This document shows, piece by piece, positions 1-64,000 of a DNA stretch of 64,000 nt; position 1 is the first letter of the stretch; each line of letters opens with the position of its first letter. Where the stretch lies: the NCBI GenBank assembly GCA_039586365.1, contig JBDHKN010000001.1:64001-128000 (forward strand), written 5' to 3'. Made by a program: the position numbers and the translations under genes. The stretch is from Gemmatimonadota bacterium (GTDB lineage Bacteria > Gemmatimonadota > Gemmatimonadetes > Gemmatimonadales > GWC2-71-9). A model generated the notes under the pieces. That model had not been told where the DNA came from. It saw only the letters and a list, made by a program, of their open reading frames with translations, and ran no database searches.

Positions 1-213
1 CAGCGACTGACAAGCGGCAGAGGTTTCCACACCCCAATGTGAATTGCCTGAGGATTAAGCACTTAAGATATTGTAAGTAAGATACTTAGGAAATGCAAAA
101 CAAAGCCACCTTCAAGCCAATGACGCGTCGTTGTTGCGACTGTGTCTCGTCGCTGCCTTTTCCCACAGAGTTCTCTCGCACTGCAGCCTGCCGGACCAAG
201 GTCCCGACTGCCA

Positions 214-972
214 ATGCCAGCTGACCTGAGCGAGCTCACCTCCTATCTAGACGGATATCTCAGGGTCGCCGAAGTGGCGGATTCCGAGAGGGCGCTCAAC
301 GGCCTGCAACTGGAGAACTCAGGTACCGTTTCCCGTATTGCGGTGGCCGTGGATGTATGTCAGGTGACCATCGACCGAGCTGCAGAAATCGCTGCGGACT
401 TGTTGATCGTGCACCACGGACTCTTTTGGGGCGGTTTAGAGCCGCTGACGGGGCGGCACGGGCGGCGTGTCCGCAGCATGCTTGCGAGGGGGATCGCGCT
501 CTACTCTGTGCACCTTCCTCTTGACCTGCACCCTGTGGTGGGCAACAACGCCGTGTTGGCACGGCAGCTGGGCGTTGAGGATGCCGTGTGGTTTGGAGAT
601 CACAGGGGCCAGCCGTTGGGCCTGGCAGGCAATCTCGATTGTACACTTGTCGAACTCGCTGCGGCCGTGGGAGAGCTGCTGGGTGTCACTCCACACGTCA
701 TTCCAGCGGGGCCGGAGCGGGTGAGTCGGGTGGGTGTCATAACTGGGCAAGGGGGTAGTCACATGAGGCAGGTCCTGCAAGCGGGCCTGGACACCTTTGT
801 CACCGGCGAGGGCACCCACCACACGCACTTCGATGCGGAGGAGTGGGGTCTGAACGTGGTGTACGCCGGTCACTACGCCACCGAGACCGTCGGAGTCAAG
901 GCCCTAGCCGGCCACTTGGAGGCGATCTTCGGCCTCCCTTGGGACTTCATTGACCATCCCACGGGTCTCTAG
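214..972 (+). CDS. Nif3-like dinuclear metal-centre hexameric protein (YbgI/NIF3 family)
   Basis: NGLQ, IVHHGLFW, HLPLDLHP..GNN and GHYATE motifs; ATG at 214 preferred over the GTG at 142. Confidence 0.92.
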   Translation: MPADLSELTSYLDGYLRVAEVADSERALNGLQLENSGTVSRIAVAVDVCQVTIDRAAEIAADLLIVHHGLFWGGLEPLTGRHGRRVRSMLARGIALYSVHLPLDLHPVVGNNAVLARQLGVEDAVWFGDHRGQPLGLAGNLDCTLVELAAAVGELLGVTPHVIPAGPERVSRVGVITGQGGSHMRQVLQAGLDTFVTGEGTHHTHFDAEEWGLNVVYAGHYATETVGVKALAGHLEAIFGLPWDFIDHPTGL

Positions 973-1000
973 ACCGGTCGCTGTTCCGCTACACGCCCTA

Positions 1001-1303
1001 TCACCTCGTTAGCGGTACCACGAATCGCACTGTCAGGTTCTCTGCGGTCTGGGGTGACACCCGGCAGAAGCACTTCTCGCCGATGAGTCGTTTGACTCCC
1101 ATGACCTCCGACTCATCGATGCTCGGTACCTCCTTGAACTCTATCTCGAAGGTCTGTCCCGCGATGACCCGGTATACTACCGGCCGCCCGACCAGGCGAT
1201 GGTGCGTGTCAACGGCAGCCATGCCCTGTTGCAGCCGTTGCTGGATCTCGGCAAGCCGGGCCCTCAGCACTGGATCAGTTACCACGGCTAATACGTCTGA
1301 CAC
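1001..1303 (-). CDS. Hypothetical protein, 100 aa
   Basis: GAGGAG RBS before the GTG start; overlaps the queG 3' end; protein-like composition. Confidence 0.7.
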   Translation of the reverse strand: MSDVLAVVTDPVLRARLAEIQQRLQQGMAAVDTHHRLVGRPVVYRVIAGQTFEIEFKEVPSIDESEVMGVKRLIGEKCFCRVSPQTAENLTVRFVVPLTR

Positions 1304-2250
1304 GGCTCCTCTTTCGCGAAGTTGGCAGCGGCGATCCGAGCGTTGCGGCTAATCCCCGCAGCACCAGTGCGTTCCAACGGTGTCCAGCCATACCGCCGGG
1401 CGAACTCCAACTCGTCGATCTCCGTTAGTGCTCTCAGATCGAGTAACGCGAGCGACGGGTCTAGTTCGAGTGCCACCGACGTGGACGGGCGCGCAAAGCT
1501 CTTGTTCCAGGGACACACGTCTTGGCAAACGTCGCAACCAAACACCCAGTCACCCATCTTCGCGGCCTGCTCAGTCGGGACCTCGCTCTTTAGTTCAATC
1601 GTCAGATACGAGATACATAGGCGTGCGTCCAGCAACCGTTCCTCAGGAAAGGCACTTGTTGGACAGGCTTCCAGACAGAGCCGGCAGCTCCCGCACCGGT
1701 CTGCCTCGAAGGGTCGGTCAAGATCCAAGTCCAGGTTAGTGAGCACTGTCGCGACGAAACAGAAGGACCCGCGCTTGGGATCAATCAACATCGTGTTCTT
1801 CCCGATCCAGCCGAGACCCGCCCTCTGAGCCAGCTCTCGCTCAGGCACTGGGCCGGCGTCAACATACCACTTAGTAATTGTACTCGCGTCACCAAGCGAT
1901 CTGATGAACGAGGCCAATTGCTGGAGCGGGCCTTGCAGAGACTTGTGGTAATCCCGGCCCCTGGCGTACTTGGCGACTCGCCCAAAGCCCGGCTTGGGAA
2001 TGGGATCCTGATTGAAGTGACTCACTGTGATTACGACTGCGCGGTGCGCGCCAGGCAGTATCCGGGCAGGCTCCCAACGGCGTGCAGCTTGGCGCTGCAT
2101 ATAGGTCATGGTTCCTGCCATTCCCTGCGCTAGCCACTCACGCAGCCGCTCGCCGTGCGGCACCGGGCTGAGGTCGGTGACCCCGACAGTGTCGAATCCG
2201 AGCTGGAGGGCGTGTTCCTTGACCAACGTGGCCCTCGTGTTCGGCGTCAT
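1288..2250 (-). CDS. queG: tRNA epoxyqueuosine(34) reductase
   Basis: YARGRDYH, VDAGPVPERELAQRAGLGWIGKN, CGSCRLCLEACPT and GCDVCQDVCPWN (two 4Fe-4S sites); ATG 2250 overlaps the upstream stop (ATGA). Confidence 0.95.
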   Translation of the reverse strand: MTPNTRATLVKEHALQLGFDTVGVTDLSPVPHGERLREWLAQGMAGTMTYMQRQAARRWEPARILPGAHRAVVITVSHFNQDPIPKPGFGRVAKYARGRDYHKSLQGPLQQLASFIRSLGDASTITKWYVDAGPVPERELAQRAGLGWIGKNTMLIDPKRGSFCFVATVLTNLDLDLDRPFEADRCGSCRLCLEACPTSAFPEERLLDARLCISYLTIELKSEVPTEQAAKMGDWVFGCDVCQDVCPWNKSFARPSTSVALELDPSLALLDLRALTEIDELEFARRYGWTPLERTGAAGISRNARIAAANFAKEEPCQTY

Positions 2251-2627
2251 GAGTGCATCACTTCCCGGCGCCAGCGGGCGAAGCGCAGGATGTCGTCGAC
2301 CGAAGGGAGCGCGCCTTCGTCTCCATACATCGTGTGCATTCGCCACTGCAGGTATTCCCTAGGGGGGAGGGGCAGGAAGGGGGGAATCCGGTACCAGACA
2401 CGCGCTCGGAAAGCCCACGCCAAATGCAACAGATCGACAGCAATCCGTGGGTTTCCTAGCGCGCGTATGGACAGCTGAATTGTGAGACGCCACCAACTAC
2501 TGGTGGTGTCAAGAGATTGCTGAGCAGTATCTTGACTCAACTGACCCCCCGCGATTGCGCAGTTGATCTCGTCGCACTCTTCGTCTGGCAGAGTGTTTTT
2601 CGCCAAGTCACGTCCCCGTGCGCCCAA
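2247..2627 (-). CDS. Hypothetical protein (Trp/Arg-rich C-terminal half); start uncertain
   Basis: Stop coupled to the queG start; WYRIPPFLPLPPREYLQWRMHTMYG segment looks like a conserved motif. Confidence 0.65.
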   Translation of the reverse strand: MGARGRDLAKNTLPDEECDEINCAIAGGQLSQDTAQQSLDTTSSWWRLTIQLSIRALGNPRIAVDLLHLAWAFRARVWYRIPPFLPLPPREYLQWRMHTMYGDEGALPSVDDILRFARWRREVMHS

Positions 2628-2712
2628 GGTGTAACCTCACCGGTGTCTCAATCTCAGGTTCCGTCGCTGGTCAGCCTGACTCACCTGCAAGTCATCACTT
2701 ATATTGGCGTCC

Positions 2713-3864
2713 ATGACTGATGCTTCCTCATTTGGCAGCCATGCGTTGGCCCACTACAGAGATGAGTTCCCGATACTCAATAAGCAAATCTACCTCAATA
2801 CTTGCTCTTTGGGTGCACTGTCGCGACGGGCCCAGCAGCGCGTCGCTGGCTTTCTTGAGACGTGGCACTCGCGAGGAGCTTCCGCTTGGTACGATGACTG
2901 GTGGCAGGCGCTCGGTGAGTTACGCGCCGGCTATGCCGAGGTCATCAATGCAAGAGCGGACGAGGTAGCACTGCACGCCTCCATCTCGACGGCAGCCGCT
3001 GTTGTCGGAAGCTCGTTGGACTATGTGTCACGTCCCAAGGTAGTCACTACAGCCCTGGATTTTCCGACAGTGGCATACCAGTGGCTCGCCAAGCAGCAGG
3101 AAGGTGTTGAGGTGGTGGTCGTAGAAAGCCCAGACGGTATCTCCATACCAATCGATGCAATCGCGGCAGCGGTGGATGAGAGAACTGCGCTCGTGGCCAC
3201 CTCGCACGTGTTCTTCACGACGGGTGCAATACAAGACATCAGGGCTGTGGCAGATGTTGCGCACAGCAATGGGGCACTGTGCTTTGTCGACGCGTATCAG
3301 AGTGTGGGCCAGGTTCCCTTGGACGTGCGGCTCACCGGAGTCGACTTTCTTTGCGCTGGTGGCTTGAAGTGGCTGCTTGGGGGTCCGGGCATAGTGTTCC
3401 TGTATGTGCGTGCTGACCTAATCAGAGAACTCCATCCCAGCGTGACCGGGTGGTTTGCCCACAGCGACCAGTTCGCTTTCGATCCGCGGCGCATTGCCTG
3501 GCATGATGATGCTCGACGGTTCGAACTAGGTACACCTTCTCTTGCCGCAGTGTTCGCGCAACTCGGTGGCTTGGAGATCATACGTGAAATCGGCGTTCCG
3601 ACCATCAGGACAGTGGTGGCTGAGCTGACTGAAGACCTCGTGCAGCGTGCACGAGAAACGGGACTGCGGCCCAAGGTTGCTGACAGACCGGAGGATCGTG
3701 CCGCGATAGTCATGCTCCCAAGTGACGAGCCTCACAAGCAGGTTGCCAAACTCGCGGCTCGCGGTATCGTAGCTGATGCTCGGCCCGGGCACGTGCGCGT
3801 CTCCCCGTTCTTCTACAACCTGAAGGAAGACAATGTCGCAGCAATCCAAACACTCCGATCCTGA
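2713..3864 (+). CDS. Class V PLP-dependent aminotransferase-fold enzyme (kynureninase/cysteine desulfurase-like)
   Basis: YLNTCSLG, VDAYQSVG, AGGLKWLLGGPG (PLP lysine) and FELGTP. Confidence 0.88.
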   Translation: MTDASSFGSHALAHYRDEFPILNKQIYLNTCSLGALSRRAQQRVAGFLETWHSRGASAWYDDWWQALGELRAGYAEVINARADEVALHASISTAAAVVGSSLDYVSRPKVVTTALDFPTVAYQWLAKQQEGVEVVVVESPDGISIPIDAIAAAVDERTALVATSHVFFTTGAIQDIRAVADVAHSNGALCFVDAYQSVGQVPLDVRLTGVDFLCAGGLKWLLGGPGIVFLYVRADLIRELHPSVTGWFAHSDQFAFDPRRIAWHDDARRFELGTPSLAAVFAQLGGLEIIREIGVPTIRTVVAELTEDLVQRARETGLRPKVADRPEDRAAIVMLPSDEPHKQVAKLAARGIVADARPGHVRVSPFFYNLKEDNVAAIQTLRS

Positions 3865-4594
3865 CTCTCGCATCTCAACGATCGAACCCCGGACCGCTGA
3901 TGAACGACTTTTCCAGCCTCCGAGCATCGCTGAGCGCCGTGCCTTCGTCGATACAGATCCATGGCGGGCGCTGCGGATCCTGGGCGAATTCGTCGAGGGT
4001 TTTGATGAACTCGCAGACGTTCGTGCCGCCGTCACTTTCTTTGGATCGGCACGTATGCCACCTGAGGATCCCATGTATCAGTTGACCATGGAGACGGCGC
4101 GGCGATTGGGCGAACGCAACTTCGCTGTTATCACAGGTGCCGGGGGTGGCATGATGGAAGCAGCCAACCGAGGTGCTCAAGAAGCGGGGGCGTTGTCAAT
4201 CGGCCTGAACATCGAACTACCAGAAGAGCAGTCGGTGAATTCCTACGTTGACCGGACCGTTAACTTCCGATACATGTTCGCTCGCAAGACGATGCTTGTT
4301 AAGTACTCGTCTGCCTTCATCTTTCCACCAGGTGGATACGGCACACTTGACGAACTTTGTGAGGTGTTGACGTTAAGGCAAACGATGAAGATCGGTGATA
4401 TCCCGATTGTGCTAATGGGACAGAAATACTGGTCTGGATTCATCAATTGGCTGCAAAAGGTCGTCAAGGTCGAAGGGAAGATAAGCCCAGAAGATCTGCA
4501 TCTCTTCGAGGTGACCGACAGTCCGGCACGGGTTGTCGAGATTGTGCTGCAAAGCTGGCGCAAACGCGTGGCGAGATCGGAGTCAAGTATCTGA
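3833..4594 (+). CDS. LOG family (TIGR00730-type) nucleotide phosphoribohydrolase
   Basis: FFGSAR, ITGAGGGMMEAANRGA, RKTMLVKYS and PGGYGTLDE. Confidence 0.92.
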   Translation: MSQQSKHSDPDSRISTIEPRTADERLFQPPSIAERRAFVDTDPWRALRILGEFVEGFDELADVRAAVTFFGSARMPPEDPMYQLTMETARRLGERNFAVITGAGGGMMEAANRGAQEAGALSIGLNIELPEEQSVNSYVDRTVNFRYMFARKTMLVKYSSAFIFPPGGYGTLDELCEVLTLRQTMKIGDIPIVLMGQKYWSGFINWLQKVVKVEGKISPEDLHLFEVTDSPARVVEIVLQSWRKRVARSESSI

Positions 4595-4613
4595 CCGATA
4601 ACAGGAAGATTAG

Positions 4614-5759
4614 ATGACTGATAATAAGGTCCGCTTGCTGAGCGGCCAGAGGATTGAGCCGAAGCCGATCACGGGCAAAGAGACTGCCGCTGAGTTGATA
4701 GACAACTCGTTCCACGCGTACAACGCTGGTCGCCTCAGGGAGGCCTGTCAACTCTTTGTCCGGCGCATGCTGGCCGACGATACCACGGTTGGGATGAGTC
4801 TTTCGGGGGCGCTAACGCCGGCCGGGATCGGGATGTCAGCAGTAATCCCCTTAATCGAGTCTGGTTTCGTTGATTGGATCGTATCAACAGGTGCCAATCT
4901 CTATCACGATGCGCACTTCGCACTGGGTTTCTCCATGCATCGGGGATCACCTTTTGTTGATGACCGAGCACTGCGTGAGGCTGGTGTTGTTCGTATCTAC
5001 GATATCCTCTTCGACTACGCCGTCCTGCTGCGGACCGACAGATTCATCCGGGAGATCTCACTCCGCGCTGAGTTTCAGCGTGCGATGACCACGGCGGAGT
5101 ACCACTACCTACTCGGTGGGTACTTGAAGGAACGTGAACGGGCCCTCGGCTTGACCCACAAGTCTCTTCTTTCGGTGGCTCACGAATGTGGCGTTCCCAT
5201 TTACACGTCGTCTCCGGGGGACTCTTCAATAGGGATGAATGTTGCGGAGCTGGCGTTAGAGGGCCACGCCCTGTGTTTTGACGTTTCAGCGGACGTGAAT
5301 GAGACTGCAGCGCTAGTCCTTGCGGCGAAGCAAGGTGGCGGTAAGAGTGGCGTATTCATCATAGGTGGTGGCAGTCCCAAGAACTTCGTTCTTCAGACCG
5401 AGCCACAGCTCCAGGAAGTGCTCGGCATCCAAGAGTATGGACATGACTACTACCTTCAGATTACCGATGCCCGTTCAGACACGGGGGGACTCTCCGGAGC
5501 GACGCCGAGTGAAGCTGTGAGTTGGGGCAAGGTGGACCCGGATGAGCTGCCGAACGCCGTTGTTTGCTACCTCGATAGCACGGTTGGCCTGCCGTTGCTC
5601 ACAGCGTATGCGTTGGCCCACCGCAAACCGTGCAAACTGAAACGCCTTTATGATGTACGAACAACAAGTTTGGAACGACTGCGGCAAGAGTATAATGCAG
5701 CGCGAGCCTTCAGGGATGCCCGTGTGACCGAAGAGAAGCTGCCAGGAATTGACCCCTAG
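4614..5759 (+). CDS. Deoxyhypusine synthase-like protein (homospermidine-synthase-type)
   Basis: [25 protein letters not shown] and [16 protein letters not shown] with the catalytic Lys. Confidence 0.92.
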
Positions 5760-7435
5760 AGGGAGGGTGGCGTAGACATCTCTTCCATATCCCGATGAAA
5801 GGCCGAGTTCAGCTCGGCCTCAGCGCGGTAGGCTGCTATCTCTGCCTCCTTCCGCTCCGGGTCCCACCCCATTTCAGCTGCAGCCAAGTCTGCGATTCTG
5901 GCGATGTACTCGGTTCCGTGCCCTGAAACCTCATGAAACACATGTGTGCGGCGGATAAGGAGATCTCCCAGCGTAATCGCCATTTCTCGGCGAATGGCGT
6001 GCACCAGTTCTGCAAGTATCGCAGGATGGCTTGGGAAGACAGGTTCGGCCAGCTCTGGTTCAGAAATGGCCAGGCGTGTCACTGCCGGTGACTCGCTCCC
6101 GTAGGATCTCACTAGGTGTTCTGCCAGTTCACGGGAGAACCCTTCCCGCTCAGCTTCCTCTACCAGCACTTGGAGGTCGTGTGCCTCTCCACCTGGGAGC
6201 GGCTCTTGCTCGGTGCCTGGCTTGAGGCGGATGTGCCTACCGTCCAGCTCATGGAGCTGAGCAAAAACACGGTCCACGGTCTGCGCTGCAATAGCTCTGT
6301 ATGTTGTGAGCCTGCCGCCAACGACCGAAATGAGACCGCTTGGTTCGTCCAGGATTCGGTGCTCGCGACAGATTGAGCTCGGGGGGAGTCGATTCGCTGG
6401 AGCTACGAGCGGACGTACTCCCGTCCACGTGGAAACAATGTCAGCGGGGCCAAGGCGCGCGTCGGGGAAGAGCGCATTTGCCGACCGCAGCAGGTAGATG
6501 ACGTCATCGGACTCAGCATAGATCTCATCCGGCGAATAATCACAGTCGGTGTCCGTGGTTCCGATGTACGACAGCCGCCCGTGGGGGATGATGAACATTA
6601 CGCGACCGTCGATCGGCGAGAGAAAGGTCACTGCTTCCTTGTTGCCCATTCTCTGGCGAGGAACGCTTATGTGTACACCCTTGGTCGGTCGTAGCACGGG
6701 TGCCCTACCCTCCTGGCCTCGCAGTGTATCCGACCAAGGTCCTGTGGCATTGACGACCGTGAGAGCACGAATGGTGTGCTGCTGTCCGGTCGTGAGATCC
6801 GTTACCAACGCTCCTCGCACTCGTCCGTCAGCGTTGTCTAGTCGATCCACTTGCACGTAGTTCGCTGCCAGCGCACCATGTCGATGTGCGCTCCGGACTG
6901 TTGCTAACGTCAATCGAGCGTCGTCACACTGAGCGTCGTAGTAGCGCGCTCCGCCGAGTAGGTCCCGGTCTTTCATTCTGGGTTCAGCAGCCCGAATGGC
7001 TCGTCTGCTGAGGAGTCGGTGGTGACCCACGCTGCGGAAAGCTGCTAGCAGGTCGTGCAGCCAGAGTCCAGCAGCAAGCCTCCAAATGGATATCCGTCCG
7101 CCTCTGTGTAGCGGGACGAGAAACGATCGTGGCCAAACAAGATGTGGAGCGATTCTCAACAGGATGTGACGCTCTCGAATGGCTGCCAGCACGAACTTGA
7201 AATGACTCTCTTCCAGATATCGTAGCCCCCCGTGCACCAAGCGGGATGAACGGCTGCTTGTACCCGCTCCGAAATCCCCTTTGTCGATCAGAGCAGTCCG
7301 AAGGCCCCGCATCGCGGCGTCTCGAGCGATGCCGGCACCGGTGATGCCGGCTCCAATCACCAGGAGTTCCACCGGTTCCAAAACCAAGGCCGCAATGTTA
7401 CTTGAGCGCGTCTGATGCGAGAACTCTAGTTCCAC
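5756..7435 (-). CDS. glpD: FAD-dependent glycerol-3-phosphate dehydrogenase/oxidase
   Basis: [49 protein letters not shown] and [11 protein letters not shown] 7435 is the likely start (ORF open to 7525). Confidence 0.92.
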
Positions 7436-7600
7436 TGGACTATCCGTAGTGAAATAGGACCTGGCGAGGCACTGAACATTGGTTGCGCGTCTTGGATGCT
7501 CACGGTCGGATCCGTATGATGACACCTTGTATGATGGGTCTCAGGGTCATCCTGCCACAAGTAGTGTTCAGTCTCGCTTCATCTAGGTAGCTTTTTCCCG

Positions 7601-8896
7601 ATGGTTGCAGCAATAGCCAGCCGCCGAGTTGCGATCGTAGCGGGGTGCCGCACCCCGTTTTGTAAGTCCGGCACTGAACTCAAGAATGTGTCGGCGGTTG
7701 ATCTTGCCCGACAAGCTGTAGTCGAGTTGGTGCACCGGTCCAACCTCGATGGGAATATCGTTGACGAGATGTATTTCGGGCAGGTGGTTGCCAGTCCTCT
7801 TGCGCCCAACCTGGCCCGGGAGGTCAGTCTGCTGCCCCAATTTCCGAAGCACGTTGCCGCAGCTACGACAAACCGGGCGTGCGCCTCCTCAAATCAGGCG
7901 ATCGTGCTGGGTCACGACCAAATCCTACTTGGCCATGCTGACGTGGTAATAGCGGGTGGAGCCGAAAGCCTCTCTGATATTCCGATCCTTCACTCACGGC
8001 GCCTCTCGGAAGTCCTGGTCCGGTTGAACCGCGTCAAGGGCACGGCTGAGCGCGTGAAGCTGGTGATGTCTCTACGGCCTAGAGACCTGGTGCCTGTTAC
8101 ACCAGCGATAGCTGAGCCATCCACGGGTGAATCGATGGGGAAGTCGGCAGAGAAGATGGCCAAGCTGAACCGGATCACTCGCGAAGCTCAGGACCAGTTC
8201 GCATTACGGAGTCACCGACTGGCCGCCGCCGGTAGGCAAGATGGCCGTCTCACGGCTGAGGTTTTCCCTGTATTCGATGCGAGTGCTCACGGCGTGACCT
8301 CCACCGACAACTGCATTCGGCCAGACTCCACGCTGGAACAGATGGCGAAGCTCGAACCTGTATTTGACAGGCGTTACGGAACGGTAACCGCGGCGAACTC
8401 GTCCCTGCTGACGGACGGAGCTTCCGCCGTCCTGATCATGAGCGAGGAAGCTGCACGCGCGCTGGGCTATGAGCCCACCGCTCTCATTCGGTCATACGCG
8501 GTTGCAGCATTGGATCCGGGGGATCAACTCCTCATGGGGCCGGCCTTTGCTATACCAAAGGCATTGGACCGGGCTGGTCTAAGTTGGGATGACATAGGGC
8601 TGATTGAGATGCACGAAGCGTTCGCCGCACAAGTCCTGTCGAACATCCAGGCGATCGAATCCAAATCGTGGGCTGTAGAGAAACTCGGGCGTCCCGCGGC
8701 AATTGGAGAGGTAAACTGGAAGACACTCAACGTAATGGGTGGATCGATAGCAATCGGACACCCATTTGGTGCTACCGGTGCACGTATCACTCTGACGCTT
8801 GCTAATGAGATGAAACGCCGCGATATCCAGTTTGGCCTGATTTCAGTATGTGCACAAGGCGGGATGGGATTCGCTATGATTCTTGAGCGAATCTGA
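7601..8896 (+). CDS. fadI: Acetyl-CoA C-acyltransferase (thiolase, FadI-type)
   Basis: NRACASS, HEAFAAQ, GGSIAIGHPFGATG and CAQGGMG; adjacent to fadJ. Confidence 0.92.
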   Translation: MVAAIASRRVAIVAGCRTPFCKSGTELKNVSAVDLARQAVVELVHRSNLDGNIVDEMYFGQVVASPLAPNLAREVSLLPQFPKHVAAATTNRACASSNQAIVLGHDQILLGHADVVIAGGAESLSDIPILHSRRLSEVLVRLNRVKGTAERVKLVMSLRPRDLVPVTPAIAEPSTGESMGKSAEKMAKLNRITREAQDQFALRSHRLAAAGRQDGRLTAEVFPVFDASAHGVTSTDNCIRPDSTLEQMAKLEPVFDRRYGTVTAANSSLLTDGASAVLIMSEEAARALGYEPTALIRSYAVAALDPGDQLLMGPAFAIPKALDRAGLSWDDIGLIEMHEAFAAQVLSNIQAIESKSWAVEKLGRPAAIGEVNWKTLNVMGGSIAIGHPFGATGARITLTLANEMKRRDIQFGLISVCAQGGMGFAMILERI

Positions 8897-10972
8897 ATGG
8901 CTGCGGTTACACAAGACGTCGTGGATGGCATAGCCCGGCTCGTAATCAATGTTCCGGGCAAGTCCGTCAATGTCATTACCCGAGCCGTAAGGGATGAACT
9001 GGCATCCCTACTCGATTGGTTGCAGGTGGAAAGGGAGGTACGTGCCGCCATCCTTATCTCAGGCAAGCCTGCCAGCTTCATAGCCGGTGCAGACATCGAC
9101 GAGTTCGTTGCACTGCGGTCACGTGATGATGCGTTCTCACTCGTTCGCGGTGGACAGGTACTGGTCGACCGGATTGAATCGCTGGGTAAGCCAGTGGTTG
9201 CCGCTATCCACGGCGCATGCGTAGGGGGCGGACTCGAGGCCGCGCTTGCGTGCGCATACCGCATAGCGACCGAGTATCCCAGGACGGTGCTAGGGCAACC
9301 CGAAATACAACTCGGTTTGATCCCGGCTGCCGGGGGCTGTCAACGTCTGCCACGTCTCGTTGGAGTCAGGGCAGCACTGGACATAATCCTGGCTGGGAAG
9401 ACCCTGTCTGCCAAACAGGCTTTTGGACGCGGCATCGTTGACGAACTGGTTCACCCTGCCGTACTAGAAGGCGTGGCGATGCGTGCCGCTCAGCAGCTAG
9501 CGTCGGGATGGCGGCCCCGGCGTCGTGGCGGAGGCCTCGTCGGCTTGCTGCTGGACAGGAACCCGGCGGGCCGGCGGCTAGTGTTCTCGCGTGCCCGGGC
9601 GGAGGTTCTCAAGAAGACGAGAGGACTCTACCCGGCTCCGCTCGCTGCCCTGGAGGCTGTCAAGCATGGGCTCGAGTACGGGGTCCAAGCAGGGCTCGAC
9701 AGCGAAGCAGCACACTTTGCGGAGCTGGCAGTCGGGAAAGTGTCGAGGAATCTTGTTCAGGTCTTCTTCGCCACCACGGAACTCAAGAAGGATCCGGGGG
9801 TGGACGGCGAGGTCCCCCCGCCGAAGAGAATTCGGAATGTGGCGATTGTCGGAGCCGGATTCATGGGTTCTGCCATTGCTGGAGTGGCTGCTTCACGTGC
9901 GAAAGCAGACGTCCGGCTACATGACACCGGCCTTCAGGCGGTCGCAAAGGGGCTAACTGGTGCACGCGAGATCTTAAGCAGCCACCTGAGGAGGGGGCGA
10001 ATCGACAAGTATGAACACAAAGAACTAGTATGCCTCCTGTCAGGTGGTACCGATTGGGCGGGATTCGGCCGTACCGACCTTGTGGTCGAAGCAGTTTTCG
10101 AGGAGTTGCGTGTCAAGCGCGAAGTGTTCCGTGCGATAGAGGAACAGGTTCGCCAGAGCTGCATCATTGCATCGAACACGAGCACGATCCCAATTGCGCG
10201 GATCGCGGAGGCCGTTTGCTACCCGGAGCGGATTATCGGTATGCACTTCTTCTCGCCGGTCGACAAGATGCCTCTGCTCGAGGTGATAATCACCGATATG
10301 ACAGCCCCCGAAGTTACAGCATCAGCAGTGGGCTTTGGTCGTGCCATGGGCAAGACGGTGATCGTTGTCAACGACGGCCCCGGTTTCTGGGTCAATAGGA
10401 TTCTCGCCCCTTATCTGAACGAGGCCGGACGCATGCTGAAAGAGGGGGTCGCCGTCGAGACAATTGACAACGTGATGACACAGTTCGGCTTTCCCATCGG
10501 GCCAGTCACCTTGCTCGACGAAGTAGGTTTGGATGTTGTATTGAAGGCTTCAGTAGTGCTGCATGATGCGTTTGGCGACCGGATGAAGCCGATGGATGGA
10601 ATCGGATACCGTCATGGCCGTAAGAAGAAGGTAGACGCAACGTACCGGGAAATCATCGGTGCGGCTCCTGACGCGTCTGTCCCGGAACAAGAAATCGGCT
10701 GGCGTCTGGTCTACTCGATGTTGAATGAAGCGGCACGTGCACTGGACGAAGGCGTAGTGCGCTCGCCACGAGATGGTGACATCGGTGCTGTTTTCGGTAT
10801 CGGGTTTCCTCCTTGTCACGGCGGTCCCCTGCGGTACCTGGATGCCGTCGGGCCGGCTAGAGCAGTTGAAACGCTGGAAATGTTGAGCGTGAGCTACGGA
10901 GACAGGTTTGAGCCGGCACCGAGGTTGCGGCAAATGGCTGAGAGTGACCAGCGTTTCTTCACTAACTCCTAA
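8897..10972 (+). CDS. fadJ: Fatty-acid oxidation complex alpha subunit (enoyl-CoA hydratase/3-hydroxyacyl-CoA dehydrogenase); short in-frame deletion near 10605
   Basis: FIAGADI, GGGLE, PEIQLGLIP, GAGFMG, SNTSTIPI, GMHFFSPV and GFWVNRIL; the GRLGRKxGxGFY loop is absent. Confidence 0.92.
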   Translation: MAAVTQDVVDGIARLVINVPGKSVNVITRAVRDELASLLDWLQVEREVRAAILISGKPASFIAGADIDEFVALRSRDDAFSLVRGGQVLVDRIESLGKPVVAAIHGACVGGGLEAALACAYRIATEYPRTVLGQPEIQLGLIPAAGGCQRLPRLVGVRAALDIILAGKTLSAKQAFGRGIVDELVHPAVLEGVAMRAAQQLASGWRPRRRGGGLVGLLLDRNPAGRRLVFSRARAEVLKKTRGLYPAPLAALEAVKHGLEYGVQAGLDSEAAHFAELAVGKVSRNLVQVFFATTELKKDPGVDGEVPPPKRIRNVAIVGAGFMGSAIAGVAASRAKADVRLHDTGLQAVAKGLTGAREILSSHLRRGRIDKYEHKELVCLLSGGTDWAGFGRTDLVVEAVFEELRVKREVFRAIEEQVRQSCIIASNTSTIPIARIAEAVCYPERIIGMHFFSPVDKMPLLEVIITDMTAPEVTASAVGFGRAMGKTVIVVNDGPGFWVNRILAPYLNEAGRMLKEGVAVETIDNVMTQFGFPIGPVTLLDEVGLDVVLKASVVLHDAFGDRMKPMDGIGYRHGRKKKVDATYREIIGAAPDASVPEQEIGWRLVYSMLNEAARALDEGVVRSPRDGDIGAVFGIGFPPCHGGPLRYLDAVGPARAVETLEMLSVSYGDRFEPAPRLRQMAESDQRFFTNS

Positions 10973-10992
10973 ATTGAGACATCAACATACAT

Positions 10993-11922
10993 ATGCTTCG
11001 AAGTGCTTTTCTTTGGCTCAGTGAGCAACGCCGGATCTTCGAGTTTGTCAAACAGAACAGGTTCGCTCGCAAGGCTGCGTCGCGCTTTGTGGCTGGAGAG
11101 GTCACCGAGACCGCAATTGAAGCCGCGCGTGTGCTGAATGAGAGAGGCATCACAGTAAGTCTCGATCTCCTAGGTGAGAGTGTGAGCGTACCCGCTGAGG
11201 CATACGCAGCTCGGGATGAGGTGCTTAGGACGATCGACGAGATCGATCGCGCCGGTATTGACGGCAATGTGTCGGTGAAGTTGACACAGATGGGGCTTGA
11301 TATCGATATCGGGCTTTGTCTGGAAAACATGCGTGTAATCATGTCCTGCGCAGAACAACACGGCATGTTCGTCCGCATCGACATGGAGAGCTCAGCGCAC
11401 ACCGAACGTACTCTCCAAGTGTTTGCCGAGCTCCACCCGGAATATGGCGACCTGACCGGCGTTGTAATACAGAGCTACCTTCGACGCTCTGCCAAGGACA
11501 TTGAGGATCTTATTGCGCGAGGAGCCCGCATGAGGCTATGCAAGGGAGCTTACTCTGAACCAGCCACAGTTGCATTTCAACAGAAGAGCGAGATCGACGC
11601 ATCTTTCATGCGACTCGCTGAGCGGCTTCTCGACCACGGCAACTATCCTGCGCTGGCTACGCACGACGAGGACATGATCCAACACGCCATGGCGTATGTT
11701 GACAGGAAGGGGATCCCTCTCGAGCGCTTCGAATTCCAAATGCTCTATGGAGTCCGGCGTGATCTGCAACACGCGCTACGGGAGAAGGGCTACAACATGC
11801 GTGTCTATGTACCCTTTGGGAGCAACTGGTATCCGTATCTCATGCGTCGGCTTGCGGAAAAGCCAGGCAACGTCGGCTTCATGCTGGCGAGTGTCGTGAA
11901 AGAGACGTTCTCTCGTCACTGA
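10993..11922 (+). CDS. Monofunctional proline dehydrogenase
   Basis: RFVAGE, SVKLTQMG, RIDME, RLCKGAY, ATHD, FQMLYG and YLMRRLAE. Confidence 0.93.
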   Translation: MLRSAFLWLSEQRRIFEFVKQNRFARKAASRFVAGEVTETAIEAARVLNERGITVSLDLLGESVSVPAEAYAARDEVLRTIDEIDRAGIDGNVSVKLTQMGLDIDIGLCLENMRVIMSCAEQHGMFVRIDMESSAHTERTLQVFAELHPEYGDLTGVVIQSYLRRSAKDIEDLIARGARMRLCKGAYSEPATVAFQQKSEIDASFMRLAERLLDHGNYPALATHDEDMIQHAMAYVDRKGIPLERFEFQMLYGVRRDLQHALREKGYNMRVYVPFGSNWYPYLMRRLAEKPGNVGFMLASVVKETFSRH

Positions 11923-12242
11923 TGGAAGACTCGACGCTCGGAGGTTATCTGGACATCCACCATCGCCCGCCAGCATTCGAGGGATCCGACGGGAGAATGT
12001 ACTCGGCCGAGATCTATGTTGACGATCAGCCGTGTGAGGACGGGACATATGGCGCAGCGGTTCTCTTTGTGCGGTGGTCTCCAGATGGTGCGCGTCCGGA
12101 CGGTCACCTCGAGACCGAGTATCTGGTGCACGGCCAGACTCCACACGAAGCGCGCAACGCTCTGCGGCGCCTGACGCTCTATCAGGTTAAGAACAGACTC
12201 GATCGCATAGCAGAGATCAAGAGGGAGCTGTCATCCTGGTAG
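11922..12242 (+). CDS. Hypothetical protein, 106 aa
   Basis: TGATG coupling to proline dehydrogenase; globular-looking sequence. Confidence 0.75.
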   Translation: MEDSTLGGYLDIHHRPPAFEGSDGRMYSAEIYVDDQPCEDGTYGAAVLFVRWSPDGARPDGHLETEYLVHGQTPHEARNALRRLTLYQVKNRLDRIAEIKRELSSW

Positions 12243-13147
12243 GACATCGGCGCGGTGTCGTCCTATCCAAGACGGGCGGTCGTTATCGCGTTCGCGTCGG
12301 CAACGGGGTGTTAGATGCGACACTCCGTGGCCGTTTCAAGCTGAGACACCAAGGTTCAGTGCTGGTGGGGGATTACGTGCAGATGCACGAGCACCGAGAC
12401 GGATCCGCAACGATCGAAGAGGTTTTGCCTCGGACTTCACTCCTCAGGCGGCGTGCACCAGGCAAGTCAAGAGGAGTGCGCAATCTGGCTGCGAACGTCC
12501 AGAAAATTGTTGTTGTTGGTGCGGTACGGCAGCCGAATTGGGAACCGAATCTGATAGATCGTTTCCTGGCCATCGCCGAGGTCAACCACCTGCCGGCGAC
12601 GTTGGTGGTAAACAAATGTGACCTCGACTCCGATCCAGGCCGCTGCGCCGAAGCATACAAGCTGGCCGGCTACTTAGTGGTGTTGACCAGCGTGCCCGAG
12701 CAGAGAGGGCTTGACGACCTCAGATGTGTACTGGAGGGCCATATCTCGCTCTTCACGGGTCCCACGGGAGTGGGAAAGTCCAGCCTTCTGAACGCGCTTC
12801 AGCCGGGCCTCCGGCTGCGTACAGGTGACGTCAGCAGGAAAGGTGGATCCGGCCGCCATACAACGGTTGCAGCAGAGATGTTTCCCTTTGGGCAGGATGG
12901 CTTTGTGGTTGACACGCCGGGTCTGCGAGATGTCGGACTCTGGGGACTGGATCCGCAGGAGGTTTCTGCTGCGTTCCCCGAGTTCACGGCTCTTTCGACC
13001 AACTGTCGGTTCGACAATTGCCGCCACCTAGAGGAGCCGGGCTGTGCGGTTGTCGAGGCCGTGGTGAAGGGTGAGGTAGCGGCAAGCCGTCATAGGTCAT
13101 ACCGTCGCCTGCTCGACGAGTCAGCAGATGCGGCTCGACACCGATAA
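12236..13147 (+). CDS. rsgA: Ribosome small subunit-dependent GTPase A; probable CTG start at 12236 (ORF track starts at GTG 12308)
   Basis: NKCD, GPTGVGKSSLLN, GRHTT, DTPG and CRFDNCRHLEEPGC zinc site; the N-terminal OB strand GVVLSKTGGRYRV lies upstream of 12308. Confidence 0.93.
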   Translation: MVGHRRGVVLSKTGGRYRVRVGNGVLDATLRGRFKLRHQGSVLVGDYVQMHEHRDGSATIEEVLPRTSLLRRRAPGKSRGVRNLAANVQKIVVVGAVRQPNWEPNLIDRFLAIAEVNHLPATLVVNKCDLDSDPGRCAEAYKLAGYLVVLTSVPEQRGLDDLRCVLEGHISLFTGPTGVGKSSLLNALQPGLRLRTGDVSRKGGSGRHTTVAAEMFPFGQDGFVVDTPGLRDVGLWGLDPQEVSAAFPEFTALSTNCRFDNCRHLEEPGCAVVEAVVKGEVAASRHRSYRRLLDESADAARHR

Positions 13148-13178
13148 CGGCACCTACAAAGAGGAGCAAGTCGCGGGC

Positions 13179-14429
13179 ATGGCAGGGTCTTCCTTGGAAT
13201 CGTTGGTCGAGCCTTTCGTTGGTGAGCGTTATGCCGCGAGCGAACGACTTAGCGATTTCATCGCTCCTCCATACGATGAGATCTCGCCGGAGAGACGTAA
13301 GGACCTCGCGAGCCGAAGCTCCCGCAATATCGTACATCTCGTACTACCTGAGGGGAATGACGACAAGTATGAGAACGCGGCACACCTGCTCCGGAGTTGG
13401 CGTGGGCAAGGGGTACTGAAACGCGACGCCCAACCCGGGGTGTATGTCGTTCAGCAACAGTTCACGCTTTCGGGTGAGCAATTCCGGGCTCGTACCGGAG
13501 TAATCGGTGCGGTCGCAGTAGAGCCGTACTCGCGCGGCCGGATAAGACCACATGTGAGGACGGACGCCGGTGCGAGAAATGACCGCTTGGCGCTCCTTGC
13601 TGCAACCGAGGCAGTGTTCGAAGCGCTGTTGATGCTGAAGCGTGATGATGGTAATGAGCTGCGCACGGCCCTGTCACATGTAACCACAGAGCAAGCCGTT
13701 GCTCAAGCCGACTTGGATGATGTCCACGTTGGACTCTGGTATGTGGGTGGATCGCGGGGGGAGGCGCTCAGCGAAATCGCAGGTACCGGTACCCTGTACC
13801 TGGCAGACGGACACCACCGCTATGAGGCGGCTGTCGCCTATAGGAAACAGAAGCCAGACGCCAAGAGGACATTGGGACTGATCGTTCCAGTTGACGATCC
13901 GGGTCTGGCAATCTTGGCAACGCACAGGGTCGTTTACGCTGACGGCTTGGACTTTGAGAAGGTGTTTGGTGGACTGCGTGACCGATTCCAGATTCATGAG
14001 CTCACCCCGGGACTGGACTATGCGGGACACCTCGCCGACCTCAGGGACCGCGGCACGGCGTGTGTAGTAATAGAGCCTGACGGGACTGCGGTCTCTCTGC
14101 TGCTCCGGCCGCGAGCGAAATTGGGCAACTTGCCATTTGCCAACGAGCCGGCGGCTGCGTCACTCGACGTGCTGCGGATCGACGAAACGGTTGTCAGACA
14201 TCTGCTGTCAGTTGCAGGAAAGGGCGCGGTCTTGCGGTACAGTGCCGATTGGGATCACGTTGTCAACGAGGTTGTCAGGGGCACGGCTGTTGCCTCGGTA
14301 ATGTTGAACCCTACAGCAGTTGAGCAGGTTTTGGGAGTAGCTGATGCTGGAGTGGTGCTGCCGCACAAGGCCACCTGCTTCATCCCGAAAGTGCCTGGCG
14401 GAGTTGTCACCCTGGCTTTGAGTGGTTGA
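13179..14429 (+). CDS. DUF1015 family protein (ParB/Srx-like fold)
   Basis: APPYDEIS, LADGHHRYE, ILATHRV and C-terminal LPHKATCFIPK; GAGGAG RBS at 13161. Confidence 0.85.
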   Translation: MAGSSLESLVEPFVGERYAASERLSDFIAPPYDEISPERRKDLASRSSRNIVHLVLPEGNDDKYENAAHLLRSWRGQGVLKRDAQPGVYVVQQQFTLSGEQFRARTGVIGAVAVEPYSRGRIRPHVRTDAGARNDRLALLAATEAVFEALLMLKRDDGNELRTALSHVTTEQAVAQADLDDVHVGLWYVGGSRGEALSEIAGTGTLYLADGHHRYEAAVAYRKQKPDAKRTLGLIVPVDDPGLAILATHRVVYADGLDFEKVFGGLRDRFQIHELTPGLDYAGHLADLRDRGTACVVIEPDGTAVSLLLRPRAKLGNLPFANEPAAASLDVLRIDETVVRHLLSVAGKGAVLRYSADWDHVVNEVVRGTAVASVMLNPTAVEQVLGVADAGVVLPHKATCFIPKVPGGVVTLALSG

Positions 14430-14533
14430 GGCTGAGGCCGTCCGTCGTGGAGAGCTGACGCACCTCGTGCCAGTCTCACGACATTCAACTGCGGTCTTTT
14501 CGATATGGGATTTCACGTTCAGTCGGAGTCCGT

Positions 14534-14788
14534 ATGAGTGTGCGGTCAAGACAACGAATCTTGGAGAACCTGGAAAAGATCTACCGCGAGGCATACGAGC
14601 GAGCCAAGCAGGCTGACAACAAAGAGAGGATGTCAGACCTCGATTCCTCCTTTCAGCGGGAGCAGCTCATTTTGGAGGTGCTCCTTGATGTGAGAGATGC
14701 GCTGTATTCGAGCGGCGAGGAGTCTTCGTCACAGTCAGCTCTGAAGAAGCTCGAAACGTTGAGGAGGATCACTAAGCTGACCAGGTAG
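14534..14788 (+). CDS. Hypothetical helical protein, 84 aa
   Basis: GGAG RBS and ATG; amphipathic helical pattern. Confidence 0.75.
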   Translation: MSVRSRQRILENLEKIYREAYERAKQADNKERMSDLDSSFQREQLILEVLLDVRDALYSSGEESSSQSALKKLETLRRITKLTR

Positions 14789-14895
14789 CCTGATCGCCCT
14801 CATTCTGCTCTGCTCCAATCCCTCCGAGGGGAGAAAATGAGGGCGGGAGGGCGGAGCGAATTCCTGGTTCTGCCAAACTCAACTATCTTAGCGAT

Positions 14896-17002
14896 ATGGT
14901 GACCCCGACGAGACGAAGACCACAGGTTCGCCACACCTCGGCCATGCATCTGGGCAAGGAGAAACTGCTTGAGATGTTCAGGCTGATCTACACATCGCGT
15001 CGTCTGGACGACAAGGAGATCCAGCTCAAGCGCCAGAATAGAGTCTTCTTCCAGATTTCGGGTGCTGGACATGAGGGTGTCCTTGTGGCTGCTGGAGAGA
15101 TTCTGAGACCAAGTTACGATTGGTTCTATCCCTATTATCGTGATCGCGCGCTGTGCTTGACTCTTGGGATGACGCCTACTGAGATGCTCCTCTCGGCAGT
15201 CGCCGCCGCAGACGATCCCAACTCCGGCGGACGACAGATGCCGTCGCATTGGGGACACAAGGACCTCAACATCGTCACCTAACGCGGTGGGATGCGCTGA
15301 GGCATGGCTGCGATATCAGATGATCGAGAAGATTGCGAACCTGGACGTGATCCAGAAAGACGAGGTAGTTCTCTGTACGTGTGGAGACGGCACGACGAGT
15401 GAAGGGGAGTTCTGGGAAGCTCTCAACACAGCTTGCAACCTGAGACTGCCGGTCCTCTTCTTGGTGGAGGACAACGGGTACGCGATTTCTGTCCCAGTTG
15501 ACGTTCAGACGGCGGGCGGTTCGATCTCGAAGCTGGCACGTGCTTTCCCCTATCTCTATGTCGAGGAAGTGGACGGCTGTGATCCCCTTGCTTCCTACGA
15601 TGTTCTCTTGCGTGCCGTAACCCACTGCCGGGACCGAAAGGGACCGGCTCTCGTACATGCTCACGTCATCCGACCCTACTCACACTCGCTGTCCGACGAT
15701 GAAGTCATGTATAAGCCGCCGGAGGAGCGTGAGGAGGAGGCTAGAAGAGACCCAGTGACGGTGTTTCCAGCAAGGCTTGTCGCCGAAGGGATTGCTTCCG
15801 AGGCTGAGATTGAAGGAATCCAGGCCAAGGCTGACGAGATGGTTGATCTGGCAGCGGAAGTGGCTCTGGCGTCACCACAGCCATCCAGGGACACGGTGTT
15901 TCTCCACGTTTACTCACCGAACGTAGATGTCACTGGGTCGGCATTTGACACGGAAGAGGATCCCCGCTTCGAAGGGGATCCGCTGACAATGGTCGATCTG
16001 CTCAACCGCTGCCTGAAGGATGAGATGACGCGTGATCCGAGGATAGTGGTGTTTGGAGAGGACGTAGCGGACATATCCAACGATGAACACATTGAGAGGG
16101 TCAAGGGGAAGGGTGGCGTCTTCAAGGTCACCTGGGGATTGCAGAAGGAGTTCGGGTCGGACCGGGTCTATAACTCACCCTTAGCCGAGGCCAACATTGT
16201 CGGTAGGGCAGTGGGCTTGGCCACGCGCGGAATCAAGCCGGTGGCCGAAATCCAATTCTTCGACTACATCTGGCCGGCATACCATCAGATAAGGAATGAG
16301 TTGGCCCTGATTCGCTGGCGGAGCAACGGAGCCTTCAGTGCTCCCGCCGTCATACGTGCAACCTATGGCGGGTACCTCAAAGGGGGTGCGGTCTACCATT
16401 CTCAGACAGGGGCAGCCGTGTACACGGGAATCCCGGGCCTCCGAGTGGTCTGCCCGGCTACCGCCCTGGATGCAAACGGCCTCTTGCGCACGGCGATTCG
16501 CTGCGACGACCCCGTCATCTTCCTCGAGCACAAACACTTGTACCGGCAGACGTATAACAGATCTTCGTATCCGGGTCCGGACTTCATGATTCCCTTCGGT
16601 AAGGCTAAGGTCGTGCGGGGGGGTGAGGATCTAACTGTAGTGACATATGGGGCTGTGGTGCACCGGACTCTTCAGGCGGCCAAGCAAGTTGAGGAACGTC
16701 ATGGTATCCGGGCTGAGGTCATAGATCTTCGCTCGCTCAGCCCAGTTGATTGGGAGGCCATAAACCGCTCGGTCAAGAAGACCAACCGGGTGGTCGTTGC
16801 ATACGAAGACTCAATGTCGTGGGGTTACGGGTCCGAGATCGCAGCTCGAATCGCTGCTGACCTATTTGAGTGGCTGGATGCGCCAGTACGGCGTGTCGCT
16901 TCGGCTGATACTTTTGTTGCCTATAGCCCGGACCTTGAGGAGGTGATTCTACCGCAAGCAGAGGACCTCGCTACCGCCATCGTTGAGATTGCCCGCTATT
17001 AA
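14896..17002 (+). pseudogene. Fused E1 alpha/beta subunit of a 2-oxoacid (branched-chain/pyruvate) dehydrogenase, split at about 15280 by a deletion plus frameshift (ORFs 14896-15282 and 15287-17002); may be an assembly artefact
   Basis: [15 protein letters not shown] and [10 protein letters not shown] in part 1; [16 protein letters not shown] motif, [20 protein letters not shown] and EIQFFDY in part 2; the usual linker of about 10 aa (SSxxGTQxL) is missing. Confidence 0.85.
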
Positions 17003-17068
17003 CCTCCGTACTTCTCCTGCAGCACGATTTCGCTAGCCTAAGGCGGGCAGGAACCGAACAGTGCGCTG

Positions 17069-18949
17069 CTACAGATCGCCCTTTCCTAATGCGTCTCGAA
17101 TCTCACCGGCGGCGCCGATTGCTGCTTCCACATCGATGCGCAGTGCCTGAGCCTGCTGAGTTGCCGATGTGAGGTCGGAGAGTACGGCAGACACTCCGGC
17201 TGATCGCAGTCGCAGCAGGTCGAACCGCATATTCTGAACCGCCAAAGCACAGGACTCGAATTGTGACTCGACGCCAGCCCGCCGGCTGAGCAACTCGGAC
17301 AGGGAATCCCTTTGTCGTTCAAGAAGTGATACGCGACGGTCGTTTTCCACGCTGCTCGCTTCTTGCTTCAGGCGCTTGATTCGCTCCTCAAGCTCCTCGA
17401 GTGCAGCCGGGTCCACACCACCTTCCATCTGGTTGAGAGTTCGCGCCAAGTCCGAAGCTCGCCCTATCAACTGATCTACGGTCTGCACCACGTCTGGCAG
17501 CATTTCTCGATCTGATTCTGGCAGCTTCTGTACCGTCTGGACTATTGCTGCCCGGTCCTTGTGCATCTGTTCCATCTGTGCAGTGTACCGACCGAAATCG
17601 TCTGAAGACGGCTTCGGCAGAGCAGCCAGAGATTGCTGACGCATCGAATCAGACGATGCGGGGAGTGCGTCTCTCGCGGGTGGCGGGTTCAACACGTCGC
17701 GCATGCTGTATCCCTCAGCCCAGAGCTTGCCGTATTGGGATGCCAGTCCAATGCCCCAGCCGATTGCCGGGAAGAGGAACCACGGGTTGTCTATTCCGGT
17801 GGTTACGACATTAAGCAGCAATAGGCCGCCGTTAACGGAGACGTAGGACGCAAAGTTGGAGCGGAATTTCCGAACCAAGCCAGGCTCACTGCCGGTCTCC
17901 TTAGCCGGCTTCTCAGGTTCTCTTTCCCGCTGCCGCACTGCCCGAGGTCGCCGATCCTTGCCCCCGATTCTCTGGCGCTCATCCCACCAATCACCCCAGT
18001 CACGCGGTTGCCTCGAGGGCCGCTGAGCAGGCACATCTCTCGCTGCGCTCGGTCTCCGAGAGAGAGAAGAGCGGGGTCGATATTGGACAGACGAACGGCT
18101 CTCCAAAGCACGCCGCACTGAGTCAGCGGTTGGCCAGCGGCTCTCAGGATCCTTCTCGAGACACCTCATGACGGTCGATGCCAGCTCCTGAGGTATCTCG
18201 GAGCGCATGGTTACCAGGTCGGGTGGTAGCTCGGTGATCTGCTTCATTAGCAGACCGGGCACTGTGGGAGCGCGGAACGGTGGCTTGCCGGAGAGCATCT
18301 CGAAAGCAACCACGCCGAGGGAGTAGATATCACTCCGGGCATCCAGATCGCTCTCTCCCGCAGCCTGCTCCGGGCTCATGTACGTGGGCGTTCCTAACGC
18401 GACGCCCGTACCGGTCAATGTCCCTGCGCCAGCCTCGGACAGCGCCTTGGCGATACCGAAGTCCGTCACCATGACGCGGCGCCGGGTCCCCTCAAGCAAC
18501 ACGTTGTCAGGTTTGATGTCTCGGTGGATAATGCCCGTGGCATGAGCAAGACCCAAGGCGTCAGCGGTCTCCTTCATTATCCGTCGGGATTCTTCGACCG
18601 GCAGCCTACCGCGTCGCCGGAGACGCTGGGCAAGTGATTCGCCATCCACGTACCCCATCACGAAATACACCAAATCGTTGCCCTCGCCTACCGTGTGAAT
18701 GGGTACTATGTGGGGATGAGAAAGCCGGGCCGCTGTCTGTGCCTCACGAATGAAGCGCTTCTTGATCTCCTGGCGAAAGGCGAGCTCCGGAGGGAGAAGC
18801 TTGATTGCCACGCGGCGCTTGAGCTTCAAGTCTCGTGCGACGTACACCACACCCATTCCACCACGCCCAATTTCACCCTCAATCACGTAGGAACCCGCGA
18901 GAGTCTCTGCTAGCTTGGTGGCCAGGGGCCCGAGTTGTGATTCAGCCAT
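17069..18949 (-). CDS. Ser/Thr protein kinase with 2TM domain and C-terminal coiled coil
   Basis: IGRGGMG, VAIK, HRDIKPDN, DFG and GTPTYMSPEQ; 2TM-like segment FRSNFASYVSVNGGLLLLN..PWFLFPAIGWGIGL; ATG 18949. Confidence 0.92.
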   Translation of the reverse strand: MAESQLGPLATKLAETLAGSYVIEGEIGRGGMGVVYVARDLKLKRRVAIKLLPPELAFRQEIKKRFIREAQTAARLSHPHIVPIHTVGEGNDLVYFVMGYVDGESLAQRLRRRGRLPVEESRRIMKETADALGLAHATGIIHRDIKPDNVLLEGTRRRVMVTDFGIAKALSEAGAGTLTGTGVALGTPTYMSPEQAAGESDLDARSDIYSLGVVAFEMLSGKPPFRAPTVPGLLMKQITELPPDLVTMRSEIPQELASTVMRCLEKDPESRWPTADSVRRALESRSSVQYRPRSSLSRRPSAARDVPAQRPSRQPRDWGDWWDERQRIGGKDRRPRAVRQREREPEKPAKETGSEPGLVRKFRSNFASYVSVNGGLLLLNVVTTGIDNPWFLFPAIGWGIGLASQYGKLWAEGYSMRDVLNPPPARDALPASSDSMRQQSLAALPKPSSDDFGRYTAQMEQMHKDRAAIVQTVQKLPESDREMLPDVVQTVDQLIGRASDLARTLNQMEGGVDPAALEELEERIKRLKQEASSVENDRRVSLLERQRDSLSELLSRRAGVESQFESCALAVQNMRFDLLRLRSAGVSAVLSDLTSATQQAQALRIDVEAAIGAAGEIRDALGKGDL

Positions 18950-19032
18950 GTGGCGGATGGTTAAAACCGAGCGTAGATTAACGTGGGCATTTGGGACTGG
19001 CAACCTGCAGCAACTGTTAGATATGGGGAAGC

Positions 19033-19278
19033 ATGCGCTGGCTGACCGATGATGCAGGGCGACGCTGGGCCGCCGAGAGGGTAGGCCGGACATCTGGTAT
19101 GATCGCCACTAAGAAGACCAAGAGCTCGTTCCCTGAGCCAGCTGACATCATTCGATTCAGTTGCGAATCCGATAACGCGGAGCCTGCGAGGGAGGTGACG
19201 ACCCGTGCAGGACTGCTGGAGCAACTAACCGAGTCAGAGCTCAAAGCCCTCCTCAATATCGCCCCCCGCGCACCGTAG
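19033..19278 (+). CDS. Hypothetical protein, 81 aa
   Basis: GGGGA RBS and ATG; divergent from the kinase; TDDAGRRW N-terminal beta-hairpin pattern. Confidence 0.7.
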   Translation: MRWLTDDAGRRWAAERVGRTSGMIATKKTKSSFPEPADIIRFSCESDNAEPAREVTTRAGLLEQLTESELKALLNIAPRAP

Positions 19279-19325
19279 GTCCCCCGCCAATGACTCGTGA
19301 ACTGGGTCCCTACTTCATAGCAGTG

Positions 19326-19340
19326 CTGCCATGTTGGCAG
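19326..19340. promoter_or_regulatory. Palindromic site CTGCCA-TGT-TGGCAG, candidate enhancer for the lon promoter
   Basis: Perfect 6-bp inverted repeat, followed by a degenerate copy (TGTCATGGTGG), about 75 bp upstream of a sigma-54-like element. Confidence 0.55.
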
Positions 19341-19411
19341 GTGTCATGGTGGGTTACCCGCCAACTCGACTGGAACACTGCCGGTTTGGGCCGTATTTCT
19401 TCAGCTGAGTA

Positions 19412-19426
19412 GGGCACGATAAGTGC
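19412..19426 (+). promoter_or_regulatory. Sigma-54 (-24/-12) promoter candidate for lon
   Basis: GGGCACGATAAGTGC against consensus TGGCACG-N4-TTGC, with exact GG-N10-GC spacing. Confidence 0.6.
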
Positions 19427-19496
19427 GCTTCGTGCGTCGAAGTGGTTCATTTTCGGGTTGGGCGGTGAGTACACACGGTACATGGGGTGACTACAG

Positions 19497-21938
19497 ATGC
19501 CAGATGCAAAGATGATTCGAAAGAAGCTTCCGGTCTTGCCACTGCGTGGCTTAGTACTGTTCCCGGGTGTCACTGCCCCGATTGGAGCAGGTCGGCCACG
19601 CACGCTTGGGGCGATAGAAGCCTCTCTCAAGACGGAAGATCGGTTGATCTTCGCGGTGTGTCAGCGGGAAGACAAAGACGAAGTTGAGCCCGAAGGTCTA
19701 TACACGATGGGCACCGTCGCCCGCATCGGTCAGTTGCAGCGAGGGCTAGGTGGTATGCAGCTGCTCCTCCACGGGGAGTTTAGAGGTGCGGTGCTGCAGT
19801 ACACCGATGCCGAGGGGTTTCTGGAGGCGGTTGTTCAGGAGACCCCGGATCTGGATCCAATCGACGCTGCGAGTCCGTCGTTTGTTGCGTTACATAGAGA
19901 AGTCAGGGAGCGTGCGGCTGAACTTGGTGAGAAGACTGGTATTCCAGAGGAGATCATCCAACAAGTCATGGAGGGCGTCGACGACCCAGGTCGTTTTGCT
20001 GACCTGGTCGCGGGTTACCTCGACGCATCACCACAGGACCGACAGGCACTGCTTGAGACCATCGGGATCGAAGAACGTCTGCGCCGAGTCCTATTGCATG
20101 TTCAACGGCAGATCGGGTTGCTAACCGCGCAGCAGGAAATCAAGTCCAAGGTCCAGGAGGAACTGGGAGAAAGACAGAGGGAGATGTTCCTCCGAGAACA
20201 ACTCAAGGCGATCCGCAAAGAGTTGGGTGACGAAGATGAGGGAGTTGAAGTCGACGAGTTGCGAGAACGCCTGGAGGCGTTGCAGCTACCCGAGGAAGCG
20301 AAGAAGGAAGTCGACCGCGAACTCAGGCGTCTGGAACGCACTCCCCGCGAAGCGATGGAGTCACAAGTTATCCGTACCTTCCTTGAGACAGTGGCGGAGC
20401 TGCCTTGGAACCAGCGTACCCAAGACCATCTTGATCTGAAATTGGCCCAGGAGGTTCTCGATGAGGACCACTACGGGCTCGATGACGTGAAAGATCGGGT
20501 GCTTGAGTACTTGGCCGTTCGCCAGCTCCGCAGCCAGACTGCTCAAGTCGGAGACGCCGCTGGAAATGACGATGACCGTGCTCGGGGCACGATCCTTTTG
20601 TTTGCCGGTCCGCCAGGTACCGGCAAGACATCGGTTGCAAAGTCGATTGCTCGGGCGATCGGGCGCAAGTATGTGCGTATCGCACTAGGAGGTGCCCGGG
20701 ACGAGGCAGACATTCGAGGCCATAGACGCACGTATGTGGGCGCGATGCCAGGGCGGATCATCGATGGACTTAAACGTGCCGGCACTAAGAACCCAGTGTT
20801 TCTTCTCGATGAGGTGGATAAGCTCGGTGTCTCCTTCCAGGGTGATCCTGCGTCGGCCCTGCTGGAAGTGTTGGATCCAGCACAAAACGACACCTTCACA
20901 GATCACTATCTGGGGGTGCCCTTCGATCTGTCGGAAGTGATGTTCATTGCAACTGCGAACTTCATGGGGAACATTCCCGCTCCGCTGCTTGACCGCATGG
21001 AGGTTGTGGACTTCTCCGGCTACACCGAGGGCGAGAAGCTGGCCATAGCTCTGCAGTACTTGGTACCACGTCAGCTCAGCGAGGCTGGACTCACTCCTGA
21101 CCAGCTGACCATAACTGACAAAGCGATATCGGCTGTGATCGCCAGGCACACTCGTGAGGCCGGAGTGCGGCAGCTCGAACGGGAACTTGGTAAGGTTGCT
21201 CGCAAGGTCGCTCGCAAGATCGCGGCGAAAGACGTGGACCAGATTGCTGTGGACCAGGACAACGTGCGGGACCTGCTAGGGAGACCCACAGTTCATCCCG
21301 AGAGGGCAGCCGAACACGACGAGGTTGGGGTAGCCACCGGCATGTACTACACTCCGGCAGGGGGCGACATCATGTTTGTAGAGGTTTCCATGATGTCGGG
21401 TAAGGATAACCTCGTGTTGACAGGTCAGCTCGGTGACGTAATGAAGGAATCTGCGCGAGCAGCGTTGTCATACGCCAAGTCACACGCCGAGGAACTGGGG
21501 ATTTCAGAGGACAAGTACGTGGGCAAAGACGTGCACGTTCACGTACCGGCCGGAGCCATTCCCAAAGACGGTCCATCGGCTGGTGTGGCGATGGCGACCG
21601 CCCTGGTTAGCCGTATGGTGGAAATCCCGGTGCGCAGCGATCTCGCATTGACAGGGGAAGTGACGCTATCAGGACGCGTGCTTCCAATCGGCGGCGTCAA
21701 GGAGAAGGTCTTGGGGGCTTGTCGAGCGGGTATCACGCACATCGTTCTGCCCAAAGAGAACCTCGCCGATCTGGAGGATCTTAGCGAGGAGGAACGGAAG
21801 CGGATCACGGTCGACGCAGTCGAATCCCTGAGTGAGGCGATCGCTATTGCGCTGAGCCGGCAGCCGAAGAAGCGGGGCAAGAAAGACGGTGGCGCTCAGT
21901 CCAAGAAGGTGACCAAATCTATGGCAAGTCGGCACTAG
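19497..21938 (+). CDS. lon: ATP-dependent Lon protease
   Basis: LPVLPLR N-domain, GPPGTGKTS, IRGHRRTYVGAMPG, LLDEVDK, PKDGPSAG (catalytic Ser) and GGVKEK (catalytic Lys). Confidence 0.97.
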   Translation: MPDAKMIRKKLPVLPLRGLVLFPGVTAPIGAGRPRTLGAIEASLKTEDRLIFAVCQREDKDEVEPEGLYTMGTVARIGQLQRGLGGMQLLLHGEFRGAVLQYTDAEGFLEAVVQETPDLDPIDAASPSFVALHREVRERAAELGEKTGIPEEIIQQVMEGVDDPGRFADLVAGYLDASPQDRQALLETIGIEERLRRVLLHVQRQIGLLTAQQEIKSKVQEELGERQREMFLREQLKAIRKELGDEDEGVEVDELRERLEALQLPEEAKKEVDRELRRLERTPREAMESQVIRTFLETVAELPWNQRTQDHLDLKLAQEVLDEDHYGLDDVKDRVLEYLAVRQLRSQTAQVGDAAGNDDDRARGTILLFAGPPGTGKTSVAKSIARAIGRKYVRIALGGARDEADIRGHRRTYVGAMPGRIIDGLKRAGTKNPVFLLDEVDKLGVSFQGDPASALLEVLDPAQNDTFTDHYLGVPFDLSEVMFIATANFMGNIPAPLLDRMEVVDFSGYTEGEKLAIALQYLVPRQLSEAGLTPDQLTITDKAISAVIARHTREAGVRQLERELGKVARKVARKIAAKDVDQIAVDQDNVRDLLGRPTVHPERAAEHDEVGVATGMYYTPAGGDIMFVEVSMMSGKDNLVLTGQLGDVMKESARAALSYAKSHAEELGISEDKYVGKDVHVHVPAGAIPKDGPSAGVAMATALVSRMVEIPVRSDLALTGEVTLSGRVLPIGGVKEKVLGACRAGITHIVLPKENLADLEDLSEEERKRITVDAVESLSEAIAIALSRQPKKRGKKDGGAQSKKVTKSMASRH

Positions 21939-21945
21939 GCAAAGC

Positions 21946-22515
21946 TCACCACTCCAGGGTCCTCAAGAGGATCTGAGCGATTCCCTCGCACGGGTCAGCC
22001 CCGCCGGAGCCTTCACTGCACACCTGATCCAACGCCAAGTGGCCCAATATGAGACCGAGCGCGTGACGGGCGGCCGCAGCTGGATCGGTGTTGTCGCGGA
22101 AATAGCCCAACCGTTGACCGTCCGACACGGCGTCCGCGAATCGCGTCAGCAGCCGCTCAATCGTCGTAGCCGCCAGTTCCGTGGTATGCTCGGTCACGTC
22201 CTGGTCGAGCGTGAACAGCTTGGTTAGATGGGGACGGGCTGCAAGGGCGTTGTATGTGGCAATGACTTCACGTCGCAACGTTGCCCGAGAGCTGCCCTCG
22301 GTGGCAACAGGTCTGTCGCTGAGTTGTTGCTTTGATTGCGCGACCACCGCGTTGTACAAGCGGGACTTGGAGCCAAAATAGTAGAACAGGAGTTGTTTGT
22401 TCACGCCGGCCCGATCTGCGATTCGTTGGACTCGGGCTCCAGCGAAGCCGTGGCCATTGAACTCTTCTGCAGCTGCAGCGAGGATGTCCAGTCTTCTATT
22501 GCGAACGCCTTGCAC
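21946..22515 (-). CDS. TetR/AcrR family transcriptional regulator
   Basis: ILAAAAEEF..GFAGARVQRIADRAGVNKQLLFYYFGSK HTH. Confidence 0.92.
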   Translation of the reverse strand: MQGVRNRRLDILAAAAEEFNGHGFAGARVQRIADRAGVNKQLLFYYFGSKSRLYNAVVAQSKQQLSDRPVATEGSSRATLRREVIATYNALAARPHLTKLFTLDQDVTEHTTELAATTIERLLTRFADAVSDGQRLGYFRDNTDPAAAARHALGLILGHLALDQVCSEGSGGADPCEGIAQILLRTLEW

Positions 22516-22526
22516 GGATCTTCACC

Positions 22527-22540
22527 CAACCAGTTGGTTG
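22527..22540. promoter_or_regulatory. Palindromic operator CAACCA-GT-TGGTTG upstream of the TetR gene (likely autoregulatory)
   Basis: 6-bp inverted repeat 11 nt upstream of the tetR start codon. Confidence 0.6.
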
Positions 22541-22568
22541 ATTAAGGTTTGGTGTGGCGTTCTGATTG

Positions 22569-23255
22569 TCAACCTCCGATGAAGAGGTCGATGGTCCCCC
22601 TCACTGCGCCCACGAATATAGGGTCGGACGACCAGTATCCTGATAGCTGTTTGTCGCTCGTTTGCCGCCCTACTAGTGCCACCCGGGCAGCCGTAAGAAG
22701 AGCCGCCGGAGCACCGAAGTAACTTTCGACGACTGACGTATCGATGGTGCCGGCCACTGGCCCGGGCGGGTCCCAAGCCTGATCGCCAATACTCCAAAGG
22801 ACTGTTTCCGCTTGGTCCTGGATGCGTTTGCGCCAGACAGGAGTCAGTAAGGTGAGAATCTCGACCGGCGCTATGCATACGACCGTCGCGGCCCGCACAG
22901 CAGTGCGCAACGCCAGCTCGCCAAACGATCGTTGGCCAACAAACGGGACCGTGGTTGGCTCCCCAGGGCGTTCACGCGCCCGGATCTCCGATTCTAACTG
23001 ATCGAGCTTGGCGAGCTGTCTTTCTGAGACGAGTGCCAGCAGCTCTGATGGGCCGATTGGTCGAAAGATTTGTGGGTTACGACTCACCAGTAGTGCGGCC
23101 CCTTTGCTGACCAGGCCATTGAGGGCTTGGTAAATGTTCGCTCTGGCAGCGCCGACCAGCTTGGCAAGAGCATAGGCCGATGTCGGTCCCCGGTCCAGCA
23201 GGGCAGTGTAGGCCAGTGCCTCGGTCGGGGTGAACCCAAACGGCGTGAGATCCAT
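22569..23255 (-). CDS. TrmB family transcriptional regulator
   Basis: FGFTPTEALAYTALL..TSAYALAK..RANIYQALNGLVSKG winged HTH. Confidence 0.88.
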   Translation of the reverse strand: MDLTPFGFTPTEALAYTALLDRGPTSAYALAKLVGAARANIYQALNGLVSKGAALLVSRNPQIFRPIGPSELLALVSERQLAKLDQLESEIRARERPGEPTTVPFVGQRSFGELALRTAVRAATVVCIAPVEILTLLTPVWRKRIQDQAETVLWSIGDQAWDPPGPVAGTIDTSVVESYFGAPAALLTAARVALVGRQTSDKQLSGYWSSDPIFVGAVRGTIDLFIGG

Positions 23256-23332
23256 TGTGGATGGCGGAGTTGCTTATGCTACTACTACTACTCATTCGGG
23301 CGGATTGGCGCAAGGTAGCTAAGTCGCAGGAA

Positions 23333-24439
23333 TCAGCAGTACTCCAGAGTCCGACCGGAGAGCCTAGCGATCAGGGCCAGCCGGAACGACACGTCCGCCT
23401 TCCTGGCCTCAGGCGAGCGAGTGTCCTGCTCAAGGGGGCAAGCGAAATCTGCGAGTCCAGATGTGCTGCGTGGCAGGGTCCTGAGGTTGCCTGGATTCCA
23501 AACACCGGACTCATCGCAATGGCGCAAGAGGCACGCTAATACTCGTTGAGCTGTAGGTGCCGCATCCAGCAGGCTCATTCGCGCCAACAACTCCAGCCAA
23601 TGAAGAGCAAACGGCAGATCCTTGGGCTTGCCGGAGCTGTCGGCTAACAGCGGATCACCGAGCAGGTGAAAAGTCGGTTTCAGGGTTCTTCGCCCCAACG
23701 AGATGACGTATTGTCTCTTGGTGGCTGGCCTGGTGAGGTAGGCGGCAAGGCGCTCCACGAATCCGGCGCGGTCTCGCTGCAGGCTCGGCATGAACGCAAC
23801 TACCGCCACGGAAAAGACGGTCGGGACATAGGCCTCGGGGTGCAGGATGTTCCTCGCACCCTTCCTGATTATCGGCTTGTCAGCCAGCTCACTTCTGAGG
23901 AAGCGGGAGACCCTCGAGATGATCCGGTGAGCTGCTCCGCGGACTCGCGGATCTTCAACTTTCCCTGCCTGTGCCAGCGCAGCTGTGGCTCCCTCGCGCA
24001 TGAGATCCCTTGCCCACAGCCCAAGGTGAGGATTCGCGCTGGCAGCCTTCTTGTATTCAAACAACAGAGCAGGGTCCTGGTCCCGCGACAGAATCCTGAA
24101 GAGCAATCTGTCGGCCAGCCGAAACGGACGCGCGCTGGTTGGGATTCCCATCTCCAGCAGACGCCTGTATTGAGCGACAGTTCCCACATCCTTGATCCCC
24201 TGGGCCTTGGAAGCGGCAACGCCGAGCACATTGCCGCCCCAAGTACCATTGGCCCACTGCTTCTTGAAGATCTGCTTCACGAGTTTGTATCCGAGCAGTT
24301 CCTCGCGCAGCTCTGCCATTTCGGCACTGGTGCCCGACCGTGGAGGCAGAATCTCAGTGAGCGTACGCCACCGAATCGCCGGACAGGCGTTCTCCCTCAG
24401 CCAAGTGACAGGAACTCGGTGGCTCTCATGTGGTTCCAG
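23333..24439 (-). CDS. Hypothetical alpha-helical protein, possibly prenyltransferase/squalene-cyclase-like fold; probable CTG start at 24439 (ORF track ATG 24319)
   Basis: QWANGTWGG resembles a QW motif; in-frame upstream WLRENACPAIRWRTLTEIL; GAGGAG RBS 5 nt before the CTG. Confidence 0.75.
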   Translation of the reverse strand: MEPHESHRVPVTWLRENACPAIRWRTLTEILPPRSGTSAEMAELREELLGYKLVKQIFKKQWANGTWGGNVLGVAASKAQGIKDVGTVAQYRRLLEMGIPTSARPFRLADRLLFRILSRDQDPALLFEYKKAASANPHLGLWARDLMREGATAALAQAGKVEDPRVRGAAHRIISRVSRFLRSELADKPIIRKGARNILHPEAYVPTVFSVAVVAFMPSLQRDRAGFVERLAAYLTRPATKRQYVISLGRRTLKPTFHLLGDPLLADSSGKPKDLPFALHWLELLARMSLLDAAPTAQRVLACLLRHCDESGVWNPGNLRTLPRSTSGLADFACPLEQDTRSPEARKADVSFRLALIARLSGRTLEYC

Positions 24440-24564
24440 AATTGCTCCTCAGTAAGCGACGGAACCGTTGAAGTGGGCGTGAAATTACCGTACCGTACCT
24501 ATTTCGGCCAGGGGGATGTTTAACAATATACTCCACAAAGCTTTAACGTAGTGTGCCGTGGCAG

Positions 24565-25518
24565 TTAGGGCCCTTTCGCAGGGGCATACGGGCATGCCGC
24601 ACGGGCTACTCCGCCCGGTTGCCCCAGAGCTGTCTCGCTGGTCAGCACTACCCAGTTGCTGTCGAGGAAATCGACCCCCTCGCCCTGAGGCTGTCGGAGT
24701 CCAACCTGACATGGCGACCCAATCGCCTGGATGCGCCCGCTGGCCTCGAGCCGGAAGAACAAGAGCTGGGTATACGTACGCACCACTAGGATTCCGCCAT
24801 CATTGGAAACAGCGGCAGCCGTAACCTGATTGATCAGACCGACCGGCGTGGCAATGGGCAAAGTGTCGATTGCGCTAGCAACGACCGATCGCTCGGTCAA
24901 TTGGGCCCCCGGAATCGAGTAGACAACTATCGGTCCGCTGCGACCTTTGGAAATGAGCAGAACGTCGCCATTCGGCCTGATGGCCAGCGCCTCCACGTCT
25001 CGGGGGCGATCGGAGTAACGGATGTGTACCAGTCGGGCCTGATCGGTCCACTCGGCTGATCTAAGACCTCCATCTGTGACCGACGGCTCCGGGAATATGT
25101 AGATACCCACTGTACTGCGCTGCTCTAAGTTGTCTCCGGTGTCGGACACATATACGCAGGACTGAGTGCCAGTGGGTGCCGGGCAGGGTCCCACAGCGAT
25201 GTCCTCCCAATCCACGGCTTCTGCCCCCGTCACTCGAAACCTGCCAAGATCCCGACCGGACAAATCGGTCGCATAGACTATGGGGTCATCACCCGAGTCA
25301 TTGTGAGTCCAAAGGACTCCCGGGTTCGCGCGACTGACCGCTACCCCTGAGCTCTCAGATAGCCTGGCTGAAGCGAAGAGCCCGGTGTACTCGAAACGCA
25401 CGGGGCTCTGGGTCTGTCCGGCTGCAATACGCAGAGGCAGTCCCACGATCACGAGAAGCGCACAGAAAGTCCGGAGAGCGGTGTGCCTGGTCAATGGACC
25501 CCCAACTCGGTCACGCAC
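24565..25518 (-). CDS. Secreted beta-propeller-like protein
   Basis: Signal peptide; ESSGVAVS, WTHNDSG, DWEDIA, DTGDN, DVEALA and QGEGV blade-like motifs. Confidence 0.8.
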   Translation of the reverse strand: MRDRVGGPLTRHTALRTFCALLVIVGLPLRIAAGQTQSPVRFEYTGLFASARLSESSGVAVSRANPGVLWTHNDSGDDPIVYATDLSGRDLGRFRVTGAEAVDWEDIAVGPCPAPTGTQSCVYVSDTGDNLEQRSTVGIYIFPEPSVTDGGLRSAEWTDQARLVHIRYSDRPRDVEALAIRPNGDVLLISKGRSGPIVVYSIPGAQLTERSVVASAIDTLPIATPVGLINQVTAAAVSNDGGILVVRTYTQLLFFRLEASGRIQAIGSPCQVGLRQPQGEGVDFLDSNWVVLTSETALGQPGGVARAACPYAPAKGP

Positions 25519-25573
25519 ACAATTCTAGTCGCAGCATTGCTACTCGTGAAACGACCCGACATCTTTTGTCCTC

Positions 25574-27607
25574 ATGATTGAGAACCTCAAAAACAGGGTG
25601 GTCACCCGACTCCCTTCGGAGATCCGCTTCACTGGCAGGGTCTTGTTTCTTGTGGATGACCCCGACTTGGTCAGGCGACAACTCCAAGGAGAGGATCTGA
25701 CGTGGCCCTTGGGGGTGCCACTCCGCGACAATATCTCAACCGACGAGATCACGCCAGCCTACATCTGTTACTACTTTGACGAGACGTTGGGTGATTTTCC
25801 CTATCTAGGACTCAATGCTAGTGGTGAGTTCCCAGTGCAGCGCGGCGCGGTGCGGTCGGGTAATTTCGTGTGTTCAGTCAGTGGCAAGAGACGCGGGAAG
25901 GGCTCCTCGAGAGAGCAATCGCCCTATGCTGAGCTCGCTGCTGGAATTCGCCTGGTCATAGCCGAGAACATCGAACGGATATATCGCGAGAACTGCCAGA
26001 ATCTGGGCATGTTGACGAGCACGGATTTTTCTTTGGTGGAGCGGGTTCAGCGCGATGAGCCCATCCCGCTAGTCGAGTTCACATGCGGTATGGGATCGAT
26101 AACTCGCGACGTGATCGAGTACGGTGGGCTCTTCAATTACAACGTGGCGCGCCTTCAGGGTAGGATCAAGGTACCCCATCCCGTTGTGCGCCGTCGGCCG
26201 ATGACGTTAGGAGAGAAGATCCTGGCTCGGCACTGGGTAAAGGAACTATCCGAGGACCACGTTGGTGTACCCGGTGTCGCTCCGGGTGATGAGGGGTTCG
26301 TGCGCACCGACATCCGATTCAGCCACGAGTATGTCACTCCAATGGCTGCCATTCTCTGGGAAACCAATGTGGGCCCACACGAGCACATCGTCGATCCGAG
26401 CTCGGTCTTCTTCTTCCGTGATCACCTCACATTTCTTGAGCTGGTCATGACTGAGGAGCGTAAGGCGCAGGGACTATTGGATGTCGCCCTCGAACTGAAG
26501 TCCAAACAGGAGCAGTTTGGCGCTGAGCAAGGGGTCAGGCTCTACGGTGAACTCGAACGCCTGCCCAATGCGGCAGATCTGAGTGGTTCCGAGGCGATCT
26601 GCCACTCCAAGATCCTCGAAGAACACGCTCTTCCCGGTCATGTAGTCATCGGTAGCGACTCACACACGTCCCATGCTGGTGCCATAGGGTGCGTTGCTTT
26701 TGGAGTCGGAACGACGGCCATCTTCAACTCGTGGCTCACCAAGGACGTTCGTGTCACCGTACCGCCAACAGTCCTCATCCGCATCCATGGTACCATACCG
26801 GCAAACGTGACCGCGAAAGACTTCATGCTGCAGGTACTTCGCCACCCGTACGTAAAGAACGGGCATGCGATCGGCAAGATAGTCGAGTATGCGGGGGAAG
26901 CAGTGGAGAACCTGTCGGTCGACGAGCGCGCCACGATGACCAACATGGCGGCCGAAGTGGGTGCCTTCACCGGCATCGTTAGACCGGATGCCAAAGTCAT
27001 AGAGTACTTGGTTGCCGAACGAGGAATGGATGCGGGGGCGGCAAGTTCTCTCGTGCAGGATCTGGAGTCAGATCCCGACGCTGACTACGAAGAGCTGATC
27101 GAGTTCGAAGCCAGTGAACTAAAGCCGCTCGTCGCTCTGCCTGGCGATCCGGGCAATGGCCTCTTCATCGATGAATTGGGCACTCGCGTAAAGATCGACA
27201 TCGCTTACGCCGGCTCTTGTACCGCTGGCAAGAAGTCGGACATGGACATGTACGCCCGAGTGTTTGGCGAGGCGCGGCATCGCGGTGAGCGCGTCCATCC
27301 CGATGTTCAATGCTTCATTCAGTGTGGCTCGCAGGAAGTGAAGCGCTACTGCCAGGCGGCCGGGTATCTGGATCTGTTCCGTGCGGTGGGCGCCCAGTTC
27401 ATCGAGCCGTCGTGTGGGGCCTGTATCAATGCTGGCCCGGGTGTCTCCTACGACAGCGCATCGGTGACGATCAGCGCCATCAACCGCAACTTCCCAGGTC
27501 GCTCAGGTCCCGGTCAGCTCTATTTGGCTAGTCCATACACCACCGCTGCGAGTGCCATAGCGGGCCACATCGTTGCTTGGCACCCGGCCCGAACCTGCGA
27601 CGAGTAG
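25574..27607 (+). CDS. Aconitase-family hydro-lyase, single-chain small-large (LeuD-LeuC order) fusion
   Basis: N-terminal DNISTDEITP and GKGSSREQS (swivel domain); C-terminal MTLGEKIL, GSDSHT, GSCTAG and PSCGACI (three Fe-S Cys), NRNFPGR. Confidence 0.9.
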   Translation: MIENLKNRVVTRLPSEIRFTGRVLFLVDDPDLVRRQLQGEDLTWPLGVPLRDNISTDEITPAYICYYFDETLGDFPYLGLNASGEFPVQRGAVRSGNFVCSVSGKRRGKGSSREQSPYAELAAGIRLVIAENIERIYRENCQNLGMLTSTDFSLVERVQRDEPIPLVEFTCGMGSITRDVIEYGGLFNYNVARLQGRIKVPHPVVRRRPMTLGEKILARHWVKELSEDHVGVPGVAPGDEGFVRTDIRFSHEYVTPMAAILWETNVGPHEHIVDPSSVFFFRDHLTFLELVMTEERKAQGLLDVALELKSKQEQFGAEQGVRLYGELERLPNAADLSGSEAICHSKILEEHALPGHVVIGSDSHTSHAGAIGCVAFGVGTTAIFNSWLTKDVRVTVPPTVLIRIHGTIPANVTAKDFMLQVLRHPYVKNGHAIGKIVEYAGEAVENLSVDERATMTNMAAEVGAFTGIVRPDAKVIEYLVAERGMDAGAASSLVQDLESDPDADYEELIEFEASELKPLVALPGDPGNGLFIDELGTRVKIDIAYAGSCTAGKKSDMDMYARVFGEARHRGERVHPDVQCFIQCGSQEVKRYCQAAGYLDLFRAVGAQFIEPSCGACINAGPGVSYDSASVTISAINRNFPGRSGPGQLYLASPYTTAASAIAGHIVAWHPARTCDE

Positions 27608-27683
27608 ACGGCTGCCGCACTGAGACCGAGGAGGGGCACAGCCTCTGCCCGCGGATGGCGTGCGCGCGACGACCCCGGGATAC

Positions 27684-28964
27684 TCAGGGTCGTTGACCTC
27701 CGTCCGGATTCGGTTGCCTGGAAGGACTCTCCGGCAGGTTTGGACTGTGACTCCGCTTGAAGGCTCCGGGCGGGTATCGTGCGCTTGCGTTCCAGAGGAT
27801 CCAGTCGGTTAGTCCAAGGTCTTCAACGGCATCTATTTCGGCTCGGACTTCGACAGCCGTGTATCTGACTCGCCGTATCGAGAACGACTGCAGGAACGGT
27901 CTAATCCTCGCCCCGCCCTCTACTGCAGCAGCCCGTCTGATCCCATCCACCAATGCACGCCGCACAACCTCGTACGGTTCTGCATTCGGCCATTCCAAGC
28001 CATATGCGCCACGGTAATAGTGGCTGGGATACACCATTGGCAGCACGACGTCGGCAACCCGAACCACGTCTTCCCAATACTGCCCAATACCCAGATCGTT
28101 CGTGGAACTCGTTGTGAGCCCAAATACGTCGAGGGTATAGGGCACTCCAAGTGCGTTGATACGAGTCTTCAACAACTCCAGGTTGCGCCGAATTCCGGTG
28201 CGCTTGGATTCCCTCCCCCTCCGCGCCGGGTAAGATGCGCGGGCGAGGGATTCCGCCGGTTCATCCGGGAAACGCACGTAGTCGAATTGGACTTCACGAA
28301 AACCGAGAAGCACAGCTTCGGCGGCGATGTCGGCCGCGTAGAGCCACACGGAGTCCCGGAAGGCATCGACCCATGCGGTGCTGAACCGATCTAACCACAA
28401 CCCGCCGTCGACGTCCTGTACCGCCCACTGCGGTTTGTGCTTGGCGAGAAGAGGGTCTTTCGCAACGACGATCCGTGCTATGGCGTGGATACCATGCTCC
28501 CGTAGCAGGGAGAGTCGCTCGCGCACATCAGCAGCACGCACGCGTTGGTTTGCTCCGATTGCCACTGCCGTTGGCACACTCGAGCGGTATGTCAGGTGTC
28601 CGGTGCCATCTTTGACGTCGATAACGAATGCGTTGATCTCAGTCGTGTCGGCCAGCGCAATCAGGCTGTGGAACCGGCTGGAGCCGAAGGTCCAGCCGTT
28701 CATGTACACTCCGCGCACCACAGCAGGGGTCTCGCCGGGCGGTGGTGGCGGTAGCCGAATGGCAGTGAGATCCTCGGGGATGATTTCGGCCAGGTAGTCT
28801 GGGCGAAGACTCTCGTGATGTAGCTTGGTCCAGGAGAACTGCGGTGACGGTTCCTGGGCGGCGGCTAGGGCCACAGCAACAAGGTGCGTATGCAGAGTCG
28901 GGGCGGCCAGCCCGAGCATCGCGGTCAGAGGGCGGGGCCCGACAAGGCGTCCGAACGCTGCCAT
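27684..28964 (-). CDS. Putative glycoside hydrolase (DUF4015-like TIM barrel)
   Basis: VRGVYM, NAFVIDVKD, IARIVVAKD, GFREVQFDYVRFP, IGQYWE, PMVYPSHY and RPFLQ. Confidence 0.85.
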   Translation of the reverse strand: MAAFGRLVGPRPLTAMLGLAAPTLHTHLVAVALAAAQEPSPQFSWTKLHHESLRPDYLAEIIPEDLTAIRLPPPPPGETPAVVRGVYMNGWTFGSSRFHSLIALADTTEINAFVIDVKDGTGHLTYRSSVPTAVAIGANQRVRAADVRERLSLLREHGIHAIARIVVAKDPLLAKHKPQWAVQDVDGGLWLDRFSTAWVDAFRDSVWLYAADIAAEAVLLGFREVQFDYVRFPDEPAESLARASYPARRGRESKRTGIRRNLELLKTRINALGVPYTLDVFGLTTSSTNDLGIGQYWEDVVRVADVVLPMVYPSHYYRGAYGLEWPNAEPYEVVRRALVDGIRRAAAVEGGARIRPFLQSFSIRRVRYTAVEVRAEIDAVEDLGLTDWILWNASARYPPGAFKRSHSPNLPESPSRQPNPDGGQRP

Positions 28965-28972
28965 GCCAAGGC

Positions 28973-30562
28973 CTAAGGGCCTCCCTCGATTACGCGCAAC
29001 TCCACCCTGCGATTCAGGGCGCGCCCATCTCGCGTAGTGTTGGTGGCGATCGGTTGGTTTGAACCATAGCCATGGGCCTCCATCCGCTCGGGTGGGATTC
29101 CCTTGCGAGCGAGGTAGGCCATCACGGCCCTGGCACGTGAGAGTGAAAGCGGATTGTTGATTGCGTCTGTGCCGGTCGCGTCTGTGTGTCCCGCGACTTC
29201 GATTCTAACGTCAGGGTATTCGAGCAGCGACGCAGCCACGGCGTCCAGGATCGAGTACGAATCCTGAGTCAATCTGGATCTACTGGTCTCGAAATTGACC
29301 CCCTGAAGAACCAACGGGCCCCTTTCCCCTTGCCCTGTGACGAATTGGCCTTGCTCGATCACAAACAGGACGGGGCATCCGCCAGAATCGACGGGATGGC
29401 CTGGTGCGGTGTTCGGGCAGCGATCGTTGTGATCAGGTACGCCATCTCCGTCGCTGTCCAGACCAGGTTCGCACCCGCGATCATCCACCTCCGTCCCTGG
29501 TGGTGTGCCTGGGCATTGGTCAATCGCGTCCAACACTCCGTCAGCGTCACTGTCCTCGGGGCAGCCAGTCTCGCTAACCGGAACTCCAAACGGAGTGCCG
29601 GGGCATACGTCCAATCCATCGAACACTCCGTCTCCGTCACTGTCCACGGGACATCCCCTAACGTTCACCTCAGCACCTGCAGGGGTATCGGGACACTGGT
29701 CCAATCCGTCAAACACCCCGTCCGTGTCTCCGTCTAGTGGACATCCTCGGGGATCTACGACAGCTTCGGCAGGCGTGTCCGGGCAGCTGTCGATTCCGTC
29801 CAAGACTCCGTCCTCGTCGGTGTCGCTGGGGCAGCCTTGGGCGTCCACCGTTGCGCCGGCCTGCGTGTCAGGACAGGCGTCTAGCCCGTCAAACACGAGA
29901 TCCCTATCGGTATCTAGCGGGCAGCCACCGTCATCTACGGTAGCACCATGCGGCGTGTCAGGGCACCAGTCATTCTTGTCACCAACGAGATCACCGTCGG
30001 CGTCGCGCAGGCGACCTCCGAAAGCGTAGACTGACAACCCCACAACGGCGCTGAAATTGAGCTCCTTTTCCGAGCCTGCGACGAGATACGACCCACGTGC
30101 CTCCACGCGAAGCGCGGCGCGGCCGCCGACTGAAAGCCGGTCACCCAAAACGACGTGCGGACCGCTGTCTTCGTCGCGCCGGGCACCGCGGAAAAAGATC
30201 TTCTCGTACCCGGCTCCGCCGTAGACTGCATTCCACGGTGCCAAATTAGCGTGTGCCAACAGGGTCCCGCCGATCCGCGCAACGTTGACCGTGTTTTCGG
30301 TGCCAACGAAGCGGGTCCGCGTATAGTCACCGTTGCCTTCGAGCGAGAACAGACGGTGCAGGAAGAAGCCTAGCCTACCACCAGTGCCGAACTCGTTGTC
30401 GAAGCCGATGCTTTCGTCAAACGCTGTGAGCGCTCCGAGGGCCCCCAACTCCACTTGTCCGGCAGTGCCAACTTGCGCCGTGCACGGGGCAACCGCAGCC
30501 AAGTAGCTGAACAGGAGAGCGAGAGCGGTCACGCGACCGGGGAAACGCAGGTGTCTCGGCAT
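28973..30562 (-). CDS. OmpA family protein: beta-barrel, seven thrombospondin type-3-like repeats, OmpA C-terminal domain
   Basis: Signal peptide; DxDxDGVxDxxDxCP repeats; VNFETS, GHTD, LSLSRA and NRRVE. Confidence 0.93.
   Translation of the reverse strand: MPRHLRFPGRVTALALLFSYLAAVAPCTAQVGTAGQVELGALGALTAFDESIGFDNEFGTGGRLGFFLHRLFSLEGNGDYTRTRFVGTENTVNVARIGGTLLAHANLAPWNAVYGGAGYEKIFFRGARRDEDSGPHVVLGDRLSVGGRAALRVEARGSYLVAGSEKELNFSAVVGLSVYAFGGRLRDADGDLVGDKNDWCPDTPHGATVDDGGCPLDTDRDLVFDGLDACPDTQAGATVDAQGCPSDTDEDGVLDGIDSCPDTPAEAVVDPRGCPLDGDTDGVFDGLDQCPDTPAGAEVNVRGCPVDSDGDGVFDGLDVCPGTPFGVPVSETGCPEDSDADGVLDAIDQCPGTPPGTEVDDRGCEPGLDSDGDGVPDHNDRCPNTAPGHPVDSGGCPVLFVIEQGQFVTGQGERGPLVLQGVNFETSRSRLTQDSYSILDAVAASLLEYPDVRIEVAGHTDATGTDAINNPLSLSRARAVMAYLARKGIPPERMEAHGYGSNQPIATNTTRDGRALNRRVELRVIEGGP
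29372..30004 (-). repeat. Seven intragenic tandem repeats of about 90 nt (30 aa, TSP3-like Ca-binding)
   Basis: Repeat unit D[ST]DxDGVxDxxDxCPxTPxGxxVDxxGCP seen seven times. Confidence 0.9.
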
Positions 30563-30674
30563 GTCACACAATCTAAGGTTTCTAGGTTTCGCTGCCACGC
30601 TGTTTGGTCCAATCAGTTACTTCCTTACGAATCGGAATTAACATAATTGGAGGCCGACATTTCTGCGGCAGAGA

Positions 30675-32816
30675 TCACAAGTTGGCGTCTGCTTCAGGAG
30701 GCGATCTGTCCGCTTCCGGGTCGCGACCATCCAGCTTTCCCGTGGCGCTTGCCAACTCTTTCGCCAGCCTTGCGATCTCTCGGCTCCCGGTGATAAGCTG
30801 TTGTACCGCCTGGGCTTGTCCTGCAGAGGCGGTGGAGACGAGTGCGGCCTCGTTGGCGGACCGATCGGCAGCCGTCAGTGCCTCGATCAGCATTCGGCTA
30901 GTCTCACGTGCCAAATCGATGTTGTCCTTGGGCAGCGTGGCCAGGTGACTCCCAGCTTCACGGGTGGCCTCGGCGGAGTCGACGACTTGGGCTAGGTCGC
31001 CGCTCCATTTGGCGGAGGTATCTGCCAACTGGCTGAGCTGGCTGCCCAGATCTTCCAGTACCTGGGCCGCACGATCAATGGCCTGGCGAGCGTCCCTTGC
31101 GCTGCGGCCGATGCTTTGCGCCGCTTCAGCGCTTTGTTCCGCGAGCTTCCTGACTTCGTCCGCAACCACAGCGAAACCCTTGCCATGACTTCCGGTTCTG
31201 GAAGCCTCAATCGTCGCGTTGAGTGCCAGGAGGTTGGTCTGGTTGGCAATTACGGCAATTGTATCCGAGAATTCCTCAACGTCCTTCGCGGCGTCTCGCA
31301 AGTGGCTTACCTCTGCCACTCCCATCTCGATGGTTGAGCCGAGGCGTGACAACTCTGCAACCGCACGCGAACTCGTTTGGTGAACATCGAGAGCTATTTG
31401 TGAGACGGAGGAAGTCGTTGCTGCAGTTCGGGTCGCGGCTTGAATCGTGTTCTCAAGACCCCCGATCAATCTCTCGAGTATCTCTGCAGCCTGCTGTGCT
31501 TGGTCCATTGCGCGCTTGGCATCTGTTTCCGCTTTATCAGCGCTACTGGCCACTACTCCGGCCTTCTCCCTGATAGCTTCGCACGCAGCCGTGAGCTGCG
31601 TCGCGTATTGGACCGTCCTGTCGGAAGACCGCAACGCAGGCTCGAGGGCTGAAAGAAGGTTCAAGGACAGTGCGAACTGCGGTGCCAGCAAGCTAAGGAG
31701 CTCGCCGTCTGCACTGCGGTAGACGGCGGGATCTGAATGGCGCACACTCCAAGTTCCCGCCAAGCGCGCCCCCTGTAGCAGTGGGACTACGATCTCGGAA
31801 CCCAGCGCGTCTCCGGCTGATGGGATGAAATCGTTCCGGTTCAAGACGCTCGCGACGACTGGCCGACCCCGCCGAACGGCTTCCGCTACCGTCCCGCTGG
31901 TTGCGTCGAGCCGGGTTCCAGCAAGCAGTTCTGTATCTGCTATAACGAGAAGTTCGCCAGCCGCGGCGTCGTACCGCGAGAACCCCATGTTCTCCCACGG
32001 TACCAAGCGGGCAGTCAGTTCCTGGATGCGGGGAAGACTGCTCTGGATGTGGACTTCGGCCGCAACTGTGTCGGCCAATCCTTGGACAAGGCGGAGTTCG
32101 TCAGCGCGAACTGCCGAACGGATTACCCAATAGGCAAGCCAGCCGATACAGAGGAAGACGACGGAGATAGTGGCGGTCGGTCCAATAGGAATCCCGGCGG
32201 TGAGCAAGCCAACCCACGCAATTGCGAGCGCGCTTCCGGCGAGGGATGTGACCGCCTCCCACCTCAGTGTCACCTGCGCATCTATCCAAGCCGATCTCGT
32301 CGACTGCGACAGTTCGAGGTAGAAGGTCGCGTTCACGACGAACGGGAGCAATACGATAGCTGCGGCAAGGGGCAGTAGGTTCTGTATGTCCACTGCCGCG
32401 GATCCTGTTGCTCCACCTATGTTGACATACAGCAGGCCGATTAGGCCTGTGGCCAGGGCTAGGTGTCCAGTGTTTCCCAAAGCTTCCCAAGCGGGAATGC
32501 GCCGCAATCCCATCTCGCCAACGATCATTCCAACGCTCACGACCACGACCGCGAACTCCCAGCCGCGAAGTAGCAGGCTAGCCACCGCAACGCCGGTGAC
32601 GAAGGATGCGACTCCACGACCAGGGAGAGGGATGCTGAAGAGACGGCTGCCTGCCGTGGCTGTGCCAAAGATCAGGAATTGAAGTGCGAATCCGCCGGTT
32701 CGTAGCTCTGGGTTCACTAGGATACCTACAACAGCTAGTGCGAAGAGGCTCGAGCCGCCGAGTTCTACTACAAGCCGGAGCCAGCGAGTCCGTGGGGTCA
32801 TGGTTGGCACAGTCAC
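30675..32816 (-). CDS. Methyl-accepting chemotaxis-like protein with polytopic membrane N-terminus and GAF-like domain
   Basis: About 7-8 hydrophobic helices; SEIVVPL (GAF); [40 protein letters not shown] hairpin. Confidence 0.9.
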
Positions 32817-32970
32817 CTAGTCGTCTCGCACTCAGAGATTCGGGGTAAGCGGCGGGAATCTTGTGCCACTGAGGGAAAAGTGCAAGCGTCGTTGGAGTCA
32901 TGCGAGCCAGATGGCCGTGCGGCAGTTGAAACCATTACTTTACTCTTTGAATATGGAGATGGAGGCAAGC

Positions 32971-33201
32971 ATGAAGGTCAGCATTCAGTATTGCGTTGTC
33001 TGAAATTATGAACCGCGGGCCGTCAGTCTGGCGGCCGAGATAGAGCAGGCGTTCCCCGGGACGGAGGTTGAACTGATTGGTAGCTCGGGTGGTGCCTTCG
33101 AGGTAACGGTGCACGGGGCTTTGGTCTTCTCCAAACTACAGATCGGACGCCATGCTGAGCCAGGCGAAGTGGTTGGGCTGATCCGAGGACAGATCAACTA
33201 G
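32971..33201 (+). CDS. SelW/SelT/SelH (Rdx) family selenoprotein, 76 aa, UGA read as Sec at 33001-33003
   Basis: MKVSIQYCVV-U-NYEPRAVSLAAEIEQAFPGTEVELIGSSGGAFEVTVHGALVFSKLQIGRHAEPGEVVGLIRGQIN; CxxU and GxFEV motifs; GGAGG RBS; absent from the ORF track. Confidence 0.93.
33018..33036 (+). promoter_or_regulatory. Bacterial SECIS hairpin
   Basis: GGCCGUC-AGUCU-GGCGGCC 7-bp stem; apical loop begins 21 nt after the UGA and contains GU. Confidence 0.75.
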
Positions 33202-33221
33202 TTCAGAGGGAGATTCGGACT

Positions 33222-34334
33222 ATGACGGGGGCATACGGCGTGTTCTCTGGCTCGAAGCGAATCGCAGTCTCAACAGGCGGTGGCGATGCGCCAGGTTTGA
33301 ATGCCGTTATTCGGGCTGTGGTTCATGCGGGCCTGAATCGCGGTTGGGAAGTCATGGGCGTAAAGCGAGGCTTTGGCGGCCTGCTCGGGGAGACCCAGGT
33401 GTGGTCCTTGGACCGGGAAGATGTCCGAGGCTTGACCAATGAAGGGGGGACCATTCTCGGCACCACGAATAGGGGCAATCCTTTCCGGTGGCCCAGCAGA
33501 CAACCGGATGGCACCTGGGTGGAGGTTGACCGATCCGACGAGGTCGTCGAGACAGCCAGGCTGCTTGGTATCAACGCGCTCATTGCAGTGGGCGGCGACG
33601 GGACCTTGAGGATTGCCAGTGATCTAGCCGAGAAGGGTCTCCCTGTGGTTGGGGTGCCGAAGACTATCGATAACGATGTCGCAGGTACCTGGATGACGTT
33701 CGGATTCGACACGGCGGTGAACACAGCGACGGATGCCTTTGACAAGATAGAGTCCACTGCAGAGAGTCATGAACGAGTCATGGTTGTCGAGTTGATGGGC
33801 CGTTATGCTGGGTGGATAACGTTGCATGCAGGCCTTGCCGGGAGCGTTCATGTCATTCTGATTCCGGAGATCCCCTTTGATCTCGAGAAGGTCTGCGACA
33901 AGATACGTCAAAGGGAGGCTCTGGGACGTCACTTCAGCGTGGTGGCGGTCGCCGAGGGCGCGGTCCCGGCGGGTGGAGCGGCAGTCCTCAAGGCAGAGGC
34001 GATATCCGGCGGCGTGGAGAGACTGGGCGGCATAGCAAATCTTGTCGCTGAGTATGTTCAGAAGCGCACCAACAAGGAGGCCCGTACTGTCACTCTTGGT
34101 CACCTCCAACGAGGTGGCAGGCCGACCACTTTTGACCGACTTCTTGCGTTGCGCTTTGGCGCTGCAGCGGTGAGGGCTGTTGAAGAGGGACGCGTCGGCC
34201 ACATGGTGGCTTTTCATCCCCCCGACGTCACCACGGTTCCGCTTCAGGAAGCCCTGGCGGCGCCTAAGCTAGTTCCCCTGGATTGCGATCAGATAAGGAC
34301 GGCAAGGGACCTGGGCATCTGTCTGGGAGATTGA
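33222..34334 (+). CDS. pfkA: 6-phosphofructokinase, probably ATP-dependent
   Basis: TGGGDAPGLNA, GGTILGT, GGDGT (Gly variant suggests ATP), PKTIDND, ELMGR and LGHLQRGG. Confidence 0.93.
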   Translation: MTGAYGVFSGSKRIAVSTGGGDAPGLNAVIRAVVHAGLNRGWEVMGVKRGFGGLLGETQVWSLDREDVRGLTNEGGTILGTTNRGNPFRWPSRQPDGTWVEVDRSDEVVETARLLGINALIAVGGDGTLRIASDLAEKGLPVVGVPKTIDNDVAGTWMTFGFDTAVNTATDAFDKIESTAESHERVMVVELMGRYAGWITLHAGLAGSVHVILIPEIPFDLEKVCDKIRQREALGRHFSVVAVAEGAVPAGGAAVLKAEAISGGVERLGGIANLVAEYVQKRTNKEARTVTLGHLQRGGRPTTFDRLLALRFGAAAVRAVEEGRVGHMVAFHPPDVTTVPLQEALAAPKLVPLDCDQIRTARDLGICLGD

Positions 34335-34378
34335 GAGGGTGGGAGGGCGCAATTTGTTCCGCACGCCCTCTCATCTCC
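34326..34378. terminator. GC-rich hairpin between convergent pfkA and the symporter gene (possible bidirectional terminator)
   Basis: GGTGGGAGGGCG pairs with CGCCCTCTCATC; no clear U-tract. Confidence 0.45.
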
Positions 34379-34410
34379 AGCCCCTGGCCTCACTACATCG
34401 TTGTGTTGAG

Positions 34411-35733
34411 CTAGGCAGCTGCGGCCGTAGCCTCTGCTGGTATCTCGAGTTCACCCTCCGTCTTGGCCACCCACACGGCACAAGTGGTGTCACCGGTCAC
34501 GTTCAGCATCGTCCTGGCCATGTCGAGTATTCGTTCCACGCCGACCACGAGCGCAATTCCTTCGAGCGGGATTCCCAGTTGTGTCAGAACGATGGTCAAG
34601 GTGACCATGCCGATTCCAGGAACACCGGCCGCACCAATGGAAGCCAGGGTAGCTGTCAGCACCACGGTCAGTAGATCAGTGAACCCCAGGGAGATCCCGA
34701 ACACCTGTGCTATGAAGATGGTGCTTACGCCCTGGTATATCGCCGTGCCGTTCATGTTCACGGTAGCACCAAGCGGCAGCACAAAAGCCGCAACGTCATT
34801 GGAGACGCCAAGTTCTTCTTCGGTCACCTGAAGGTTGATTGGCAGCGTCGCATTGCTCGACGACGTGGAGAACGCGAACACCATAACCTCATAGAATTTC
34901 CTGAAGAAGAACAGGGGTGACATTCCTGAGAGCTTGATCGACGTCGGATAGAAAGTGATCGCAAACAGAGCCATAGTACCGATGGTGACCAACACGTACT
35001 TGAGCAGCGTGAGTAGGACGCCATATCCAAACTGAGCAGATACTGCAGCGATCAGTGCGAACACACCGTAGGGTGCGATCTTCATCACCATCTTCACCAG
35101 CACGATCATGGCGTCGTTCACCGCGTTCAGGACATCCATGATCGGTTTTCGGCGATCTTCAGGCAATATGGTCAGCGAGACCCCGAACAGGAGTGCAAAG
35201 AATATGATCTGCAGGAAGTTGGTATCCGCCATCGCTCGAAACGGATTCCTAGGGATGATCCGCACAAGGAGATCGGTGATCGAAGGCTTCTCGGTTACCC
35301 GCTCGAGTTGCTCTGCAGTGACGCCGGCGTAGTCGGTCAGCATCCGCGCCTTCACGTCTTCGTCCATGCCGGCGCCTGGGTTGAATGTCTTCCCAGCTGC
35401 GAGTCCGAATGCAACAGCCAGTGCAGTCGCAACCAAGTAATATCCGACCGTCTTCATGCCGATCCTGCCCAGCTTGCGCAAATCACCCAGGCTTGCCGTA
35501 CCCACTATCAGTGAAGCCATCACGAGTGGTACGACAATCATTATCAGCATATTGATGAAGGCATCGCCGATCGGCTTGATCCCAACCGCCACGTTGCCCA
35601 GCAGCGGGACGTCGCGAAGCGCCGGACCCATAACCGCTCCGAGTATCAGGCCGATCAAGATCTTCGTATGCAGCTTCATGCCCCGGATCTTACCGAGCAT
35701 GCTCCTGGATTGGGATCTGTTGTCGCTGTCCAC
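34411..35733 (-). CDS. Dicarboxylate/amino acid:cation symporter (DAACS, GltP/GltT-like)
   Basis: LHTKILIGLILG, FSTSSSNATLP, PLGATVNMNGT and ERILDMARTMLNVTGD. Confidence 0.94.
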   Translation of the reverse strand: MDSDNRSQSRSMLGKIRGMKLHTKILIGLILGAVMGPALRDVPLLGNVAVGIKPIGDAFINMLIMIVVPLVMASLIVGTASLGDLRKLGRIGMKTVGYYLVATALAVAFGLAAGKTFNPGAGMDEDVKARMLTDYAGVTAEQLERVTEKPSITDLLVRIIPRNPFRAMADTNFLQIIFFALLFGVSLTILPEDRRKPIMDVLNAVNDAMIVLVKMVMKIAPYGVFALIAAVSAQFGYGVLLTLLKYVLVTIGTMALFAITFYPTSIKLSGMSPLFFFRKFYEVMVFAFSTSSSNATLPINLQVTEEELGVSNDVAAFVLPLGATVNMNGTAIYQGVSTIFIAQVFGISLGFTDLLTVVLTATLASIGAAGVPGIGMVTLTIVLTQLGIPLEGIALVVGVERILDMARTMLNVTGDTTCAVWVAKTEGELEIPAEATAAAA

Positions 35734-35874
35734 AAGAGATTCCTCGTTAGCTGAATGGGATGCAATCTATCACCGCGGAACGGTCGTGGGGACTTAGGCT
35801 GCAAATCAGGTCCGGTCGGAGTATAGACCGAGATCATCAGGTGGAAAGGCGTTAAAGCTAGTATTGTTGTCCAT

Positions 35875-38421
35875 ATGTCGGTGCAATCCAAGATCCGAGA
35901 CCATTATCTCCCGCCGAATCCGGAGGAATACCTCCGGGCGGAGCCAGCCACTGGTCGAGTCATCGTTATCGCACCAACGCGAGCTGCATGTGAGACCATT
36001 GAACTGGCCATGCAGCTGAGTATCGAGACCGTGCTTGAGCGCGAGCACGGGTCGGAAATCCGACAGCTGGCGCGTCGGGGAGAAGGGTTCGGTATCATGG
36101 CCGGCACCGGAACGGGCAAGACTCTGAGTATTAGACCAATCGCCGCGGAGATCCTCCAGACGGAGCTCCGCGTGGGAGTAGTCAATCGGGAACGTGAGGC
36201 TACTCCTGAAACACCGACCTGGAATGTCGTGATAGTCACGACGGGCATAGCCCGACGCTGGTTCCAGGACAACCTGATAGTCCCTCAGGACACGTTGGTG
36301 GTTGATGAGATCCATCAAACCTCCGCGGAACTGGAACTATGCCTCGCACTCGGGAGGCGCGTTGGGTGTCGATTCATCTGGCTCTCCGCGACGGTGGATC
36401 CATCCTTCTATGCAGAGTACCTGAATTCATCTTCAGTACTGGAGACCACGGCCTTCGATCCGGAACGGGCCGCCCGGGTCGTGGTAAGAGCCACAGAGCC
36501 ACTTGAGTTCCTCGACACCAAGTTCGTTAGGAGGCTGGTGAAGGGAGGGCGAGGCGCTGCCGTCTTCTTACCGACACGCGCTGAAGTAGAGCAGGTGGCT
36601 GCAGAGTTGGGTTGGCGTTGGGACCGTCTCAACGCTGCCTTCTACCACGGTGGCGAGCCCATACGCGCGATTAGGCCCTTCTTGGAAGGAACGGCTGAGA
36701 AACCCTTCGTTCTAGCGATGACCCAAGCGGGACAGTCAGCGCTGAACATCCATGGTCTCGACACGGTAATCATATACGATGCCTGCTATAACACCGTTGT
36801 TGATAAGGGCCGCAGAGTACTCACTCGCCAGTACCTGGGGGCCAATGAGATCCTTCAGATGGCAGGCCGGGTCCACGGAAGAGTACCGAACGGTGAGGTC
36901 TATATTCTCACCGATCGCGAGGTCGATTTCCCATCCCTGATTCCAACACCGCCGGCATTTCAGCTCGCTGGTGACAGCGAGAGAGTTGCCCTCACGGCCG
37001 CGGCGCTGAACATCGATCTGGCTGAGCTGGACCTCCCTGTGCCGCTCGACCGCAAGGCCTACCGCGAGTCACTGAAACGACTTACCGCCAGGGGTCTGGT
37101 CAAGAATGGGCGTCTGACGAGCTATGGACACGACGTGGAGACTATGCCGGTGGACCGTCCCTGGGCAGAGCTGCTGGTACACGCTGACGACGACCTTATT
37201 CATTACGTGGCGGTCTGCGCCAACATCGATTCGCTACATCGGATGACCCGTGACGAGCCTGACCTGGGTGGGTTGATCGTTCCGGGTAGCGATCATTTGA
37301 CCGGCTACACCGTTTTCGCCGAAGCAGTGGAGAAGTGTGGCTTTCTGGGGCAGGTGTACGGCCTGGCGCGACACCTCTTCGTGGAGGAAGTGGATGACTG
37401 GGCTGAAAGGCGTGGCGTGTTGGTCAAGGTGCTGGAAGATACAGCCCTCGGGCTGGCGTCTGTGATGCGAACGCTTGAGAGGCCTTTGAGGCGAAAACTC
37501 CCGCACGTCACTCGGGAAGGTGTATTGCGTTTTCGCGACCTGGTCGCTCGCATCATGCCGTTTGAACTGGCAATCGAAAACGAGACGGTGAGCGGGGAAC
37601 GTGTCCGGCTCTCCCGGTCATCGGTATGCAGTGGGAACTCGGCAGTTGCAGGTACCGTGACCTATTTTGCGGATCGGTTCGGTATCCCGCGAGCAGCCAT
37701 AGAAGGAACCGACATCCCGTTTAGTCTCATCCAGAAATATGCGAGTCTGAGTACACCCACTGTGGAGTTCCGCAGCGGTTCCAAGCGGCCGGGACTATTC
37801 GTCACGCAGACCAAGGAGTACTTCGGCTTCGAACTGAGCCTTGAACATAGGCCGTTGACGGGCGAGTTCCCAAGCCAACTGGCGGAACGGTCTCGTGATG
37901 CGCTGGTTACAGGATTGCTGGCGGGCGCAACGTCGCACACCGACCAGCAGCGGCTCTCGAGGACGCTCAGTCGAATAAACGAATACTGGCGTCGGTCAGG
38001 AGGGACCCTGGAGGAGGTTCGGCCCGAGCGGGCGGAGCGGCTCCTCAGGGAGCAGGTGCAAAAGGTCGGGAGTTGGAATGAGTTCCTCAATACGGCGATA
38101 GGGCTTGATCTCGAGGGCTCAGTTCCGTTGTCTCGCAAGAGCGACCTGGACGCATTGCCAACGTCAGTTCGGTTGCTGGGCGATCGGGTCCCGCTCTGCT
38201 ACGACTTTGAAGCCGGACAACCGATCGTTCGGATCAGGTTGAGAGAGGGCCAAGCCAGAAGGCTCAGAGCACGCGACCTCCCTGGCCTGGACAGGCCTGT
38301 GAGGTTCAGTGTGTACCGGGGCAAGCGGGAGGTCGTTCGAGCTTCGTCCCTAGAAGAACTGCAGCAGCTCGTACGCGAGCTGCCCGACCACCGCCCGCGG
38401 AGACGTAGCCGCGGCCACTAG
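35875..38421 (+). CDS. DExH-box helicase (HrpA/HrpB-related, atypical motif order)
   Basis: AGTGTGKT, VTTG, VDEIH, LSAT, FLPTRAEV and QMAGRVHGR; winged-helix LTSYG segment. Confidence 0.88.
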   Translation: MSVQSKIRDHYLPPNPEEYLRAEPATGRVIVIAPTRAACETIELAMQLSIETVLEREHGSEIRQLARRGEGFGIMAGTGTGKTLSIRPIAAEILQTELRVGVVNREREATPETPTWNVVIVTTGIARRWFQDNLIVPQDTLVVDEIHQTSAELELCLALGRRVGCRFIWLSATVDPSFYAEYLNSSSVLETTAFDPERAARVVVRATEPLEFLDTKFVRRLVKGGRGAAVFLPTRAEVEQVAAELGWRWDRLNAAFYHGGEPIRAIRPFLEGTAEKPFVLAMTQAGQSALNIHGLDTVIIYDACYNTVVDKGRRVLTRQYLGANEILQMAGRVHGRVPNGEVYILTDREVDFPSLIPTPPAFQLAGDSERVALTAAALNIDLAELDLPVPLDRKAYRESLKRLTARGLVKNGRLTSYGHDVETMPVDRPWAELLVHADDDLIHYVAVCANIDSLHRMTRDEPDLGGLIVPGSDHLTGYTVFAEAVEKCGFLGQVYGLARHLFVEEVDDWAERRGVLVKVLEDTALGLASVMRTLERPLRRKLPHVTREGVLRFRDLVARIMPFELAIENETVSGERVRLSRSSVCSGNSAVAGTVTYFADRFGIPRAAIEGTDIPFSLIQKYASLSTPTVEFRSGSKRPGLFVTQTKEYFGFELSLEHRPLTGEFPSQLAERSRDALVTGLLAGATSHTDQQRLSRTLSRINEYWRRSGGTLEEVRPERAERLLREQVQKVGSWNEFLNTAIGLDLEGSVPLSRKSDLDALPTSVRLLGDRVPLCYDFEAGQPIVRIRLREGQARRLRARDLPGLDRPVRFSVYRGKREVVRASSLEELQQLVRELPDHRPRRRSRGH

Positions 38422-39002
38422 CCACGCCCAGTAGTCAGATTGAGAATACCTAACCATGCCGCAGCGTAGGCACCTTCCAGTTCTGTCCTGTTCGCTCCGC
38501 TCAACAGTTGTAGCCCCATCCCGTTCAGCACCGCTCCCAGCAGCCAACCAATCTCGTTGGCGGGTACAGTTAGCGCCAAGTCCATTCTGTCCCGCAGCAT
38601 TCGTACTAGTGCATCCCCAAGCGAGTGGCTGAACTCGCTATACATAGTTTTGGCCGTCTGGTCAGTCAATAGATCTTCGCGACTGAGCAGTGAGTTCCAG
38701 GCTCGTATAGTGCCGGATTCTGACTCTTCGGTCAGTAACGTCCAGGTGCGTTCCAGCGCGGCCGTGGGTGTCTCGGCATCGAACGCCGCCGACCAACTTC
38801 TAGCTCTCGCCGCTGCTATCCGATAGGCCACCGCCTTCATGAGTCCCTGCTTAGTCTTGAAATGGTAGTGGATCAGACCCTTTGCCACGCCGGTCGATCG
38901 GGCCACGTCTTCAACCGTGACCGGTTCAGACCCTTTCCGCTTCACTAGTTCCTCGGCCTTTTCCAAGATACCTTCCCTCGCCTGCCCTCTTCGTGCCACC
39001 AT
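38418..39002 (-). CDS. TetR/AcrR family transcriptional regulator
   Basis: TVEDVARSTGVAKGLIHYHFKTK HTH; AGGAGG RBS. Confidence 0.9.
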   Translation of the reverse strand: MVARRGQAREGILEKAEELVKRKGSEPVTVEDVARSTGVAKGLIHYHFKTKQGLMKAVAYRIAAARARSWSAAFDAETPTAALERTWTLLTEESESGTIRAWNSLLSREDLLTDQTAKTMYSEFSHSLGDALVRMLRDRMDLALTVPANEIGWLLGAVLNGMGLQLLSGANRTELEGAYAAAWLGILNLTTGRG

Positions 39003-39064
39003 GGCTTACCTCCTAACTGGCTGACCAGACAATATGGGACGAGTGGGCGTCCGTCGGCAATACT

Positions 39065-39078
39065 TGACTAGGCGGTCA
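39065..39078. promoter_or_regulatory. Candidate TetR operator TGACT-AGGC-GGTCA
   Basis: Imperfect palindrome in the divergent promoter region between tetR and the PAS-Fis gene. Confidence 0.45.
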
Positions 39079-39186
39079 CGTTTGGTGAGTTGGCGTCCCC
39101 GGGTGGCCGGACCTTGCGGACGGTTAATTCTGAAACCTGTGGTCTCTTGGCAGCGTACAGACTGTTGCACAACCATAGGGAGTGCG

Positions 39187-39630
39187 ATGACCGTGTCTTC
39201 TGTCTTCTCTCCGCTTGTCCGTGCGGTAATCGACTCTTTTACAGAGGGAGTGATCGTCTTCGATCACCAGGGCGCCATCGTCTACGCAAACTGTCATGCC
39301 GAGGCGGCACTGAGGACGTTGGACGGCGAGGCCGGGCGAGAGGAGAAGGTGCTGTGGCCGCAGTTAGCACGGTTGGGGGCCCGGATCGCACCGCTCAAAG
39401 TGGGTGAACTGCAGGTGGGGGAGGCGATATTCATACCGGCGAGCGAAACGAGGGCCAGCACTCTGGCGGACAGAGAGCGAAGCGCAATCTTGGAGACTCT
39501 GGAGCAGACGGGGTGGAGGTTGGCTGAGAGCGCGCGCAGGCTGGGCATCTCGAGGACAACACTGTGGCGCCGCCTCAAAGAGTACGGTCTGCAGCAGGAC
39601 GGTGGCGGCGGATGGTCGCAGGTGTTCTAA
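39187..39630 (+). CDS. Small PAS-like plus Fis-type HTH protein with no AAA+ domain
   Basis: VIDSFTEGVIVFDHQGAIVYAN (PAS start); TLADRERSAILETLEQTGW..ESARRLGISRTTLWRRLKEYG (Fis HTH); GGGAG RBS. Confidence 0.85.
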   Translation: MTVSSVFSPLVRAVIDSFTEGVIVFDHQGAIVYANCHAEAALRTLDGEAGREEKVLWPQLARLGARIAPLKVGELQVGEAIFIPASETRASTLADRERSAILETLEQTGWRLAESARRLGISRTTLWRRLKEYGLQQDGGGGWSQVF

Positions 39631-41590
39631 CAGGTCTTCTCCTTATCACATCTCCCCAACAGGGAGACTCCTCCACTTTTAGAGACGGCGCAACGGCCGA
39701 ACTGTACGCCAGGGCGCGGGTGCGGCACGTGAGACAGAACTCTCTGGTGCGTGATTACAGGGCCACTGTGCGGACACGGATGGACGTTACTGCGGGCCGC
39801 AGTCGCTTCTCACGTCAGACAGCCCTTCTCGTACATGAGACGGTAGCGCTCGTCACCTGGCGTGCTCCCAACGATCTCAAAGTGGAAGCGCTGGGGGCCC
39901 GGTCCGCGGCCCCGGTATTCGGCATTGTCGCGGACATGGGCGCGGGAGCTGACCGGGAGCTGAGGGAGGATTTCCGGCAGGAAGTTCTACTCGACCGACC
40001 ATGGTTCATTCCGCGAGCGTTCGGTGACAGTATCACGCTCATGGGCGTGCCCGAACACGCCGCGGTGCATCCATTAGCTTCAGGCGCATCGGAGTTCTAC
40101 CGGTACGCGATCGTCGACTCCCTCACGCTTGTCGTTCCGGGCCGGACAGTCAGGGCTATCAGGATGGACGTTCGGCCCAAGTCACCTGGAGCTTCGCTGG
40201 TTGCTGGCGAGATGTGGATCGATGGCGAATCGGCGGATGTGGTTCGCTTGGTGGTTGTCTTTATAGGGGAGCGGCTCTGGTCGGCTGAAAGGGGAGACTT
40301 GCCGCGCGACAGTGCGGTGGCCAGCAGAGACAACCAATGGGCGAATCGCTTCATTGACGTAGAAGCCGAAGTCGAGTACGCCCTGATCGAAGGCAGATAT
40401 TGGCTGCCACACCGGCAGTTGCTCGCCATCACTGTTGACATTCCCTGGTTCATCAATGCCTCGCTGCCGGCCCGCGCCGTGTCGACCTTCATTCGCTGCT
40501 GGCATACCCGTGGGACCGAGAGTTCGACGTCTCAAAGGACGAGGAAGAGCACAAGAGATTGCGAGAGTCTCTGGTTTCGTTGGCCAACATCTCCGAAGCA
40601 CTGCCTCCTGAGTGGATCGGACGACGGTCCTTCCATCTCGCATGGGAAGACTTTGCGGACGTGGCTCAGTACAATCGAGTTCAGGGAGGGTCAGCTGGAG
40701 TGGGTGTACAGCTTCGTCCGGGACCGGTGTTCACCAGTGTGCTGGCCATGGGTCGATTCGCTTTTGGCGACTTGAGACCCACTGCATCGGTAGTGTGGCG
40801 ACGGGACAGTCCTGGTGGGCGTCTCGATTTGGCCGCATACGCTGACGTCAAGGAGGTGGAGCCGTGGACACGGGGCCTGGGTATGGGGAACTCGCTGAAC
40901 GCAATGTTCGCAGGTCACGATGACGCAGACTACTATCTGGTTTTGGGGGGTGGCTTCACCTATCGGTGGTACCGTGGTCCCTTAACCGATGTCGAGTTCG
41001 GAGCCTACATAGAGCGCCATGAATCCAAGACAACCGAAGTTCGGCCGCTCGTACCCGGTCTGTTTTCCGAGGCTACTTTCAGACCAAATCCGCCAGTGGT
41101 GGAAGGGGGCTTTGCGCGCGTCAGCGTGAGGCACGTGGGGCCTGTGGGTTTCATGGAAGTGCGCCAGGGAGCGGATCTCGTCGCGGGCGGGGATAGCTTG
41201 GGAGCACGGCTTTGGGCATCAGCGTCGACTCGGTTCAGAGTGCTTGGGCGAGGTAGCGCCTTCACAGTCCGCGCAGGGATCGTGCGAGGCGATGAGTTGC
41301 CGCAGCTCAACTTCAGTGTAGGTGGTCAGCAGACAGTGAGAGGGTATGAGTATGGTCGCCGCCGGGGTCGCGAGTTCTGGTCTGCCCAGCTTGACTACGC
41401 GCTCCGGAATTCCATAGGGTTCACACCGGTGTTGTTTGTAGATGTGGGCGATACGTTCGATTCGAATCCACTCCTCAGTACGGGTGTGGGAATATCGCTG
41501 CTCAACGGGCTGTTTCGATTCGATTTGTCAAAGGGATTGCGGCCGTCCAGTGACGTTAGGTTCGACCTTGTGGTAGGCTCGCTGCGCTGA
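39612..41590 (+). pseudogene. Outer-membrane protein with C-terminal Omp85/ShlB-like beta-barrel, split at about 40490 (ORFs 39612-40775 and 40559-41590); possibly an assembly artefact
   Basis: Signal peptide; coding signal switches frame at about 40490; VGGQQTVRGYEYG (VRGY motif) and terminal beta strands. Confidence 0.7.
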
Positions 41591-41689
41591 GCAATTCAGC
41601 AGCTTCACGCGATCGACTCGGCGCTTCTCAGTGGTGCTTCAGTAGTTCGCTCTTTCGCATATCCTGACTGCTGTCTAGCTTCCGCGACC

Positions 41690-42160
41690 ATGGTACGTGG
41701 GCCGTTCACAATCGATGAGTACGTCCGCTGGTCGGACGTAGACCGCGCAGGGATTATCTTCTACGGTGCGTACGTTCGTTTTTTCGAGATCGCCGAGATG
41801 GAGCTCTTGCGCGAGGCTGGCGGTTCCTATAGTGAGGTGCTCGACAAGTTCGACATAGACCTGCCGCGAGTTCATTTGCGTTGTGACTTCAAATACCCCG
41901 CCCGCCTCGATGATCAGCTCAGAGTGGCAGCCTACTTCACACGATTCGGCACAACGTCGCTGGGAATCAACTTTGACGTTATACATCTCGGAACTGGTAA
42001 GTTCGCAGCCTTGGGCCACGAAATCTTAGTCTGTACTGATCGGAACGTGACGCAATCGCGACCGGTGCCAGCAGACCTCCTGGAACTCCTCATGCCCTAT
42101 CAGTGCGACGAAGCCGAGGTTCGAGCATTGCTATCCGGGATGGCTGGCGAGATACGATGA
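41690..42160 (+). CDS. Acyl-CoA thioesterase (YbgC/4HBT hotdog family)
   Basis: VRWSDVDRAGIIFYGAYVRFFEIAE and FKYPARLDD. Confidence 0.9.
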   Translation: MVRGPFTIDEYVRWSDVDRAGIIFYGAYVRFFEIAEMELLREAGGSYSEVLDKFDIDLPRVHLRCDFKYPARLDDQLRVAAYFTRFGTTSLGINFDVIHLGTGKFAALGHEILVCTDRNVTQSRPVPADLLELLMPYQCDEAEVRALLSGMAGEIR

Positions 42161-42810
42161 AACTAGTGATGCCCGTGCTTGCAGCTGCTCTGCTCTCTGC
42201 GTGCGGTGCAGAGACTGTGTCAGAGGACGAGGAAATAGTCATACCGGATAGAAGGAATCGTTTGACCGTGGAGCAACTGCCCGCGATGCCTGAATATCCT
42301 GTTGCGGAGCAAGGGCATCTGGTTGCGGTGAGTGCTGGTGATTTCACCATGGAGGGGAGCTGGCCGGCCCAGGTCGGCGTTTGTGAACCAGCCGGCCCGC
42401 TCGAACTGTATACGGACGACCTGCGCCGGGGCACGGCTGTTGTGCTCCATTTTGCGGAGCATCGAGTAGAGGGTACCTATGCAGTTCTCTCACCAGACTC
42501 TGCAGTCGGGCAAGAACGTGTGGCGCACATAGGTGTTCAGCTATATCGTGACCGTCAAGCGTTCGGATTTCGAGCGATCGACGGTCAGCTGGTGGTGTCT
42601 GATTTTGGCGATCACCTTAGTGGCCGTTTCGCCACTACGATCCGTGAAACGCAGAACGAGATTCTGACGAGATACGTCGGCGTCTTTACGAAGCTCCCGG
42701 TCGAGCGACTGACGGTTGATTATTGTCTTTCTCTTCGTGCTGACACCCTGGCTGTGCCAGGGACCGCAGAGGACACTGCGGCTGCTGAACCTGACGGGGG
42801 GCGTCAGTAG
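42157..42810 (+). CDS. Hypothetical lipoprotein
   Basis: MKLVMPVLAAALLSA-C lipobox; ATGA overlap with the thioesterase gene. Confidence 0.8.
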   Translation: MKLVMPVLAAALLSACGAETVSEDEEIVIPDRRNRLTVEQLPAMPEYPVAEQGHLVAVSAGDFTMEGSWPAQVGVCEPAGPLELYTDDLRRGTAVVLHFAEHRVEGTYAVLSPDSAVGQERVAHIGVQLYRDRQAFGFRAIDGQLVVSDFGDHLSGRFATTIRETQNEILTRYVGVFTKLPVERLTVDYCLSLRADTLAVPGTAEDTAAAEPDGGRQ

Positions 42811-42815
42811 ATAGG

Positions 42816-44012
42816 ATGGAGCAGACCTACTTTCGTAAGGGCTTTGGCCTGAGGGGAGAGATTGCTGGCTCCCTCTCCCATGACTATCACAGCGCGCTGG
42901 TCGACAGCATCCGCAATAGTGGCTATGCATTGACCGTCGGTGGATTGACGATTCGACTGGCCAAAGAGTTCGGATTCTGCTACGGTGTCGACCGGGCGGT
43001 AGAGTACGCATACGAGACGAGAACCAAGTTCCCGTCTAAAAGCATCTTCTTGATCGGCGAGATCATACACAATCCGCACGTCAACAAACGTCTTGAGGCC
43101 ATGGGGATTACGATCCTGCAGCCACAGGCGAATGGGCAGTTTGACTACTCTCCAGTTGCGCGCGACGATGTCGTGATCATCCCGGCGTTTGGCGTGCCAC
43201 TCAGTGACTTCGAGTATCTACACAAGCTGGGTTGCCCTTTGGTCGATACGACCTGTGGCTCTGTCCTGAACGTGTGGAAGCGAGTGGAGCGATACGCGAA
43301 GGACGGTTTCACGGCCCTCGTGCACGGAAAGGAGTTTCACGAAGAGACAAAGGCCACGACTAGTCAGGTTGCGAAGTATTCGGATGGCAAGTACATCGTC
43401 GTGCGAGATATGAAGGAGACAGAAGTAGTCTGCAGCTTCATTGAGGGAAGTGGTGATGCTACTGAACTGGAGAGGCGCTTCCGTGGCAAGGTGTCAGACG
43501 GTTTCTGTTTCGATCGAGACCTAGTGAAGGTAGGGATCGCGAATCAGACAACAATGCTAGCGGCGGAATCGCTCGCGATCGCGGAGCGTGTGGGCCAGGC
43601 TCTTGGCAAGAAGTACGGTGCCGACATGCTTGATGAACACTTTCGGTCATTTGATACGATCTGCTCGGCAACGCAGGAACGCCAGGATGCAGTGCTCGAG
43701 TTGATAGAGGAGCCAATCGATGTGATGATCGTGATTGGTGGTTACAACTCGAGCAACACAAATCACCTCGCCAAGATCTGTTCAGCCAAGCGACGCACGT
43801 ACCATATCGCCGACGCGTCGTGTATCGATCCTGAGAGTGGGGCGATCCGGTACAAGCCCGTGCTCCAAGTCGACGAAGTACAGCAGGAGAACTGGATCGA
43901 TGAATCGGTGCGAATGGTGGGAATCACGGCTGGCGCGTCGACCCCGAACAACAAGATTGGGGAGGCCATCGAGCGAGTGTTACGCACGAAGGGCTTAGTA
44001 ATCCCGATCTAG
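42816..44012 (+). CDS. ispH: 4-hydroxy-3-methylbut-2-enyl diphosphate reductase
   Basis: FGFCYGVDRAV, IIHNP, DTTC, NQTT, DTICSATQERQ, GGYNSSNT and GITAGASTP. Confidence 0.96.
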   Translation: MEQTYFRKGFGLRGEIAGSLSHDYHSALVDSIRNSGYALTVGGLTIRLAKEFGFCYGVDRAVEYAYETRTKFPSKSIFLIGEIIHNPHVNKRLEAMGITILQPQANGQFDYSPVARDDVVIIPAFGVPLSDFEYLHKLGCPLVDTTCGSVLNVWKRVERYAKDGFTALVHGKEFHEETKATTSQVAKYSDGKYIVVRDMKETEVVCSFIEGSGDATELERRFRGKVSDGFCFDRDLVKVGIANQTTMLAAESLAIAERVGQALGKKYGADMLDEHFRSFDTICSATQERQDAVLELIEEPIDVMIVIGGYNSSNTNHLAKICSAKRRTYHIADASCIDPESGAIRYKPVLQVDEVQQENWIDESVRMVGITAGASTPNNKIGEAIERVLRTKGLVIPI

Positions 44013-47000
44013 CCCCAGTCCCTAGATCCAGGAGCTGAGCGACGAAGGCTTCTGAGGAACGAGTAAGGGGAGGGTGTTGTGGACGTGTCTGGAGTGGTTA
44101 GAGGTGCCAAGCGCGGATGTCGTAGTCGGAGAGGCCGCACCTCCTCCGCTATCACGTTCACCGTGCCATCGTCCTTCGCCAGTCTTCCTACAATCCATAT
44201 GAACGGTTCTTCTCGGATAGTGACACGGCACTGGTCGTAGAGATCCGGGTGGACGATAGCGTTTATCATACCAGCTTCGTCCTCAAGTAGAATGAATGTG
44301 AAACCTTTTGCCGTGCCGGGTCTTTGTCGTGCCACCACGAGACCAGCGACGTGCACTGGGATATTGTGTTCGCTATCTGCCAACTGATCACTGCGGACAA
44401 CTTCAGATGGTAACGCATCGGCTAGGAGGCTGAACGGATGACCGCTCGCAGCAAACCCAAGAACCTGGTACTCAGCCAAGAGTCGCTCTTCACTTGGTAC
44501 ATCACCAAATGGCAGATTCTCGTGAGGATGATCCAATGGCAGTTCTAACTGCCGCCTCACACGGTTCTTGTTAGCTCGATCAGCTTTTGGGGGTAGCCAC
44601 AATCCCACTTGCCATAGTAGGTCACGTCGAGTGAGTCCAAACGAATCGCAGCCCCCAACCCACACCAGGTTTTCGATGGCATCCCGCAACAACCGGGGTG
44701 GGGCGCGACGTACAAAGTCACCGAGGCTGAGGTAGGGGCCATTACGTTCACGTTCTACAACGGTCGCGTCGGCAACATCGAGCCCCCAGTCGCGTATGAA
44801 CGAAAAGCCGATGCGTATCGCATCTCCCTCGACTGTGCAATAGACACTGCTACAATTGATGTCGGGGAGCTTCACCTCTACATCATGGCGCGCCGCGTCT
44901 CGACCGAGGGCGTCGAGTGAGTAAAAACCCATTGGCTGATTGTTGAAGAGCGCGGTGTAGTACTCGATGGGGTAGTAGTGACGTAGCCAAGCGGACTGAT
45001 ACGCAAGCAGACCGAACGCAGCTGCATGAGACTTGGGAAAACCGAATTCTGAGAAGGCTATTACCTGCTCAAAGACTCGTTGCGCAATTGCTTCGCTCAC
45101 ACCTCTTGTGGCGGCACCATCACGGAACTCCTCCCAGAACCCTTCCATCAATTCACGAGAGCGTCGGCGGCTCATTGCGCGCCGTAGTGCTTCTCCCTGC
45201 CCGGCGCTAAACCCTGCCAGGGCTTGGCAAACTTGCAGCACTTGATCCTGATAGATAATCACTCCCAATGTCTCGGCCAGTGGCTCCTTGAGCAATGGAT
45301 GATCTAACGGGGGCTCATAAGAAATGTTGCGAGAGCAGGCTGCGCGCTGTGCCTCGCGCCGGCGCACGAAGGGGTTCACTGCTCCACCGACTATCGGACC
45401 AGGGCGTACAATAGCGACTTCTACGCAAAGATCCTCCAGGTTGCGCGGTCGAGTGCGTCGGATCATCTGTATCTGCGCGCGACTCTCTATCTGGAAGGTC
45501 CCTACTGTGTCGCCAGTGCAAATCTGATCGTATACAGCTTCGTCAGTGAAGTCGATCCGACTCAGGTCCGGTGGTGTACCCTCACGTTCAGCGATCAATT
45601 CAACGGACTCCTCAACCAGAGAGAGCATGCCCAGTGCCAGGAAATCGATCTTGATGAACCGTGCATCGTCACAGGAGTCCTTGTCCCATTGACACACGAC
45701 CCGGTCAGGCATGGCAGAGCGTTCCAAGGGGACCAACTCGAGCAAAGGACGACTGGAGATGATCATGCCGCCTACATGTTGTGAGATATGCCGTGGCAGG
45801 TCCGCGATTTCCGCTGCCAGACGACACAGATCCCGCCAAAGAGGAGCATCCACTCGGCCTGCAAAGGCAGGCAACTTCTGCAGCTCGTTGCGCAGTTCGG
45901 TTGCTGGGCTGTGTCCGACAAGTCGTGCAATCTGTTCGATTTCTCCGCGGGGTAGGTCGAGAACCTTCCCGAGTTCACGCACAGCAGATCGAATGCGGTA
46001 AGTGGGAAAAGTACAAACCAAGCCAACGTGTTCGGATCCGTATCGCTGGTAAACACGTCGGATCAATTCCTCCCGAATGTCGCGGGGGAAGTCCAAGTCG
46101 ATGTCGGGTACAGATGCGAGCGATTCGTTGAGAAATCGGCCGAGGAAGAGCCTGTTGCTGATTGGATCGATGTGCGATAGCCCAAGGAAATAGCAGACTA
46201 CGGATGAAACCGACGAGCCGCGTCCGCGGCCCGGTAGCAGATTGCCTCTAGCCCGTTGCGATCCACGTCGCACATCTGCTGCCACCTCGCGTGCCAGCTC
46301 CAGTAGATCGTGGTAGACGAGAAAGAAGCCACATAGTCCATGATGTTCGATGAGCTTTAGTTCCTGCTCCATTCTGCTCTCGGCCTCGGCGCGATGGGGC
46401 GACTCGGGAGAAAAGAGCTCTTCGAGTTTGGTTCGTGACAAGTCGGCTAGTGCCCGAGCGGCAGTCTGCTGGGTGGAACCGCGAAAGTCAGGGAAAGTGT
46501 ACCCAAGGTCCTTGGTTAGATCGAAAGAAGCACAGCGTTGTGCAATCACGAGGGTATTGGCGATAGCGTCAGGTCGGTCATGGAATGCTGCCGCTACAGC
46601 TGTAGGTGTCCGAAGATAAAACTGGCAGTTAGGACGGCGGATATCGTGTGAGGTGTCGAGTGTCGTACGATTACGGATTGCTATCAAGGCATCGTGTAAG
46701 CGGTATCGCTCGCGGCGGTGGTAGTGAACGTTACCTGTCGCGACCACGTGCAGTCCGGCAGTGTCAGCGATATTGGACAAGGTGCGGGTGAGCGTCTGGT
46801 CGCCTCGTACAAGATTGCGCTGCAGCTCGACAAAGAAACTGTCTCGTCCAAATACCGCGCGACAACGGTCCGCAAGCTGACAAGCAGCCTTGAGACCTTC
46901 TTGCTGAAGTACGCGAGGGATAATGCCGTTGCGGCAACCTGATAGTATGATTAGGCCCGCATGCCGTTGTTCCAGTGAAGTGAAACTGAGGCGCGGATCA

Positions 47001-47311
47001 CGGCGATCTGCTGTCTCCAAGTGTGCTTCGGTGATAAGGCGACAGAGGTTCGCGTATCCTTGCGGCGTTTCTGCTAAGAGAGTGATGTGTGAGCCGTCGC
47101 GTAGAGTGATTTCAGCGCCAGTGATCGGCTGGATATCCATCTGCTTGGCTGCCTGTGCGAAAATCATCGAGCCATACACACCGTTATGGTCTGTGAGTGC
47201 GAGGGCGGGATAGCCAAGCGCATGAGCTTCTAGGACGAGGTGCTCGGGAAGCGAGCTGCCATCTAAGAAGGAGAAGGCAGAATGGGAATGAAGTTCGATG
47301 TATTGGCTCAC
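44009..47311 (-). CDS. dnaE2: Error-prone DNA polymerase DnaE2 (ImuC)
   Basis: ELHSHSAFSFLDG PHP domain, GRGS, PDIDLDF, HVGGM, KIDFLALGML, FPKSHAA, NNQPMGFY, RQRPGTAKG and C-terminal SRDW tail; GTG 47311 overlaps the upstream stop. Confidence 0.96.
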   Translation of the reverse strand: MSQYIELHSHSAFSFLDGSSLPEHLVLEAHALGYPALALTDHNGVYGSMIFAQAAKQMDIQPITGAEITLRDGSHITLLAETPQGYANLCRLITEAHLETADRRDPRLSFTSLEQRHAGLIILSGCRNGIIPRVLQQEGLKAACQLADRCRAVFGRDSFFVELQRNLVRGDQTLTRTLSNIADTAGLHVVATGNVHYHRRERYRLHDALIAIRNRTTLDTSHDIRRPNCQFYLRTPTAVAAAFHDRPDAIANTLVIAQRCASFDLTKDLGYTFPDFRGSTQQTAARALADLSRTKLEELFSPESPHRAEAESRMEQELKLIEHHGLCGFFLVYHDLLELAREVAADVRRGSQRARGNLLPGRGRGSSVSSVVCYFLGLSHIDPISNRLFLGRFLNESLASVPDIDLDFPRDIREELIRRVYQRYGSEHVGLVCTFPTYRIRSAVRELGKVLDLPRGEIEQIARLVGHSPATELRNELQKLPAFAGRVDAPLWRDLCRLAAEIADLPRHISQHVGGMIISSRPLLELVPLERSAMPDRVVCQWDKDSCDDARFIKIDFLALGMLSLVEESVELIAEREGTPPDLSRIDFTDEAVYDQICTGDTVGTFQIESRAQIQMIRRTRPRNLEDLCVEVAIVRPGPIVGGAVNPFVRRREAQRAACSRNISYEPPLDHPLLKEPLAETLGVIIYQDQVLQVCQALAGFSAGQGEALRRAMSRRRSRELMEGFWEEFRDGAATRGVSEAIAQRVFEQVIAFSEFGFPKSHAAAFGLLAYQSAWLRHYYPIEYYTALFNNQPMGFYSLDALGRDAARHDVEVKLPDINCSSVYCTVEGDAIRIGFSFIRDWGLDVADATVVERERNGPYLSLGDFVRRAPPRLLRDAIENLVWVGGCDSFGLTRRDLLWQVGLWLPPKADRANKNRVRRQLELPLDHPHENLPFGDVPSEERLLAEYQVLGFAASGHPFSLLADALPSEVVRSDQLADSEHNIPVHVAGLVVARQRPGTAKGFTFILLEDEAGMINAIVHPDLYDQCRVTIREEPFIWIVGRLAKDDGTVNVIAEEVRPLRLRHPRLAPLTTPDTSTTPSPYSFLRSLRRSAPGSRDWG

Positions 47312-47649
47312 GGCTTTTGTATATACCAGTCGCCAGTCATCAAATCTTCGTATAGAACCACATGCATTCCTCCATCCAAAACCACTTCTGCATACCATCG
47401 TGAGATCGGTTGCCGCCACCACTCGTCGTCGACTCTCCAAATCTCCAATATGGACTCCACTGCTCTTCCTACTTCTTGTCTGTATCCTTTCTCTCGCTGT
47501 TCCACTGTTCCACTGTTCGGTTGCTGTATGGCGAACACTGCCGTCGGATGTCCCTGACTGTTCAGTTCGACCTTTGCTGGCTGCGGAAGGTTCAAAGGCC
47601 GCAGACGGTCAGCCGGTCCAGGTTTTGGAGGTTTAGGGGTCATAATCAA
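47308..47649 (-). CDS. Small ImuB-C-terminal-like (DUF6504-like) protein
   Basis: LRPLNLPQP..WRVDDEWW..RWYAEV..LYEDL..GDW pattern matches the Trp-rich tail of long ImuB proteins; coupled to imuB and dnaE2. Confidence 0.8.
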   Translation of the reverse strand: MIMTPKPPKPGPADRLRPLNLPQPAKVELNSQGHPTAVFAIQQPNSGTVEQREKGYRQEVGRAVESILEIWRVDDEWWRQPISRWYAEVVLDGGMHVVLYEDLMTGDWYIQKP

Positions 47650-49060
47650 TCAACGCATATCGTCGCTCGGGAAGGCGTGACTGCGGGTGTACTTTGACAA
47701 CTTGGTAGAGTGAGGAATGTCTGAACCTGTTCTTTATCTCACGAACCGCTGCACGAAGCGCCCGTCTGCGTCCCGCACGTGCAGAGCTAGCAGCATCGCG
47801 CGCAAAGAGCTGCAATTCGTCGGTTCCACGAACGAAGGCTGTGAATTCCACTGCAAGAGTTTCCACGGCAGTAGTTGGGGGTGCCTGCTCTAAACGCGTT
47901 TTGAGCGGTGCGGCTATGTGATTTCGATCGGCAGAAGGACACTTCAGATTGACATGTACCTTCCACGAAGTGGCGTGTTCTTGCCGCGCGTGCACGCCTA
48001 CCTGAAGTACGCGCCAGCCGGTACGCTTTGGGTGGCGCAGTGCACGTTCGATTAGCCGGTCCAGGGCATGCAGGAGCATTGCTCGATCCGTGACCGGTGT
48101 GGGAAAATCGATCTCTGCTACTATGGGTTCTAGTGTCTCGTGGCCTACGACTGGGTCAGCTATTTCACCACTCGCCAGCAACCAGAGGTGATGGCCCTCT
48201 CTCCCGAATTGAGAGATGAGGGCGACAGCAGGCAACCGGACCAAAGCTCCGAGTGTTGTGATGCCGAGTTGTCGTAACCGTCTACACGTATCCGGGTCGA
48301 TGGGTAGAACCTCGACCGGCTGTGACGCCAGGAAACCAGCCCGTTCTGTGTCAGGGACAATGGTTGCCTCTCCTTGCTTAGCTTTGGTTGCGGCCACCCC
48401 GGCGACGAACTTCCCCCGGGCCCAACCCAGGCGGATCCCCTCCCAACGCGACCACACAGGACGGTCAGTGGTGGAAAATGACGGCAAGGAGTGATAAGGG
48501 CACCTATTGCCAGCTACCGTCATGTGACCGCCCTTTACCGCCCTTGCTATGGCATTAACCTGCTCCTGAGGTGACCCGTTTAGCCCCTCGAGACCATCCA
48601 CCCCGATGAACACCCGTCCCAACTCCGCCGGCTCGATTACAGGGCTCACATCACCGAGTGCCAAGATCAGGTTGGAAAACTGCTCGTCGTAATAAACGGG
48701 ATCGGGTTCGCGGAGTTTGATTTGAGGGCAAAGCCCTACTGCTTGGCTCACGGTCATGCCGGGCCTAATGCCAGCGCGACGGGCTTGGGGTGAGGTCTCC
48801 CATATCCGGCGGGCGTCATCGTTGGAAAGAAGAGCTACCGCCTGGCCATACAGTTCCGGCTGGCGCTGTACCTCACAGCGGATAGCGAACAGGGGGATCC
48901 AGAGGCAGACCGCGTGTTCACTGGACAACCCTGCCGTGCCAACCTTGCCACTGTCCCTCCCCAGGTGGGGGGGGATAGCAGGCGGGAAGGGACGGTAGGT
49001 GATGGGTGGTCCCTTGCCGTCTCTTGCCGTCCTCTTACCCACCATTACCGTCTCGTTCAC
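47633..49060 (-). CDS. imuB: Inactive Y-family polymerase ImuB
   Basis: CLWIPLF..PEL, ARRAGIRPGMTVSQAVGLCP and LRQLGITTLG HhH; catalytic acidic residues absent; LQLF clamp motif. Confidence 0.88.
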   Translation of the reverse strand: MNETVMVGKRTARDGKGPPITYRPFPPAIPPHLGRDSGKVGTAGLSSEHAVCLWIPLFAIRCEVQRQPELYGQAVALLSNDDARRIWETSPQARRAGIRPGMTVSQAVGLCPQIKLREPDPVYYDEQFSNLILALGDVSPVIEPAELGRVFIGVDGLEGLNGSPQEQVNAIARAVKGGHMTVAGNRCPYHSLPSFSTTDRPVWSRWEGIRLGWARGKFVAGVAATKAKQGEATIVPDTERAGFLASQPVEVLPIDPDTCRRLRQLGITTLGALVRLPAVALISQFGREGHHLWLLASGEIADPVVGHETLEPIVAEIDFPTPVTDRAMLLHALDRLIERALRHPKRTGWRVLQVGVHARQEHATSWKVHVNLKCPSADRNHIAAPLKTRLEQAPPTTAVETLAVEFTAFVRGTDELQLFARDAASSARAGRRRALRAAVREIKNRFRHSSLYQVVKVHPQSRLPERRYALIDYDP

Positions 49061-50082
49061 AGCAGGCTCAATTGCATTTTCTGTTTTACCACTCGATGTT
49101 CTCTCACCTGCAACGGGTCGTCTGGATCAATCCCATGCTTCCGTGCAATTCGCTGAAACCGGCGCTGGACTGCAGTGACGTAGCTGGATGGTGCGTCCCA
49201 GTTACCTCGGTATGCCACACGGTATCGTGGGATGAGATTCGGGAAATGCTGTGCGATGATTGATAAGAAGTGGTCTCGCGCTGCCGGATAGAAGCGCAAC
49301 ACCGAGGGGTGTACGAAAGCAGTATCTGCTGCACGTGCCGCAAGCATGAGAGCATCGATCTGAAAAACGGAGTCCGTGACGCCTGGTAGGATTGGCGCGG
49401 CGTTGATCCCTGCTCTGATACCCGCCTTGTTCAGCTTCTGGAGGGTACGAAGCCTTGCGTGGGGCATGGATGCGCGGGGCTCGAACAGCTTGATAGTCCG
49501 TATGTCCGTACTGATTAGAGAGATATAGACCGTCACGCGGTGTCTGCGTCCCAATTCGCCTAGTAGGTCGGTGTCGCGGCAGATGAGGGGACTCTTAGTA
49601 ATGATTCCGATGGCCAGGCCACGGGCATCTAAAAACCTCTCGACGATTGCTCGCGTGATTTGAAACCGTCGCTCGGCTGGCTGATAGGGATCAGTCGCAG
49701 TTCCGATGATGATAGGGTGAGGATCGTCAAGAGTGTTCTTCAAGTGGATCCGGACGAGATCGCGCTCGAGTGCAGTCAGAACAGCTTGGCGTCGTTTGAC
49801 GAAGATGTGTCTTTCGAACATCTCCCAATTTCCTGAAGCTCGAAACTGAGCGACCGCTTCTGTGGAGGCCTTTCCAGCGTAATGTGCGCGTTCCACCGCA
49901 TACCGGTGTGTAACGCGGGCGTAGCAATAGGTACAGCCGAACTCGCAGCCTATGTAAGGATTGATCGACCAAAAGCCCATGCCAGTGCTTGCGGGGGAGT
50001 TAACGACCGACTTGACCTCGTGTTCGAGGAAGGTGACACTGCAGTGGCGTTGGTCGTATGCTGGGCGTCCCCTGTTACCCAC
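49057..50082 (-). CDS. Radical SAM protein of the SplB/Rv2578c-like DNA-repair family
   Basis: SINPYIGCEFGCTYCYAR, GTATDPYQPAE, ITKSPLI..D, FEP and APILPG; C-terminal QLSLL; GTG 50082 follows GGGGGA. Confidence 0.9.
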   Translation of the reverse strand: MGNRGRPAYDQRHCSVTFLEHEVKSVVNSPASTGMGFWSINPYIGCEFGCTYCYARVTHRYAVERAHYAGKASTEAVAQFRASGNWEMFERHIFVKRRQAVLTALERDLVRIHLKNTLDDPHPIIIGTATDPYQPAERRFQITRAIVERFLDARGLAIGIITKSPLICRDTDLLGELGRRHRVTVYISLISTDIRTIKLFEPRASMPHARLRTLQKLNKAGIRAGINAAPILPGVTDSVFQIDALMLAARAADTAFVHPSVLRFYPAARDHFLSIIAQHFPNLIPRYRVAYRGNWDAPSSYVTAVQRRFQRIARKHGIDPDDPLQVREHRVVKQKMQLSLL

Positions 50083-50263
50083 ATTTCCCCCATCCACACG
50101 CGGGGCAGACGAAACATCCGGAGGCCGGATACACAGTACTGCCACAGTCCGGACACAGATGTGCAGGGTTCCAGCCAGGAGGTTGGTCAACCTCTTTGGT
50201 GTTGGAGACAGGCGAAGATGGGCTAGGTGACTTCGTTTGTGTGTTCGGGTAAACTTCGGTCAT
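50075..50263 (-). CDS. Small zinc-ribbon protein resembling the C-terminal Cys motif of class II ribonucleotide reductases
   Basis: CPDCGSTVYPASGCFVCPACGWGKCG (six Cys); leaderless ATG; 8-nt overlap with the radical SAM gene. Confidence 0.75.
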   Translation of the reverse strand: MTEVYPNTQTKSPSPSSPVSNTKEVDQPPGWNPAHLCPDCGSTVYPASGCFVCPACGWGKCG

Positions 50264-50297
50264 ATACCGAATATATACCGAATATACCTTGGCGCAA
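50244..50297 (-). promoter_or_regulatory. Leaderless sigma-70-type promoter (TTGCGC-N16-TATATT-N6-ATG) overlapped by a four-half-site operator (putative LexA/SOS box)
   Basis: Plus strand reads TTCGG(50244)-N6-TTCGG(50255)-N7-CCGAA(50267)-N6-CCGAA(50278), symmetric about the start codon. Confidence 0.7.
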
Positions 50298-50438
50298 GAT
50301 GCGCCTTATGTGGTTATTTTAAATGAACTTACGCACTGTTGTTGCGTTCATGCTGTTGCCTGACGAGATTCCGCCCCCTTGACAGTAAGTGCGTCGGATA
50401 TCTGGGAAAGCCGTAATAACTCCACCACGATTGAGCCA

Positions 50439-51611
50439 ATGACAGGGCGTCTACTGCCACCATCGAAAACCGCCGCATCTTTTGCCAGCCACCCACTGGT
50501 GCGTGCGGTAGCGGTTCTGGTACTGCTTTTCGTGTTTCTGGTGGGAGTCAATGGCCTGAGCGATGGGTTCAAGTCGCTTGGCAGCGACATACTGGATTCG
50601 TTCTTCGCCGCAACCGAAAATCCGTTCGTGGCGCTGATGGTGGGTATTCTTGCCACCACCTTGGTGCAGAGTTCTTCGGTCACGACGTCAATGATCGTCG
50701 CGTTTGTAGCGGCACCGGAGAATCCCCTCCCAATAGCCAACGCCGTACCAATGGTGATGGGTGCCAACATCGGCACTACGGTGACGAATACGATAGTCTC
50801 CCTCGCCCACATGAGACGGCCGGATGAGTTTCGCCGTGCTTTCTCGGTAGCCACCTGCCACGACTTCTTCAACTTCTTTGCCGTGGCCGTACTCTTACCG
50901 CTGGAGATGCTGACGGGGTATCTGCGGCACGCAGCTACTATCCTTTCGTCGTTCCTCACTGGGCTTGGTGGAATGGAGTACGACAGTCCGATCAAAGGGG
51001 CTCTAAAAGCTGCACTGACGCCTATCAAACAGCTGATAGCCACGGTTTTTGAGCCGCCGAAGCTGGAGGCCGTCATTTTGATAGTTGTCTGTGCTCTTTT
51101 GATCTTTGGAGCCCTGATGTCCCTTGTTAAGGTCCTACGTTCTATTATGGAGACACGTGTTGAGTCGATCGTCGCCGGGGCTCTGGAACGTAACGCCATG
51201 GTGTTGATGAGTGTGGGACTGGTAGTGACGGCGCTGGTTCAATCGAGTTCTATCACCACGTCGCTCTTGGTGCCGCTAGCAGGCGCTGGGCTCCTCACGG
51301 TTGAGCGTGCATTCCCGATCACCATCGGGGCTAACATAGGGACGACTGTTACGGCACTTCTCGCCGCGTTGGCCGCAGCCGGAGTGAACGCCCGGGCAGG
51401 TGTAACGATTGCACTGGTGCACCTCTTGTTCAATATCAGTGGGACTCTATTGATTTATCCTGTGGAGAGGATTCGGAGCATCCCGATAACAGCGGCCAAG
51501 CGACTGGCAGGTCTGGCGGTGAGATCTCGTCGTTGGGCCCTGATCTATGTTGTCGTGTTGTTTTACGCACTTCCGGCGCTTTTTGCCATTGCTAACAGGC
51601 TGTTCAAGTAG
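50439..51611 (+). CDS. Na+/Pi cotransporter (NptA/SLC34-like)
   Basis: Two repeats of LVQSSS and GANIGTTVT; multiple TM helices. Confidence 0.93.
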   Translation: MTGRLLPPSKTAASFASHPLVRAVAVLVLLFVFLVGVNGLSDGFKSLGSDILDSFFAATENPFVALMVGILATTLVQSSSVTTSMIVAFVAAPENPLPIANAVPMVMGANIGTTVTNTIVSLAHMRRPDEFRRAFSVATCHDFFNFFAVAVLLPLEMLTGYLRHAATILSSFLTGLGGMEYDSPIKGALKAALTPIKQLIATVFEPPKLEAVILIVVCALLIFGALMSLVKVLRSIMETRVESIVAGALERNAMVLMSVGLVVTALVQSSSITTSLLVPLAGAGLLTVERAFPITIGANIGTTVTALLAALAAAGVNARAGVTIALVHLLFNISGTLLIYPVERIRSIPITAAKRLAGLAVRSRRWALIYVVVLFYALPALFAIANRLFK

Positions 51612-51625
51612 TCTTGGGGGCAAGT

Positions 51626-52321
51626 ATGCTGCGTGAGTTGATCAAGATCTTCCGCGCCGAGGAACCGCTCGGGAAGATGGGTACGAATTTCGCTCAGATG
51701 CTCAAGATCACTTTTGAGACCACCGTGAGAGCTGGCGATATCTATTTTGGTAAGCCAGCGACACCGGAGGAACGAACCTGGATCTACAAACAGGACGTGA
51801 AGGTCAACAAGCTGCAGCGGAAGATCCGCAAGCAGGTAATCGCTCATCTTTCCCTGGCGGGCAACGCCCTTGACCTGCCGTACTGCTTGCTCATCATGAG
51901 CCTGGTCAAGGACGTGGAGCGGCTGGGAGACTACGCCAAGAACCTGTCGGAGATTGTAGATGCCCACTCTGGCCCTCTGCCTGACGATGAGATCGTTGCA
52001 GAACTTCGGGAGATCCGTTCAGGTGTTGAGGCGGCGTTCCAGGTAGTGGCGGAAGTCTTCCAGCAGTCCGATACCGAGCGAGCGGTCGAACTGATACGCC
52101 AGGGTCAGGATCTTGCCCGAAGGTGTGATATGCTGGTTGTGAGAATTGCTCGCAGCGACCATCTTGCTGGTCCGACAACCGCGCTTGCCTTGGGGACCCG
52201 GTTCTACAAGCGAATCGGTGGTCATGTCCTCAATGTCCTCTCTAGTGTCGTGATGCCACTCCACAAGCTGGATTACTATGATGAGGACGCTGTCCCACCT
52301 GAGTACCGTACTCAGGCTTAG
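51626..52321 (+). CDS. PhoU-domain protein
   Basis: DVKVNKLQRKIRK, KDVERLGDYAKN and KRIGGHVLN PhoU repeats; follows the Na/Pi symporter. Confidence 0.88.
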   Translation: MLRELIKIFRAEEPLGKMGTNFAQMLKITFETTVRAGDIYFGKPATPEERTWIYKQDVKVNKLQRKIRKQVIAHLSLAGNALDLPYCLLIMSLVKDVERLGDYAKNLSEIVDAHSGPLPDDEIVAELREIRSGVEAAFQVVAEVFQQSDTERAVELIRQGQDLARRCDMLVVRIARSDHLAGPTTALALGTRFYKRIGGHVLNVLSSVVMPLHKLDYYDEDAVPPEYRTQA

Positions 52322-54675
52322 TTCGCTGTCCTCTCAGTACCGTCACCAAACAGGGCAGCCAAGACCTGAGGGGTCGGCCTACTCCTCCTAGCGGGCGGTA
52401 GCTCGTCGAGGCACTGGGTGAGCGTTTTGTGGCCCGACTGAGCCGCAAGTAGGCCAGCGAGTTCTCGCTCTCCGCCTACGGTAAGACCCGCATGTACCCG
52501 GTCAAGCAATCGATCCAGGATGTAGAGCCGTCGATAATCCCGCAGTCCACTTGCTATGTATGCCTCGCCCATGATGTTTCGGCCCAGACGGCGCGCAGCC
52601 GGATTGACTGGACCAACCTCGAAATCGGCCAGTCTGCGACGCACGAGGTTCAGGAATCCCGCCACCAGCTCGTTAGGCGGTGCAGCCGGAGATAGCTCGG
52701 CTGACAGCAGTCGTCGCAGAATTGTGTCGGCCAGTGCGTAGTCGGTCTCCAGTTGGAGCGGCTGGTTGCGGAGCACGATTAGCTCAGGAATGTCACTGCC
52801 GTCGACTGCCCAGCGGATTGCGAGCGCAGCGGCCAAAGGACCCTGCACAACCGCGAATGCTGGACGCGTCCCGCTCTCTGCTCGAACTGCCCCGCGTCCC
52901 AACCGCTCTCTGTCCTCCAACATCACGTTTATCAGGTGACCCTTTCCCACCAATGTCGTCGCTGGTACACCCACCCCAAGTTGACAGCGGGCCTTTTCAG
53001 CCAGGCGGGCCTCGATTTGCAGACGTCTGTCAATTGCGTGTGGCGGGGCGAACCAGCAGACGTCCGCCACTCCATGTTTTGAACCCAACCGCACCACACG
53101 GCCAATACGCTGCTCGAGAGTGAGAGGTGTCCACGGAAGGTCGTAGTGCACGACGCCATCCGCGTCCTGTAGGTCGAGGCCCTCGCTGGCGAAATCTGTG
53201 GCAATGAGGGTGGTCACTCGCGTAGCCGTGTGAGGCTCGGGCATTCGACGTGCCTTCGGCGCAAAGAGAGCTAGTGCCTCTTCTACTGGTATTCGGCCGG
53301 ATGCAATCCAGCCCTTGCCCGCTCCTACCACCGCGACGCGGTGCCAACTCAGGCTATGTGCTAGGTCTAGCGCCGTAGCCACAGCAGCCGTGAACACAAT
53401 CGTCTTGTGATCTCGCCTCCGCTTGATCAGCCGAGCGAGGACGGTAGCCTTGGGATCAGCACCACTCTTGCTCGGCAGCTCCTTCAACAGATTGCTCAGT
53501 CTACTCCGCTCTCGGTCCAGCGATTCCAGATCTACGTCCGTGAGTGAATGTCGCTCGGCTAGATCACAGAGTTGCAGCTGCAGTTCGTACTCGGAACCGA
53601 AGATCCGGCGCGCCCGGGCTCGTGATAGCTGGTTGCCAGATCGGGCTTCCTGCAAGGCCCGCTCAATGTAGACGAGATGTTTTCGTACGGTCTGGCGAAA
53701 GGCAGTCGCGGAGGAGGCGAGCCGGAATAGCAAGTGTAGTCTCAATAAAGCAGCTGCTTGCTTTTCGCTTGTTGGCGGGAACTCTAGTGCATCTGTCATC
53801 CGGAGCAAGCTGGTTAGTTTTCCCGGCGTAACGGGCGGTGGTCGCATGATCGCTCCATCCCTCACTGCGGGAGGCAGGTGAGAGGCGGTGTCCAGCGTGC
53901 TGCGTGAGCGAGCAACAATAGCCGGCGCCGTCGCTCTCCCGAGCTCTCGATAAACGCGCGCTCCAGTTGCAGCCTCCAATGAACGGACTCCAAACAAGGC
54001 GAACGCGTGATCAGCTGCAAAGAGCCGCAGCAAGTTCACCAAATCTGCCGCTCGGTTGACCACGGGCGTAGCGGTGAGGAGTAGGACATGCGCCAACTTG
54101 ACAGCCCGGGCTAGCGTGTCATAGCGGCGCGTCAATGGGTTCCGGAATCGGTGCGCCTCATCAACTATGAGGAGCTCTGATGGTGGTATGTAGCATCCGT
54201 GGCTCAGTGCCTCATGTGATAACAAAGACACAGTGCTGCTGCCGACTCCTTCGCATGCGCGACGCCATTGTGGTAGGATCGCGGCAGGTACGAGTGCCGT
54301 TGCTGTTCTGTAGGTCGTAGCGATGGCGAGGGCCACATAGGTCTTCCCCAACCCGACAGCGTCAGCGACGAGCGCACCGCGTAGAGCTAGCAGGCTGGCG
54401 CGGGCTCTCCGGGCCGCCTGTCCCTGGTGGAGCATCAGCCAACGAGGGGGCTGCCACTCGGTATCGATGGGACCGAGTGCCGCGGCCCGGAGCGCTGCCT
54501 CAAGTTTATGTGGCGCGACTTGGTACCCAAGATCGATGTTCCAAAGCAATGGCTCGCAGACGGCGTGCAGCTGCTCAGCCGTGATGCGTGGCCACTGAAC
54601 GAAGGAAGCGGCGCGCCTTGGCTGATAGCCCGAGTGCGTCGGCGACGGCCTCGTCCAGGTCAGTGTTACTGACAT
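52318..54675 (-). CDS. SNF2-family helicase/ATPase; start uncertain
   Basis: LVADAVGLGKT, IVDEAHRFRN, LLTATPVVN and ATDFASEGLDLQ..VHYDLPWTPLTLEQRIGRVVR. Confidence 0.9.
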   Translation of the reverse strand: MSVTLTWTRPSPTHSGYQPRRAASFVQWPRITAEQLHAVCEPLLWNIDLGYQVAPHKLEAALRAAALGPIDTEWQPPRWLMLHQGQAARRARASLLALRGALVADAVGLGKTYVALAIATTYRTATALVPAAILPQWRRACEGVGSSTVSLLSHEALSHGCYIPPSELLIVDEAHRFRNPLTRRYDTLARAVKLAHVLLLTATPVVNRAADLVNLLRLFAADHAFALFGVRSLEAATGARVYRELGRATAPAIVARSRSTLDTASHLPPAVRDGAIMRPPPVTPGKLTSLLRMTDALEFPPTSEKQAAALLRLHLLFRLASSATAFRQTVRKHLVYIERALQEARSGNQLSRARARRIFGSEYELQLQLCDLAERHSLTDVDLESLDRERSRLSNLLKELPSKSGADPKATVLARLIKRRRDHKTIVFTAAVATALDLAHSLSWHRVAVVGAGKGWIASGRIPVEEALALFAPKARRMPEPHTATRVTTLIATDFASEGLDLQDADGVVHYDLPWTPLTLEQRIGRVVRLGSKHGVADVCWFAPPHAIDRRLQIEARLAEKARCQLGVGVPATTLVGKGHLINVMLEDRERLGRGAVRAESGTRPAFAVVQGPLAAALAIRWAVDGSDIPELIVLRNQPLQLETDYALADTILRRLLSAELSPAAPPNELVAGFLNLVRRRLADFEVGPVNPAARRLGRNIMGEAYIASGLRDYRRLYILDRLLDRVHAGLTVGGERELAGLLAAQSGHKTLTQCLDELPPARRSRPTPQVLAALFGDGTERTAN

Positions 54676-57646
54676 GGTCGCCTTTGTGAGCTTGCGCGCT
54701 CAGTTCACGCAGGGCTGAGCGCTGGGGTCCGGGCTTCGGCACAGGTATCTGTCCGGCGACCCGGGCGTTGATGCGGCGGTAACCACCCCGGGCCTCGTCT
54801 GCAATAGCATACGTCAGCGCTCGAGCCCAGCAGGAGTTCAGCACTCCCGTGATCGTGAGTGCAGTGTCCCTATTAGGCGCGGACGCCAAGTAACAAGTGT
54901 TCAGGGGGATGGCTCTGTTTGCGTCGGTTTCGTCCAATGCCACTGCGCGTGGATGTGTGGCTATGTCTGCCCAGACTACCCGGTTTTCCGACAGTGCGGG
55001 TTTCACTCGGAACAAACTCCAGAACGGACCGCCCCGATAGTCGGCGCGTTTCGTGAGCTTCATCGAGTACCGTCTCAAGTAGCTCGCTGCTTTGCGCGGA
55101 ATCGTGTCGAGTGGGGCGCCGGATTCGGCATGAGTCCACACTATGACGTGTTCTGGATGAGCCTGAAACGGTGTAACGTCCCGACCTCTGAGTGCAGGGC
55201 GCAACATCGCTGACTCGATTGCGACGCTCCGATCAGCAAACTCCACGTGGCCGAAGTCTCCATTCGCTCCGGCCGTGTGGCCAATGAAGATCCTGTCTGC
55301 TCCGGTCTTTACTCCCAATGCGGGAGTCGCGACCTCAGCTAGTGGCTGACCTGCGGACCGAAGCTCCTCAAGAGCGTCTCGGACGTTATTGGGGAGGAGG
55401 ATCCAGGGTCCTGAGCCATTTAGTGCTGCCTGTGACAACGAGCAGTTTGGTGTGAAGCCGAGTTGGACAGTGTGCGTCGGCTTCGGTGGTTCCTTCCTAA
55501 CCACGAGGCCCAAGGGGTATGTCGTGGCCCCGAAACGCTCCGCGTCTCGTTCGGAAACACGGTGTACGAAAGTGATAGACGTTTCCCGTACCAGCCCCCT
55601 CCGCGCAGCCTCACCGTAGGTAGCGGATGTCACCTTGCTGGGAAGTAGGAGTCCGACTGTACCTCCCGGAGCGACCAATTCCAGGGCGCGTTGAAGAAAC
55701 GCTACCGAGAGGTCGGGGAGGTGTGCGTAGCCACGTGCTCCACTGCTGCGCCACCAACTGAAACGCTCCTGCAGGGTGCGTCGCAGGGGTGGTGATAGGC
55801 GTTCCGCTCGCACCCATGGAGGGTTACCGACTACTGCACAGAAGCCTCCGTCTGCGATGACATCGGGTGCCTGTATCTCGAATGAGAAGAAGGGGATCCG
55901 TCCTTCAGATACCTGCTTCTGTGCGCGCACCAGGTCCCTTTTCGTCGACCTGAGCACCCGGAGACGCTCTGCCTGTGCACGCGTGAGGCCGGAAGGGTCA
56001 CCGAACAGATCGCGACCGGATAGGATTGCTGTGAGGTCTCCGATCGCGTACTGGATGCTGGTGATTGCTTGCCGAAGGACACATCGTGCAACCTTGATCT
56101 CAGTCTGTCGTAGTCGACGGAGATCCTGTTGCTGGGCTCCGCCTCCAGAATCGAATAGGGTGCGCCGGGCTGCACTCACTGAACGAGTAGCGTCGTTCCA
56201 CGCGTTGCCTATGCCGTGAAGTAAACGTCGAGCTGCTCCGACTGGATCGAGGAGTGTGTCGCCCTGTCGGACGACACCATCGAGATTGGGTAGAGGCGCT
56301 ACCTGCGGGATCTCTGTCGTGGGATCGTCCGCTACAACTGCGAGCCACAGCCTGAGTTCAGCGAGATGTACTGCCACTGGGTTTATGTCGATTCCCATGA
56401 GGTTGTCACGCATTATGTCTCTCCTGATCCGGGACCTATCCTGGTGTCGCGGTCCGAGGAGAGCGCTGCGTATCCGGGTGAGAGTCTCAAGAACTCCAAG
56501 TAGGAAGGCACCGGAACCGACCGCAGGATCGAGAATGCGGAGTCGCTGCAGTGCAATGCCCGCAGTCCGCTTTTCGTCCTCTGTCAGGTGTGCGCCGCTC
56601 GCTACGGCATGGGCCAGCCGGTGCGGCATTTGACGTGTCAAGGCAGATTCGATGGTGGCCTCGACCAACTGTTTGACGACCGCTTCCGGAGTGTAGAAGG
56701 TGCCGCTCTCATGGCGTTCCGTTCCCTCCATGAGCCTCTCGAACACCCTCCCCAACATGTCTGGAGCTATGGCATCGACCTCATCATCCTCCCGCACACA
56801 GAATCTGAATCTCTCGAACAGACCATCAAATGCGTCACGCCACAGCTCGTTGGGATAGTGGATCCGTCCCACCCGTCGCTCGATCGGATGAGGCTCAAAG
56901 AGACCGCCGTTCAAATAGGGAATGGTCCCGAGCTTGATTTGCCGATTTCTTTGCCGCAGTGGGCGGTTCAGCGTGCCGAAGAACAATGGATTGAGCTTCG
57001 TGCGGTGGAAGTCGCTACGGGTTTGGAGCGCTCTGTCGAAAAGAGACCGCAGATAGCAGGAATCTCGGTTGAGCCAGCCTTTCTGTTGTACGAAGTAGAG
57101 AAACATGACTCGCGTGAGGCTCAACAGGGCCAGCATCCTGCGTTCTCTACCGGTTGCCGCACCACCGGGGGTTGTAGCCATGCGCTCATAGATCTGCCTG
57201 AATGCACAGAAGAACCGCTCAGTTACCTTTTCGCTGCTCAGCACCTCAGCAACCCACAGGGCATGCGAGAGCGCATTGGACGATTTCTTCGGTCTGAGTC
57301 TTTCCAGTTGTTCAAGGGTGAACCGAGAGGGATTGTTGAGCTGGACTGTGAGTGCGCGCGTGGTGCCTGGTCGACCAATGCGCGGAGCGGCAAGCGTCAG
57401 GGTGCCTGCTCTTGCAAGAACCACTGCCAACCCACGCTGTGAGTTCCGTGCAAGCTTGGCTGCGAGCTGACGTACTGCTTGTAACGGGTCATCGCCTGCC
57501 GCGGCCACCACCTTGAAACCCTGCCAGTGGGCCACTACAAGTGCTTCACCGTATACTCCGATGTGGTCGGGCTTGTATCCCAGTGCCACAAACAGCCGGC
57601 TGACTTCTGCGGTTGTAGCAATGCCCTTGAGTACCTGCTTGACCAT
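54575..57646 (-). CDS. Large N6-adenine DNA methyltransferase (Eco57I/type IIG/DrmMI-like) with C-terminal TaqI-C-like recognition domain
   Basis: YLNGGLF, LGRVFE..SGTFYTP, ILDPAVGSGAFL (motif I), VGNPPW (motif IV), GVKTGAD and LNTCY..LNS. Confidence 0.9.
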   Translation of the reverse strand: MVKQVLKGIATTAEVSRLFVALGYKPDHIGVYGEALVVAHWQGFKVVAAAGDDPLQAVRQLAAKLARNSQRGLAVVLARAGTLTLAAPRIGRPGTTRALTVQLNNPSRFTLEQLERLRPKKSSNALSHALWVAEVLSSEKVTERFFCAFRQIYERMATTPGGAATGRERRMLALLSLTRVMFLYFVQQKGWLNRDSCYLRSLFDRALQTRSDFHRTKLNPLFFGTLNRPLRQRNRQIKLGTIPYLNGGLFEPHPIERRVGRIHYPNELWRDAFDGLFERFRFCVREDDEVDAIAPDMLGRVFERLMEGTERHESGTFYTPEAVVKQLVEATIESALTRQMPHRLAHAVASGAHLTEDEKRTAGIALQRLRILDPAVGSGAFLLGVLETLTRIRSALLGPRHQDRSRIRRDIMRDNLMGIDINPVAVHLAELRLWLAVVADDPTTEIPQVAPLPNLDGVVRQGDTLLDPVGAARRLLHGIGNAWNDATRSVSAARRTLFDSGGGAQQQDLRRLRQTEIKVARCVLRQAITSIQYAIGDLTAILSGRDLFGDPSGLTRAQAERLRVLRSTKRDLVRAQKQVSEGRIPFFSFEIQAPDVIADGGFCAVVGNPPWVRAERLSPPLRRTLQERFSWWRSSGARGYAHLPDLSVAFLQRALELVAPGGTVGLLLPSKVTSATYGEAARRGLVRETSITFVHRVSERDAERFGATTYPLGLVVRKEPPKPTHTVQLGFTPNCSLSQAALNGSGPWILLPNNVRDALEELRSAGQPLAEVATPALGVKTGADRIFIGHTAGANGDFGHVEFADRSVAIESAMLRPALRGRDVTPFQAHPEHVIVWTHAESGAPLDTIPRKAASYLRRYSMKLTKRADYRGGPFWSLFRVKPALSENRVVWADIATHPRAVALDETDANRAIPLNTCYLASAPNRDTALTITGVLNSCWARALTYAIADEARGGYRRINARVAGQIPVPKPGPQRSALRELSAQAHKGDHVSNTDLDEAVADALGLSAKARRFLRSVATHHG

Positions 57647-57741
57647 GGACCGTTCTTGTCGGAGGACGGTCCATCGTAGTACGGGATTGGGGAGCTCACA
57701 GCATCATATGATTGCGGATCTAATCGTACTGACGCGGGAAT

Positions 57742-58272
57742 CTAAGTCGCTAGGAGATCTCGCACTTGTCCAAGATCCATGTCTCGAGCGATAGGTGGCG
57801 GCCAAGCTTCTTGCCTCAACTGCAGATCAATCAGAGTACGCTCGTTTGAGACACGCTGCCGGGTTGCGGCATCGATCAAACCTGTTCTTATGGCCGTATC
57901 GAACTCGTGTTCGTCCAGCCAGACGGGATCACCGTTTGCCGGCTGCCAGAGATCCAAGAACAGGTCGTTCCCGATCCAGTGATCACCCTTGAACTCGACG
58001 GGCTTCGAAAGGTTGGTGTACCAGCCAGTGAACGTACCGTCAGCAAGGTGGAACCGCCCGATGTCGTGCCAGGAATCTGTGATGATGAACCAGACAATGG
58101 GGGCGCCGCGCTCGAGGGTGAGAGTATCTGCAACCAGAACGTTGTCGCCCGAGAAGTGTTCCTGCAACAGAACCTTCACGTCCGGCCGATCGAGTACGAG
58201 GGCTTCCCTGTAGACGACCGTCTCCTTGCCCGGTCGATGGTACTCAAAGTGGATCTGTCGTGACAGGAGCAA
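57742..58272 (-). CDS. DUF402 (FomD/Ntdp-like) nucleotide phosphatase
   Basis: GRFH..GWYTN, DLFLDLW and LDEHEF metal-binding motifs. Confidence 0.85.
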   Translation of the reverse strand: MLLSRQIHFEYHRPGKETVVYREALVLDRPDVKVLLQEHFSGDNVLVADTLTLERGAPIVWFIITDSWHDIGRFHLADGTFTGWYTNLSKPVEFKGDHWIGNDLFLDLWQPANGDPVWLDEHEFDTAIRTGLIDAATRQRVSNERTLIDLQLRQEAWPPPIARDMDLGQVRDLLAT

Positions 58273-58283
58273 CCTGGGTCTCG

Positions 58284-61200
58284 CTATGGAGATGCGCTAG
58301 GATCTACACACGCGAGAATTCGAAGCATGGAGCCAAGAAACAGGCGATCCAGTACGCGCATCAGTTTGGGCGTTTCATTCGGTGCTGCCCTGGCGGAGGT
58401 GAACGGCCAGCGCCACCTCGCCTCTGACGACCTGAAGCCTTCTTGGGCGAACGGTAGGTGGCCCACGGAGTCGGCTACAGCCTGCATTGCTGTGATGCGC
58501 TCCCGACTCGGACCGATCAGAATCTCGCGGGGGTAGGCACAGAGTCCAGCCCAGCCTTGTTGGAGCCACAGAATACGGTAACCGCTCGGTAGCTTCTCCT
58601 CGGTAACCGCTTTAGTGAACTCGCCGAATTCGGACGGATCTGTCGCGAGGCCGACAGCGTCGCCCAGATTCCGCACCAAGCCTAGCTGCTCCGCTGCTCT
58701 GGCAAGTAAAACTGCGCGGTCGATCTCTCCACGCGCCCGCTCGACGGAAGCGAGGGGAAGAAGCGCGTGATTGCTGAGCAAGTACATTCCTTCACGGTTT
58801 ATGGCATTCAGCGGTGCCTGCAACAGATGCTCGCTGAAGCCGGCGTTCTCCCCAAGCCTGGCAACCGCACCAAGGGGATTTCCCTGGGCAGCATCGAGCA
58901 CCGCTGCTAATACATTCGCTCGCACTGCCTCCATTACAATCGGCCGGAGGGATAACCACTGGGGTGATACTGCCGAGTCTCTGCTGGCAGCATCTGCAAC
59001 GAGCGCATTCCAGACATCAATCCGAGGTGTGGCAGCTAACCGGCGTAGCAGACCGGTTCGTGGATGGTTGGCCAGTTGCGACAGCATTTCGAGTGTGTCT
59101 GCAGGAATCTGTTGTCTGAATGCGCGTTCAAACGCGATGTCCGTACCGGTACGCCCCTCGACGGCATCCCATTCGAAGAGCGACGGAATCTCTATCCCGT
59201 ACGCGGGCAGGCCGCCAGGTGTCAGAGGGCTAAGGTTCAAAACACGCAGGAGCTCGGTAGCAACTTCTACCGGCGTCGAGTCACGCTGCGGCAGATACCG
59301 CATCCAGGATGAGCGGGCATACTCAATCGGGTCATGTCGCGCGACGTGCTCCAGACTGGAGATGAGGCTCGCGGCACCGGGTCCATGCAACTCGGGAAAC
59401 CGCGTAGCCGTGAACGTGGCTAGACTGGCGACCACGAGTCCTATGAGCGTTACTGGTGCGAGCATGAGAAGGGCGGCGATGTTGAGCCGCGAACTCCAAA
59501 CGGCGAGGCGATCTTGCTTGTATGTCAAGGCCGACGCCGGACAGGCGCCTTCGGCGGGATGGCCTTCGTACCATCTCGCGATGTCCTCAGGTTCCGCGTC
59601 AAAGGAGTGTGCCCGGCTCAGTCTTCCCAGCAACAGTCTTTCCCACATGATGCAGGCCAAGGCGCCTAGCAGGCACGCTCCACCTGGTGCGAGCACCAGA
59701 GTGACGTCTGTCGCGCTGAGAAGTGTGGCAGTGGTCTCGGGCTGTGCGAATCCGAGAGCGAGACACAAGAAGTGAGCGCCCAGAGCTACTACGATCCAAG
59801 CAGAACCCGCAAGCACTGTCGCGCTGCGCCCCCGACGTGACAACAGGATCTTACGGCGCGTCGACTCACGAAAGGATGCGAAGTCGCCACTACCCGCGAC
59901 GATCATGCCCGTCCGGCCATCGTGATCTGCCGCTACGTCCAGCAAGGTATCAGTGTTCCATCCTCTCATGCGTTGGCGCACGGCCCGGTCCAAGAAGCGC
60001 GCCGCCGAGAAGAGAAACGAAACCCCAGCGACGCAGTAGGTTACGAGTCCCACGATCACCGCTGTCTGCCACAGGTACATCAACATGAGTGGTCCACCCG
60101 CGATGCGTTCACGGCCACGTTGCACCGTGGCAGCCAGATCTGAAGCAAAGTCAAATCGTGCGAGCAGACCCTTACTCATAGCTACTATGTCGGGGTAGAA
60201 GCTCAGAGCTGCAGCAGCAAGGGTAGCGCCTGCCACAGCAGTCAGTGCCATGCGAATCAGTCCACGCGAGCGTCCGCGCAGCCAGAGCAGCCCCGGCGGA
60301 GGCCACTCGATCTCCGTTTCCAACGAGGGGAGCATTCCGCGAGCGATCTCGTCGGCCTCCGGCCGGTCTTTCGGCGCCTTAGCGAGGCAACGGTCGACCA
60401 TTCTGCCGATGGCCGGTGAGATTTCGGGACGACGCTCGCTAGTTGCGCTGGGTCTGTCCCGCAGATGAGCGGCTGCCCATCCCATCGCAGACTCCGCGCT
60501 AAACGGCAATTGACCCGTTAGGAGCTGGTATGCCACGACCCCAAGGCTGTACACGTCACTCTTCGGGGTGACAGGATCGCTGGTACCCTGTTCTGGGCTC
60601 ATGTATGTCGGCGTCCCGACGACCACGCCGGTACTCGTAAGCTTCGTCTCGTTGTCGTGTGTAGCAGAGGAGAGTGCCGCGCTCACACCGAAGTCGGCCA
60701 CAAAAGCGCGTCCCGAATCCTTCTCTATCAGAACGTTGCTCGGTTTCACGTCTCGGTGCACGAAGTCCCTTTCGTGCGCAGCCGCCAGTGCCGCTGCTAT
60801 CTCACCGATCACGCGCCGCGCCTCACGTTCGCTCACTCTACCCCGTCTCAACCGCCATTCTTCGAGGTTCGGACCGTCGACATACTGCATGACTATGTAA
60901 GGCAGCCTGGATCGCTTGGTCTCACCGACGGCGTAGACCTGGACAACATTGGGGTGAGAGATTGCAGCAGCAGCTCGTGCCTCCCTCTCGAATCTGACGC
61001 GGGCCCGGTTGTCTGCCGCAAAGCTTGGAGCCAGGACCTTCACCGCCACCAGTCGCTTGAGAGCGGGTTCCCGTGCAAGATAGATCGCCCCCATGCCACC
61101 CTGGCCGAGTGGTCTCAAGACTTCGTAGTTCGGTGCCAGAGAAGTGCTTAGAGTTGCTTGCAGGCGATCAAGGTCCCACCTGGGCTGTTCCAACCCGTCA

Positions 61201-61298
61201 GGCTCAGTGGTGGGGGTGGACTGTAGGGACGCTCCACATGTGGGGCAGCATGTGACGTCGTCAGGTACAGCTATGGAGCATTCAGGACAGTATGGCAT
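58284..61298 (-). CDS. Membrane Ser/Thr protein kinase with N-terminal zinc ribbon and large C-terminal helical domain
   Basis: CPEC..CPTC; LGQGGMG, VAVK, HRDVKPSN, DFG and GTPTYMSPE; about five TM helices. Confidence 0.92.
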   Translation of the reverse strand: MPYCPECSIAVPDDVTCCPTCGASLQSTPTTEPDGLEQPRWDLDRLQATLSTSLAPNYEVLRPLGQGGMGAIYLAREPALKRLVAVKVLAPSFAADNRARVRFEREARAAAAISHPNVVQVYAVGETKRSRLPYIVMQYVDGPNLEEWRLRRGRVSEREARRVIGEIAAALAAAHERDFVHRDVKPSNVLIEKDSGRAFVADFGVSAALSSATHDNETKLTSTGVVVGTPTYMSPEQGTSDPVTPKSDVYSLGVVAYQLLTGQLPFSAESAMGWAAAHLRDRPSATSERRPEISPAIGRMVDRCLAKAPKDRPEADEIARGMLPSLETEIEWPPPGLLWLRGRSRGLIRMALTAVAGATLAAAALSFYPDIVAMSKGLLARFDFASDLAATVQRGRERIAGGPLMLMYLWQTAVIVGLVTYCVAGVSFLFSAARFLDRAVRQRMRGWNTDTLLDVAADHDGRTGMIVAGSGDFASFRESTRRKILLSRRGRSATVLAGSAWIVVALGAHFLCLALGFAQPETTATLLSATDVTLVLAPGGACLLGALACIMWERLLLGRLSRAHSFDAEPEDIARWYEGHPAEGACPASALTYKQDRLAVWSSRLNIAALLMLAPVTLIGLVVASLATFTATRFPELHGPGAASLISSLEHVARHDPIEYARSSWMRYLPQRDSTPVEVATELLRVLNLSPLTPGGLPAYGIEIPSLFEWDAVEGRTGTDIAFERAFRQQIPADTLEMLSQLANHPRTGLLRRLAATPRIDVWNALVADAASRDSAVSPQWLSLRPIVMEAVRANVLAAVLDAAQGNPLGAVARLGENAGFSEHLLQAPLNAINREGMYLLSNHALLPLASVERARGEIDRAVLLARAAEQLGLVRNLGDAVGLATDPSEFGEFTKAVTEEKLPSGYRILWLQQGWAGLCAYPREILIGPSRERITAMQAVADSVGHLPFAQEGFRSSEARWRWPFTSARAAPNETPKLMRVLDRLFLGSMLRILACVDPSASP

Positions 61299-61354
61299 GC
61301 CTAGCCTAACGTATAACAGATCCGATGATTCCCGCCAGTCTCAGGATTCGAGGG

Positions 61355-63208
61355 TCACACCTCGACCCGGCCACCCAGGTGCTTGGCCAAGAACTTCTCA
61401 GCTGCTTCATAAAACCGCAGCCGATTCTCTGGCTTGGCAAATCCGTGGCCCTCGTCAGGGAAGAGCATGTACTCGTGGTCGATTCCCTTGTCTGTCATGG
61501 CAGCTACGATCTGCTCCGACTCGGACTGCTTCACGCGTGGGTCGTTGGCACCCTGCGCGATCAACATTGGAATCTTGATGCGGTCGACATGAAACAGCGG
61601 TGAGCGCGACTTGAGGAAATCCGGCTCCGTTGCTGGATTCCCAACTCTGCGATGTATCATGGCGAGATACGTGGACCAGTAGGGAGGAATAGTCTCAATG
61701 AAGGTGAGCAGGTTACTCGGGCCAACTATGTCCACCGCGCACGAGAATAGATCCGGAGTGAACGTCGCCCCAACGAGGGCTGCGTATCCGCCGTACGAAC
61801 CGCCATATATGGCGATTCGTTTTGGATCGGCTATGCCGGTCTCGATGGCCCACTGCACCCCATCGACTAGGTCGTCGTGCATCCGGCCACCCCACTCCCT
61901 GTCCCCAGCATTCAAGAAGTCCTTGCCGAACCCCGTCGAACCACGGAAGTTGACCTGCAGTACCGCGTACCCACGGTTCGCAAACCACTGCGACTCAGGA
62001 TCGTAACCCCAGGTGTCTCGGTGCCACGGCCCGCCGTGGACGTTCAGCACCATCGGCAGGCTGTTTCGCTCCGCCCCATACGGGGTATGGAGGTATCCCT
62101 GAATAGTCAGCCCGTCACGTGCCTGGAACGAGATGGGTTCCATGGCTGTGAGGGTGTAGTTGGCCAATTCAGGTCGGTTATAGAAGAGGAAGGTGCCTTC
62201 CTGTAAGCGGCGATCATAGACGTAGTACGAAAACGGTTGCTGGTCTTGAGTGAATCCCACCAGCCAAATGTTGTCGTCGTGGGTGCGGTTGTATATACCA
62301 AAGTCACCTACGTTCAGCCTGCTGATAGCTGCAATGTCCTCCTCGATGGTTGGGTCCACGACTTGGTGTTGGATCCGCGCCTTCACAAAGGAGACCATCT
62401 GGACTTCGTATGTGTCCGGATGGATTGTCACGTCGCTAACGTCGTAATGTGGGTCCTGAGCTATGATCTCCTTATTACCGGTTGCGATCTCAAGTTTCAC
62501 CAGTGCAGCAGCGTTGACTCCATGCGAATCCAGTATGCAGATCGATTCACCATCCAAGGTGAAGCCGACCGGCCCACTGTTGAGAGCATCCTCGGCATCC
62601 CATGACAACAGCGTACGCCAGTCGGTTCCCTGACTGTCGCGGATAAGGAGATCAAAACCTCCCTCGGCTGTCGAAGCGACAGCACCCCGTACAGTCATTG
62701 CGGCATCGATTACCCAGCTTGCCACATTCCCCGGATTCTTCGCCACCAGCTTGAGCTTGCCGGACTTCAAGTCCAGCCAGTAAACGTCGTGTAACCGTTC
62801 GTCATCCTTATTCATCGCGATCAGGAGTTCGTTGGGATGTCGCTTGTCATGGTGAACGATGTGGACTTGTACGTTCTCGAACGGTGTGAGGTCAGCCTCC
62901 TTGCCCGTATCCAGATCCACACTGAAGAGTCTCCAGTTTTCGTCGCCACCCACATCTTGGAGGTATAGGATGTGCCGTGCATCATGGGCCCATGAGAAGA
63001 CGCGCACGCCGCGCTCGGTATCATGCGTGACCGGTCGGTAGTCGTCTCGGCCTACGTGGCCGACCCATACGTTCAGGACGCCGTCCCTGGGTGCCAGATA
63101 CGCCATCCTGTCTCCATCCGGCGAGATCTGCGGTGTGGCCTTCTCGGGATTGCCGAACAGCGTTTCCCGCGGGATGAGGGGTGCTTCGAAGATCTTCGTG
63201 TCAGTCAT
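61355..63208 (-). CDS. S9 family (dipeptidyl/acylaminoacyl) peptidase
   Basis: Beta-propeller N-terminus; VHGGPW, GGSYGG (catalytic Ser), GANDPRV (Asp) and EGHGF (His). Confidence 0.95.
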   Translation of the reverse strand: MTDTKIFEAPLIPRETLFGNPEKATPQISPDGDRMAYLAPRDGVLNVWVGHVGRDDYRPVTHDTERGVRVFSWAHDARHILYLQDVGGDENWRLFSVDLDTGKEADLTPFENVQVHIVHHDKRHPNELLIAMNKDDERLHDVYWLDLKSGKLKLVAKNPGNVASWVIDAAMTVRGAVASTAEGGFDLLIRDSQGTDWRTLLSWDAEDALNSGPVGFTLDGESICILDSHGVNAAALVKLEIATGNKEIIAQDPHYDVSDVTIHPDTYEVQMVSFVKARIQHQVVDPTIEEDIAAISRLNVGDFGIYNRTHDDNIWLVGFTQDQQPFSYYVYDRRLQEGTFLFYNRPELANYTLTAMEPISFQARDGLTIQGYLHTPYGAERNSLPMVLNVHGGPWHRDTWGYDPESQWFANRGYAVLQVNFRGSTGFGKDFLNAGDREWGGRMHDDLVDGVQWAIETGIADPKRIAIYGGSYGGYAALVGATFTPDLFSCAVDIVGPSNLLTFIETIPPYWSTYLAMIHRRVGNPATEPDFLKSRSPLFHVDRIKIPMLIAQGANDPRVKQSESEQIVAAMTDKGIDHEYMLFPDEGHGFAKPENRLRFYEAAEKFLAKHLGGRVEV

Positions 63209-63261
63209 GGATCATTGTCACTCTTTCGGTCACTCAGGCTCGGATTTCCTATACCAGCACG

Positions 63262-63633
63262 TCAGGTTCTTCTGCGTCTGAAGTATATCGTGTACACGAA
63301 TGCGTTGAAAAATAGGACGACAATTCCTAGTCCCGCCTGGACGGCAGGAGTGAGGCCCGGCGGATAGACGATTGGAATGACGTAATGTGCAACGAAGCCA
63401 CCTTCGTAACCGGCTTGGCCCGCTAGTCGACGCCATTGGTTCTCCAGGGGCGTAAGCGGGCATGTCCAGCCTACAAACTCGATCAGTATGCCCCACACAG
63501 CTGCTGGCAAGTGTATCCATGCCAGCCGCGGCCAGCGCCACACCAGGAGTGCGCCCAACGCAACGAATAAGATGAATCCAAGGTGTATGACGACGAGTGC
63601 GTCAGCCGCTAACCTGTACAGCATCTGTCCCAC
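63262..63633 (-). CDS. DUF2784 family membrane protein
   Basis: HLGFILFV, HLPAAVWG, CPLTPLEN and GYEGGFV.HY. Confidence 0.9.
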   Translation of the reverse strand: MGQMLYRLAADALVVIHLGFILFVALGALLVWRWPRLAWIHLPAAVWGILIEFVGWTCPLTPLENQWRRLAGQAGYEGGFVAHYVIPIVYPPGLTPAVQAGLGIVVLFFNAFVYTIYFRRRRT

Positions 63634-64000
63634 CTACGATCCTGTCCATCACCACAGCTGCAACGAGAATGCCCGCAACGTTTGTGGTCGTTCGGGCCAT
63701 GTCTGGAATACGGTCAACGCCTAGGAGTACTCCGAGGCCGTCCAGCGGAACGCCTACCGTGCCCAGAGCTGGAGCGAGGCTGACGACCCCTCCAGCTGGG
63801 ATACCGGCGACAGTGAAGGACACGATGAATGTCGCCAGTACCGCGCCACCGATGCTGGCCGCTGGTAGCGGTATCCCAAATAGCCAGGCTAGGAACACGA
63901 TGCCGGCACCCTGGAAGAGAGCGGTGCCCATACGGCCGATACCGGCGCCCAGCGGAATCACGAAACTCGTGACAGGGCGCGATAGCCGCAGTTGCTCGGT
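63602..64000 (-). CDS. Second DAACS dicarboxylate/amino acid symporter, C-terminal part (runs off the window)
   Basis: FVIPLGA, GIPAGG and GVDRIPDMARTTTNV. Confidence 0.88.
   Translation of the reverse strand, partial: TEQLRLSRPVTSFVIPLGAGIGRMGTALFQGAGIVFLAWLFGIPLPAASIGGAVLATFIVSFTVAGIPAGGVVSLAPALGTVGVPLDGLGVLLGVDRIPDMARTTTNVAGILVAAVVMDRIVGGTDAVQVSG

Follow-up and report, generated by a model that had tools for sequence, protein, structure and literature searches.

Which genes belong to a putative SOS mutasome, and which only travel with it? The question was raised by five consecutive minus-strand genes in the window, the 64,000-nucleotide stretch of a Gemmatimonadota genome that we analyzed. 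They code for a six-cysteine miniprotein, a radical SAM protein, a Y-family polymerase homologue, a small protein and DnaE2 (Table 1). An earlier, sequence-only reading took them for its best candidate for an undescribed system, in which the miniprotein (as a Zn-ribbon) and the radical SAM protein fill the slot of ImuA.

Gene cluster and candidate operator

All five open reading frames were present on the minus strand (5/5), and their orthologues are conserved in identical order, which confirmed the proposed genes as real. They overlap as proposed, except that the 49060/49057 overlap needs the GTG start at 49060, and conservation of the Y-family gene starts at TTG 48928. The 377-aa radical SAM reading that begins at TTG 50190 was discarded: it would overlay the greater part of the miniprotein gene, and the homology sets in at about residue 7-15 of the 341-aa form. 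Recent horizontal arrival was rejected: loci L005-L009 share the ispH and Na/Pi-transporter/phoU genes on the flanks, and the GC content is 56%, compared to 58.5% in the flanks.

Table 1 Features of the five-gene cluster, with positions in the window.
Feature	Position	Strand	Remarks
Miniprotein (six-Cys, 62 aa)	50075..50263	-	PRK08665 E 5e-8; variable N-terminal arm + C37, C40, C50, C53, C56, C61
Radical SAM protein, PA0069/Rv2578c type	49057..50082	-	PF04055; CxxxCxxC at 49947-49924; C-terminal QLSLL
iPolY (N-terminal part of split ImuB)	47633..49060	-	IMS, IMS_C; start GTG 49060 or TTG 48928
iPolY clamp-like LQLF	47815-47804	-	
iPolY RecA-NT-like segment	about 47776-47675	-	
Standalone ImuB-C, 111-113 aa	47308..47649 (alternative start 47643)	-	aligned by hhalign with the C-terminal domains of canonical ImuB
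DnaE2, 1100 aa	44009..47311	-	NF004225; clamp-like RQLELPL at 44554-44534; ends SRDWG
Candidate LexA box 1, TTCGG-N6-TTCGG	50267..50282	-	11-bp direct repeat, immediately 5' of ATG 50263
Candidate LexA box 2, same repeat reversed	50244..50259	+	overlaps first miniprotein codons

The direct repeat TTCG-N7-TTCG precedes the cluster, as well as 31/31 lexA and 29/30 recA genes, which bears out the predicted SOS-type operator. It was found in 0/61 coding controls, with ~0.2 occurrences expected from shuffles. Box 1 is one of the three best PWM sites in the genome, and a reverse-orientation box is present at 36/54 miniprotein loci. Judging by where it occurs, the repeat is likely the LexA box of the order; no description of it was found in the literature searched. 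The GTTC-N7-GTTC LexA box of Alphaproteobacteria (PMC3323433), likewise located before lexA and recA, is also built as a direct repeat of 11-bp period. However, the core here is TTCG(G), and the base preceding TTC is free: of 90 sites, just 19-34% have G there. The class II ribonucleotide reductase gene nrdJ was rejected as a member of the LexA regulon: the genome analyzed here holds a weak site, but the repeat preceded nrdJ in only 2/20 relatives, at unconserved positions. A scan for sigma-70 promoters and terminators gave nothing above shuffles. As no promoter-like site passed at the operon start, a leaderless start at ATG 50263 is an unsupported idea.

A putative mutasome with split ImuB

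In the Y-family protein, the catalytic acidic residues are replaced: the SIDE motif of DinB aligns to ELGR, and the first acidic motif reads CLWIP. By its residues, it is a catalytically dead polymerase (iPolY). It had been labeled ImuB; a Y-family protein with LQLF it is, but it ends 55 residues past the clamp motif and lacks the ImuB-C domain, so we call it inactive PolY instead. ImuB-C is a separate ORF. The identification of this small gene was borne out by hhalign, which gave a probability of 91.6% and E 8e-7 against the C-terminal domains of canonical ImuB. The protein had no Pfam or NCBIfam match. Its model is mainly beta (pLDDT 84.5), and a fold search with it returned unrelated rows only (best Z 5.8). 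Both ImuB-C and DnaE2 follow iPolY in 74/76 loci with room for them.

The iPolY tail holds a RecA-NT-like segment, the best and in-register site but a weak one (hhalign E 0.012-0.015, probability about 3%, with 3.5% at E 0.012; control profile E 0.53). An HMM of Gemmatimonadales RecA N-termini did not score significantly against this tail (about residues 415-475), in which an A-L-x-x-A-x-x-E-I face is conserved. The helix-ending Gly of the motif is replaced by K/R in 72/79 members of this iPolY subfamily and present in 11/13 distant homologues. One cluster of distant iPolY homologues is labeled Longimicrobiales.

DnaE2 scored 916 bits against NF004225, just under the cut-off of 939. Its catalytic motifs are intact, with DIDxD conserved in 65/65 sequences and KxDFL in 64/65. 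In the tree built here, which compared it with ImuA-linked DnaE2, it fell into a separate clade (support 1.0). The nearest plasmid copy, from Thermomicrobium roseum (40%), has a RecA-like gene in front of it and was no help in placing the clade.

The proposed lack of imuA was supported by the genome searches. In the own genome (86% complete), NF033429 and a lineage-specific ImuA profile matched recA only. ImuA was found in 27/61 genomes overall, in 0/18 of those with this DnaE2 type (the own genome and 17 relatives, 63-99% complete) and at 0/80 iPolY loci; given this incompleteness, absence means "not found". The two mutasome types never co-occurred among the 61 genomes searched. Relatives within the order carry the canonical imuA-imuB-dnaE2 type, often behind the same miniprotein-radical SAM unit.

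The miniprotein and radical SAM unit

The six cysteines of the miniprotein are invariant in 13 aligned sequences, and the array was present in 70/70 miniproteins, 63 of them with an identical pattern. Over 29 aa, the miniprotein is 52% identical to the tail of NrdJ from its own genome. On this sequence evidence it is a homologue of the C-terminal Zn/redox motif of NrdJ (PMC5704485). The cysteine spacing is +3,+10,+3,+3,+5, compared to +3,+10,+3,+3,+6 in NrdJ, and both modelled NrdJ redox cysteines are matched, by C50 and C61. In contrast to NrdJ, the miniprotein stands alone (45-65 aa) and lacks the remainder of the 150-220 aa domain. Its gene lies away from nrdJ, and the protein ends in CGW[GA]RCG.

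The radical SAM protein best matched the PA0069/Rv2578c families of NCBIfam (E 2e-52 and 3e-50), with 178 and 171 bits, below both curated cut-offs (360 and 430). Its COG1533 (SplB-like) label was taken from the literature, with no scan behind it here. CxxxCxxC is conserved in 99% of 71 orthologues. No fourth conserved Cys was found among them, no Cys column exceeding 49% outside this motif. Spore photoproduct lyase filled Foldseek ranks 1-6 (E 5.5e-6, TM 0.47, 15% identity). Searching the PDB with the protein sequence, and with a profile of it, turned up no meaningful match, the solved lyase included. The clamp-like motifs proposed for three proteins were all present: ELQLF of iPolY and RQLE[LA]L of DnaE2 are strongly conserved, but the radical SAM tail has only a looser Q-x-L-x-L, with the strict pattern in 23/71 orthologues.

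In the neighborhood survey, the miniprotein gene lay directly 5' of the radical SAM gene in 40/41 genomes (52/54 loci). In 70/72 loci, at most 7 kb separated iPolY from a radical SAM gene upstream of it. The proposed linkage to imuB-dnaE2 is conserved within Gemmatimonadota; the exact five-gene order was present in 24/72. In 46/72 loci, pair and polymerase genes were 1-5 kb apart. An opposite-strand DUF72 gene filled this gap in 43/46, and iPolY had its own candidate box in 46/46 gapped loci, compared to 0/24 contiguous ones. The pair lay directly before imuA in six genomes (G044, G046, G052, G056, G058, G060), was unlinked from the dnaE2 cassette in three (G006, G017, G025) and was present in four 88-98% complete genomes in which no DnaE2 passed the search (G009, G023, G024, G033). 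The miniprotein and the radical SAM protein are thus a module of their own, independent of the polymerase cassette, and the claim that they occupy the ImuA slot is not supported.

Proposed mechanism and alternatives

We consider it quite probable that two modules are joined at this locus: a split-ImuB mutasome predicted to rely on RecA as its ImuA substitute and an independent unit of the miniprotein and a SplB-like radical SAM protein, which likely acts beside the mutasome and not within it. Both are likely part of one LexA-repressed operon. DNA damage would activate RecA, and cleaved LexA would leave the TTCG-N7-TTCG boxes, giving a single transcript. Following published models and the Deinococcus genetics, iPolY would use LQLF to attach to the beta clamp and bind RecA via its C-terminal RecA-NT-like helix, while ImuB-C would bridge to DnaE2, resulting in mutagenic lesion bypass. 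The radical SAM protein may be recruited by the clamp and apply radical chemistry to a DNA lesion. The miniprotein would most likely be its Zn-bound thiol/disulfide redox helper, the weakest step of the model. The five-gene unit likely originated by loss of the intervening DNA, usually the DUF72 gene, and of iPolY's own operator.

In the model of the sequence-only reading, the Zn-ribbon and the radical SAM protein replace ImuA in a clamp-organized complex of five proteins, coupling lesion processing to translesion synthesis. The 24 loci with the exact order, the proximity to iPolY in 70/72 and the clamp-like motifs on three proteins fit such a complex. The occurrence of the pair near the other mutasome type as well makes some functional coupling plausible. 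Yet the pair shares an operon with imuA in six genomes, is separately boxed in 46 loci, stands unlinked in three genomes and occurs in four without detected DnaE2. In addition, RecA is a published (predicted) substitute for ImuA. Together, these points make the five-protein complex very improbable.

The remaining alternatives concern the two-gene unit. A miniprotein independent of the radical SAM protein and only co-regulated with it is a minority possibility; induced by damage, it could, for instance, serve NrdJ or the mutasome as a redox shuttle or modulator. It would agree with the homology to the NrdJ tail, and with three genomes (G087, 98% complete; G138, 99%; G155) in which the miniprotein is intact and boxed but the radical SAM gene was not found. 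One such copy directly precedes iPolY (L162). These cases, and the radical SAM genes without a miniprotein in 10/51 genomes, indicate that a helper role is not obligatory. On the other hand, the miniprotein gene is directly 5' of the radical SAM gene in 52/54 loci, nrdJ has no conserved box (2/20), and the NrdJ domain, when expressed on its own, failed to bring back activity in trans ("data not shown", PMC5704485). Complex prediction of the radical SAM protein (14-327) with the miniprotein (28-62) scored 0.00 in two runs; the partner fold is uncertain, and the result carries no weight. A true spore-photoproduct-type lyase, reversing the thymine photoproduct unaided next to a structural Zn-ribbon, is rather improbable. 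The Foldseek ranking and the name SplB used in SOS papers speak for it, against which stand the 15% identity, the TM of 0.47 and the missing sequence match to the solved lyase. In spore photoproduct lyase, an extra Cys acts as hydrogen donor (C140 mutants appear in the matched PDB titles), but the 71 orthologues have no conserved Cys beyond CxxxCxxC. A bolder form of the two-module model, which we hold to be unlikely, has C50 and C61 of the former NrdJ terminal-reduction motif supplying a hydrogen atom or electrons in trans. The miniprotein, now free-standing and induced by damage, would donate what the lyase-like protein cannot supply, so that the two genes would form a two-component, clamp-recruited radical DNA-repair enzyme ahead of the mutasome. 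If true, this would be the first biochemical handle on a widespread SOS radical SAM family.

Relation to known systems

The miniprotein bears on the role of SOS-induced SplB-like proteins, which may require a small redox partner to be reconstituted. A 2016 paper on a Verrucomicrobia LexA motif reportedly described a splB-imuA-imuB-dnaE2 operon. SplB-like proteins are SOS-regulated in several phyla (PMC8565304, PMC3323433). With these (COG1533; PA0069/Rv2578c) and spore photoproduct lyase, the radical SAM protein shares the SOS-type operator and a fold nearest the lyase. It differs by the lack of a conserved fourth Cys, the 15% identity to the lyase and the dedicated six-Cys miniprotein upstream, found in two families of this order. 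With the direct-repeat box, the SOS regulon would become predictable in a phylum that is abundant and little studied.

The polymerase core is not an undescribed system. Inactive Y-polymerase, standalone ImuB-C and DnaE2, with RecA as the predicted stand-in for ImuA, are described in PMC6511836 and PMC12926913, and an ImuA-less core also in PMC8072749. Since the core was published as a prediction, its presence here mainly extends the range to Gemmatimonadota. According to the first two sources, the Kyrpidia tusciae type/DnaE2X has these three genes in identical order, with a dead Y-polymerase plus an ImuB-C that stands alone; no imuA was found in that genome either, and the Kyrpidia row shows a RecA-NT-like tail without the Gly. 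Among the passages and supplement rows consulted, no Gemmatimonadota member or radical SAM neighbor is given. Here, in contrast, the three genes are joined to the miniprotein-radical SAM unit behind a direct-repeat box. The SOS-induced imuY-imuB-C-dnaE2 cassette of Deinococcus, where ImuY, DnaE2 and RecA are needed for UV mutagenesis (PMC8072749), shares, by gene content, the ImuA-less Y-homologue, ImuB-C and DnaE2. It has its own lexA and no Zn-ribbon or radical SAM genes. With imuA-imuB-dnaE2, the cluster has DnaE2, a dead Y-polymerase, the ImuB-C domain, clamp motifs and SOS control in common. However, it has no imuA, its ImuB is split into two genes with ImuB-C unfused, and its DnaE2 belongs to a separate clade and ends in S[RK]xWG, compared to the canonical SxDFH/R. 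The cluster is, for the most part, a new wiring of known parts.

Gene content, clamp-like motifs and candidate operator

All five minus-strand ORFs described in the sequence-only reading were recovered from the window sequence. Family scans matched the 62-aa ORF best to the C-terminus of the B12-dependent ribonucleotide reductase (E 5e-8), and the radical SAM ORF best to the PA0069/Rv2578c models, with scores under their cut-offs. The remaining ORFs were a Y-family protein (iPolY), an ORF without any family match and DnaE2. The overlaps were as first reported, except that the one between radical SAM and iPolY is doubtful: conservation of iPolY begins at TTG 48928, 44 codons downstream of the GTG at 49060. 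Downstream, dnaE2 and the convergent ispH (LytB) share four bases (44009-44012), with both stops inside the palindrome CTAG. Upstream, a SNF2-type helicase gene and then an Eco57I/N6-methyltransferase-like gene (52318-57646) were found, as upstream of the cassette in three fetched loci (L005, L006, L008).

Clamp-like motifs had been proposed for three of the proteins. Those of iPolY (ELQLF) and DnaE2 (RQLE[LP/AL]) are well conserved; the radical SAM tail is looser (Q-x-L-x-L), with the strict pattern in 23 of 71 orthologues. Such motifs are frequent in repair proteins and C-family polymerases, according to the accessible text of PMC3919608. They suggest that each protein bearing one is recruited to the clamp, and are no proof of a joint complex.

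Candidate LexA boxes at the start of the operon.
Feature	Position	Orientation
TTCGG-N6-TTCGG box 1	50282-50267	minus
TTCGG-N6-TTCGG box 2	50244-50259	opposite orientation, overlaps the miniprotein's first codons

The direct repeat TTCG-N7-TTCG was present within 250 bp upstream of lexA in 31/31 loci, usually in two copies, and of recA in 29/30, compared with 0/61 control coding stretches and 0.15-0.23 expected from shuffles. It preceded 53 of 54 loci of the six-Cys Zn-ribbon miniprotein (0.42 in shuffles). Upstream of nrdJ, the class II ribonucleotide reductase gene, it occurred in 2/20 regions, at positions that are not conserved. Two of the seven best matrix sites in the genome of origin lie at lexA; recA and the cassette are also represented. 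Such a distribution is what comparative work usually takes as the mark of a LexA box, and the repeat is a candidate operator. The operon is probably under LexA control, and its five genes are likely co-transcribed. The repeat is similar to the alphaproteobacterial GTTC-N7-GTTC box (PMC3323433, accessible part), but is offset by one base in its conserved core. No published LexA-binding or direct-repeat SOS box of a gemmatimonad was found in a search that most subscription papers lay outside.

Elsewhere in this genome, a 63-aa basic helical ORF without Pfam match (contig C112:2577-2768, L214:2577-2768, minus strand) lies behind the top-scoring candidate LexA box. Of the ORF's four closest homologues from other genomes, three have this box upstream and one has a degenerate version; a contig C18 paralogue has none. 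The ORF possibly encodes a lineage-specific SOS protein. In family f2 of the Gemmatimonadales, 10 of the 12 genomes searched have a second, more divergent lexA.

The three-gene core and the search for imuA

The Y-family protein is predicted to be catalytically inactive, because ELGR replaces the SIDE motif of DinB in the alignment and the first acidic motif is gone. It ends soon after its clamp-like motif, without an ImuB-C domain, and the following ORF is an ImuB-C domain alone (hhalign probability 91.6 and E 8e-7, with the C-terminal parts of ten canonical ImuBs as reference). The DnaE2 catalytic motifs are kept in 65/65 and 64/65 sequences. DnaE2 of the operon falls into a clade separate from ImuA-linked DnaE2 (FastTree, n=33, support 1.0). 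Among the best 80 of 219 iPolY loci, 76 have at least 1.5 kb downstream, and in 74 of these iPolY is followed by ImuB-C and DnaE2. The titles of the 80 name 79 Gemmatimonadota-type genomes and one 'uncultured bacterium'; beyond these 80, other phyla may be represented. The core would perform mutagenic bypass. Family f1 has a third DnaE2-like clade, at ~30% identity and lacking the SxDFH end (L037, L038, L041-L043); in L038 its gene is preceded by a Y-family gene, and a box is present.

In line with the reported lack of imuA, an ImuA profile built from relatives matched only recA in the 86%-complete genome of origin. The profile matched in 27/61 genomes, in 0/18 genomes with the operon's DnaE2 type (63-99% complete) and in none of the best 80 of 219 iPolY loci. 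This DnaE2 type and imuA were not found together in any of the 61 genomes.

The iPolY tail was the best of 11 windows compared with RecA-NT, aligning over 34 ungapped columns, with a weak match (E 0.012 vs 0.53 for a control profile; probability 3.5%). The helix-ending Gly of RecA-NT is present in 11/13 distant iPolY homologues; its position is K or R in 72/79 sequences of the operon's subfamily. The motif is thus only suggestive, and iPolY may bind RecA.

The miniprotein and radical SAM pair

The pair had been proposed to occupy the ImuA slot of a clamp-organised complex. Its linkage patterns, which read most simply as two formerly separate SOS units, contradict this: in some genomes the pair is separately boxed, in some it precedes imuA and in some it stands apart from the dnaE2 cassette. 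Across 61 genomes, 40 of 41 standalone Zn-ribbon matches (E <=3e-10; weaker matches, mostly NrdJ-sized frames, excluded) lie directly 5' of the radical SAM gene, as do 52/54 in the fetched, partly overlapping loci. The pair lies within 300 bp upstream of imuA in six genomes and within 1.4 kb in two further; L024 and L030 have the order Zn-SAM-imuA-imuB-dnaE2. In G006, G017 and G025 the pair and the dnaE2 cassette are far apart, and four genomes (G009, G023, G024, G033) carry the pair with no DnaE2 at a threshold of E 1e-100.

Of the best 80 of 219 iPolY loci, 72 had at least 2.5 kb upstream (8 excluded). These showed the exact five-gene order in 24, radical SAM 1-5 kb off in 46 and no radical SAM in two. 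A box precedes iPolY in 46/46 gapped and 0/24 contiguous loci of this set. The simplest reading is that two neighbouring SOS units were fused through loss of the DNA between them. Radical SAM lies within 7 kb of iPolY in 70/72 of these loci, which bears out the expected linkage to polymerase genes in relatives and counts for some functional link. The gaps contain one or two opposite-strand DUF72 genes in 43/46 (e.g. L182:5950-6885) and a small HTH-like gene in 20, again from the best 80 of 219.

The miniprotein's six Cys are invariant in 13/13 aligned copies and kept in 70/70 copies at iPolY loci (best 80 of 219). It shares 52% identity over 29 residues with the NrdJ tail of its own genome. 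In the accessible text of PMC5704485, the NrdJ array binds Zn and delivers electrons to the active site. Its modelled redox pair is Cys933/Cys945, which corresponds by spacing to miniprotein C50/C61. Standalone copies are present in families f1 and f3; none were found in f2 or elsewhere in 121 phylum-wide genomes, bar one doubtful match (G146). The structure closest to the radical SAM model (pLDDT 80) is spore photoproduct lyase (E 5.5e-6, TM 0.47, 15% identity). In that lyase, an extra cysteine acts as hydrogen donor. Besides CxxxCxxC, no Cys is conserved in 71 radical SAM orthologues.

Because of the NrdJ-tail homology and a lyase-like partner without an extra conserved Cys, the miniprotein could provide the thiol, or the reducing equivalents, that the enzyme lacks. 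This idea is weakened by radical SAM without miniprotein in 10/51 genomes, by intact, boxed miniproteins in three genomes where no radical SAM was found (G087, G138, G155), and by the failure in trans of a separately expressed NrdJ domain (PMC5704485, accessible text). A two-component radical repair enzyme, with the miniprotein as its reductase-derived redox partner, is possible but unlikely. SOS regulons are known to include SplB-like proteins (PMC8565304 and PMC3323433, accessible parts); the paper titles found indicate no function for PA0069 or Rv2578c. Any role of the two proteins is inferred.

Intact six-Cys miniproteins with a box, from genomes in which no radical SAM turned up, are seen at L162:1-420, L226 and L237; the one in L162 lies directly before iPolY. 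A second standalone NrdJ-type six-Cys ORF (36 aa, no box) lies at C38:6803-6910 (L221:2304-2411) of the genome of origin, near a ferredoxin-thioredoxin reductase catalytic-chain gene, on a contig perhaps foreign to the genome.

Comparison with published ImuA-less cassettes

The interpretation given in the sequence-only reading is supported in part. The ImuA-less core had been put forward as undescribed; the same architecture is already found in the accessible parts of PMC6511836 and PMC12926913, the latter naming it DnaE2X-iPolY-ImuBC-RecA. Standalone ImuB-C was defined in PMC3765255, whose available text notes that its neighbours include DnaE2 and also SplB-like radical SAM genes. For the Deinococcus imuY-imuB-C-dnaE2 cassette, reviewed in PMC8072749 (accessible part), ImuY, DnaE2 and RecA are required for UV mutagenesis. 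The core of Kyrpidia tusciae, as presented in the accessible text of PMC6511836, shares with the window core the order iPolY, ImuB-C, DnaE2 and the lack of imuA; there, ImuA was proposed to be replaced by RecA via the RecA-NT motif.
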